Below are positions 1-64,000 of a stretch of DNA of 64,000 nucleotides, piece by piece; position 1 is the first letter of the stretch, and every line of letters starts with the position of its first letter. Origin of the DNA: Sminthopsis crassicaudata. Lineage: Eukaryota. The DNA lies in NCBI RefSeq assembly GCF_048593235.1, contig NC_133617.1, forward strand, positions 627,358,958 through 627,422,957, written 5' to 3'. The translations under genes were made by a program, and so were the position numbers. Below the pieces are notes generated by a model, which searched no databases, was not told where the DNA came from, and saw only the letters and a program-made list of their open reading frames with translations.

Positions 1-850
1 ATTCTTAGCCACCGCAAAAAGAGCTGCTCTCAATATTTTTGTACAAATTGGTCCTTTTCCATTCTTTGGATGTCTTTAGGATATAGCCTAGCACTGGTAT
101 TGGCTGGATTGCAGAGGTTTTTGTTGTTGTTGTTGTTTTGGGGTTTTTTGGCTGAGGCAGTTGAGGTTAAGTGACTTGCCTTAGTATCACACACTTAGGA
201 AGTGTTAAGTGTCTAAGGTCAGATATGAACTCAGGTCCTCCTGACTTCAGGGCTGGTGCTATATCCACTTCGACACCTGGCTGCCCTGGATTGAAGAGTT
301 TTATAGCCCTTTGGGTACAGCTCCAAATTTCTTTCCAAAATGATTAAATCAGCTCACAACTGCATCAATAGACATTAATGTCTCAGTTTTTCCACATTCC
401 TTCAACATCCAACATTTTCCTTTTTTGTCACATTAGCTACTCTGATAGGTATGAGGTAATACCTCAGAATTGTTTAAATTTGCATTTCTTTGATAAATGA
501 TGACTTAGAGCATTTTTTCATGGCACTATAGATAGCTTTGACTTTCTTGTCTAAAAACTGCCTCTTCATATCCTTTGACCATTTATCAATTGGGGAATGA
601 CTTATATAGAGAACTGAGTCAAATTTATAAGTATATTTGAGAAATGAAGATTTATCAGAGATACCAGTTGCAAATTTTTCCTTCACTTTTCTGCTTTCCT
701 TATAATTTTGGTTAAACTGATTTTGTTTGTGCAAAAACTTTTTAATTCTATATAATTAAAATTTCTATTTTATATTTTGTAATACTCTCTATATCTTCTT
801 TAGTCCTAAATTCTTTCCTTATCCATAAATCTAATAGACTATTCCATGCT
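1..850 (-). mobile_element. Decayed L1 fragment (ORF2 3' part), interrupted by a SINE
   Basis: Typical antisense L1 text (gtatgaggtaatacctcagaattgtttaaatttgcatttc); ORF 474-734 is L1 ORF2-like. Boundaries approximate. Confidence 0.75.
121..286 (-). mobile_element. WSINE1-type tRNA-derived CORE-SINE
   Basis: Reverse complement reads GGGCAGCCAGGTG...AGCACCAGCCCTGAAGTCAGGAGGACCTGAGTTC...GACACTTAACACTTCC...GCAAGTCACTTAACC, then an A-rich tail. Confidence 0.8.
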
Positions 851-2845
851 CTCTTACTTTGCTTAATTCATCATTTTAAAATGAAGGCATTGGACCAGAA
901 TGGCATTAATGTCCCTTCCCATTGTTAGGCATCTGTGAGTCTATGACTATGCTGCACAGAATAGTGGCAGAATAAATGTATTTAGAGCAGACCATATTGC
1001 CTACCCCATTCTTTTATCCTGGATCCCCTTTCCCTAATGTGTGATTTATTATTAATTTTTATGTATTATTACAATCTTTCCCTCCCCCTAATTTCCATAA
1101 TTACTTTTTTCCTCAGGTAGAAACATCTCACCTCATATTACTATTTCTGAAGGATTTTCCTAAAACAATAACTTGTTTGGGTTAACTGGCTCCTAACCCT
1201 CTCCAGTGACTTCTGCATAGTACTTCTATCTCTGGGAGACATACTGATGTGGTAGAACCTAAAGTAATGTACATAAAGTAGGAGAAGCTTGAATTGGAAA
1301 TTACTTCACCCTTAAAGATTGAGTCAGCAGGGAGATGAGGTCTCCAAAGCCATCAATTTTAATCTAATCAGAAGCATTTATTAAATACTTGCTGTATGCC
1401 CCGCTGGGCACTAAGTATCTGGAATATAAAGACCAAGATGAAATATGACTTGCCTTCAAGAAATGGGAGGCTGAGTGTTTGATACTAATGCAGTGGGATG
1501 ATTATGGAAGCTGGGGAGAGGAGGAGGCAGCATTTAGACTGTGTTGTTGGGGAGGGGAGTTTAGGGTGGAGGAAGCAAGGTTGAGCTCCTTGCCAACAAC
1601 AGTTGTGGGTTCACAGGAGCCCTCAGTGGAGATAGCAGAGACCTTTAAAGCCGTATCTATTGCAGCCTCTGGTTATATTCCAATGGGAACACAACATATA
1701 TGTACCTATAGGGATAAACAAATCAAATACAAATTAACTGTGTGGAGGTAGGGAAGCTTTAGTAGCTCAGGGGCCTCATACAGAAACTGCCTGAGTTTAC
1801 AAGGAAATAAGTTTCAAGAGGAAGAGCATTTGAGGGGGAAGTGAAACAATCAGTACAGGCGTATGTGATGACAGAGCATCATGGGCAGTGCAACAGTAAA
1901 TTCCCCTCTAAGATATTCAGCTAGAAGTTTTTCCAATAATGAGGCAATTCCTTATTTTGTTTTTTTCCCCTTTATTTTTTCTCAACTTTATTAGAATTTT
2001 TTTTAATTATAGGATTTCCAAAATACTTAATATATTTTTAGAAAACTGAAGCTTAAGACTGAATTAAGACTTTTTGGAAATCTTAATATCAAAACCTACC
2101 TCCTATAACTTTCACACTTTTATTCCCAGTTCTTCCCTTTGTGGCTAAATAAACTAAAGCCAATTCCTTTTCTACATGTCAGTTCTTAAAGTGCTCAAAA
2201 GCAGCAATCATGTCTCCTCTGAGTATTTTTTTTTGGTCTAATTTTATTTTTTATACTGATTGAACAGAAAATTAGTTTTCATGTATGTTTCAAGGACATT
2301 CTCATCTTCTCTCTCTGGCCTTCTTTCTAATTCCAGTCCAGTCTCCCTTCCGATTTCCCCTGCCATCATCTGTACTGGAAAAAAAATTGGAGTAAAAATC
2401 CTTTATAATGCATATGTATAGCTAAAAGCAATTTCCATCCTGACCATGTCCAAATATGTATGTTTCAATCTTCACCAGATGATATATCCAGCCCCAATCT
2501 CTCATATTGAGCTACAGTTGCTATTTCTAACTGTTTCTCAGACATTCTTCTCCAGGGTCCACTCCTCCGTCATGTCCACAGCAGCCTTCCCACCCTAGAA
2601 GTTCATGCTGTATCATGGCTCCTCTGATGGGCTGGTTCCTCCAGGTACCTCCGATTTAAGAAAGGCACCCAGACTAGCCATTGGGCTCCATTCCTAGCTA
2701 TCCAGACTTTCTGCTATCTTTACTTTCCCTTTCCCCATTCCCCTTCTTTTTTAGTTTCTTTATATGTGTTGTCTTCTCTTGATATAGAAGTTCCCTGAGG
2801 GCAGGGAATATATTTCCTTTTGCTTATAGTTGTATGTGGGTAGTT

Positions 2846-3148
2846 AGGTGGTCAGAGGAGACTAGCACATGTCTGTGTGAGAGCTGCTAAGCCCTTTCAA
2901 GGCTGCTTTCCATCCATTTCCCACCTGTGGCCACAAGAGGCTGCGGTTTGTACAGCAGTCGGTGTCAGCAGATGGGCTAAATCAGGCTGTGGGTACCTGA
3001 GGGGCCTTAAATCCCTTAGCGGTTTAGGGGTGTCTAACCCAGACATGGGAAGACTTCCATAGTGGAATGGTCAAATAAGAACAGTTTTTCCCAAGGGCCA
3101 TGAAGGCCCTTAAATCCAATTATGTTCAAGTCAAAAATGTCACCATTT
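2846..3148 (+). mobile_element. Marsupial RTE/Mar1-related LINE or SINE fragment
   Basis: GGTGTCTAACCCAGACATGGGAAGACTTCC...GGCCATGAAGGC and CTTAAATCCAATT resemble the marsupial RTE/MAR1 consensus as recalled. Confidence 0.5.
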
Positions 3149-6100
3149 TACCCTTTTTACCTGCCTCAAAATTCTTTGGTAATGAATCAGCAGGTGGGGA
3201 TGCACTGGAAGTAGTCACGACCTATTCACAAGAGGCCCAGGGCCTAGGGTTCTCTTCTCACTGTGTTAAAGGAGCAGGGGAATTTGGAACCCCTGGTGTC
3301 TGAGCAGCCACTCTGCTGTGCTTCTGGTGAGGAAGGGGCTAGAAAAGGTGCCCTTAAAAATGGCCTGGTCCACCTAACCTAACCCCTAGTCTGCCTAATG
3401 TGGGTCGTGACTATTGTGGAAAATAATGACTTAGACCCTCTTTTACTTAAACCCCTAGCTTATTTTCAATGAGTGTTATTCAGTTTGGTGTGATTCCATA
3501 GTAATTATTTAGTGATATGCCTTTCCACTAATATATATTCAGTCATTATAATCAACTAGTGTTAAAAGATATTTACATTATTTTATTTGGAGATGATTAG
3601 ATAAGGTAGGATAGATTCTTTCTTGTAATGGGCTTTAAGATTCTAAGTTCAATGTTTGTTACAAAGTTCACTTCCTTGATTCTAATAGGACCTCCACCTT
3701 TCTGCTGAGCAGGTAATCTACTCTGGCATGGTGGAGATGAGTCAATGATATGAAAAATTCCCCATTATTTCTGATGGTCCCTCAATCATTTTGCTGGAGA
3801 AACAGGCCTGTGGGTATTCTGGCCAACAGCTAACATTGTCTTCAAGTTACCAGAGTTGCCTACAGCTAGCTCTCTGTTGGCTAGCAGGGGGCCAGTGAAT
3901 GAGCATCAGCTTGACCAACTTTGGAATCTTCTAGTCACCGATTGTACCCATGAACTGAAGGTTCTTCTGAATGGGCAAGCTATAGATCTACTAACCAATG
4001 AGACTCTGAATTTTACTTTGCCTCAGCTGTATCTTTTGTGTATCAAGCACTGTAAAATTAAGCCCCTTCAAGAAAGGAGCATCTCAAATGGCTCTGCCTA
4101 AGTATCTTTTATTGTAGATTGAGTGTTTTTGACCCTCACACTATCCGACACTGTGATCAAAACAAAAAATGGTGCCATTTTGGTCCTCTTCAAGCATGAA
4201 AAATAATAAGCAGCCCCTTGTATCTCTAGCACAATGCCTGGCACATAATAAGTACTTAATGAATGCTTATTGACTTGACTTGGCTATATAACATGTCTGA
4301 CTCATGTTGAGTTTGTAAAATACTTTAAAAACCTCATTCCTTTCCACTAGAGTTTTTGTCTACTCATATATCCCAGTTTTGTACATGTAAAATTTTTTGT
4401 TTATTTGTTAACCAAAGTGTTGCACTTTAAATTTAATAGAGTAGGAAAAAAAATTAATAAATTTGGTCCACTCTTCTAACTGTTCTAATATTCACAGATT
4501 TGTGCTCATTCATGTTATATACATTCATTCTTCCTCATGGGATAAGCATGTTTCCCAAACATTAAGAACAACAGTACCCTAGAGAGAGCATTTTGCTAGA
4601 GTTCATTCCAGGTTGTATTACTATATCTTATTTTGTAATTCCTATCTTTTTTTACCTATGTCTAAATCTCCCTATCTCCCACATCTGTCTGTCTGGTCCT
4701 CAACGCCATTGTGCTGGATTATATTTTCCAAACTATTAACTGTCAAAAAAGAAAAGAAACAGCCCAGAACTATTTGTCTTTAGAGAACTCATACTGGCAC
4801 ATAGAAATTAGTGACTTTCTTTCTAAGGATCCACAAACCACCCCTTTAAAAATTTTGTCAACAATAAACTTGCTAGAACCAGGAGAATGTCATACACGGT
4901 AACAGCAATATTGTGCAATGATCAGCTTTTATAGACTAAGCTCTTTCTTGTAGTACAGTGATCTAAGCCAATTCCAAAAGAGTCATGATGGAAAATGCTA
5001 TCCACATTCAAAGAAAAAAACTTATGGAGTCTGAGTGCAGATTAAAGGACACTATTGTCATTTTTAAATTTTTTCTTTCTCGGCTTTTTTCTAATTCTTT
5101 CACAACATGACTAATGTGGAAATATGTTTGATATGAGGATACAGGTGTAATTTATATTAGACTGCTTGCCATCTTGAGGAGGTTGAGTGGGATAGATGGA
5201 GGTAGAACAACAATGGAACTCAAAATCTTATAAAAGTAAATGTTGAAAACTTTTACATGTAAGTAGAAAAAATAAAACACTGTTAAGTGGAAAAACAAAA
5301 CAAAACAAAAATAAACTACCTAGCTTACAATTTGAGAATTTGCCTTCCATTATTTTTTCACAGTAGAACATTTGAATGTCTTCAATAACATTTCCTCCTA
5401 TTCCTCGTGACTCTGCTTCGCTACTATTGGTAGTTTGTAATTCAACTATACAAGTCCTTTTAGGATTTTGGGACAGAGTTTACCCTGGCACAGTGGCTTG
5501 ACCATAATTGAGAATAGCTATAACCTATTTATCATTTCATCTGTTTACTTTTCTTTCAATGCCCTGTTAACCATTTTTGTTCAACCTTTCCCAGTCTAAA
5601 GGTCATTCTTCTTGGTAGAGAAAAAAGACAGAAGCAAAATAAATTGAGTAGTTCTTCCTTTTTTCAGTTTTTAGCACTGTCCCATCACCTTGAAGGGTGG
5701 TCCCTTGCTATTTCTTCCTGTTATTTCCATCTTATTTTAAAAAACTATTTTGTGGTCATTATTGTCCTAGATCTTTTGCAGCTTTAGTCTTGGCATTCTT
5801 ACAGATCAGGATGCATTTTTGAATTTTGTCTCGGTTATTTTGCTCATTTGCTTTTCCAAATTCGGTGTTTGTCAGTGATGTGTATGTAACCATTTGGTCT
5901 CGTGAACACATTTTTCTTATTCATGGGAATCATTTATTTTCACCAGCAGAATTTATTCTTGAGGAGTTCCTGCCTCCTCCTTTCCTCTTCCCTCAATCTT
6001 TTGTTCAACAACTCTTCCTTAAGAATTTCATATCTGGGATTCTACCTATCCTTTTTCTGAAATGCTTTGAAATATGGTCTTGTAAAATTAAAGGGTAAGA

Positions 6101-6686
6101 TAAAGATGTGTCAGTATTCCTGTGTTATCCTAGTGATAGATAGTTCTAAATGCTAAAATGGCACCATCCCTTCTTCCCTAGATCCAAATAATTTCACCAT
6201 CTAGCTTTTAATCTAGACCAAGAGTCTTAATTAACTCCTTTCTACAGAGGAAGAAGCTGAGATTTGGAGGGATTAAGCAACATTTACCCAAGGTTAACAC
6301 AAAGCTAGTAATTGTCTCAGTCAGAACTGAGACACTTATCTTAAGCTTCCAGGTCCAGTGCTCTGTCTCCTACTTCACACGATTGTGTGATATCTGGGCA
6401 TTTACTACTTATGCCTACAAAAGAACTTGGCACTCTCTGATTCACAAAATACAGCCCTTCAAAATTCTCTACTGATACTTTCAGGAAAATCAAATCTAGA
6501 GGAAATGGACAGAAGAGTTGCTGCTCAGGGTATTTTTCATTGTTCTCTTTACATGACAAAACTTGATAACCCACTTCCAAAACTGGGAGCACACTTTGAA
6601 TTTCAGGCCCTCCCATCCAGATCTTTGAGAGTCCTAATTCAGAGGGCCTCAGGGATTGATCATGGATTTCTCTTCTATTCTCCTAG

Positions 6687-9600
6687 GATATAACTCCACT
6701 TCAAGTGGTTCTACCCAATACAGCACTGCATCTTAAGGCTTTACTTGACTTTGAAGATGAGAATGGGGACAGAAGAATAGCAGGAGATGAGTGGCTCTTT
6801 GAAGGGCCTGGTAAGTCATTTGTCTCCCTAATGTTCATTGGCTATATAGGATCTGACCTCATTCGGCAGGTTTCATCCTGGGTGGAATAGAAAGGATCCC
6901 CATTCATTTGCCTCTCTTGCTTTCCCCTGTTTTCTCCTTTATTTTGTCAATTGTGAAAAGAAGCCCCAAAATCTAAAATAGTTTTAGAAAGAAATTTTTA
7001 TTAGGTCATTTGGTAAAAGAAAAAGAGCTGGAAGATGTGTGATTCCCTGTCCTCCAGGCTCTAGAAGGTTTGCTTTTCATGGGATCCAGGCTCTGAGAGG
7101 AACCCATACTTCCCTGTAGCCATCTCTGGCATTCCTGGAAAGTTACTGAGGGTAGGGCGACGTTCTCTCTAGTCTGATAAAGTTTAAACAATGTGATAAT
7201 CAGTTTTCTGAACATTATAATAAAGCATGTTCTACACTTTTCATTTCATCTTCTCAGGCACATACATCCCCCAGAAGGAGGTAGAAGTGGTGGAGACAAT
7301 CCAGGCCACAGTGATTCGACATAACCAAGCTCTTCGCCTGCGGGCCCGGAAAGAATGTCTGGATCGGGATGGCAAAATGAGAGTGACAGGTAAGGGGATA
7401 GGGGAGCCCGGTCTAGGGCAGGGAGACAGGAATGATCTGAAGGGCAGGAACAAGAAGGATGGAGATATTTACAAAGGGAAAGGTTGAGGGGAAGAAAGGA
7501 GGTTGGAAGAAACCATGGACGTGGAGAGAGCCTCAGAAACTTGGCAGAGACCTTAGATGGGAAAACAAGTCAGTTTAAGAAAAAGACAAAGTATCTGAAG
7601 GAGATATATAAATACTGACACCTGAATTCTCCATTTCAAAGAGATTTATTTTTCCAAAGATCAACCTTTTAAAAAGCACAACATTGCTGAGGTCAGAAAG
7701 CAAGAGAAATGAATGGTAACAAGCAGAATTTGTCAGCTAGAAGTTTGATATCTGTCTTTTATAGGGAAGGGTATTCATCACCAGAATCTGGTAAGATGGT
7801 CTTTTCAGGGCTTTGCCAGATTTTTTAGCCTTTCACATAACTCTTTCCTTCCTTGGTTAGGAGAAGAATGGCTGGTACGCTCCATGGGGGCCTACCTCCC
7901 AGGGGTGTTTGAGGAAGTTCTGGATGTGGTCAATGCTGTGGTCCTCACAGACAAGGTACATGAGCTCCAAGGAATTGGGAGGGATCCCACAAAGACTGAA
8001 GGAAACTGAGTGGGGAGACTCTCACAGGATGGGGTGGATAAGGAACATAATAAGTAGTGATCTTTCTAAGCTCACTTTTCTAGAATTTAGCCCAATGGCT
8101 GTGAACACTAGGGTCTCTAATTTAAATATATATATATAAAATTTGGCATATTTTAGTAACCGTGGTTTCTTTTGTGATCCTATATATTTTATTTTATGTA
8201 TTTAAAAACTCAGTTCTGAGAAGGGGTTCATGGGTTTTACCAGCCTCCTAAAAAGTCCAGGGCACAAGAATAAATTAACCTCATTCTAACCTGACTAGCA
8301 GGTTTTGGGAAGTCACCCTGAAATTAGGATAAATGGAAGACCTTTTTCTATCAATACAGCTTTCCTAAGTCCCTTAGATGTGGAAGGGATGAGGGGTAAA
8401 GGATCATGGGGAACAGATGAGGAGCTGATGGTCAGGACTGCTGTGAGAATTAACTGAGACTGTCGCAGAGTACAGCAAATCTTAACCACATAAAGGGCAG
8501 CTCCGTGTGGTGGCCCGAGTGGGGGATCACATTCTCTTGATTAGGTTGGAGGCCAGACGCCCTTCTAGCTTCTATCTCCCTTCTGCATAGATAGCCCTGC
8601 ACCTGCGGGCCCTGCAGAACTTCCGGGATGTGAGAGGCCTGCTGCGCCACACGGGTGAGGAGTGGCTGGTCACCCAAGCGGACACCGAAGCCCACGTGCC
8701 AGATGTGTATGAGGAAGTGCTGGGGATTGTGAACATCACTACCTTGGGTCCACGGAACTACTGTGTGATCCTGGACCCGGTGGGGCCGGATGGCAAGAAC
8801 CAGCTGGGACACAAGCGCGTGGTGAAGGTGATGAGGCTGGCAGGGGTGGGCGTGAGGGGGAAATACTTCAGGAAGAGTTGGTGCATTACTCTGCCTTCTC
8901 CTGACAGGGGGAGAAATCTTTCTTCCTTCATCCTGGGGAGAGCTTGGAGGAAGGCATCCAGGAGGTGTTTGTGCTCTCCGAAGACGAAGGGCTGCTTTTG
9001 AGGGCCCTCCAGCCCCTGGAGGAAGGGGATGATGGGGAGAATGGTAAGAAAAGGCGGGCCGGAGACCGCTGGCTGATAAGGGGACCCCTGGAATATGTCC
9101 CCCCAGCCAAAGTAGAAGTGCTAGAGCAGCGACAGGCCATCCCTCTGGATGAGAATGAGGGCATCTATGTGCGTGATATCAAGACTGGCAAGGTAGGTCT
9201 CGCTTCCAAACCCAGAGCTGGAATTTCATAATAATCATCACTAGAACTGATGTAGCCCTTGAAGTTTCATGAAGCTCTTTCCATATGCTATTTCACTTGG
9301 TCCTGCTAATAATCCTGGAGGAACCTGCTATTAGCATCTTCATTTTGCAGATAAGGAAATTGAGGCAGAGGTTAAATGACTTGGGTCACAGAACTAATAA
9401 ATGTCTGAGGCTGGATTTGAACAAAAATCCCCCTAATTCCAAGTCCAGCATGCTCCCCATCAAGCTGCTTTGATTGATCTGAAACTGCCTCAGGTGCCTG
9501 TCATAACTCTAGAACCCCATACCTACCTCCAAGCTCCTAAAGTGAGTTGGCTCTTAAAGAAATTCCAAGAGAATTTATTTCCCTTTTCTGACACCTTCCC

Positions 9601-12600
9601 CCACTTCTCCATCAAACCCCTCACTTTTTTAAATGAAGAAACAGAAGCCCAGAATGGAAAGGTAGCCTCCCCTCAATCAGTCAATCAATAACTCAGACAA
9701 TTAGTGACAAAACTTCAGTCCAATCTTGTAAACATTTATTAAGCACCTACTGAGTACCAGACACTCTGCTAAGCCCTGGGGATACAAAGAGAGTCCTGGC
9801 CCTCAGAAACCTCACAATCAAATGGAAATGACAGCATTCAAACTATATATAAGCAAGCTGTGCATGTGTTAAATAGGAAATAATCAATAAAGGGAAGTTT
9901 TCTGGGAGTAAGAAGGATTGGGAATTAGGCAACATAGGGCTTCTGGGAGATGGGATTTTAGCTGAAACTTGAAGGAAACCAGGAGGCAGAAATGAGGCAG
10001 AAGAACATTCCAGCTAGGAGGGGGACAGTCAGAGCCTGGTGCTCAGAGTAGAGTAAATCAAAAGGCCCAAGTAGTAGCCCCCTCACCAAATAATTCTGCC
10101 AGACCTTACCCTAATTTATTTTTCTGATTTTTAATATTAACCAGAATAAGGTATGTGAATATAAACAATCTGGTCCCAGGCTGATAGTCAAAACTTTGAT
10201 CTGGGTTTCCCATTTCTTTGTCTTATGACTCTCTCTATGCCTAAAACACCATGTCCATCTCCCTTGAGATGCCAGAGGGGAAAATGTTGTCTTCTATCTG
10301 CCTGTTTTTGTCCTGGTGTATTATAAACTTGCATATTCCCTTTTTCCTTGGAAATAAACTCTGAGAGACTTTCTCCTATGGTCAACTGCATAGGGCTGGT
10401 AGGAAAAAGTACCATCTACAAGTCTAAAAGAAAGCTAATCCCAGTGACTAAGAGGAAAAGAGTCATAAAGGAAATACTGGTGTAGCCTAAGGCCTAAAGG
10501 GAGGGTTTAGAGTCTTCTATTGGTAATCATTGATCAGGAAAGGTTTAGAAAGTAAGTTTTTGAAAAATCTGGATGCTGAAGGCAAAAGTCTTCTAGAGCT
10601 TGGCTTAAATAAAGAGCTGGAGTCCCATTGAAGCTGGATCAGATCAGCCAGGCTTAAGATGAAGTTTGTATTTTTCCCAGATATGCCCATGAACAACTAT
10701 AACAGAATCCATAATATAAATTGATGATATATAGTATGAAAAGCACAGCAACATAATAACATAATATAAATAATCCATAACACCATGGTAGTCCCTGCTT
10801 TGGGGAAACTGAGGCTGACAGATTGTTTGAGATGTGAAGTTTTGAACTCTACTAGAGCTAAAGATGATCAGGTGTTGATACTGAGTTCCGAACTGACGTG
10901 GTAAACCTCCAAGAATCGGGGCCGTGGATTGCTTGAAGATGGGCAAACTGCCCTTGTTGGAAAGGGGGAAAATATTGAAGTTTCCATTTAACTATGAGTT
11001 CAGGCCCTGAATACTTCAGTCTGGATGAGATGAGGAGAGTGTTTCAAAAAAAAAATGCGTAATACTTTTAGCACATTATTCTTTTGGAATTTCATTAAGA
11101 GCCAGCTCACTACCAGCTGTGTAAAATTAAAATGGCCAGTGTATAAGCTTTATGAGAATAGACACTAGCTTATTTAACTCACTGCCTCTTCAGGGCCTAG
11201 CTCAATGTTCTACACTGTAGATCCTTATTGAACTCAATCCATTAAATATTTATTAAGAGAAATAAATGCACAGTGCTATGTGAAGACTAGGGATGGACAG
11301 GGGGAAGATTATGAAGTAAGGAAATTAGAGAAGGCTTACTGGAAAGCAAAGCATTTGAACTGAGCTTTAAAAGATGACCAGGATCTCTGCTATCAAGGGG
11401 ACATTTCAGATCTCAGGACCCTAGGTTTTAGAACTGAAGGGGACCTCAGCATCTACTTTTTACCTTATCCTTCCTTAGTTTCGTTAATCTAGGAAGAAAT
11501 TAAGGCCCAAAGGAGGGAATCAATCTTTCCAATGACTGTTAATGAAATAGTAGCAGAACCCAGGCGTTTTAATGCAATTCAATACATGTTTATTACGTGC
11601 CTACTAGCCCTTACCTCTGTGCTGGAACTGAGGACTCCTGTTCTTGAGTCTAGGGAGCAGTGGGCTAAAGCGTTGGATTCTTTTATTGCCTCATCCCTGC
11701 CTTCTTTGGAGAATGTCTTCTTTACTCTGGTCTGTTCTCTAGGTCCGGGCTGTTGTTGGTAAAACCTATATGTTGACCCACGATGAAGAGTTGTGGGAAA
11801 AGGAGCTGCCTCCTGGGGTGGAAGAACTGCTGAGCATGGGGCAAGACCCACTGGCAGACAGGGGTGCATTGGGGGAGTCAAGGAAAAGTGGTTCCCTCCC
11901 TCCCAGGGATAAGACTCGAATTGTGAGCTACCGAGTTCCCCACAATGCAGCTGTACAGGTGTATGACTACAGGGAAAAGAAAGCCCGGTGAGGGGAAACG
12001 TGGGAAGAAAACTCTCCTGTCCGGGGGGATATCACGCCTGGGATCGGGGGCTGTGAATTCTCTGTTTGGCTGACCCTCCGGATCTTCCACAGGGTTGTGT
12101 TTGGGCCAGAGCTGGTGTGCCTTGGCCCTGAAGAACAGTTCACTGTGTTGTCCCTCTCAGCTGGCCGGCCCAAGCGGCCCCATGCCCGCCGGACACTCTG
12201 CCTGCTACTGGGGCCTGATTTCTTTACTGATGTCATCACCATTGAAACAGCAGACCATGCTCGCCTACAGCTCCAGCTAGCTTACAACTGGTACCTAGGG
12301 ATTCCCCCCAGGCCCTGCCAGGATCTTCTGCTGTGTCAGTGCGGGGAGAGGGGGAGATTAGTCCAACCCAAGTTGTCCAAAGGGAGGCCCTGGGGACCTT
12401 GTCAAGAGTCAGATGGGTCTGAACATAGGACATGGAGAGCCTGTGCTAAATTCTGAGGATGCAGAGACAGAAATTTGTCCTTCACAGTATTTGTGAAAAG
12501 CATTTAGTACAATGGGGGCAGCTGGGTGGTGCAGCCCAGACCCCAGAGCCCGGAATTCTCATCTTCCTGATCAGATCTGGCTTCCTAACTCACCAGACCC

Positions 12601-15600
12601 CGGGCAAGTCACCCAACTTTGGTTCTTCATTTATAAAATGAACTAGAGAAGGAAATGGCCAATCACTTCCATATCTCTGCCAAGAAAACCCCAAATTGGA
12701 TCAGGAAAAGCTGGACTATTAAAATGATTGAATAAAAACTTAGTACAGCCTGACACAAAATAGGTGCTGTAATCCAGGCCAGAGGTAATGAGGTTCTGAA
12801 TCATAGTACTAATTCCTAGGCCCCAGTAGGGGAGTAGATGGTGCATCTTTCTCCCTTTCTCTTCCCACAGGCACTTTGAAGTGAGAGACCAGAACAACCC
12901 CCAGGAGGCTGCTCGGCTCTTCTCTGTCCCAGACTTTGTGGGCGATGCCTGCAAAGCCATTGCCTCCCGGGTGCGTGGGGCTGTGGCCTCAGTCACCTTT
13001 GATGACTTCCACAAGAATTCAGCTCGCATCATCCGAACGTCAGTCTTCGGTTTTGAGGAAATAGAGGGGAAAGGAGCTGGAGAGGACCCCGTGCTTCAGC
13101 CCCGGGACCGTGCTTTCTTTCCCCAGAATGGGCTGGTGATCAGTAGCGTGGATGTCCAGTCTGTAGAACCCGTGGACCAGCGGACCCGCGATGCCCTGCA
13201 GCGAAGTGTCCAGCTGGCCATTGAAATCACCACGAATTCCCAAGAAGCTGCCGCCAAGTGAGCTGAGCAGATGGCTTTTCCGACACCCCCTCCCTCTCCC
13301 AGTTCTCCCCTCTGAAGTCCATGGCATCCACCCTTTGTATGTTGAGATCCCTGTGTACTTAATGCTGCGGGCTTCCTTGAGTGAACCAGTTAGTATAATA
13401 GAGTCAGAAAAACCTCAGTTCAAATCCAGCCTCAAACACTTACTAGCTGTATGACCTGGACAAATCACTTCACCTCTATCTACCTCAGTTTCCTCATCTG
13501 TAAATCATGATAACCCCTACCTCCCAGAGTTGTTGTAAATATCAAATAAGGCAGTATTTATTTAAAAAAAATAGCACATAGTAAGTGTTTTATAAAGAAC
13601 TTAGTCCATAGTAGGTGCTTAATAATAAATACCAATTTTCTTCCTCCCCCACAATGCACTTGTCCCTTGTCCTGCATGGTTCCCATTCTTCCTCTACAAC
13701 CATCTCACGAGAATCTTTTCCTATCTCCTATTCTATCAGACATGAGGCTCAGAGACTGGAGCAGGAGGCTCAGGGGAGACTTAAGAGACAGAAGATCTTA
13801 GACCAAGTGGAAGCTGAAAAAGCTCAGAAGTTGCTGCTGCTTCTGGAAGCTGAGAGGTAAGAAGAGAAGATGGCTCCATAGTCCACAAAGCGCAGGGCCT
13901 AGAGTCCAGAAGGCTCATTTTTGTGAGTTCAAACCCCAGCCTCAGACATTTATTAGTTATTTGTTAGTTATGACCCTGGACAAGTCACTTAACCTCCTTT
14001 ACCCAGTTTCCTCATCTGTAAAATGAGCTGGAGTAGAAAATGGCAAAGTACTGCTGTATCTTTGCCAAGAAAATCCTAAATTAGGGTCACAAAGATACAA
14101 CTGAATAATGACAAGGAGAAAAAAGGATGCATAGAGGCCTCCCTTGCCCCTCTGGCTGTCACCTATTACTCTTACCTTTCAATGTCACCAACAATTTAGA
14201 AACCTTAATTTAAAAACAATAAAGTGAACATACAAAAGATATGGCAAAAATCTTGTCAAATTCCCCCTAAACCTTTTAACAAAAGTACCAGCAAATAAGA
14301 TTTCTGTGTTTCTTTCTAGGCTTGTCAGAAATCCTACCACCTTTTGGCTATTTTCCTTAACATTTTTAAAAATTCTTTTTTTTATTAAAGATTTTTCTTA
14401 CCTTTTTTTTTTTTTTTTTTTTTTTTTTTGCTATTTATTGACAAAACATATTCATGGGTAATTTTTCAACATTGACCCTTGCAAAAACTTCTGTTCCAAT
14501 TTTTCCCCTCCTTCCCTTCACCCCCTCCCCTAAATGGCAGGCAGTTCCATACATATATATATCTCCATACAGTTATCTTGTTGCACAAGAAAGATCAGAT
14601 TTAGAAAGAAGGTAAAAAATAACCTGGAAAGAAAAATAAAAATGCAAGCAAATAGTAACCGAGTGTGTAAATGCTATGTTGTGGTCCACACTCATTTCCC
14701 AGTATTTTTTCGCTGGGTGTAGCTGGTTCTGTTAATTACTGCACAATTGGAACTGATTTGGATATTCTCATTGTTGAAGAGGCCACATCCATCAGAATTG
14801 ATTCTCATACAGTATTGTTGTTGAAGTGTATAATGATCTCCTGGTCCTGCTCATTTCACTCAGCATCAGTTGATGTAAGTCTCTCCAGGCCTTTCTGAAA
14901 TCATTCTGTTGGTCATTTCTTACAGAACAATAATATTCCATAACATTCACATTTGGTACACCATTATTGATGTGTTTGTAATTTTGATCCTATTATTATT
15001 ATTTTGTATCATTTCATTGGTCTTTCCATAGTTTTTTAAAGCACCTTAATATTCCACTACATTCAGATATTAATTTTTTCCACTATTCTTTAACCTTTGG
15101 ACATATGAATTACTTCTGTTTCTATAGATCTAGCACAGCTTTTCTTTTGAGTAACCACTTCCAAGCTTCCTGCTTGACATCTCTTCCCCAAATGTTGTCC
15201 CACTTCCTCAGACTCATCTTCCAAATGGAACTCATCAGATTTTCCCCAATCTGTCTCTCCTGCCATTGACACTATGATCCTTCAGTGTCTTCCTCTGTTC
15301 AACTTTTCCTTCATACAAGAAAGGAAGAATAAAAGGAATGCTGATTAACTTCAGCAGTTGGAGAAGTGATTAATGAAGGAAGAACTGAAGATGTTATGAG
15401 GTTTCCAGTCTTTTTTCTTTCTTCTTTAAAGGCTCACCTTCTTCACCATTTACCACTTTATCCAATTCATTTTCTAGTCTCTTCAGTTCTCCAAGTATTT
15501 CTTGCATTCTTCCTTACATTTCCGCTTATCCTATCACTACTCTGATTTGTTAAGCCTTTGTCTGGATTATTATAGCCTCTTAACTGGTTTCTTGCCTCCA

Positions 15601-17418
15601 GACTCACCCCATCTCAATTTATCCATGTGGCTGCCAAAGGCATCTTTATAATGCACAGGGCTATCGACTCAGCTCTTTGATTATAGAAACCCTCATGGCT
15701 TTCCATTGCCTCTAGGGTAAAATAGAAACTTTCTCGCTCTGCTATCTAAGGCCCTCCATGCGTCTGGTTCCAACCTACTTTTTCATTCTTCTTTCTTAAT
15801 TCTTTTCTTGGATGCTCTGACCAAACTGGACTATTAAATGACCTGTTGTGCACATTTGCTTCTATGTATTTGAACAGATCAATCTATTAATTAGATTTCA
15901 ATCTGTTAATCCCTAATTTCAAAATCTTTCCTGATTCTAGCTAAAAGTGCTCACTCTTGTCTCAAATTCTGGATTACTTTGGAGCTCTCCTTTTTCCCTA
16001 TAGTATTCTGCTTTGTATCATGTATCAGTTTGTATGTCATATTCCCCAATGACGGATTATGCATTCCTCCAGAACAGGGTCTTTGTGTATTACCTGTTAA
16101 TGTTCCAATCACTTGAAACTTGAAAAAAAAAAAAATCAAGAATTTATTTTCTCTTCTTCCCCGAAGTAGGGGAAAAAAAAATACAAAAACCTTGTAACAT
16201 ATAAGCATAGTCAAGTAAAACAAATTTGCATATTGACTATCCAAAAATGTGTGTCTCATTTTGTTTTAGTCCATCATTTCTCCATCTTGAGTGAGTGACT
16301 TCAGCATGAGTCCTTTGGAATCAAAAGTTCTTAAAGCTTTCACATGTATTTGTTTTGATGATGTTGATGCTGTTGTGTAAATTGTTCTAGTTCTGCTTAC
16401 TTCACTCCACATCAGTTCATAAATCTTTCCAAGCTCCTCGGAAACTCTTTTCATTTGTTACTGTACAATAGTGTGTTCCATTACATTTATATACCATGAT
16501 TTATTTAGCCATTCCCCAAATGTCAGGCCTCCCCTTAGTTTCCAGATCTTGCCACTATATGAAGAGCTGCTAAAAAAAAAGATCTTTTTCTTTGTTTACT
16601 TTGGGTATTGGGAAGTGCCTGATAATGGTACTGCTAGATCAAAGGGAATACAGAATTTTGTAGTTTTGGAGACATAATTCCAAATTACTTCCATTTTTTT
16701 TTAAAGTTAGTTTTTAAATTCTTCTCTCCTTCCCCTCCAAATGGGAACAAAAGAAAAACAAAACCCTTATTATAAACATGAGTAGCCAAACAAGACCTAC
16801 TTCTGCATTGGTCATATCCANNNNNNNNNNNNNNNNNNNNNNNNNNNNNNNNNNNNNNNNNNNNNNNNNNNNNNNNNNNNNNNNNNNNNNNNNNNNNNNN
16901 NNNNNNNNNNNNNNNNNNNNNNNNNNNNNNNNNNNNNNNNNNNNNNNNNNNNNACACTTTAGGTCTTTTATTTCTCTATTAGGAAAAGAGTAACATGTTT
17001 CATCATGAATAGTGTGGAATTGTTTGGTCATTACACTGATTAGAGTTCTTCAGACTTTCAAAAAGTTTTGTCTTTATCGTATTGTCATCATTATATAAAT
17101 TGTTCTATTTCTTTCTGTTCACTGTATCAGTTCATACACATCTTGCCAGGTTTCCCTGAAAGTATTCCCTTCATTCTTACAGCACAGTATTCCATTTCAT
17201 TTCTATACCATAACTTGTTTCTCCATTCCTTAGTTGATGAGCATACATTCAATTTCTATTTCTTCAGTAGCATAATTATATGAAATATTTACAATTATGT
17301 GTTTATATGTTTTTTTATAGATCCCTAGTTTTGCTTAGGACTAATCTGTCTCTTAACCTACACTCACTATTATTGCTGCATCTTCCTTCCTTGTCCCTCC
17401 TGTTTTCTAATGAGTGAA

Positions 17419-17479
<61 letters not shown>

Positions 17480-20400
17480 TCTTTCCTTGACCAATTTAGA
17501 TAAGAGTGAATATTAGAATTTATCCCCACCCTTTAGAAGCATTTTCCCTAACTTCCCTTTCCCTCTTTCTCACTCCACTCCACTGTGTATTTTTCTGTTC
17601 TTTTAAGATCATCAAGAAATAACAGAGCTACTCCCAATCCTTCTGTCTAATCAGATTCTCTTTGGGATCATCTTCCCAAGTTAGGGAAGGAGTTAATTAT
17701 GATTGTCCATTAATATTTAACTTTTTAATGTTCCTTTAATTAATTCCTGTTTTTGCTTTTTAAAGCTTTTATATCACAATCAGACTGGTTCAATCCATTT
17801 TCCTCCTTTGATTATACTGAGTGTTAATGGTAAGTTGTTCTTGGCTTTAAGCCTATATACTCATATGCATACATATATACATATATTTTGAGGCCTCTTT
17901 TGGGAGATGACCAATGAATCCTCTTAGTTTCCACTTTGTTTTATGGTGCTAAGGCAGTTTTCTTTCAAGACTTATTGAAATAGGATGTCTAATAAGTGCT
18001 TTTTTTGATCATGACATCTTAAATTTTTTTTTCTTGTCAATCTGTTTTCTAGCTCAGTTGTTTTGCTATGAGATTATTTTTTTTCTTTCTTTTCAGTCTT
18101 TTTATTTTGTTTTATTATTTCTGGTTGCTTTATAGAGTCATTGGATTCTATTTGGTCCATTTTAATTTTCAAGGATTTTGTTGCTCAGACAAGATTTTGT
18201 ACCTCTTATACTAATTCCCTTTCCAATTTCCTCCCCACAGTTCTCATTTCTTTTCCAAATTTTTCCTTTTCTCATTTCATTTTTTAAAAATCATTTTTAA
18301 ATTATTTTTTAAAAAATTTCTTCTGGAAATGCTACTTGAATTTGTGCCCAAATTGTATTTTTCTTTGAAGCTTTGCTTATAGATTCCTAGGAGACATCCT
18401 TTTTTTTCTGGAATGGCTGTGTCACCATAATAGCTTTTCATGGTTAGATTTCTTTTTTTGTTGATTTGTTTACTCATTCTTCCAACACTTTCCTTCGAAT
18501 TTGATGTTAAGGGAGCTTTATCCACTACTGAATAAAGTAAGCTTTCAATACTTCTAAGGCTGATCGCTGGCAGATCCTAGTCTGAGCTCTGTAAGTTAAG
18601 TCTGAGCAACAATGGACTGAGGCTCAACCCCTATCAGTCACGAGGAAGCTCTGCATCTACAATCTGGAATTGGGTAGTAACAGAGCTGCCAGTTGGCACC
18701 TGTTCCCAAATCCTGCAGTACCAGGTGCATGTCTTCTCCCTGTCCTGCAGTGCTCCCCATGACATCCTAGTCATACCTCTTCCTCAATGTCCATAGACCT
18801 TTTTTGTCTTTGCATCTTGACCTAGACTGGAAAAATTATTCACTGTGATTTTTTTTCCTTGGATTTTACTATCACATTTGCTCAGGAAGAGATGGAACAG
18901 AGAGCTTGCTGTACTTTTTCCTGCAATTCTGACGTTCTTGGCTCCACTGTCCCCAGATTGATTTCCTGAATGTGACAGTACCGATTCACAGCTCTACTAA
19001 TAGGATATCTGTGTGCCTGTTTGCCCACAGCTCCTCTGATGTTGGTTTTTGACATTTTTTTTTTTTGTCAACTTCGTCAATCTGAGACAGTGCTTTAATT
19101 TGTATTTCTTTAATTATTAGTGATTTGGAACATTCTTTTCACATGGCAATAAAGAGCTTAAGTTCTTCCCTTGAGGACTACTTACTTATTCAGATCCTTT
19201 TATCTTTTATTAACTGAAGAATAACTTTTATTCTTATAAATTTAAACCAATGGCTTACATCTTGTAATGGCTTACAAGGAAATAAGACCTTTTTCCAAAG
19301 AAACTTGCTGCAAAGATCTTTCTTCCAGTTAGCTGTTTCCTTTTCATCTAAGCTATGTTGGATTTGTTTAAAAAACAAAACAAAACAAAACAAAAAAACA
19401 TGTAATTTTATGTAATTAAAATGGTCAGTTTTATCTTCTGTCACCCTTTCTATTCATTCCTTTACTTGGTTACAAACTCTTCCCCTATCCATAGATCTGA
19501 AAAGTAGTATCTCCCTTATCCCTGTAATTTGTTTATGATATGACTTCTTATCTGGGCTAGTCATCCATTTGGAGCTTATCTTAGTTTCAAGGTGTGAGGT
19601 ATTAATCTAAACCCAACTTCTTCCAATCTGCTTTTCAGTTTTTGTTGTTTATTGAAGGTTTTTTGGTTGTTCTTTTAAAATATATATATTTGTTTTTATC
19701 GTTCTTTTTTTTAATGTTGAGTTCTGAATTTTCTCCCTCTATTCATTGAGCACCCAAGCAATATGACAGCAATTATCCATGTGAAATCCTGAAAATGCTA
19801 TCCAGTTTTCCCAACAATTTGTCAGATAATAAGCTCTCATCTCAGTAGCGGGGTCTTTGTGTTTATTGAGCTCTAAGCTACTATTCTTGCTTACTTCTTT
19901 GTGTTGCCCCACCCAGCACTTATTAATAAATGATGAATTAAATTATTGAAAGAAGCAGCTAATCAGTAGAGGGAGAAAGTGTCAGGTAAGGGATGGGAAG
20001 TTGTTTCTTTCCGTGGATCTCATCCAACTTTTCCTCCCAAGCACTGCTGTAGAGAGGACTGGGGCTGCTAAGGCGGAGGCGGAATCCCGGGCCGAGGCTG
20101 CACGGATTGAGGGAGAAGGAGCAGTGCTTCAGGCCAAATTGAAAGCGGAGGCCTTAGCCATAGAAACGGTAAGTGGGAAGCACCTTTAAAGAGTGTCCTA
20201 AAGAAAAGACTCCCTGGTTTGAGCCAAGGCAGGAGAGAAGGGAACCTGGTTAAGAAGGAGGAGGAAATACAGCATCTTTCACACTGTATCCTTCAAACTC
20301 ACATTTTCCAGGCACTTGTCCCTGGTTGGTGCAGAATAGCTCTCCCTCCTTATTTTTCAGGGCTCCACGAAATTGGTATCTTCTGGCATAAAACCCTCCC

Positions 20401-21344
20401 GGACACCCCACCTCCCCAGACCAGTCCTCTGTTCTGTATTCCTGGGGCAGGTGTATTTGCACTGGACCATTCCATACTGCTTCACATGTTCTTATGCATC
20501 CCAAGACCTGAACAGCGCCAGCCCCAAGGGTTGTCCCTCAGGGCCTGAGCTGAGCGCTTTCCTTCTTGCAGGAAGCAGAGTTACTTCGGGTACAAAAAGC
20601 CAGGGAACACGAGCTCGCCTATACCAAGGCCCAGATGGAGCTGGAACTGAGCAAAGCAGAGAAACTGGCTGCAGTGGAGGTTAAAAAGTTCAAGGAGATG
20701 ACGGAGGCTCTCGGCTCCAACACTATCCGGGACCTGGCACTGGCTGGGCCCGAGCTGCAGGTAAGTCAGCTAGGAGAAATGAGGGAGAAGAAATGCCCCA
20801 CTTCAGGTAGCAACAACAGGGACATACTGCAACACAAAGAACCGTCTTCTGTTCTTTCTGAGGGCCAGAGGCTGAGTGTCTTTGGGTGGGAAGGGGAAAA
20901 AATTGCCACTGAGCTGACTGAGAGGGATGACTTCAGACTGCTACTAGAGACAGCCCCAAGGTCCCTTTCAGTTTCAAGGTTACCTGTTATGTGTATAATA
21001 GAAAATCAGAACACCTTTATACAAAGTCCCTGCTATGTGACACTAGGCTAGTTAATTAACTCCCCTTAGCCCCAGAGACTGTTTCTGAAGGGAGGTGGTG
21101 AGGTAAACTTAAAAATTTTTATAAAGGAATTATTTTCCAAGGTCTTAATATTTTATTTCCCTATAATTTTTGTTTCCTTCTCTTATCACAGGTGAAACTG
21201 CTCCAGGGTCTTGGTCTGAAATCAACCCTTATTACAGATGGCTCCACTCCCATCAATCTCTTCAGCACAGCCACTGGGCTTCTGGGGCTTGGGGCACCTG
21301 GGCATCCTACTGAGCTAAAAAAGAAGGAGAACACTGAGCTGTAG
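6687..21344 (+). CDS. MVP: Major vault protein, 5'-partial (12 exons, 762 aa in window)
   Basis: Exons 6687-6810, 7258-7389, 7861-7955, 8591-8827, 8908-9192, 11743-11987, 12093-12290, 12871-13257, 13740-13856, 20042-20168, 20572-20760, 21192-21344(TAG). All GT-AG, phases consistent. Peptides [72 protein letters not shown] and [24 protein letters not shown] are recognisable MVP. The N-terminal exons were not found in 1-6686. Confidence 0.97.
9730..10030 (-). mobile_element. L2 3' fragment
   Basis: aaacatttattaagcacctact...gggatacaaag signature. Confidence 0.6.
12514..12737 (+). mobile_element. Mar-1-type CORE-SINE with RTE/BovB-like tail
   Basis: tRNA-like head, core, then GAGAAGGAAATGGCCAATCACTTCCATATCTCTGCCAAGAAAACCCCAAA. 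Confidence 0.65.
13880..14112 (+). mobile_element. Mar-1-type CORE-SINE
   Basis: Core plus TTTCCTCATCTGTAAAATGAGCTGGAG...TATCTTTGCCAAGAAAATCC tail. Confidence 0.65.
14400..14950 (-). mobile_element. L1 3' end with poly(A) tail
   Basis: T-run 14403-14429 followed by antisense marsupial L1 3' UTR and ORF2 end. Confidence 0.85.
16821..16953. other. Assembly gap (133 N)
   Basis: Run of N. Confidence 0.99.
17427..17476 (+). repeat. (TG)25 microsatellite
   Basis: Read directly. Confidence 0.95.
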
Positions 21345-21454
21345 GGACTTCTCCCCCAGCTCCACTGGAAAATTAGACCACTGTCCTCTCTGAGGACTTT
21401 TCTCTGCCTTAATTTCTGCCCTGAGGGCTTTCTCTTAGTTTTTCAATGAAAAAA

Positions 21455-21464
21455 AATAAATAAA
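21455..21464 (+). terminator. MVP polyadenylation signal (overlapping AATAAA x2)
   Basis: AATAAATAAA about 110 nt after the MVP stop codon. Confidence 0.75.
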
Positions 21465-21867
21465 CCCTTTTTTTCAATGATGTTTCTCCTCTTTCATTCA
21501 GTGCCTCATTCCTGTGGATTGGGGTTAAAGGGACCAGAGAGAGGAGGACAAGATGTCTGATTCAGCAAAGAGCCATAGGAATCCCTTGTTTTCTCTTTTA
21601 AATTATTCACTGATTTTTTTTCCTTGGATTTTACTATCACATTTGCTCAGGTGTTTTTTCTAAATCTTTTTGGAAGAGATGGAACAGAAAGTTTGCTGTA
21701 CTTCTTCCTGCAATTCTGACGCAATTCGGGGTAGACTGCTTAAAGGTGGTCCTAGCTTGCTTTTCGCCATTTGTGGCAGCAAAGCAGCAATAAGTATTAA
21801 AAGACCTGAATTTGAGTTTGTGTCATCCTGAAGAAGCCCCTTTCACCTTTGAACTGGTTTCCTTTTA

Positions 21868-21870
<3 letters not shown>

Positions 21871-21902
<32 letters not shown>
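21871..21902 (+). repeat. A32 homopolymer
   Basis: Read directly. Confidence 0.95.
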
Positions 21903-21907
<5 letters not shown>

Positions 21908-23462
21908 CCCAGGTAAGCATGGACCAAAAAGCCTGGCTCCTTTTCCTAATATATTGGGTTTTTCCCTACTCACCTACGGCAGGGTGAAAGCTACAAAGGA
22001 TGCCTCTATATACAATATTCAAAAGGCCACCAATTGAAACCAGAAGACTACCTAATTTGGAGTATTTCTCCCTCTCCCCCCAGTATGCTTTGATTTTGCA
22101 TTTCCAAAAATTTACCGGGGTCTGTGGTTGATAAGGTGCTGGAGGTACAGGATACTGGATGTAGCCTTGAGGGAAGGGCCCTGCCTTTTTTTTTTTCTGG
22201 CCAAAGAACCAGAATATGAGATAAAACTCTGGGAGAGATTATTTCTATTCCTCTATATTCTTTGTGCAATTAATAAGCTTTGCAAACTTATATCCCACAA
22301 TTCTTTTCTCATGTTTAAAGTGGGTATTTTTAGTGATGACTTTGTATTTCTAATGTGTAGGAAAAGGCTTCATAGGTCAGAGCAACAGTGCTAAACCAGC
22401 CTTTCTGTGACTGATTTCTTTCAAGTTAATTTATGTTTTAAAATTTTAAATCCTTCTCTAGAGAAACATTGGCTTAGGGGGAAAAACATGAAAGGCTAGT
22501 CTGGATGATTATGATTTTAATCCTAACCAGTCCTCTAAAATTTTGTGGTTCTGGATCTCTGTGATCCCCAAGGCTCCCAGCTGAGATGGTGAAAAGAGCA
22601 CTGTCACACACGTTTCTGATTGCCTTCTGGGTTGTCAGGTTGGACCTACCTTGCTTGGACCTCTAGCCAAAAGCAGTCCTTACTTGACTGCTACATAGGA
22701 AAGAAACAGTGCCATCTACTCTGGCCAGATTCCTTGAGTCAATTTACCTGATATTAGGCCTCAGAATGTTCTCTACAGCCTGGCACACAAGGGGTGCTTT
22801 GTAAAATTTTTGTTCTTTAAGACAATTTTATTGCATTTCTTTTTGCTCTGATCAGAAGCCATCTGGTTCATCTTCCTTGAAGAACTCTCCACTAGAAACC
22901 TTCTCCCCATCTCTCCATTTTTACAGCACTTTTCTCCCAGCTTGTGAGGCAATCATAGCTTTAGCCCACTTGTCTGGCTTTTAAGCCCAACCTTTGGTAG
23001 GAAGGAGCCTAGCAAGATTAGAATTGGAAGGGCTGAACATCTAGCTCAAAGCCCTCATGTTACAGGTGAAACAAATAGGCTCAGGGAAGCGGAAGAGACA
23101 TGTAATAGGTGGCAGAGGAAATTCAAAAAACTGATTTAGAGCTGGAACGGACTATGGAGGATGTGTAGTCCAGCCCTTCAGAAAAGTAAAATGATATTCC
23201 CAAAAGTCACACAGGAGGCGAGATTTGAACCAATATCTTTCCCCTTGTATATACACAAGATGCCCCCAAAACATCTACCCCCAAAACTCCCAACTTTCCT
23301 TTTTCTCTTCCTCTGGCTGCATCTAATTTAGTGCAAGACTCTGATCAATTGAAACCAGAAGAATGTCCAACTATGACCTTCAACACTACCCTGTTGTATG
23401 TTATAGGTATGAGAAATAATTTGGACCGCTACTCTTAGTATCCTATCAAAGTTCTATTATGA

Positions 23463-23531
23463 GGGCAGCTAGGTGGCGCACTTCCTAGCTGTGACCCTGG
23501 GCAAGTCACTTAACCCTAATTGCCTCAGAAA
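23463..23531 (+). mobile_element. Internally deleted WSINE1 (~70 bp) with target-site duplication
   Basis: GGGCAGCTAGGTGGCGCA joined directly to CTTCCTAGCTGTGACCCTGGGCAAGTCACTTAACCCTAATTGCCTCAG; flanks AAAGTTCTATTATGA (23448-23462) and AAAGTTTTATTATAA (23536-23550). Confidence 0.75.
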
Positions 23532-25177
23532 GTTAAAAGTTTTATTATAAGGCCCCAGAGCTTTAAGTTCACTTGCTTCCCTCCAGGAAGTTAACTAAAG
23601 GTTCTCCACCTTTGTTTTGCCTCGGGGTGGCAATGAAGCCCACCATGGTGGAGGAAAGTTCCCTAAAATACATATACTTCAGACCAATTTTTTGTCCAAT
23701 AGGAACAAGTGGCCATCTTGACACTTGGGTCACTGACTGTGATAGCTTTTTTCCTCCTGCCCAGCCTAAGGAGAAGCCTGTCCATCTTGGTGAAGAGATT
23801 CTTGCTTCACCCAACTTGTGACCCCGCTGACAGTTTGCATTAAGTATAGCTGTTCTCAAGTGTCTGGGCACCTAACCCTATAAAAATAGGAACCTGGAAG
23901 AAGGCATCTCAGATTAAGAGGAAGATCTACTTCACTAGGAGTCTTAATTTAAAAAGTGTCATGGGCTCAGAGCTCGACCTGTCTTATTGTAGGTGGGAGC
24001 ATTTTAACCCACTCACAGATCTGCACAGATCTAGGGCTGCAAACAAGACAATAGCACACCCTGCCTGGCCCGGCCCAGCCCCACCTCACCCCACCCCACC
24101 CCACCCACCCTGCACCAAAGAAGTATTAGGGACCTTTTCCTGATGAGATGATGGGGAAATAATCAGGGATTAATCACACTAGGGCACACTTCTCCCCACC
24201 TTCCCCCAAAGTCCCATGGGAAAGATAAGGCCAAAAGGCGGATAGTGAGCAAAAGAGGATTAAAATACCTAGAATCATGGACAGTAATTGCTAGAGTGAA
24301 AGAGTTATCCCAGGAGATTGGGAGGAATCCTAACAGATTTCTCAGAGTAGATGGGTCTTAATCTTCTGCTAGAAGAGATAGAGCCTTTTGCAGAGGAGGG
24401 GGCGGGGGAGAGGGGAGGGTGATGCAAGCCATTTCACTGCTTCAGTGAAAGGAAGTTCCAGGAAAGTTTAGTGCTCATCCTTTCCCACTATAAGTCCAGG
24501 GAGTGAAGACAGGAGCCCGGGCTCTGATTGTGAAGTTTCCTCCTTTATCATCAAGGCCTCAGGGCCAGATTACACATCATGAGACACAATACAATAGGGA
24601 AGGATCCAGACAGCCTCCTTCCCTCCTGGGTAGTCCCCAGGGTAAAGACTCCTCCAATCCCTGACAGTCCAGGTCAGGAGGGGAATTTGGCTCCTAGTGG
24701 AGAGCCAGCCTCCACGCCATCTTCCTCAAACAACAGCACCAAGTCAGCTTGCACGGGTCCCAGAGTCTCCTGGGGCTGCTGCCAACAGCCCTCTGGCCTG
24801 GCTCCGTGCTAGGACACCCCCGTCTCTCCCAAGGAGCATGATCACCCCCAGGTCATAGAGCCAAGGGCCTCGCCTCTGTGGCTGAGACTTCCACTGTGGT
24901 CCCCAGGAAGAGAGTCCTCATCTGATGTCCAGCTGCTACCCTCATCTTGGGAAGTAGTATCACATGGGAGTGGGACAAACAACAGTGACATCCTTTAAGA
25001 AGTTCTGACAACACTGGGGGGTGGGGGGAAGGTGACAGCACAGTGGAGGACAAGCCTTGTGCTACATAAAAGGCAGACCTCATTGGGGGCTGGCATGACA
25101 GCACCGTGGGGGGGCAGGAGGCGGGGCAGCAAGAGGATGGGGCTGGAAGTTTGCTGGAAGCAGAGAAGCCATCAGGG

Positions 25178-25692
25178 TTATTCCTTCTTGGCACGGTCAG
25201 CGGCATCCAGGGCAGCCATGTTTCGTGCAGCAGTGACCAAGTGGATGACACTGATGAGGGACTTGAGAAATGCAAGAGGAGCGGAGATCCAGAGTCCCAG
25301 TCGGAACAGACCCACTGAACCCACTGCAAAAGGGGAGAAAACAAAGTCCAATACAGAGAGGGAAGAAACAAAGCAGAGGCGAAAATGAGTTCAGGTGAAT
25401 TCACTTAAGAGGCTCAGTATCAGTATCTAGTCAAATCAGTTATCCCTCCACTCGCCACCTCCCACCCCGACAGCCAAACCTCCCTCTGGCTCCCACTGCC
25501 CACATCTAGTCCTCACATCTGCCTCCTGGCCCCCATGGGTCATACCTAATGGTCCCTCTGAGAAGTAGAGCAAGTAGAGCAGACAGTAGAAAAATTCATT
25601 CCCAGCACACATGATGAATAGCACTGGCTGCAAAAAGAAGGTAAAATAATTTGAACAGTGGGCTCACAATGTCAGTCTTTTTCTTTCTCTTC

Positions 25693-25739
<47 letters not shown>

Positions 25740-27770
25740 CTGGACACTCCAAGTGTAGTCTTGGGGTAAGGCCTGTACTGAGACTCACCCGGGAAGTATA
25801 GTAGAGCCGAAGGATGGGATTCCCTGTTAGGTCAATAGTTTTATGGCTCTCACTGCCACGGACCACGGAGCTGGAAGGGAAGACATGGGAATATAAAAAA
25901 GTATGACCTCTCCCACTCAAATTCCTACCGGCCCCACTTCCCCCACACATCTTTCTCTTGTTACCATCAGCCACTAACCCTTGGATTCTCTCTGGCCTCT
26001 AAGGAGAAAGGCCCATTCCCCAGTGAGGTGCCTCTAGGACTTCCTCTTTGTACCCTCATTGCAAGTGATCACTAGGACCCCTCTGTAAGTAACTCCGTCA
26101 GTGATGGGGCCAACCCATAATTTCTCAGCCCAGTGGGGTGGGGGTTGTAACCTGTGTAGGTGCAGCCAATGGCTGGCAACGTCCAGACTCATGCTGAGCT
26201 GGAAGAACATGGTGGTCCGAGGGTAGAGCAGAGCTAGGTTGACCAGCAAACACATGGTGGAACATCGATCAGTCAGCATGTCCAGCATTGCCCCAAAACG
26301 GGTTCCTAAATCAAGGTAGAAAGAGAGCCAGCAGTTTAGGATGAAGACAGTGAGAGTGAATGGACCCCACTGCTCTAAACCCACAGATGTGCAGGAACTG
26401 AAAAATTAAGGGTGCTCGTTCTCTCCTGGGCTCAGAGAAGATACAAGTCAGAAACTGCCAGTCCACTGAGATACTAGATCTCATACTGAGATCCAGAGCA
26501 TCTCATTAGGATCTAGATTAGAAGGTGGGGGGGGGAGTGTTCCCTCATGGGGAAGTTAAAGCTAGATTCCTTGCTATCTGTATGACCTTTGCAATGTGTA
26601 CTGAGTCTCTGTCATGTGTAAACAAACACATGGCTTAGAAATGCTGTTCTTGGTCTAAATCCTTATAACTGTCCCAAATATACCCTGAATCCAGCCCAAA
26701 CTGAGGTAAAAGCAGGATAAACGGAATCCAACATCAAAGCCCGAGGTGGATAAAACGTCCCCAACCTAAAGCAAAAATCCAAAACCCGAGAAAGACCCTG
26801 AGCCGCAGCTCTCCACAAGCCTCCAGACTCGGCTGCTCACTAATCCATGGAGCTGATGTAACACGATTTCGGGGCGCCCTGATTTTAGGGGGAGCTTTAG
26901 ATCTAGCAATAACCTAGGCTTGGGAGGAAACTCCCCCGCCAGTGGGACCACTGCTTAGCTTCTGCCTCAGGGTAATCCCCAGAGCAAGCTCAGAGCCCTC
27001 AGGGAGCAGACCACTCCGCCCAGGCAGAAATAATCTAATCAACCAAGCCCTGGAAACCACCTCTTCCGAGCGGAGCCAGAAGTAGCATGGGCGTGATACA
27101 ATCAGGACAAGCTTGTTAGCTAGGGTGATGGGATTATAAGTCGGTGAACTTTGCCCCTAGATCTCATGACACCGGTCTGTGACCCCCAACTTTTGGAGTC
27201 CCCTTTTCAACAAATCCATAGAGGATTCCCCAGGCTTCTCCAAACCTCTTGTTCACTTCATTCCGGGTTTTGCGACTTAACAGCCCGGGCGCTCTGTGCA
27301 GCAGCTAGCAGTTAGCCGGACCCTTCCCGCTTCAGTCCTGCTAGTGCTGAGAGCCGAGCGCGGGGAGGGGTGGGGGCGGGGAGGCAGGGACCCGGGGAGG
27401 GCCCCTCGGAGAGCCACGCCAGGCACCGCTCACCTTGATTCAGGGCCCTGGCCGCGTGTCCGTCGAAGGCGTCCAAGAGCCCGCTAAGCAAGTAGAAGGC
27501 GGAGGCAGTGAACGGGCAGCTGGGCATGAAGTAGAAGGAAACGAGGGCGAAGGCGATCCGCGCGTAACCTGGGACAGGGAGAGGCGGGAGAGAACGGGGT
27601 GAATAAAGAGGCCGCGGGGAGCTCCCGGGCCGGGGCGCCCAAAACCCCGGAGGCACGGGCCGGGGAAGGGAGCACCGGCCCAAGGTCGCGCAAGTTCGGG
27701 GCAGCGCCGGCGCGGGGGTCCACTCACCGATGAGGTTGGGCACGAACAGAAAGATGTTTTCTTCCGGCAT
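25178..27770 (-). CDS. CDIPT: Phosphatidylinositol synthase (CDP-diacylglycerol-inositol 3-phosphatidyltransferase), 213 aa
   Basis: Exons 27770-27728, 27568-27434, 26305-26152, 25870-25789, 25627-25546, 25323-25178(TAA); 642 nt in total. MPEENIFLFVPNLIGYARI start and the CDP-alcohol phosphotransferase motif DAFDGHAARALNQGTRFGAMLDMLTD. Confidence 0.97.
25700..25737 (+). repeat. (AC)19 microsatellite in CDIPT intron 4
   Basis: Read directly. Confidence 0.95.
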
Positions 27771-28420
27771 CTCGGCGAGGGAGATCTGGACGGCTTCTGG
27801 AAACGCGGATGGGGAGCGATCCCCACCTAGACAGCTAAGCAAGCCCCGGTCTAGGGCTACCGAGTCCCCGGCGGCCGCTCCGCCCCTCTCCTCTGTCCCC
27901 CGGGACACCCCGACGCCGACTCTGTGCAGCCGCTTCTTTCGCCCTGGCGCATCAGCAGCTCCGAGGTCGCAGCAGACCCCGCGGCCTCCGCTCCGGGCGG
28001 CACCCAGATGTGCAAGTCCCCCCTGGCGTCCTAGGCATCAGCCGGTGCAGATGTGCAGTTTCCGGCGCCCAGCCGGCCTTCCTCCTGCAGGGATGCAGCT
28101 CCTCTGACGCCGCTCGCTCGGGGCCCAGGGATGGAGTCAAAGGTCTTCCTCTTCACTTTCCTTCCAGTCGTCCCAGCACCGGCTGCGCGGGATAGAGGAT
28201 CCTGAATCCCAGAAATCTGCTCTTCCGCCCGTGCTGACGCAAAACTGGAGGCCAAACAGCGGCTCCGATCCCTTTAAGGCCGGCCCTCTTCCTTTTCCTT
28301 TTCCTTCCTCCTCCCCTCTCCGCCGGCTTGAACCAAGTTCAGAGCGGGGAGGGGGTGACGCGCACAGAGACTAGGAACGAATCGTAAATTCAGAACGGAA
28401 AAAGGTACCGAGGAGAAGTT
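27280..28420. promoter_or_regulatory. CpG island / CDIPT promoter and 5' leader
   Basis: Dense CpG and GC-rich sequence over CDIPT exons 1-2 and upstream; ETS-like CTTCCGCC near 28222. Boundaries approximate. Confidence 0.8.
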
Positions 28421-28859
28421 AGATAAGAACACTATTAACTAATTTTAATTTTTTTTGTGAGTATTTTTCTTAAAAACGAACAAGAGAGACTTATTTTACG
28501 TAACCTACACTTCAAGAACCCACCGGATGAAGCATTTGGTTCAGTCCTAAATCATCCCTTTCCTCCAACTCTGACTCATCCTCTTTTGATCTCAATTACT
28601 TTAGGACGTCAAGGTGGCGGCTAGAGGGTCAGGAAGAAGCTAGAAGGAGATGACTAGAGATCGCCCCCTGGCCCTGGGAGGATATTACTCTTTCAATATT
28701 AAAGCTTATTTGTAGGATAAATAATTCTCCCCGCCCAGCAAGCTGAGTAGTTCTACTGCAGATAATGCTTGAGCGGAGAAGAAAGGGATGCCGGGAAAAA
28801 AGGAAAAGAAAAAAAAAAAAAAAAGATGACTTCGGATTTGACTTCTAGAATTCAAAGGG

Positions 28860-29030
28860 GCTGTCTCCTAGCAACGCGCCGCGGAGCTCCCTCCGCCTGC
28901 GTGGTTCCCGGGGCAACCTCCCCGTGCCACTCTTCCCCTCCCCCTTCCATCCTCCCTGCCCTCTGCGACCGGTAACCATAGCAACAGCAACGGCGGGACT
29001 ACTAGAAAGACCTCCCCGTCTCTCCCCTCC
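28860..29030 (+). promoter_or_regulatory. Small CpG-rich promoter with three RFX X-box motifs
   Basis: GTCTCCTAGCAAC 28863-28875, GTTCCCGGGGCAAC 28904-28917, GTAACCATAGCAAC 28972-28985, plus an extra AGCAAC half-site at 28986-28991. Confidence 0.7.
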
Positions 29031-29404
29031 CGGGCTATAGGCAATTTCTATCCAACATCAGGTCCGGAAAATGGGAAATTGAACCCTTGGGTTTGGGAAA
29101 GGACCCTGAGGACTAGGGGGTGGAGGAGGAGGGAATCAACTTAAGGGACCAAATTGAGGAAAGGGAGGGGGACAGACTGGTGTGAGGGGAAAGTGGAGAA
29201 ATGACCAATGATGGGCTGGATGCCCTAAGGTTTGTGTGTTTATCTGTTGGAAAAAGGAAACCAGAAGGTGGTTTATCCGTACAACTGAAAATAACATCTT
29301 GGGATAGTTCCAGGCCATGCCTGGCCCACACCCTCCAAAGGAAAAAAAAAAGTGGGGCAACTTTCCAACTTAATAGCCCACCTCTCTCTACCTGTTCCCA
29401 GGGG

Positions 29405-31737
29405 ATGGCGTCCAGTCCTTCAGGGCCTCAGGAGAAAAAGGGCACTCTAAATTCACATAATCCCCCTACACCAGCGGTGAGTGCAGTGGGAGGATTGCAG
29501 GGAAAGGGGCAGTTTTCTCCCCCAAAATCAACCATCTGACCCTGGTCCCCTCAACTCTCATCCTTCCTGCAAGGTGTTAACCAGATCTGAGGAGTATTTG
29601 GTCCGTATCAGCACAGAACTTACCAACGAGGCCCTGATGGGAGCCCAATATCCAATAGGTCCTGACCTGCCCAAGGAATTGAAAAAACTGGACCAGGGGA
29701 CTCAGATGTCCCGACACGGTGATCCCTGCTCTAATACAGTGCCCTGAACTCCAGCCCCAAAGTCTACTCCCTAGGAACCCGTTTTGAACCCTGGCAGGCC
29801 CCCCTTTAGGTGCCATTCCCACCTAACATCATACAACCTTACAAGCATCTGTGTTTCATTTCCGTATTCTTGATCTTACTACCCACTCCCTGTGACTAGT
29901 CATTCCAATCCCTTTTTCCCTTTTTGGTCACAGAGACAGGCACTCTTTCTAACTAGGGCCTATGTTTTCAGTGCCGCCAACCACTCGGACCAAGGGCACA
30001 GATACTCGGTGAGAATCCCTGAGGGGAAAGGTCACACCTTAGGGCACTGGGGAATTGAAGAAAGAGAAACAATAGTGTTATATGGGGCTTTTACAAATTG
30101 TTTTATTCATTACAACTTTGTAGGGTTGTGGAGTGCAAATATAATTTTTCCCATTTTACAGATAATAAAACAAAAAAGCTAAGTAACTTGTGAGTACAAG
30201 TGTTATCTTCCCCACTTACAAATAATAAAACAAAAATGCTAAGTAACTTGCTCACAGGTTTAGAAAGTATCAGAACCAGGTCTCGAACCCAATTCTTCAT
30301 GTTCAAATCCAATAGCAGTCTATATTTTACAGGGGTGAAAGGGAAGTAGGAAATGAGAATCCACTTTTGGGAGGAAATATTATGGAGCACTTTAGGTGGG
30401 AAGGAACTTTGAAGAGGGAGTAGCTGGGCTGCACTCCACCATGGAATGCATTTTTACTATGGAATTCATTTTCTTCCTATCCCCATCCTTTCTTCTTCTT
30501 TGTAGTTCTGACAGAAACAGGACCAGAAACAAGACTCATCTCCTGCCATCCAGAGAGATGGTATGTGATAAGATTCTCTTCCAACCCGATGGGTCCTATT
30601 GAGAGCTAGGGATTGTAGAAAGGGATGTGAAAGAGAGATTCTTATGCTTTCTCACTTGAGGGAGGAAACTACAGGAATTCCCCTACCACAGAATAAGAAA
30701 AATTATACTCCAAATCCCAGAAACAAACCAAGCCCTTCTTCTTGCTTGTAATGCTCCAGGTTGAAGATTTTAAAGATGAGAAAGTAAAATTGCTGAAGTC
30801 GAAAGAGAAAGACCTATCCCAACGTAAGCAGGTGAGAAAGAACCAGTTCCCTAACTCTATTCCTGACTAGCACCTGGGAATGGAGTTTTGCATTAATCTC
30901 TATCCCTTCCTAGGTAGAGACTGTACGACAAGAGGACACTCTGGGTGGAACCATGTATTTGACTCCCCGACGGAATGCTCGGAGGTCGACTACAATCCCA
31001 GAAGGCCTCTCTTCCTATCCTTTGAGGAAAGAGCAAGGAAGTATCAAGGTATTTTGATCGTGGCTGCAACATTTTAAGGTAGAGTCAAAGGTACATTAAC
31101 AAGATGGAATTCACCCAAAGAAAGGTAATTAGCATGAGGAGGAGCCTGGAGATCATTTTTATATGTAGCTTTTGAAGGAACTAAGTCTGCCTAGCTTGGA
31201 AGAGAGAAGACTTTGGGACAGATGTGAAACCTGACTTCATAGATTTGAAGTGTTATCGTATGGAAGAGGCAATAGCTGTAATCTGTATTTACTCCAGAGA
31301 GAAGAACTAGACTCAATGGAAGGAAGTGACAGGGAAGGAGATTTCCATTTAGGAAAGATATTCCATCAGAACTGCTCACCAGCTGCCTCAAAAAGCTCTG
31401 GGTTACTAGAAGTGTTGAAGCAAAGACTGGATGACCATCTCTCAAAGAGGTTGTAGGTGAGATTTCTCCGTGGTTGGATGTTAACTCAGATGACTTGTGT
31501 AAGACCCTCTACTACTAAGATTCTGTAGGGGTGCTTTAGGGGTTGGGGCAGGATCTAGGTTTGTGGTGACCAAGGGACAGCAGGTCACAAAAATATTAGG
31601 AGGGACAGAATACTTCCCTCGGAGGCTTTAGAAGCAGACCTTCTTCGACTCCTGACCCAAGAAAGGACCATTTAGGAAAGGGAGAAGGAGTTCACATCTC
31701 TCCTCTCCTCCCTTTCTTCCCTCAGAATGTGGCCTGA
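29405..31737 (+). CDS. Unannotated spliced gene, 151 aa model; candidate orthologue of the CDIPT opposite-strand locus
   Basis: Coding exons 29405-29476, 29574-29718, 29972-30008, 30506-30560, 30914-31048, 31726-31737(TGA). Putative non-coding exon 1 ends at 29061 (CAG|GTCCGG). Exon 2 acceptor ctctctctacctgttcccag, GGGATGG start context, GTGAGT donor. Phases 0,1,2,0,0 join without stops. The exon 4 acceptor choice is uncertain. Confidence 0.65.
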
Positions 31738-31889
31738 AGTCCCTTTCTTCACAATTCACCTGAAAAAATCCTAGGGTGGACTCCTGGCTATGAGTGTCAT
31801 CATCCCCAAGACCCAAAGACTCTCCCAAACAAAGACATTCTTCTTCACTCCCTACAGCCCGGCCATGACACCATCAGGAGCCAAAGACT

Positions 31890-31895
31890 AATAAA
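31890..31895 (+). terminator. Polyadenylation signal of the unannotated + strand gene
   Basis: AATAAA about 150 nt after the TGA, in a terminal exon with a strong polypyrimidine acceptor (ctctcctctcctccctttcttccctcag, ends 31725). Confidence 0.6.
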
Positions 31896-33109
31896 GAGAC
31901 GGGGACCCCCGCCTTCCCCTCCCCCAATTCAGGCAATGCTGTGGTCTGACCTTATCTGAGGAGGGTAATGAGTGGGATATACTATCACTGGTATAAGGGA
32001 GAGCGGGGAACAGTGGATTAGCTCATCTTTAAGGAGTTCTTCAGGTATATGTGATCTATAAGGTAGGTTGTCTAGGACATGACTTTATGAACTTCCACTA
32101 CCACCTTGCTGGAAAAAAAAAAGGCATTCTATTTTTATAGTAGCATTCACTAAAGCTCAGCATCACCATTAAAAAAAAAAAAACACCCAAAAACCCCAAA
32201 CCCAAAACTTGATGAAAAAAAAGCAAATTCTATTTTTATAGTAGCATTCACTAAAGCTCAACATCACCAGCATGTAAAGTGCTTTTGGACTATCCAATAT
32301 TGCAGATTATCTGCTAGGGTTTTTTTGTTTGTTTGTTTGTTTTGAAGCTTGCATTGCTATTTTTATTTTATCAATAATAGGTATGTTTTTACATAGTGCT
32401 TTTTCCCCCTTTCCCAAGAGCTCAAAGTAGTTTATGCAAATCATCTATCCATTGTCACATTAGCCTTGAACCAGAAAGAACATCATCTCTCTGAAAGAGG
32501 AGAAATCTGGACTGAGCTCACAATACCCATCTAAGAGGTAGATTTGCTAGGGGTTTCTAATCTAATATCATTGATAATTGACTATTTTGAAGTACCTATT
32601 ACTTTGTATTCTCTCCCAGAATCTCCCTCATTAACTAACATAGTCAGCTGAGGGTTGGTTATAGAGCACTGAGCTCTGAGGATAAGAGGAGTTCCCAGCT
32701 CTCCTCAAAAGTTACTATGGTGGAATGGAAAGATATCAAACACAGGAGGAATCAGGGGACCTTGTTTCTCTGCTCTTAAGTTAGTGGACTTGTAGAAATC
32801 ACTTTTACTTTTCTAGGCCTCTTTTTCTTCCTTCAGCTGTACAATATGTGGTGAGATTGGATGATCTGGAAATTCCCTTTCATTCTCAAAGCTCTTAATT
32901 TCTCTCTGAAGGGCTGTTGCCATTAGATCTTCAGTTAAGCATTCAGAGAGTACTTGCTCCAAGCCTCAGTTGAACCTACTCGGCTTCCATAATAGTAGGA
33001 AGTATGGTCTTGTTTTGCCATTCCCCCAACAAACTCTTCTGCTCCCTCTTCCCACTTATAAGCTGCCCCCACCATAATACTGGGCCCAGTTACAAATGGT
33101 GATTCTCTG

Positions 33110-33115
33110 TTTATT
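33110..33115 (-). terminator. Probable SEZ6L2 polyadenylation signal
   Basis: TTTATT on + (AATAAA on -) about 740 nt beyond the SEZ6L2 stop codon. Confidence 0.6.
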
Positions 33116-33851
33116 GCTTGAAAACAAAAATCCAGAAGCCAGGAGTAGTAAAGGGTAGAATTGGGGGGAACCTGAAGGGAGGGAGGGATTGCAGGGGTTA
33201 GGGGTCATTTCCCTAGCCCTCCCTACTCTTACTCTGCTTAGCCAAAAGACTGGGGCTATTGGGCAAAAAGGGGCTGCCTGGAGCTCTTGGCCTGAAGGAG
33301 CAGTGGGTAGGGAAGAGCAAAAAGAAAATCCAAGAATGGATAGTGCTGGTAGGACAGGAGCTTGTGTGGCCAGGAAACTGGAAAGCAATGAGAGCCACCA
33401 GAGAACAAGGAAAAAGTTGTCGAGCCCTCTGAGATTGATCCCTGTGGTAGTCACAGGGACAAGTAGGTTAGGACCTGGACTAAGTAAGATATATTATCCC
33501 TCTCCCCTTATGATTGGCCCCAATGCTAAGTAACCAAGGGACAACCCTGTATTTTAGGGCTGGGGAGCCAGATTATGGATATAGGAGGCAGAAGGACCCC
33601 CTACATTTGGCAACAGAGAAAAAGGATGACTTGGGAGGCAGGATGCTGGCTTATTTTTACCAGAGGATCTTCAGGGTATTTATTGTCCTTAATGGGGTCT
33701 TAGGGTATTTACAAGGAGAAGGGAGAAGCATGAAATGTCGAGAGCTGGGAGTGGAGGATCCAGTTCATTTTACTTCCTCCCCCTTCCCAGGTTGGTCTGG
33801 GGGGAGAGGTCAGGAAGGGACATCTAAAAGTTCTTCTCCTTCCATTGGTGC

Positions 33852-47056
<13,205 letters not shown>

Positions 47057-48378
47057 GACACCCTGATCCCCAAATCCCCCTCTCGCACCCCGATCCCTGC
47101 CCTCCCAGGGGCTGCAGAGCCAGTCGTCTTCACTCAGCTTCTTGGCTATGCCCCTAATCCTTCCCTCCCCAGGAGCTGAGGAGCTAGTCTTCTTGATCTT
47201 CTTCCTATTCTGCTCCGTCTACTACCGCTTCCTTTTAAGGAAGAAAATCCAGGGCTCGACAGGAGGCGAAAGGCTGAGGTGGGTGTGTGTGTGTTGAGGA
47301 ATATAGGGGAAAGACTGGGGACCGAAGATTCTTGGCTTTCTCTCCTCCTTGGATGCCCGGTCGGCTCTCTTGCCCGGACACCTCTGTCCTCTCTCTTCCC
47401 GTGGGGGGGAGGGGGGAGGGGGCGCGGCTGCGTCTGCAGGGGGTGGGGCGCAGCGGGGGAGCGCTAAATCAGAGCCGGCTCTCTCAGAGGTCGGGACGCC
47501 TGGGTCCCACTCTCTGCCCCTGACGCCTGTTTTCGGCCTCGATTAGATCCCAGGTGGTTGGGTGCAGGGCAGAGATTGCAATTGTAGCTTGGGGGGGAGG
47601 TGGAAAGAATGAAGGCTAGGGAGGAGTATCGAAAGGGTTCTGGAAGGGTTCTATGGGGAAAGAGGAGGGGGGTCGCAGGGTCCTGGGGAGGGAGATGCGG
47701 GGTGGGGGCAGCTCGAGAGCTGAGGCTGCGAGAGGGAGAAGCTGAGAAAGGTGTCGAAGCCCACGTCAGATCCTGGGGCCGGGCGAGGGGAGGGGCCTGC
47801 TGCGTGGGTATGTGGGGGAGACCGAGGAGGGAGGGTACACTGTGTGAAGGCGGGCCCCGAGTCATGTCCGTCCCCCACCCACATCCGCACTCCTTAACCC
47901 ACTGGTGAGAGGGAAAGGAAGGCCTCGGTCCAGTCTCGGATTAGTGCCCCCGCCCTCAGGATGAACATCTGGAATTTTAATCGCGTCCCACCGATCTGTA
48001 AGCCGCAACGCAGCTGCATTTCCTCCTGTTTCCCAAGACACCCCACTCTGCCCCCGGATTTCACCCCCTCCCTTTCCTCAGCCATGGGGTGAGAGGGAAT
48101 TTACTCTCAGGTCCTCCCTGCCCCCAGCCACTACACCGGCTTTCTAACGGGAGAAGGAAGCGGGCGGGGGTCTAACGTCTGAACTGTCCCTTCTCGATTT
48201 CCTCAGGGAATCCCTTCCCCAGAATCCTTCAAACGAGCTTCAGTGCGGAGTGCACCTTGTCCCAAGCTTGTACAGTGCTCCTCCTGCCCCCCTCCTTCTC
48301 TCCCTTCTAGAACTGTGCCCGCTGCTTCGTTGCCCTCTTCCCGCGAAGGCATTAACGGGCTCTGGGGTGCAGGCCTTT

Positions 48379-48407
48379 TTCAGCACCACCGACCCAAGGA
48401 CAGCGCT
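48379..48407 (+). promoter_or_regulatory. Non-canonical bipartite RE1/NRSE (REST) site
   Basis: TTCAGCACC + 10-nt spacer + GGACAGCGCT; both half-sites near consensus. Confidence 0.65.
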
Positions 48408-48984
48408 CTCCCCAGCCCCGCCCCTCCGCTCCTAACGCGGCTCTCCACGCTGATTGGCTGGGGAGGCCTCCACCTTCGCCTCTCGCAGGCAATCACCGGC
48501 GTCCCGTGCCTGCCTTGCGGGAAGCGTAGGCTGGAGCTGGAAGGGAGAAGAGTCACCTAGAGACAGACTGGGGAGGCTGTGTCCCGAAAGCTGCTGACTT
48601 GATTGCCTCCCGCGGCTTGTCAGCGCCGCCCTCGCCCCACCAATCTGTCGGTCTCTCCATCTCCCCATCCGTTGGCTCCATGCCCCGCCCCTCCCTCCCC
48701 CTTTTCGCATTGCGGGCCGGCCGGACTCCAACGCAACCACCTCAGAGCCCAACTTGACGCCCAGCCAAGGAGGGGAGTCCAGCCCTGTCAGTCTCGCTTC
48801 CCAAGCCTCCAGGGGTCATCCGTCCCCTGCCCCCACCCCCGGATTACAAAAGTTCCCTCTCCCTTCCGTGCCTTGCCCCCTCCCCTCTGCTCTTTCCCTT
48901 CCTGACGCGAGTATCCGAGAGATGCGGCTGATTCTGGGGTGGACCTGAAGTGATGGGTGCGGAGGTGGGAAGGGGGGGAGAAGG

Positions 48985-48992
48985 TGACGTCA
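48985..48992. promoter_or_regulatory. Full palindromic CRE
   Basis: TGACGTCA about 450 bp upstream of the ASPHD1 ATG. Confidence 0.5.
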
Positions 48993-49441
48993 GGGTGAGT
49001 GGGAAAGGAGGGGGAGAGAGGAGAGGAGAATAGAGAGAAGGGATAGAGCGGAGTTAAGGGGAGGGGAAAAGGAGACGAGGAGGTGGAGAGGGACAGAAGA
49101 GAGGAAAGGAAGGAGAGGGCTGTGGAGGGAAGGTGGAAGCTGCTGCAGAGGACTAGGATCCATCCCAGGATCTGAGGGCTGCATGATGAGGTGGGACAGG
49201 AACTGCTGATGGAGGAAGAGAGAAATTGAAAAGTGGAAGCAGAATCGTGGAGGCAGAAGCCCCAGAAAAAAAGGGGCTAGGAAGGAGAGGTGATGGAGAA
49301 TGAGGAAGACAGCATGGAGTAAGGCCCCAGGAGGGTAAATCTGAGGTTGCTAGAGGAAGAAGCCGGTAGGGCAGGGAGAGGAGGGAAAGATTTAGGGAAT
49401 GCCTGGGGCCTTTTGACTAGACTCCCCACTCCATTTCCACC

Positions 49442-50651
49442 ATGCCCCCTTGGCCACTACCCCTGGCCTGCCCAGCCCTCACTCTGATCCTTGGGGCCCT
49501 CACATCCCTTTTCCTCTGGTACTGCTATCGATTGGGCTCACAGGATACCCCAATCCCTGGGGCAGGGGGTGCTAGCAGAGGTGCTGGAGCTGGTAGAGGT
49601 TCTGAGGCTAGAAGTCAAGGGTCAGGGATCATCAGGGAGCCTGGTGAAGGGCCTGGGGCAGAAGGCCTGGTGAGTCGGAGACTTCGGGCCTATGCCCAGC
49701 GTTACTCCTGGGCTGGGATGGGGAGGGTGAGGAGGGCAGCTCAGGGCAGCAGCGGCCTTGGTGGAGGTCCAGGGATCCAACGCCCAGCTCTACTCTTTTT
49801 GCCGGATCTTCCTTCTGTTCCATTTGTGCCCCGGGATGCTCAGCGACATGATGTGGAACTCCTTGAGAGTAGTTTCCCTGCCATTCTTCGGGACTTTGGA
49901 ACTGTGAGCTGGGATTTCTCAGGGACATCTTCTCCACCACGGGGTTGGTCTCCTCCCTTGGCCCCTGGGTGCCACCAGTTCCTCCTTTACAGGGCTGGTC
50001 GGTGTCAGCCAAATAATTGCCGACGCTGCCCAGGGGCATATCGAGCTCTTAGAGGACTGAGAAGCTTTGTGAGTGCCAATTCTTTTGGCAATGCTGGTTT
50101 TTCTGTTCTTCTGCCTGGAGCCAGACTTGAGGGACGCTGTGGACCCACTAATGCTCGGGTTCGTTGTCACTTGGGTAAGTAGTGATCAATGATGTTTAGG
50201 TCAAACCTAGGGTAAAATGGAAGATTATGGGTCTATCTGGGGAAGTGATAGGAATTTCTGAGTTTGGTGACTCCTCTGATTTTTACCCGGGCCTTCTCCA
50301 ACAGGCCTGAAGATTCCCCCTGGCTGTGAATTAGTTGTTGGGGGTGAGCCCCAGTGCTGGTCGGAGGGACATTGCCTGCTCGTGGATGATTCTTTCCTGC
50401 ACACTGCAGCTCACAATGGTAACCAGGACAGAGTTCTGCAAATACGGGATTTGGGAGTCTAAAGTGGGGTTTGGCCAATCTAGATTTAAGAATGAAACCA
50501 AACAATTAAAATCCTCTGCTTTTTTTTTTTTTAATCTCCAGGCTCTGCAGAAGATGGCCCTCGTGTGGTCTTCATTGTTGACCTCTGGCATCCCAATGTT
50601 GCTGGGGCTGAGAGACAAGCTCTTGATTTTGTCTTTGCACCTGACCCCTGA
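49442..50651 (+). CDS. ASPHD1: Aspartate beta-hydroxylase domain-containing protein 1, 318 aa
   Basis: Exons 49442-50174, 50305-50418, 50542-50651(TGA). Kozak CCACCATG, N-terminal TM segment, motifs [22 protein letters not shown] and [13 protein letters not shown]. Confidence 0.95.
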
Positions 50652-51239
50652 AGGGTAAATTGATGTCCCAATATGCCCCCTAAAAAGCCCCCCTCCCCCC
50701 ACCCTGGTCTCCTATCCATGAACCACAAACACATTGGACTTGGACAGCTTGGTATGACATGGTTTGCCTCTCACTTCTGGTGCTGTTATGGGTGTCACTG
50801 ATGGGACATGTAGAATTGAGAAGGTGGCATATCCAAGAACTAAAATACAAATTTACAAAACTCTTTAAATCCTGGCAGCATCCTTCTATGATATATAAGA
50901 GGGACACAAAGCTGAGATTGGATAGTTTCAGATGCAGTATTATAAAGCAAAGAACACTACATTTAAAGTGAGAAAACCCAGTTTCTAGGCTTGCTCCTGC
51001 CACTAAGATTTTGTTTTTAAACAAATCATTTAACAACCTGAAATTCAGGTTCTTACATCTCTGAAATGACAGGGCTGGACCAAATAACCTAAGATTCCTT
51101 TCAACTCTACAAATAGGTGAAACTTACCTATCCTGCACAGAAGTTCCCCAGCCTTCTCTCATCACACCCCACAAAACAAATTCCAGCCTGTCAAACAAAA
51201 TCTTTCTTCCAGGAACCAAGTCTATCCTTGCAATTTAAC

Positions 51240-51274
51240 TTTATTTCAATAATTTAATAGAAAATTAAAATAAA
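51240..51274. terminator. Back-to-back polyadenylation signals of ASPHD1 (+) and KCTD13 (-)
   Basis: + strand ATTAAA 51264-51269 and AATAAA 51269-51274; - strand AATAAA 51245-51240 and ATTAAA 51258-51253. Confidence 0.6.
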
Positions 51275-51863
51275 TAATAAGAAATAAGTAGGTGGGGAGG
51301 CCAGGTTGGAAAGACCACAGGCCACTTCAGTACCAATTCAAGAAGGAACAAGGGCCAGGAATAGGATTGTAGGTGAATTGGTTGTAAAACGTAAAGGAGT
51401 AAAGAAGTAGGTTTGGAATGTAGCAGATGGTTAAGGTCATGAGAAAAACTTTGGCACATAATACATACTAAAAAGAAGTGAAAAAATAGAACCAAAAATC
51501 TGAAACGTACTTATGATGGATGCAAAGACAGTGGAATGTAAGAACTGGAGATAGGGAGAAGGTAGAGTGAGTGGGATAAAATATCTGAGTAGTTTGGAGA
51601 GGGTGAATCTAACAAAGGTGACATTTTGGGAAGCACTGTATTATATGCCTTGGAATGTACCATGTTGTTGATGGTCTTGGAGTAATAAGGAGGATAAAAG
51701 GGGCTAAATGTACCGTATCATAAATCTGAAATAGAGTGGAGAAAGGAAACCCACGACTTGACCAGCAAAGCCGGGGCAGAAGTCATGGGAAAGGAGAGAG
51801 TGGAAGCATTATGATGGTGGTAATAGAGAAGAGAACAAATTTGAGGACAGGGCAGGTGAAAGG

Positions 51864-54800
51864 TCAATCCTTGAAGACAGCCTGCTGGCCATGGGGTCGT
51901 TCATCATGAGTGATATGTCGTCTGACGTGGATCCTTCGGACTCGATGCTCTCGTCCATCTTCATCTTCTCCCCGCCCAGCCCCACCTCCTCCAGCAGCAC
52001 CCCCAGTGGCTTCTAGGAGAGCAGGGTCAGGCCCCCGGGGTGTCTCATAGATCAAAATATTCAATGTTTCTTCAAAGATCCTTGCCTCTGGGAATTCTAC
52101 CTGTAAGAAGACAGATGCCAAGGTTGGCAACCACTTGTCCCATATTTGAGCAGTTTTGGTCTCATCAAAAGTAGGGAAGGGAAAGGTAAGAAGAAAAAGA
52201 AATTAGAAAGAAAAGGAAGGAAAGAGGAGAGGGAGGAAGATGTGGGAGGAGAGAGCGGAAAGGAGAAGAGAGAGACCACCTTATTTTCAATAGACCCAGT
52301 TTCTTCCTCCCATAAGCATACAAATACCCCTTCCATTGCTTCCTTAACAGCTAATAATGCTAAAGTGGACCTCTCCCATCTTCAACTCCCAGGATCATCT
52401 CTGACCTTGGTCTGCTTCTTCTCAGTGGCATAGACAATGGAGGTACAGCAGACTTCGGCAATCTTTCGGCCCTGTCCATAAAAAGACCAGCAGCAGATCT
52501 CATCACCTAGCACATCTTTGAGAAAGAGCAACCGCCCGTGGAAGCGCAATGCCAGCTTGTCGAACAGCTCAATGTTCTTTAGTAGGTTGTCATCCGACGT
52601 GCTAGGGGATTAGAAAGGTGGGTAGCAAAAGACAGTCAAATTCTAGCACCAAAACCAACTGACCAAGTTAGAATTATGGTTTTTGGGAATGGATTTAGAA
52701 AGGAGACAGGAACTTGGGGAATAAGTCTATAGCCTGTTAAGGAAGAGAACAGGGTGGAGAACTGAAGGGCTGGGTCAATCCAGGGCTCCCCCTTACCTGG
52801 TGTAGGAATATTTGTTGTTACTTCGATTGTGCAGCAGTTTCACCACTGGCTGAGGGAGAGAAAGAAAGGATAGAAGAAAAGGATCAGACTGAGTTCAGAA
52901 AAACCAGTCCTTCTCAACCTGCTGATGTCTCACCTTAGAGGTGCTAGCCAGAAGCTGCTGTTCCTCCCGTGGAGATGTCACCATGGGGATAAGGCAGAGT
53001 GGAGAAAGACTCTCACTCTTTTGCTGAGAAAGAGAAAAGAGGTTAGTTATTGCTTGACAGGAAAGAGGAAGTGGGAAGAATGGTGAGAACTGGGGCTTAA
53101 GAATCAAGTAAGAAATTCAGCCATCTCTACTTCTCTTTTCACTATCACTCATGGCTACAACACTTTTCAGAGCCCCACAACTATCAGGAAACACAACAGC
53201 AGAGAAGAGGCTCTTGTTAAATAAGAGCAGGAAAACAAAATAATACAATAGAAAGGACACTGGGGTATAATTCTTTTTCTGCCACTTGCTTTGAATGAAC
53301 TAGCGCAAGGCACTTTACCTACCTCTTAGTATATTTCCTAATCTGTGAAAGGAGGAAAATAATGAGCTTGACTATTTTTTGTGTTACATATACATTTTTG
53401 GACATGCTATAAAAATAGAATATGTCTCAAACTTAGTGCCATTTTAAATGTTTTAAAACAGCACTGAGACACCCAAAGCAATCGGCATGCCAGAAAAGAC
53501 AAGATACTGGGAGTCAGTAGACCAGAGTTCATGTTCTGGTTCTGACCTTAGATGTATCATAAAGAGCAAAACCATTTTACTTTTCTGAGCCTCAGTTTCC
53601 TCAATTTTTACACTTCATAGAATTTGGGGAGGGGGAGTAGTGATGTTTTATAGCCCTTAAAAATATTTTATAAGTGTGAATTATTCTTGCTGGAACTAGA
53701 CAAAATATTAGAACCAGTTCCATTTATTCATTTCATAAGAAATAGATCCAGAGAGATTAAAAAGCTAGCTAATGTGGACATGGAGCCTGAATGAGAACAC
53801 AGTGTTCCTAAAAGAAAAGCCCACAAGGCCCCAGGCTCCCTTACTCACATGTCACTCCCTGCAGTTTATTCTCTTACATCAATTGTACCCATGCCATTTT
53901 GGTTACTACTTCAGATAATGTGAGATAAAAAGCAAATGAGGGATAAAATAGTGTGGGAGAAATAGGCTCACAAAACACAAAAGTGTTTTTTCTGTGCCCC
54001 TCAAGAAGTCAACAAACAGATACAGAGAAAAAGGTAGAAAAACATGTGGTCTTACCTGTAGAGCTAACTGGCAGTCTTCAGCTAGTCCCTGAACCAAGTA
54101 GTAACGTGCCTCACCCAACAGCTCACCCAGCTCCCGAGGGCCCTCTGGAAGAGGAACTGACCCATCCCGAAGGTAGTTCAGGATTGTCCCAAAATGACGT
54201 CCACTCCTGTCAATCAGCACCCAACCTGAATGGGAGGAGGAAGCACAAAGAGGAAGGGAGAAATGTTCAATTCTCCCGATGTTTTTTAATTATTACCATG
54301 TCTAACAAATAAAAATCCCCTCCCTAAAAAAGAACTACCCTTTCTCTAGAGGGCATATATCATTGTCTTTAGACCATTAATACTTGGAGAAAAGACTTGT
54401 TAAGTTTTTGGTAATAATGATCATACTATACCCAACTCCATAAACCTCACTTTTTGATGTAGGTTGGTATCTAACCTAAAAAGTTAAAATATTCAGGCTA
54501 TCCTTTCTCTGTCCTGTTACCAGAGGTAGCCACTAACTTAGCTTCCTATTTCATCAAGACTTTGTGACTACAAAATTACCCAAACTTCCCAGCTTTTAAT
54601 ATGCTCCTTCAATGTGTATCCTCCCCTTTTCCCTCTGGTGGGATCAGGTGCACAGCAAAGCCTACCACCCCCACTTCCCAAGTCACTGGCTTCTATAGGA
54701 ACAAAAGCATAATCCTGTCCCTTGGCAACATATGGAACAGCTGCTTTTATTCTTTATTCAATACTAATTTTCCCCTCCTCCAACTCCAACCCCCAACAAA

Positions 54801-55736
54801 TACATCTTCCAGCAGCTGCTTTTTCTTTCATTCTGGATGTGAAGGGTTCAGCCTGCCCCATGAGAAAAGCAGGCGTTGCCAATGGTTCCAAACCATCCTG
54901 AGTTTGGACCAAATATGCCTTTAATTTTGTATTCCTCCCAGAGGGGAAATACTACACAGTGAGCCATCTGTCTCTCCGGTAGAAAAATTCCCCTATCTGG
55001 CCCCAAAAGGCAGCGCTTTCCTAGAGGACAATTTCGTAAAGGTCCAGCGTCATTACTCGGAGAAAGGCTTGGGCAATTTTTAAAATGACGACAATGGTGT
55101 GGATTTCTCCAAAGGAAGGCCTCGCCTTGATACGGCAAACTCTGAGGACCTTTTCCATTTGTTATTTCGGACAGTGCTGAGGCTCGCCCCTAATCTCTAT
55201 TCATCTAGTCAGTAGATATTTAAAAGACTAGAAGTTTTAGGGAAAGATCACTCTGAGGCTGGACGCTGTACAAATGAGGAAACTGAGGCTCCGGGCTAAG
55301 TGACTTCCTCCCGTCACACCAGGTAGCTGCGGAGGCCCCAGCTCTGGTGGCCGCCACCACAAGCCGCTTTTTGGAGAGCATCTCTCACGGGCGGGGGCGG
55401 GGCAGCCACACAAGATGCCTAGTCTCTGTCCCGAGCGCCCCGGCCCCAAGCCCGGCTACCTTCGGAGTCTGTGAGCACCTCCATGCGGCCACTGAACATA
55501 GCTTTGAGCATGGTATCCTGCTTGGTCAGGGTCTGCAGCGTGGTGTAGTGCAGCGAGCCCCCCACGTTCAGCTTCACGTACTTGCTACTCGGACTCAGCG
55601 GCTTGAGGTCATAGGCAGCGCCCCCGCCCGCGGCACCGGGGGTGGGAGGCGTGGACGGCAGCGCCGGGCCCGGGGGTTCAGGACCCCCGGGAGAGGGGGC
55701 GGCCGGGGACCCCGCGCCCGTGGCCTCGGCTGACAT
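51864..55736 (-). CDS. KCTD13: BTB/POZ domain protein KCTD13 (BACURD1), 340 aa
   Basis: Exons 55736-55460, 54225-54056, 53023-52934, 52849-52797, 52601-52406, 52100-51864(TGA); 1023 nt. T1-type [18 protein letters not shown]...[19 protein letters not shown]; C-terminus [14 protein letters not shown]. Confidence 0.97.
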
Positions 55737-56280
55737 GCTGGCCGCTCCCGCTGGAGACAGCGGCGGCGGCCGCGGAGGCAGCAGCAAAATCACCCCCGCC
55801 CAGGCCCCAAGCCACCCCCCCTACCGAGACTCCAGTCCTAGCAGCAACCTCTGACCCCGGCCCTCAGACCCCGCCCCTCTCCGCGAGCCCTTCCAATCCC
55901 CCACCCCGCCTCCCCCCCGCCCCCACCCCCTCCCTCCCGCCCACCCCGCTATCCCCCCGCCCCAACTCGGCTCTATTCAGCTCCCGGACCCCTTTGCTGC
56001 CCCATCTCGACAACGCTGCCCGGAAGTTAGGTGCAGACTCAATCCACGCAAACGCACTGCGACTTCCTCAGGAGGGGAGGAGGAAGCAGAGAGGGAGGCA
56101 TGCGCACTGGCGCCGGGAGCGGTTTGGTTCTCGAGCGCCCCCTGAGGCCCTCGGCAGAGCCCTGAGTGGCGGAGGTTGCGTCGGGGCACGCGGGGATGGT
56201 GGGGGAGGGTCTGGTACGCTTCATCTCCGCTTTCTCTAAGAACGCAATGTAGCGATGCCCTGCTGAACACAAAACGCAGC
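55300..56280. promoter_or_regulatory. CpG island / KCTD13 promoter
   Basis: CpG-dense; ETS CCGGAAGT near 56021; NRF1-like GCATGCGCA 56098-56106; GC boxes. Confidence 0.8.
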
Positions 56281-56824
56281 AAATAACTTCGCTGTATCCC
56301 AAGGCACATTTTTCATAAAAAAAAACCCTATTAAAATAAATTTCTATCTTGTATTTTATTCAAATAAAAATATTGTTCATTTTTTTCCTTTTTCTTGTTT
56401 TTTTTCTATAGTGATTGTTCCCTTTTTTTCTGATTTTTCTTTCCCAACATGATTCATAAAGAATTTTTAAAAATTTTTAACACATATATGTAACCAGAAA
56501 AATAAAGAAAAAATAAAAATAAATACCATGTTTTATAACAAATTAATATAAAAACAAAATATAAGGTAACAGATTGAGATACTTGTTTATTGATTAAACT
56601 TTCCAAATTTCATATTTATGATTTTTTAAATAAGCATAATAATATTATTCATACGAGGATAGGCTTATTTTAGGTGCAGTTTTCCAATACTATATGTCAT
56701 TGAGTTAATGGCTGCTATTAACCAAGACGGCAACCTTGTTGTTACAATAACCACATCAGAAAAACCTCTCATAGAAATAAGATGTTAAGCACCAGTAATT
56801 TTTGAAAAAAAAAAAAAGTTTCCT

Positions 56825-57597
56825 ATGCCCAAAAAGTTGTAAAACTGTGCATACCCTTTGATCCGGCAGTGTTGCTACTGGGCTTATATCCTGAAGAGAT
56901 ACTAAAGAAGGGAAAGGAACCTGTATGTGCCAAAATGTTTGTAGTGGCCAGAAACTGGAAGCTGAGTGGATGGCCATCAACTGGAGAATAGCTGAATAAA
57001 TTGTGCTATATTAATATTATGGAATATTATTGTTCTGTAAGAAATGACCAACAGGATGATTTCAGAAAGGCCTGGAGAGACTTAGATGAACTGATGCTAA
57101 GTGAAACGAGCAGGACCAGGAGATCATTACACAGCAACTAGATTAAATGATGATCAATTCTGAAGGACGAGGCTCTTTCCAACAATGAGATGATTCAGGC
57201 CAGTTCCAGTGATCTTGTGATAAAGAGAGCCATCCATACCCAGAGAGAGGCCTGTGGGGACTGTGTGGTTCACAACATAGCATTCTCACTCTTTTTATTG
57301 TTGTTTACTTGCATTTTATTGTGTTTCTCTTTTTTTTTTTCCCCAGGTTTGATTTGATTTTTCTTGTGCAGCAAGATAATTGTATAAATAATTGTATATT
57401 CATAATGTATGCATATGTTGGATTTAACATATATTTCTACAATGTTAACAAAAATTGGACTACATGCCATCTAGGAGAGGGGGTGAGGGAAGAGGGGGGA
57501 AATTGGAACACAAGGTTTTGCAAGGGTAGCGTGGAAGAATTGTCCATACATGTTTTGAAAAATAAAAAGCTTTAATAAATTTAAAAAAAAATAGTGG
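56825..57597 (+). mobile_element. 5'-truncated L1 with 13-bp target-site duplication
   Basis: L1 3' end with AATAAA and A-tail; AAAAAAGTTTCCT at 56812-56824 and 57598-57610. Confidence 0.9.
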
Positions 57598-58139
57598 AAA
57601 AAAGTTTCCTTTTTGTCTAATACACAGAATCCTTTATTCACTCATACCCAAATATTTAAAAGCTTTCAGTTTCAAACATTTATGAAAGTTGGACTTCAAA
57701 GTGCCCAATGATTTTAACTACTTCTTCCCGCCTCTCCTGAGAGAGTTGTTGCCCCATAGTTTGGAAAAATGCAATAAAGGACCACAGCTTTATCCTTTTG
57801 TCCTGAGCCCCACTTCTACTCCTTTTAGCCATAGTTAATATTGTTTCTAAATAATATGTATTTCTATAAAGCAATCTTTCAACTGAGATTGGAGAGAAAG
57901 AAAGGATTGGGGGAGAGGGGAGAGTAGGAAGGGTAATTTTTAAACTATTAACTTAAAACACCCTAAAGAATCTTTCTATACACAGAGCAGAACACAAAAT
58001 GATTCTGTATGAAATGATGAATCTATTTCATGTTGACTACTTTTTAAAAATACATATATATATAATAAATTCTAAACATTACTTTCAAAATTTTCCTGTT
58101 TTTCTGTGTTTCCTTCTGAACTTCCTTCTGTGCTCTCTA

Positions 58140-58975
58140 TTTTCTCAATAATGTTTCAATTGCTGATAAGTGGTCAAAGGATGTGAACAATTTCCAGATA
58201 AAGAAATTAAAGTCATTTCTAGTTATATGGAAAAATGATCTGAGTCACTATTTATTAAAGAAATACAAATTAAGACAATTGCAAGGTACCACTTCATACC
58301 TCTTATAATGTATAAGATGACAGGAAAAGATAATGATATATGTTGGAGAGGGGGTGGGAAAACTGAGAATATACTGTTGATGGAGTTGTAAACTTATCTA
58401 ACCATTTTGGAGAGCAATTTAGAACTATGCTCAAAGGGCTATAAAACCATGCATACTCTTTGAAACAGCAGAGTCTCTACTCAGTNNNNNNNNNNNNNNN
58501 NNNNNNNNNNNNNNNNNNNNNNNNNNNNNNNNNNNNNNNNNNNNNNNNNNNNNNNNNNNNNNNNNNNNNNNNNNNNNNNNNNNNNNNNNNNNNNNNNNNN
58601 NNNNNNNNNNNNNNNNNNNNNNNNNNNNNNNNNNNNNNNNNNNNNNNNNNNNNNNNNNNNNNNNNNNNNNNNNNNNNNNNNNNNNNNNNNNNNNNNNNNN
58701 NNNNNNNNNNNNNNNNNNNNNNNNNNNNNNNNNNNNNNNNNNNNNNNNNNNNNNNNNNNNNNNNNNAGGAGCAAAGAACTGGAAATTGAGTAGATGTCTA
58801 TCAGTTGGGGAATGATTGATTAAGCTATGGTATATAAAAATAATAGAATGTTATTGTTCTATAAGAAATGATGAGCAGGGTAATTTTAGAAAAGCCTGGA
58901 AAGACTTAGATGAACAGATGTAAGTGAAATGAGTAGAACCAAGAGAATATTGTACACAGCAACAAGATTATATGA
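58140..58975 (+). mobile_element. L1 3' fragment spanning an assembly gap
   Basis: ORF2 C-terminal motifs (gatatatgttggagagggggtgggaaaactg; ctatgctcaaagggctataaaac). Confidence 0.8.
58486..58766. other. Assembly gap (281 N)
   Basis: Run of N. Confidence 0.99.
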
Positions 58976-59129
58976 TGATCAACTATGGTGAACTTACCTT
59001 CTTTTTCCCTAATAAATTATTTATTTTATTGTATATTACTTTATAATCATATTGGGAGAAAAGAATCAGAGCAAAAGGGAAAAATTATGGGAGATATTTT
59101 TAAAAACTGAACATAGTATGCGTTGATTT

Positions 59130-59910
59130 ATATTTTGCTTCCATAGTTCTTTTTCAGGAGGTAGATAGCATTTTCTGTTCAATGTCTATTGGGATTGCTT
59201 TAGATCATTGAGCCACTGAGAAAAACCAAGCCTTTCATAGTGACCATCGCATATTCTTGCTGTTATTGTGTACAATGTATTCCTGGTTCTGCTTGTTTCA
59301 CTCAGCATCAGTTCATGTAAGTCTTTCCAGGCCTCTCTAAAATGAGTTTGTTCATCATTTTTATAGAACAATAATATTCCATTGTCTTCATAGACCACAA
59401 TTTGTTCAGCCATTCCCAAATTGATGAGAATCTACTCATTTTCCAATTCTTTACTACCACAAAAAGAGCTGCTACATTTTTAACATGTGGGTCCTTTCCC
59501 CTATAAGATTTCCTTGGGATACAGACCCAGGCATGGCAATGATGGATCAAAGGATATGCACAGTTTGATAGCCTTTTGCATTTCTCTAATCAATAGTGAT
59601 TTAGAGCATTTTTTCATATGACTAGAAATGAGACCTTTATCAGAAACAATGGCTACAAAGATTTTTTCCCAGTTTTGTACTTCCTTTTTAATCTTATTTC
59701 TGTTGGTTTTGTTTGTGCAAAACCTTTTTAAATTTAATATAATTAAAGTTGCCCATTTTGCCTTTTATAATGTTTTCTAGTTCTTCTTTGGTCATAAATT
59801 CCTCCCTTTTCCAAAGATCTGATAGATAAATTGTCCCTTGTTCTCCTAATTTATTTATAGTTTCATCCTTTATGCCCAAATCAAGTATCCATTTTGACCT
59901 TAATTTGGTA
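59130..59910 (-). mobile_element. L1 ORF2 C-terminal / 3' UTR fragment
   Basis: ORFs 59186-59419, 59308-59550 and 59694-59879 are L1 ORF2-like. Confidence 0.85.
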
Positions 59911-59914
59911 TAAG

Positions 59915-60585
59915 GGACATTAATAATGCATTGTTGGTGGAATTGTGAAATGATTCAAGCTTTCTGGAGAGCCATCTGGAACTATGCCCAAAGGGCCATA
60001 AAATTGTACATGCCCTTTGATCCATCAGTGCCATTACTGGGTCTGTATCCCAAGGAAATCTTAAAAGAGGTAAAAGGACCCATATATGTAAAACTGTTTG
60101 TAGTAGCTCTTTCTTTGAGGTAGCAAAGAATTAGAAAATGAGTAGATTCAGTTGGGGAATGGCTGAACAAGTTGTTCATATGAAGACAATAGAATATTAT
60201 TGTTCTATAAAAAATAATGAACAAGCTTTTTATAAGAAAGCCTGGAGAGATTTACATGAACTGATGCTGAATGAAACAAGCAGAACTAGGAATATATTGT
60301 GTACAATAACAACAAGAATGTGCAATGATCAAGTATGAAAAACATCATGCTTCTCAATGGTTTAGTGATCCAAAGCAATCCCAATAAACTTTGGACAGAA
60401 AATGTCATCTGCATCTAGAAAAAGAACTAAGAAGACTGAATGTAAACCAACACATACTATGTTCACTTATTTTTTCCTGGGGGTTTTCCTTAATCTCTCC
60501 CATGGTTTTTCCCTTCTGTTCTGATTTTTCTCTCCCAACATATTCATAAAGTAATATGTATTAAAAAAATAAATGAACTTTCAAT
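59915..60585 (+). mobile_element. L1 3' fragment, sense orientation
   Basis: HCWWNCEMIQAFWRAIWNYAQRAIK (ORF2 Cys-rich end) followed by 3' UTR and A-rich tail. Confidence 0.85.
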
Positions 60586-60589
60586 GGAA

Positions 60590-63500
60590 TTTCTCTTTGT
60601 ATCTCTTGCTGTTGGATTGTGTTGGTAATGTATAAAAATGCTGATGATTTATGTGGATTTATTTTTTATCCTGCAACTTTGCTAAAATTCTAAATTATTT
60701 CTAATAGCTTTTTAGCAGAGTCTTTAGGGTTCTTTAAGTATACCATCATGTCATCTGCAAAAAGTGATAATTTGATTTCCTCATTTCCTACTCTGATTCC
60801 TTGAATCTCTTTCTTGGCTCTTATTGCCGAGGCTAGAGTTTCTAGTACTATATTGAATAGTAATGGTGATAGTGGGCAAACTTGTTTCACTCCTGATCTT
60901 ACAGGGAAAGGTTCTAGTTTATCACCATTACATATGATGTTTACTGAAGGTTTTAAATATATGCTCCTTATTATTTTAAGGAATAGTCCATTTATTCCTA
61001 TACTCTCAAGCGTTTTTAGAGGAATGGATGTTAGATTTTATCAAATGCTTTTTCTGCATCTATTGAGATGATCATATGGTTTTTATTAATTTGATTATTA
61101 ATATGGTCAATTATACTAATAGTTTTCCTAATATTAAACCAGCCCTGCATTCCTGGTATTCCCACTTGGTCATAGTGTATTATCCTGGGGATGATTTTCT
61201 GAAATCTATTTGCTAGATATTTCTTATTTAAGATTTTAGCATCAATATTCATTAAGGAAATCGGTCTTTTTTCTCAGTTTTCAATCTACCTGGTTTAGGT
61301 ATCAGTACCATGTCTGTGTCATAAAAGGAATTTGGTAGGACTCCTTCAATCCCTATTTTTTCAAATAGTTTACATAGCATTGAAGTTAGTTGTTTAAATG
61401 TTTGGTAGAATTCACATGTAAATCCATCTGGTCCTGGGGACTTTTTCTTAGGAAGTTGGTTAATAGCTTGTTCTATTTCTTTTTCTGAGATGGGACTATT
61501 TAGACTACTTATTTTTCCTCTGTTAATCTGGGCAAGCTATATTTTTGAGGGTATTCTTCCATTTCATTTAAGTTATCGAATTTATTGGCATAAAGTTGAG
61601 CAAAGTAGCTCCTAACTATTGTTCTAATTTCCTCTTCATTAGTGGTGAGTTCACCCTTTTCATTTTCAAGACTAACTATTTGCTTTTTCTCTTTCCTTTT
61701 TTTAATCAGGTTTACTAAGGGTTTGTCTATTTTGTTGGTTTTTTCATAGAACCAACTCTTAGTTTTATTAATTAATTCAATATTTTTTTTTTTACTTTCA
61801 ATTTTATTAATCTCACCTTTTATTTTTTGAATTTCAAGTTTTGTGTTTGTCTGAGGGTTTTTAATTTGTTCCTTTTCTAGCAATTTTAGTTGTAAGCCCA
61901 ATTTGTTGACCTTCTCTTTCTCTATTTTATGCAAGTAGGCCTGTAGAGATCTAAAACTTCCCCTTATTACTGCTTTGGCTGTATCCCACACATTTTGGTA
62001 TGATGTCTCATTATTGTCATTTTCTTGGGTGAAGTTACTAATTATGTCTATGATTTGCTGTTTTACCCAATCATTCTTCAGTATAAGATTATTTAGTTTC
62101 CAATTATTTTTTGGTCTATTTTCCCCTGGCTTTTTATTAAATGTAATTTTGATTGCATTGTGGTCTGAAAAGGATGCATTTACTATTTCTGCCTTACTGC
62201 ATTTGATTTTGAGGTTTTTATGCCCTAGTATATGATCAATTTTTGTATAGGTTCCATGAACTGCTGAGAAGAAAGTATATTCCTTTCTATCTCCATTTAG
62301 CTTTCACCAAAGATCTATCATATCAAACTTTTCTCCTGTTCTATTTACCTCTTTGACTTCTTTTTTATTTATTTTGTGGTTTGATTTATCTAATTCTGAG
62401 AGTGCAAGGTTGAGATCTCCCACTATTATAGTTTTGCTATCTATTTCTTCTTGCAGCTCTCTTAATTTCTCTTTTAAGAATTTAGATGCTGCACCACTTG
62501 GTGCATATATGTTTAATATTGATACTGCTTCATTATTGATGCTACCCTTTAGCAGGATATAATGCCCTTCCTTATCTCTTTTAATTAGATCAATTTTTGT
62601 TTTTGCTTGATCTGAGATGAGGATGGCTACTCCTGCTTTTTTGGTTTTGCCTGAAGCATAATAGATTCTGCTCCAGCCTTTTACTTTTAGTTTGAATGTA
62701 TCACCCTGTTTCAGGTGTGTTTCCTGTAAACAACATATAGTAGGATTCTGACTTTTAATCCAGTCTGCTAACTGCTTCCTCTTTATGAGGCAGTTTGCCT
62801 CATTCACATTTATGGTTAGAATGACTAATTCTATATTGCTTGCCATCCTATTAACCCCTGCTTGTGCTTTTCCCCTTTCCTTCCCTCTTACCCCCCTACC
62901 CAGTATTAAACTTGTGAACTTGCTTTTCACAGCCCTCCCTTTTTAGTATCCCTCCCCCACCTTAAAGTTCCTCCCCTTATTTTACCCCTTTCCCTCACAA
63001 TTTCTGTATTCCCTTCCCCTTAGCTTACTCCTTCCCTCTCACTTTTCAATGAAGTGGAAGAAGTTTCACCATAAATCGAATATGTCTATTGATACACACT
63101 ATGTTCATCTCCCTCCTTTCTTTCTCTCAGATATAATAGGTTACCTTTGCCTCTTTATGAGATGTAGTACCACCACTTTACACTTTTTTATGATATAATT
63201 TCCTTTCCACCTCTAGTTTCTAAGACAAATTGTACATATGTTCTTTACATATTTTTTCGGCAGAAGTATAGTCCTCAAGATTTCTTTTTACCTTTTTAGA
63301 AATCTCTTGAGTTTTGTATTTGAAGATCAAACATTTTATGTAGGTCTGGTTTTTTCATCAAGAATAGATGGAATTCATTTATTTCGTTAAATGTCCATCT
63401 TCTTCCCTGGAAAACGATGCGCAATCTTGCTGGGTAAGTTATTCTTGGCTGCATACCAAGTTCCTTAGTCTTTCGGAATATCATATTCCAGGCCCTTCGT

Positions 63501-64000
63501 TCTTTTAATGTAGATGCTGCTAGATGCTGGGTTATCCTTATTGTGGCTCCTGCATATCTGAATTGATTTTTTCTAGCAGCTTCCAATATTTTTTCCTTTG
63601 TCTGATGGTTCTTAAACTTGGCCACTATATTTCTTGGCGTTTTGATTTTAGGGTCCCTTTCAGTAGGTGATCGATGAATTTTTTAAATGTCTATTTTACC
63701 CTCTATTTCCAAAACATCTGGGCAGTTCTCTTTGATAATTTCCTCGAAAATAGTGTCCAAGCTCTTTTTTTCCTCACATTTTTCAGGGAGTCCGATTATT
63801 CTCAAATTGTCTCTCCTAGATCTGTTTTCCAGGTCTGTTGTCTTTCTAATAAGGTACTTGACAGTCTTTTCAATTGTTTCATTTCTCTGGTTTTGCTTGA
63901 CTCCCTCTTGGTTTCTCCTTGAGTCATTCATTTCTACTTGTTCGAGTCTAATTTTCAATGATGTATTTTCTTCACTCACTTTTTTTATATCTTTTTGTAA
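60590..64000 (-). mobile_element. Long L1 (ORF1, ORF2 endonuclease and RT), frameshifted, runs off the window end
   Basis: ORF1 pieces DLENRSRRDNLRIIGLPE and GATIRITQHLAASTLKERRAW; EN ICCLQETHLK...LNIYAP...IIVGDLN; [14 protein letters not shown]...[10 protein letters not shown]. Multiple stops and frameshifts. Confidence 0.95.

Follow-up and report, generated by a model that had tools for sequence, protein, structure and literature searches.

The strand opposite CDIPT in the fat-tailed dunnart, Sminthopsis crassicaudata, raises the question of whether marsupials carry an intact gene at a position whose human counterpart is entered as "CDIP transferase opposite strand, pseudogene" (PMC11211608). 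A preliminary description of the 64,000-nucleotide stretch analyzed here (the window) gave this human status correctly and proposed a hidden, spliced and intact gene of 151 codons, orthologous to the eutherian opposite-strand gene. The locus is very probably the marsupial orthologue of T-ENOL/Cdiptos (human CDIPTOSP), a small protein-coding gene lying head-to-head with CDIPT. Family similarity, synteny and selection in frame support the orthology claim; parts of the proposed gene model are wrong, and the locus offers little that is new.

Exon structure, splicing and annotation

Nine exons make up the gene: a non-coding first exon, seven that encode protein and a final one holding 3' UTR (Table 1). 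The main annotated product of 224 aa is encoded by 29405-29476, 29574-29718, 29972-30008, 30506-30560, 30760-30831, 30914-31048 and 31298-31456. This seven-exon translation, running from the ATG at 29405 to the stop at 31454-31456, is identical at 224/224 residues to XP_074157763.1, a 224-aa Sminthopsis crassicaudata entry titled "uncharacterized protein LOC141561699". The dunnart gene is therefore annotated already, as a RefSeq model whose product has 224 residues and not the proposed 151, and the term "hidden" does not apply; RefSeq models of T-ENOL/Cdiptos also exist for about 10-12 other marsupial and monotreme species.

Table 1. Features of the T-ENOL/Cdiptos locus in window coordinates
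Feature	Position	Strand	Supporting observations
Three RFX X-box-like sites	28863-28985	+	28863 GTCTCCTAGCAAC; 28904 GTTCCCGGGGCAAC; 28972 GTAACCATAGCAAC
Non-coding exon 1	28936-29061	+	RNA contig joins it to exon 2, GT..AG
Exon 2	29402-29476	+	start codon 29405; junctions on both sides in RNA; translation fits XP_074157763.1
Exon 3	29574-29718	+	helix SEEYLVRISTELTNEAL and DQGTQMSRH motif; junctions on both sides in RNA
Exon 4	29972-30008	+	…TRTKGTDTR; junctions on both sides in RNA
Exon 5	30506-30560	+	SDRNRTRNKTHLLPSREM; junctions on both sides in RNA
72-nt in-frame exon	30760-30831	+	24 aa, VEDFKDEK…SQRKQ; RNA joint to exon 5; absent from the preliminary description
Exon 6	30914-31048	+	45 aa; in frame; AG/GT borders kept in five marsupials
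Terminal coding exon	31298-31456	+	52 aa; stop TAG 31454-31456 abuts the donor; RNA joint to the last exon
Last exon	31726-31910	+	3' UTR in the 224-aa form; acceptor 31726 used in RNA
AATAAA polyadenylation signal	31890-31895	+	conserved in five marsupials

All six blocks of the preliminary description are bordered by GT..AG and, spliced together in phase, give a stop-free frame of 151 codons. The ATG at 29405, the first of the spliced RNA, lies within the strong context GGGATGG, the first exon holds zero ATG across 28860-29061, and the downstream AATAAA is present, all as originally described.

The locus is transcribed and spliced. The joint 29061/29402, carried by an RNA contig from a run bearing the window's own organism label, sets the 3' end of non-coding exon 1 at 29061; position 28936 is only the beginning of a contig, and the 5' end of the exon is not fixed. 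The joints linking exons 2 to 5 (29476/29574, 29718/29972 and 30008/30506) derive from an RNA-seq run with letters matching Tasmanian devil, and further GT..AG joints in RNA contigs are 30560/30760 and 31456/31726. Most of these joints thus come from a run whose letters match devil and not S. crassicaudata; the contigs are strandless, and the runs also contain unspliced contigs. Junctions 30831/30914 and 31048/31298 are absent from the listed RNA-contig joints, and one RNA contig, beginning 12 letters before 30912, hints at a junction upstream of exon 6. Of the six junctions originally proposed, the 29402 acceptor and three block-to-block junctions are seen in RNA, whereas 30560/30914 and 31048/31726 are not among the listed joints: RNA instead leads from 30560 into the 72-nt exon, and into 31726 out of the exon at 31298-31456.

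Exon 3 is the best-conserved part of the gene, exon 4 is conserved from monotremes to eutherians, and exon 5 is nearly invariant among mammals. The 72-nt exon, present with identical borders in echidna DNA, is included in the models of 10 of 11 other marsupial and monotreme species and skipped in that of bilby. Exon 6 aligns with echidna and platypus and carries a single in-frame 9-nt deletion in Dromiciops. The terminal coding exon is open, 159 nt long and ends in an identical stop in wombat and Dromiciops, and models for sugar glider, tammar, koala and bilby include it. Short pieces of this exon draw foreign contigs, giving ground to suspect a repeat. A young exonised repeat was rejected, since the window has no second copy and the exon is conserved, with its frame open, throughout Australidelphia; the exon may still derive from an old repeat.

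Joining exon 6 straight to 31726 yields the NVA-stop ending (TGA 31735-31737) proposed in the preliminary description, and a second acceptor at 31858 in the last exon corresponds to devil isoform X2. This dasyurid NVA-type tail stops at a TGA after three codons. The TGA is common to dunnart, devil and antechinus and is replaced by CAA in wombat and CGA in Dromiciops, with the tail read through at this position in the tammar, wombat, Dromiciops and opossum models and in koala isoform X2. The NVA-stop is an ancestral tail, shortened by a TGA shared by three dasyurids.

Selection, relatives and alternative gene models

The coding exons contain zero frame-breaking indels among five marsupials. In comparisons with wombat and Dromiciops, the 675 nt of coding sequence show 0-9 gap columns, which keep the frame, vs ~350 in 1,900 nt of intron, and divergence is 9-12% in coding sequence vs 20% in introns. 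A dN/dS below 1 in a conserved frame had been named beforehand as a check; the five-marsupial comparison gives about 0.3-0.4, with 0.30-0.39 against wombat and Dromiciops (p 2e-4 to 3e-5) and an overall range of 0.24-0.45 (p down to 3e-5). Values of 0.3-0.4 represent moderate constraint only, and exons 2 and 6 are fast-evolving. Splice sites are kept among the five marsupials, the exception being the exon 4 acceptor in wombat. CpGs survive in the exons as first noted, with an observed/expected ratio of 0.41 in coding exons vs 0.12 in introns, and four of the five CpGs in exon 6 fall in Arg CGN codons. An open reading frame of 224 codons in the 989-nt spliced RNA arises in ~1 in 10,000 composition-matched simulations. 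These comparisons show a protein-coding gene under purifying selection across marsupials, its translation being deduced from evolution only.

Similarity to the eutherian opposite-strand locus, also named in advance as a check, was found, with T-ENOL/Cdiptos proteins matched. A phmmer search with exon 3 alone retrieved 28 proteins, of which all except two belong to the family, with E-values of 1e-4 to 1e-6 for eutherian and 1e-7 to 1e-8 for monotreme members. A profile search retrieved 157 proteins, the 120 listed being from mammals only; relatives go under the names "putative protein T-ENOL", "CDIP transferase, opposite strand" or Cdiptos, and the eutherian T-ENOL/Cdiptos proteins match at 1e-29 to 1e-53. 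In the window, the gene is flanked by CDIPT exons at 26034-27908 and SEZ6L2 sushi/CUB exons at 35200-38500, both on the minus strand. The order CDIPT(-), gene(+), SEZ6L2(-) recurs in devil, antechinus, wombat, hare and sloth, and the CDIPT side of the locus alone is visible in echidna and Dromiciops. The exon borders …SRH/V…, …DTR/SD… and …M/(V/G)EDF… fall at identical residues in echidna, the first two also in hare.

Two other accounts of the locus were weighed against this evidence. The exact 151-aa transcript, skipping 30760-30831 and joining 31048 to 31726, is improbable as the gene product. Its six blocks join in frame, omitting the 72-nt exon preserves the frame and is seen in the bilby model, acceptor 31726 is conserved, and a junction of the 31048-to-31726 type occurs in the koala, wombat, tammar, Dromiciops and opossum models; the listed RNA joints, however, are those of the longer form, the dunnart, devil and antechinus RefSeq models contain both extra exons, and both omitted exons are conserved and constrained. 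The second account, in which the open frame is accidental and the locus is either a spliced non-coding RNA or a pseudogene in decay, as with human CDIPTOSP, is strongly disfavored and very improbable. It would accord with the classing of the human counterpart as pseudogene or lncRNA, with a mostly disordered protein model of no known domain and with the dasyurid-wide TGA in the alternative tail, but not with an ORF chance probability of ~1e-4, a frame free of breaking indels in five marsupials that show hundreds of intron gap columns, the dN/dS values above, or the exon phases, which are unchanged from monotremes to eutherians along with 16 invariant residues.

Protein character and promoter

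The 224-residue protein gave no match in Pfam, in line with the earlier failure to recognize a domain, and sequence and profile searches of solved structures gave no relative. The AlphaFold model, with a mean pLDDT of 53.5 and a confident helix at residues 28-48 (block-mean pLDDT 76-93), predicts a mostly disordered protein with one confident helix. An ESM Atlas feature search returned testis and cilia proteins (CIMIP4/TEX33, SPATA6 and CENPJ) at 0.66-0.69, which is noise level (<0.75) and lends nothing to a role in sperm or cilia. Conservation falls on the helix at residues 28-48, which is amphipathic, on the DQGTQMSRH motif and, at residues 73-100, on a basic stretch rich in Thr and Arg; the protein most likely acts via partner binding and not as an enzyme.

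Scanning with the X-box consensus GTNRCC(N0-3)RGYAAC identified three sites at the promoter. The site at 28972 is the sole perfect match in 64 kb, those at 28863 and 28904 have one mismatch each, and 5 of the 20 matches with <=1 mismatch in 64 kb (both strands counted) lie in the 125 bp that make up the cluster. All three sites are kept in five marsupials, and no other non-coding part of the locus is as well conserved as the one they occupy, with 28861-29061 diverged by 6% vs 20% for introns. The echidna locus aligns at sites 2 and 3, the sloth locus at sites 1 and 2; no X-box with <=1 mismatch was found in the hare or sloth locus. CpGs are also enriched in a small patch at 28800-29000, with an AT-rich dip between it and the CDIPT island, which agrees with the separate CpG promoter suggested previously.

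The conserved X-box cluster at the promoter is taken to indicate expression in sperm or ciliated cells: RFX factors would activate the gene in spermatids, multiciliated cells or both, and the protein would serve the flagellum or cilium programme. We hold this combination of RFX-driven expression and flagellum or cilium role to be a serious possibility, somewhat short of an even chance. RFX1-type sites are present at many non-ciliary promoters, and it is nearly as probable that the coding gene carries X-boxes unrelated to cilia or sperm, which may act for the promoter region shared with CDIPT or in some other RFX role while the protein acts elsewhere, e.g., as a basic protein of general nuclear or RNA-binding function. 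A nuclear localization signal would be an equally good reading of the basic Arg/Thr/Lys stretch, and hare and sloth are without strict X-boxes. RFX2 ChIP-seq of mouse testis lists the neighbor Cdipt as bound, the peak being assigned to Cdipt and not Cdiptos, and Cdipt expression is unchanged in the Rfx2 knockout (PMC4498915 Table S1). The dunnart cluster, however, lies ~800 bp past the CDIPT CpG island core, beyond the AT-rich dip and in the block holding exon 1, and marsupials have kept three sites in 125 bp for >60 million years, with two of the three reaching monotremes. In the literature searched, Cdiptos, CDIPTOSP, CDIPT-AS1 or T-ENOL appeared together with cilia or testis only in gene lists and one chromatin-insulator study.

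Comparison with T-ENOL/Cdiptos across mammals

The gene-discovery value of the locus is small, since it is already in RefSeq for the dunnart and the other non-eutherian mammals noted above, and its remaining value is comparative. The family is without known function, and no paper about the T-ENOL/Cdiptos protein was found in the literature searched. The locus lies within the region syntenic to the human 16p11.2 copy-number interval; the human copy is a pseudogene, and marsupials and monotremes retain a longer, constrained version. A promoter resembling that of a cilium or sperm gene provides a concrete, cheap hypothesis for mouse or dunnart. Tentatively, T-ENOL/Cdiptos, with mammals as its only hosts in these searches, may be an ancient gene that is RFX-driven in sperm or motile cilia and whose ancestral form, as in monotremes and marsupials, had two to three extra conserved coding exons that were lost in eutherians before the whole gene was lost in humans. 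Marsupials would then be the place to learn the role of the full-length protein.

RefSeq LOC141561699 (XP_074157763.1 / XP_074157843.1) shows no sequence difference from the seven-exon translation of the window, and its record is without name, orthology statement or function. The orthologues compared were those of devil (LOC100929721 X1/X2), antechinus (LOC127556323), koala, wombat, tammar, sugar glider, bilby, Dromiciops, opossum, echidna and platypus. They have the exon plan and neighbors of the dunnart gene in common, with identities to the dunnart protein of 97-98% in dasyurids, 67-84% in other marsupials and ~47% in monotremes, and differ at a variable C-terminal end, formed either by the 52-aa exon (…LSKRL) or by a longer tail beginning NMA/NVA.

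Human CDIPTOSP (formerly CDIPT-AS1) yields a spliced transcript of ~0.6-0.9 kb spanning ~4.4 kb between CDIPT and SEZ6L2 (PMC11211608) and, unlike the intact dunnart gene, is classed as a pseudogene or lncRNA, a classification taken here from that paper. The 72-nt exon and exon 6 were undetected in hare and sloth DNA; tblastn gave weak matches (E 0.05-0.6) toward the SEZ6L2 end in these species, which were rejected as exon 6 because they represent an element conserved in the SEZ6L2 3'UTR, the homologue of window 33566-33728. The eutherian T-ENOL/Cdiptos proteins (Swiss-Prot ENOL_RAT) are shorter, mostly 115-160 aa (about 119 aa), have exons 2-5 alone in common with the dunnart protein and diverge past …HLLPSPR. 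Their genes occupy the same place between CDIPT and SEZ6L2 (hare, sloth), and their exons 2-5 are homologous to those of the dunnart, with the same borders and the invariant motifs SEE.L…EAL, DQGTQ and TDTRSDRNRTR.

Exon structure and transcripts

The preliminary description placed a six-block, 151-residue gene on the strand opposite CDIPT, and the supposed neighbors, MVP, CDIPT, and SEZ6L2, are all present in the window. AG acceptors and GT donors border every block, and joining the blocks from ATG 29405 (context GGGATGG) reproduces the quoted frame exactly. The putative first exon, 28860-29061, is ATG-free as described, and an AATAAA is present at 31890. CpG observed/expected is 0.41 in coding exons versus 0.12 in introns, with four of the five CpGs in exon 6 falling in Arg CGN codons.

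Features of the locus, in window coordinates
Feature	Position	Strand	Remark
MVP	near 20000-21000	+	
CDIPT exons	26034-27908	-	
Exon 2	29402-29476	+	block 1 of the preliminary description
Exon 3	29574-29718	+	block 2
Exon 4	29972-30008	+	block 3
Exon 5	30506-30560	+	block 4
72-nt exon	30760-30831	+	phase 0-0, open, adds 24 residues
Exon 6	30914-31048	+	block 5
Terminal coding exon	31298-31456	+	stop TAG 31454-31456
Start of last exon	31726-31737	+	block 6
SEZ6L2 sushi/CUB exons	35200-38500	-	

Contigs of X14, a definite RNA-seq run, contain GT..AG joints at 29476/29574, 29718/29972, 30008/30506, 30560/30760, and 31456/31726. A contig of X7, a run under the window's own organism label, contains 29061/29402; the first exon is therefore non-coding with its end at 29061, and acceptor 29402 is in use. 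The runs also contain unspliced contigs, and orientation was taken from the GT..AG ends because contigs are strandless. Three of the originally proposed junctions are seen in these contigs, but two differ: exon 5 joins a 72-nt exon that had been overlooked, and the last exon is entered from donor 31456 rather than 31048. Junctions 30831/30914 and 31048/31298 are absent among the joints listed from RNA contigs. X14 carries three coding differences (P>S at 29661, S>L at 30800, and T>S at 30951), which are those of the Tasmanian devil protein, so that a sister species ~5% diverged supplies most of the splice evidence; all of its splice sites are conserved.

Adding the 72-nt and terminal coding exons yields a 224-residue protein, letter-for-letter identical to P0031 (XP_074157763.1 / XP_074157843.1). 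An annotation of the gene therefore already exists for what is evidently the species of the window and, with this identical protein in RefSeq, the gene is not hidden as first proposed. Most of the original observation is real, and chance is a remote explanation for it; its orthology interpretation is right, whereas the gene model it proposed is incomplete.

Marsupial annotations contain two endings. In form (a), exon 6 is followed by a 52-aa exon ending …LSKRL and then by a 3' UTR exon; in form (b), the route taken in the preliminary description, exon 6 joins the last exon directly, which produces tails of 24-55 residues that begin NMA… or NVA…. Codon 4 of the (b) tail is TGA in dunnart, devil, and antechinus, CAA in wombat, and CGA in Dromiciops; frameshifting indels lie beyond it. 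Given this TGA, the dasyurid (b) product would be 175 aa, or 151 aa with the 72-nt exon skipped as well. The (a) exon shows zero amino-acid changes among dasyurids and is open in wombat and Dromiciops (159 nt, same stop), though left out of their models. Devil isoform X2 has a further acceptor, corresponding to 31858.

X1, presumed to be an RNA run, spans the entire locus without splicing and is deepest at 28300-28790, upstream of the X-boxes, its contig extending ~2.6 kb further left into CDIPT; this coverage could reflect DNA carry-over, transcription on the CDIPT side, or a transcript starting further upstream. In the runs of all three organisms, pieces of ~35 nt at 30132-30171, 31235-31269, and 31405-31440 match contigs that originate elsewhere, both ends loose; these pieces are dispersed repeat fragments, one within the terminal coding exon. 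At 32110-32270, 3' of the poly(A) signal, lie two direct copies of a ~40-nt unit (…ttctatttttatagtagcattcactaaagctca…), each preceded by an A-rich run.

Orthology and coding constraint

A phmmer search of 1.84 billion representatives with exon 3 alone (48 aa) returned 28 proteins, and a profile search returned 157, exclusively mammalian among the 120 listed. The matches listed include marsupials (sugar glider, tammar, koala, wombat, Dromiciops, opossum, and bilby; 196-243 aa), monotremes (184-209 aa), and many eutherians (mostly 115-160 aa) named "putative protein T-ENOL", "CDIP transferase, opposite strand", or "Cdiptos". The order CDIPT(-), gene(+), SEZ6L2(-) is found in the fetched loci of devil, antechinus, wombat, hare, and sloth, and CDIPT adjoins the gene in that of echidna. 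The human locus between CDIPT and SEZ6L2 is entered as "CDIP transferase opposite strand, pseudogene" (PMC11211608). Profile-search relatives, synteny, and this entry together bear out the orthology to the CDIPT opposite-strand gene.

A non-coding or pseudogene reading of the dunnart locus is very unlikely, because length, frame, and AG/GT borders are kept in every coding exon across five marsupials, except that Dromiciops has a 9-nt in-frame deletion and wombat reads CG at the exon 4 acceptor. Against wombat and Dromiciops, gap columns number 0 and 9 in 675 coding nt versus ~350 in 1,900 intronic nt, and substitutions reach 9-12% in coding sequence versus 20% in introns. Nei-Gojobori dN/dS, a check proposed at the outset, is below 1 in these marsupial pairs (0.30-0.39, p 2e-4 to 3e-5) and in those with the other two dasyurids (0.24-0.25), whose proteins differ from the 224-residue dunnart protein by four (devil) and six (antechinus) residues. 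The same reading is further opposed by the echidna gene, whose exon borders equal those of the window, 72-nt exon and exon 6 included, by 16 residues invariant from monotremes to eutherians, and by the rarity with which 989-nt RNAs of the same composition contain a 224-codon ORF (~1/10,000 simulations). In the wombat locus, the AG-to-CG change matches 29970-29971, and the RefSeq model has 17 extra in-frame residues ahead of exon 4, as would result from an upstream acceptor or a retained intron.

Candidate RFX promoter

A perfect X-box (GTAACCATAGCAAC) at 28972, the sole one in 64 kb, is accompanied by one-mismatch X-boxes at 28863 and 28904. The surrounding 200 bp are the best-conserved non-coding part of the locus (divergence 6% versus 20%), and five marsupials retain all three sites. 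In echidna, sites 2 and 3 can be aligned (E 7e-9), and in sloth, sites 1 and 2 can be in part (E 3e-5); the strict X-box was not found in hare or sloth. The echidna promoter aligns with the marsupial X-box block at 4682-4830 of its locus, with GGTTCCTGTGGCAACCT and GTCCCCATAGCAACAGCAAC kept, which suggests a regulatory module older than the therian/monotreme split. In mouse testis RFX2 ChIP-seq, the neighbor Cdipt is bound, without differential expression (PMC4498915 Table S1). From the conserved X-boxes and this entry, we infer that RFX factors may drive expression of the gene in spermatids and/or multiciliated cells; a cilium or sperm role is conceivable, if somewhat less probable than its absence. 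The conserved RFX-type promoter offers a testable function for the unstudied T-ENOL/Cdiptos family. Between the CDIPT CpG island and the small CpG-rich X-box promoter patch lies a long A-run with an AG-rich lead-in (28800-28826), left out of read placement as repeat.

Protein character and the eutherian form

The 224-aa protein matches no Pfam family, and sequence and profile searches gave no solved relative. Its AlphaFold model (14-sequence alignment; mean pLDDT 53.5) contains one confident helix, residues 28-48 (block-mean pLDDT 76-93). Residues 101-132 form a weaker, charged helix, and a further helix lies at the C-terminus (205-223). Conserved parts comprise helix 28-48, a DQGTQMSRH motif, and a basic TRTKGTDTRSDRNRTRNKTHLLP stretch. 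The model is consistent with a disordered protein that would work through binding a partner.

The 72-nt exon and exon 6 were not found in the DNA of two eutherian loci, hare and sloth. Weak matches there were rejected as lost-exon remnants, being part of a conserved element: 33566-33728, just past the point where SEZ6L2 coding sequence ends, matches the corresponding position in hare (75% over 89 nt) and in sloth (67% over 166 nt), which are 75% alike over 283 nt, and is probably a SEZ6L2 3'UTR element. Eutherians appear to have lost both exons, and on these two loci the non-eutherian protein appears to be the longer form; that this form is also constrained is a worthwhile product of the analysis. 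Eutherian T-ENOL/Cdiptos proteins have exons 2-5 in common with the non-eutherian form but diverge from it afterwards.

Follow-up and report, generated by a model that had tools for sequence, protein, structure and literature searches.

A conserved cluster of RFX-type X-boxes beside the T-ENOL/CDIPTOS gene of the dunnart

Members of the RFX family of transcription factors share one DNA-binding specificity, with the result that they cannot be told apart from the sequences that they bind. Among the closest described relatives of the element reported here are the X-box promoters targeted by RFX2 in mouse spermatocytes and spermatids, the targets in question being genes with a ChIP-seq peak between -500 and +50 of the start site in germ cells of P21 mouse testis (Kistler et al. 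2015, PMC4498915). In common with those promoters, the dunnart (Sminthopsis crassicaudata) locus is TATA-less and carries an inverted repeat of 13–14 bp of the GTNRCC-N-RGYAAC type near a likely start site, and the syntenic mouse locus, under the name of Cdipt, is itself on the ChIP-seq target list (PMC4498915). The two differ, however, in several ways. In the dunnart, three sites stand in tandem and two of them are off-consensus in the left half, the product of the adjacent gene (T-ENOL) has neither a ciliary annotation nor ancient orthologues, and some eutherian transcripts of that gene start upstream of the sites.

A second point of comparison is the S-X-X2-Y enhanceosome of the MHC class II genes, which brings together RFX5/RFXAP/RFXANK, CREB and NF-Y. 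The X box of that module is bound by RFX and the dunnart sites are of X-box type; moreover, the CCTAGCAAC half of X-box 1 resembles the RFX5-type half-site. The likeness stops there. The arrangement that defines the MHC module, an X box followed at fixed spacing by X2 and Y boxes, is not found in the dunnart, where 28700–29200 contains neither a CRE-like X2 box (no TGACG or CGTCA) nor a Y box (no CCAAT or ATTGG), and the locus is not an antigen-presentation gene. A third comparison is invited by the palindrome TTCTAGAA, situated 12 bp upstream of X-box 1. This consists of two inverted nGAAn units, the core seen in HSF–DNA structures of the heat shock element (nTTCnnGAAnnTTCn; PMC11059408, PMC8379338), but the canonical heat shock element has three contiguous units and the third is missing from the TTCTAGAA site. 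The reading that we prefer, and hold with moderate confidence, is that of a conserved RFX-type module that acts for T-ENOL/CDIPTOS and is probably a proximal alternative promoter of the gene in male germ cells rich in RFX2.

The window, by which we mean the whole 64-kb stretch of dunnart DNA that was analysed, had been predicted from its sequence to contain three X-boxes and an extra AGCAAC at 28863–28991, and all four strings are present where expected (Table 1). We scanned the window by regular expression with a strict X-box consensus (GTNRCC-N0-3-RGYAAC) and a relaxed one (GTNNCC-N0-3-RGYAAC). Apart from X-box 3, neither strand of the window has any match to the strict form. In X-boxes 1 and 2 the right half (RGCAAC) is perfect and the left half has a pyrimidine where a purine is required, so that each misses by one base the consensus quoted in the original prediction. 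The relaxed form matches four times in the window, and three of these four matches fall inside 123 bp here. Dinucleotide shuffles of the whole window produced a mean of 1.04 relaxed matches and in no case placed three within 150 bp (0/2000), whilst shuffles of the local 600 bp never gave three sites (0/20000) and gave two in 0.015% of cases. The bare half-site RGCAAC is not enriched across the window (41 observed, 53.6 expected), and the signal therefore resides in the local clustering of full sites. Judged on their letters, the motifs are genuine X-box-type sites and their clustering goes far beyond chance.

The fourth relaxed match (GTACCCGAAGTAAC, 20580–20593, minus strand) is isolated and lies within chance expectation. 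A motif scan found no TATA, CCAAT or CRE motif in the module and no forkhead motif inside the conserved block that surrounds it. Forkhead-like strings were considered as partner sites and rejected on account of their positions, which are outside the conserved module.

Table 1 Features of the CDIPT–T-ENOL interval and of T-ENOL in window coordinates
Feature	Position	Strand	Remarks
CDIPT CpG island	~27400-28200		GC 0.64-0.70
CDIPT start codon	27768-27770	-	ORF 27312-27908 (- strand) contains MPEENIFLFVPNLIG
TTCTAGAA palindrome	28843-28850	n/a	pair of inverted nGAAn units of heat-shock-element type; 12 bp before X-box 1
Conserved non-coding block	28850-29100	+	holds the X-box module; ~250 bp
X-box 1, GTCTCCTAGCAAC	28863-28875	+	1-nt spacer; one left-half base off consensus
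X-box 2, GTTCCCGGGGCAAC	28904-28917	+	2-nt spacer; one left-half base off consensus
X-box 3, GTAACCATAGCAAC	28972-28985	+	strict consensus fit
Extra AGCAAC half-site	28986-28991	+	abuts X-box 3; overlaps CAACGG (MYB-type) at 28988-28993
Putative non-coding first exon 1b	28992-29061	+	provisional start; donor cag/gt at 29061/29062
First coding exon	29402-29476	+	ATG 29405; acceptor ag 29400-29401; 100% tblastn to XP_074157763.1 residues 1-24
Coding exon	29574-29718	+	splice-site reading and RefSeq protein mapping
Coding exon	29972-30008	+	splice-site reading and RefSeq protein mapping
Coding exon	30506-30560	+	splice-site reading and RefSeq protein mapping
Coding exon	30760-30831	+	splice-site reading and RefSeq protein mapping
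Coding exon	30914-31048	+	splice-site reading and RefSeq protein mapping
Last coding exon	31298-31456	+	stop 31454-31456; splice-site reading and RefSeq protein mapping

The region was aligned across six species, three of them marsupials (dunnart, Antechinus and Dromiciops) and three placentals (Sorex fumeus, Bos and a Peromyscus-type rodent, the rodent locus being that which carries the Peromyscus protein). Overall, 22% of dunnart columns are invariant, and hypergeometric P values were calculated against this background. The TTCTAGAA palindrome, which is the sole TTCnnGAA in 28700–29200, is better kept than any X-box, all eight of its columns being invariant in the six species (P=4e-6). X-box 1 is found in 6/6 species with 10 of its 13 columns invariant (P=3e-5): it is identical in Antechinus, Dromiciops and the rodent, reads GTCTCCTGGCAAC in Sorex and ATTTCCTGGCAAC in Bos, and the only change in its right half is between A and G, at the R position of the consensus. 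Within the 12.7 kb of the rodent locus it is the sole relaxed X-box.

X-box 2 lies 41 bp beyond X-box 1 and is still in position, with the GCAAC half preserved, in all of the six species except Sorex, where it has been lost. The Dromiciops version is GTTCCCAGGGCAAC, with one spacer change; the rodent has GTCTTTATAGCAAC at this place and Bos has GTTTTTATAGCAAC, a shared pattern (GTYTTTATAGCAAC) in which GT and RGCAAC are kept and CC is lost. X-box 3 is confined to the marsupials, being identical in Antechinus and GTACCCATAGCAAC in Dromiciops (left half GTACCC), and its place in the three placentals is occupied by unrelated C-rich sequence. The extra AGCAAC half-site is likewise restricted to the three marsupials. 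Antechinus has the X-boxes and the spare half-site in a form identical to that of the dunnart, and all four are present in Dromiciops too. Measured per 50 bp, dunnart–Dromiciops identity is 0.88–0.96 over 28850–29100 and 0.94 in the first coding exon, against values of mostly 0.62–0.78 (0.51 in one case) in the flanking bins. The block is single-copy in the window by local comparison (with 27720–27755 masked), and an Rfam search with it returned no family. Directly 5' of the module is an A-rich run (28806–28826) that differs in length among the three marsupials and forms the 5' border of the conserved block.

Lack of conservation of the motifs had been named in advance as grounds for abandoning the original prediction; in the event, X-box 1 proves to be kept across therian mammals. 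That one site has stayed nearly unchanged in marsupials and placentals suggests a working control element, and X-box 1 is probably just that. The block might, of course, be conserved for some other reason, with the resemblance to X-boxes being secondary: as a 5' leader, or through the binding of an HSF-type factor to TTCTAGAA, an EBF-like factor to TCCCGGGGCA or MYB to CAACGG. Among marsupials the whole of 28850–29100 is conserved, beyond the motifs, and the sheep transcript model described below runs across the motifs; between marsupials and placentals, however, conservation collapses onto TTCTAGAA and X-box 1 and does not extend to the whole block. Similarly, conservation is higher in TTCTAGAA than in X-box 1, part of X-box 2 coincides with a near-EBF palindrome and CAACGG shares letters with the extra half-site, yet the substitutions tolerated in X-boxes 1 and 2 (A or G before GCAAC) are those that the RFX consensus permits, and three sites of the same type in 123 bp are not expected by chance. 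We consider it quite unlikely that the conservation of the block has such a cause.

The gene that begins beside the module on the plus strand was described in the original prediction as hidden, but is already public. It belongs to the family named 'putative protein T-ENOL' or Cdiptos (CDIP transferase, opposite strand), and its dunnart member is annotated in RefSeq as LOC141561699 (XP_074157763.1, 224 aa), to which the exons in the window match at 100%. The window exons were used singly in searches and the public 224-aa RefSeq protein served for steps requiring the whole length. Models from Antechinus, Monodelphis and Dromiciops have the same exon set, and in a protein alignment the family motifs are present, these being a helix of the form SRSEE[YF]L-R[IV]S-ELT-EAL and the string GTDTRSD[RK]NRTR. 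In all five of the loci compared, T-ENOL is arranged head-to-head with CDIPT, with the module between them; SEZ6L2 is found on the far side of T-ENOL in four of the five, the Dromiciops locus showing only CDIPT beside the gene.

The distribution of the family is narrow. A word-based search with one ORF from the window identified relatives in devil, opossum, wombat and shrew, a search with the shrew protein gave 92 mammalian entries, and a profile search against 1.84 billion representative proteins gave 36 matches below 1e-10, with every named cluster that was examined being mammalian (platypus and echidna included). Human members are also listed among the clusters. Four proteins of bacteria or phages, with PLTRxEQYLNRIA repeats in tandem, likewise matched the profile; these we put down to chance likeness to the TRSEEYLxRIS helix and not to kinship. 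Pfam searches with the exons and with whole proteins found no family, and a search of the PDB by sequence with the mouse and bovine proteins found no chain, the only matches being chance ones to nucleoproteins at E=0.02. Most of the AlphaFold model is disordered (mean pLDDT 54.6); SRSEEYL-RIS-ELTNEAL forms a confident helix, and a second helix, of lower confidence, is at the C-terminus.

What kind of gene might this be? The original prediction was of a motile-cilium or sperm-flagellum gene, and in its full form the proposal would make T-ENOL a structural or assembly gene of one or other organelle, under the control of RFX2/RFX3 as part of the classical ciliary regulon. As far as regulation is concerned, this overlaps with our own reading and draws on the same observations, namely the X-box cluster and the link of the locus to the testis, which consists of the alternative name of the rat protein in UniProt (beginning 'Testicular enolase domain-containing') and the listing of Cdipt amongst RFX2 ChIP-seq targets in mouse testis (PMC4498915). 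It is at the level of the protein that the proposal fails. Core ciliary genes are ancient, whereas the relatives of T-ENOL are found in mammals only, monotremes included. The PDB includes solved axonemes of sperm and cilia from mouse and cow, and yet neither the mouse nor the bovine T-ENOL protein matches any PDB chain. Add to this that the protein falls into no Pfam family and is predicted to be mostly disordered, and that no conserved forkhead site lies near the X-boxes, and a structural or assembly role in cilium or flagellum seems to us very unlikely.

Evidence from transcripts bears on where T-ENOL would start. The CAG/GT donor that closes putative exon 1b is 70 bp downstream of the module and aligns in 6/6 species. 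In sheep, the Ensembl model splices exactly at this donor into the ATG exon (..DFDTSAR/GMSST), having transcribed through TTCTAGAA and both X-boxes. Four mouse RNA contigs have a different structure: they run colinearly with the rodent genome, beginning in the region of Cdipt exon 1 and continuing up to a donor that precedes X-box 1 by ~190 bp, and from this upstream exon (1a) jump to the ATG exon. In the exon 1a isoform, the X-boxes therefore fall within an intron. For these mouse and sheep transcripts the sites are either intronic (mouse contigs) or in the 5' leader (sheep model), and not upstream of the start. The prediction that the gene is regulated separately from CDIPT accordingly turns out to be half right, given that the mouse contigs start on the CDIPT side and that the sheep model reads through the X-boxes. 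Most RFX2 sites lie between -500 and +50 of the start of the gene that they serve, and the conserved donor fits a short exon 1b that would start just after X-box 3, where the original prediction placed it (near 28990–29030).

Three minor points concern the 5' ends of these transcripts. One of the mouse RNA contigs (837–2459) combines the two genes: the coding sequence of Cdipt, complete and in spliced form, is on one strand, and the leader and coding exons of Cdiptos are on the opposite strand. This merger with spliced Cdipt mRNA implies a head-to-head overlap of the two transcripts at their 5' ends. In wombat, a weak match suggests a further 5' exon. Lastly, we had guessed that the mouse leader peptide LLEATV might be encoded by TTCTAGAA-GCAAC; this was rejected, as the DNA differs and the X-box region is absent from the mouse contigs.

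The small CpG patch in which the X-boxes were predicted to lie is real, with a CpG observed/expected ratio of 0.81 and GC of 0.67 over 28863–28991 and a ratio of 0.1–0.2 beyond 29100, and a more accurate description of it would be the distal margin of a CpG-undepleted domain starting from the CDIPT island. The distance from the module to the CDIPT ATG (minus strand, 27770) is 1093 bp, in agreement with the predicted ~1.1 kb. A setting of this sort lends itself to a different explanation, in which broadly expressed RFX1, RFX5 or RFX7 would bind the sites as part of a bidirectional CDIPT/T-ENOL promoter and adjust the expression of CDIPT, T-ENOL or both across many tissues, without any connection with cilia or sperm. 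The members of the family being indistinguishable by sequence, the sites would suit these proteins as well as RFX2; the module is inside the domain that starts at the CDIPT island, eutherian T-ENOL transcripts begin near CDIPT, and partner motifs of the forkhead, CRE and CCAAT types are lacking from the module. In terms of distance, however, the module is far closer to T-ENOL than to CDIPT: set against the 1.1 kb to the CDIPT ATG are ~70 bp to the exon 1b donor and 540 bp to the T-ENOL ATG. The word 'testicular' in the rat name also sits poorly with such a general role.

Published mouse data can be brought to bear on both sides. In Table S1 of Kistler et al. (2015, PMC4498915), Cdipt is marked 'ChIP-Seq yes' for RFX2. 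In Rfx2-/- testis Cdipt shows no differential expression, and the table has no entry for Cdiptos (PMC4498915), so that the RFX2 peak is assigned to a gene unchanged in the knockout, which suits the broad explanation. The obvious candidate for the site beneath the peak is X-box 1, there being no other relaxed X-box in the 12.7 kb of the rodent locus. By analogy with the rodent locus, this X-box would be ~890 bp from the mouse Cdipt ATG, a distance that may exceed the -500 window of the main Cdipt start, and the peak could therefore be elsewhere. We regard the ChIP listing for the locus as supportive of RFX2 binding, but not decisive. In mouse ES cells, a CTCF insulator keeps Cdiptos off, and removal of the insulator induces the gene (bioRxiv 10.1101/2025.05.26.656183); this is behaviour unlike that of a housekeeping gene and, together with the distances and the rat name, makes the broad explanation unlikely in our view. 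Our literature searches found no paper linking CDIPT or Cdiptos with RFX or X-boxes or mentioning the element, and no functional study of Cdiptos, CDIPT-AS1 or T-ENOL, and the supplements of other papers on RFX and spermatids contained no Cdipt entry.

Returning to the reading that we prefer, a proximal alternative promoter for T-ENOL/CDIPTOS in male germ cells, the most likely mechanism is as follows. The old core is the TTCTAGAA palindrome followed after 12 bp by X-box 1, a pairing kept from marsupials to placentals, to which are added X-box 2, kept in weaker form, and in marsupials a third, perfect X-box and the spare half-site. RFX dimers would bind these sites, with RFX2 the most likely factor in male germ cells, and their binding would activate or enhance transcription at a TATA-less start shortly downstream. 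The product would be a short, non-coding exon 1b that splices from its donor at 29061 onto the ATG exon (29402). Probably there is also another start further upstream, within the CpG island that is shared with CDIPT, as is the case in mouse and sheep. It is tempting to go further and to view TTCTAGAA and X-box 1 as a composite switch kept throughout therian history, which in RFX-rich cells (male germ cells and perhaps multiciliated cells) would select exon 1b over the CpG-island start, thereby placing a mammal-specific disordered protein under RFX control, and which marsupials would have strengthened with two further X-boxes. This extension is speculative and we give it only a low probability of being correct.

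T-ENOL/CDIPTOS is an uncharacterised, mammal-only gene in a block syntenic with the human 16p11.2 copy-number region, and in human it is filed as a pseudogene or as a dubious protein. An RFX-type element with such deep conservation, placed at the 5' end of the gene, would be the first concrete handle on when and where the gene is used. The element also offers a compact example of an ancient site reinforced by lineage-specific copies, in this case in marsupials, whilst leaving the knowledge of RFX biology unchanged.

Finally, the 3' end of the gene deserves a remark. The terminal exon used in opossum and Dromiciops has the reading NVARGP... or NMIRGP...; in the dunnart, 31726–31737 reads NVA and then TGA, after which the sequence is still recognisable but is not read. 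The RefSeq models of dunnart, Antechinus and devil end instead in a different exon (REELDSMEG...LSKRL; dunnart 31298–31456). From the different terminal exon and the dunnart TGA, it appears that dasyurids have exchanged one 3' end of the protein for another. Length also varies across mammals: placental T-ENOL proteins are ~117–120 aa long and end soon after the GTDTRSDRNRTR motif, whereas those of marsupials and monotremes are ~184–224 aa long and have two or more further exons. The shorter length of the placental proteins suggests that placentals seem to have lost the C-terminal half.
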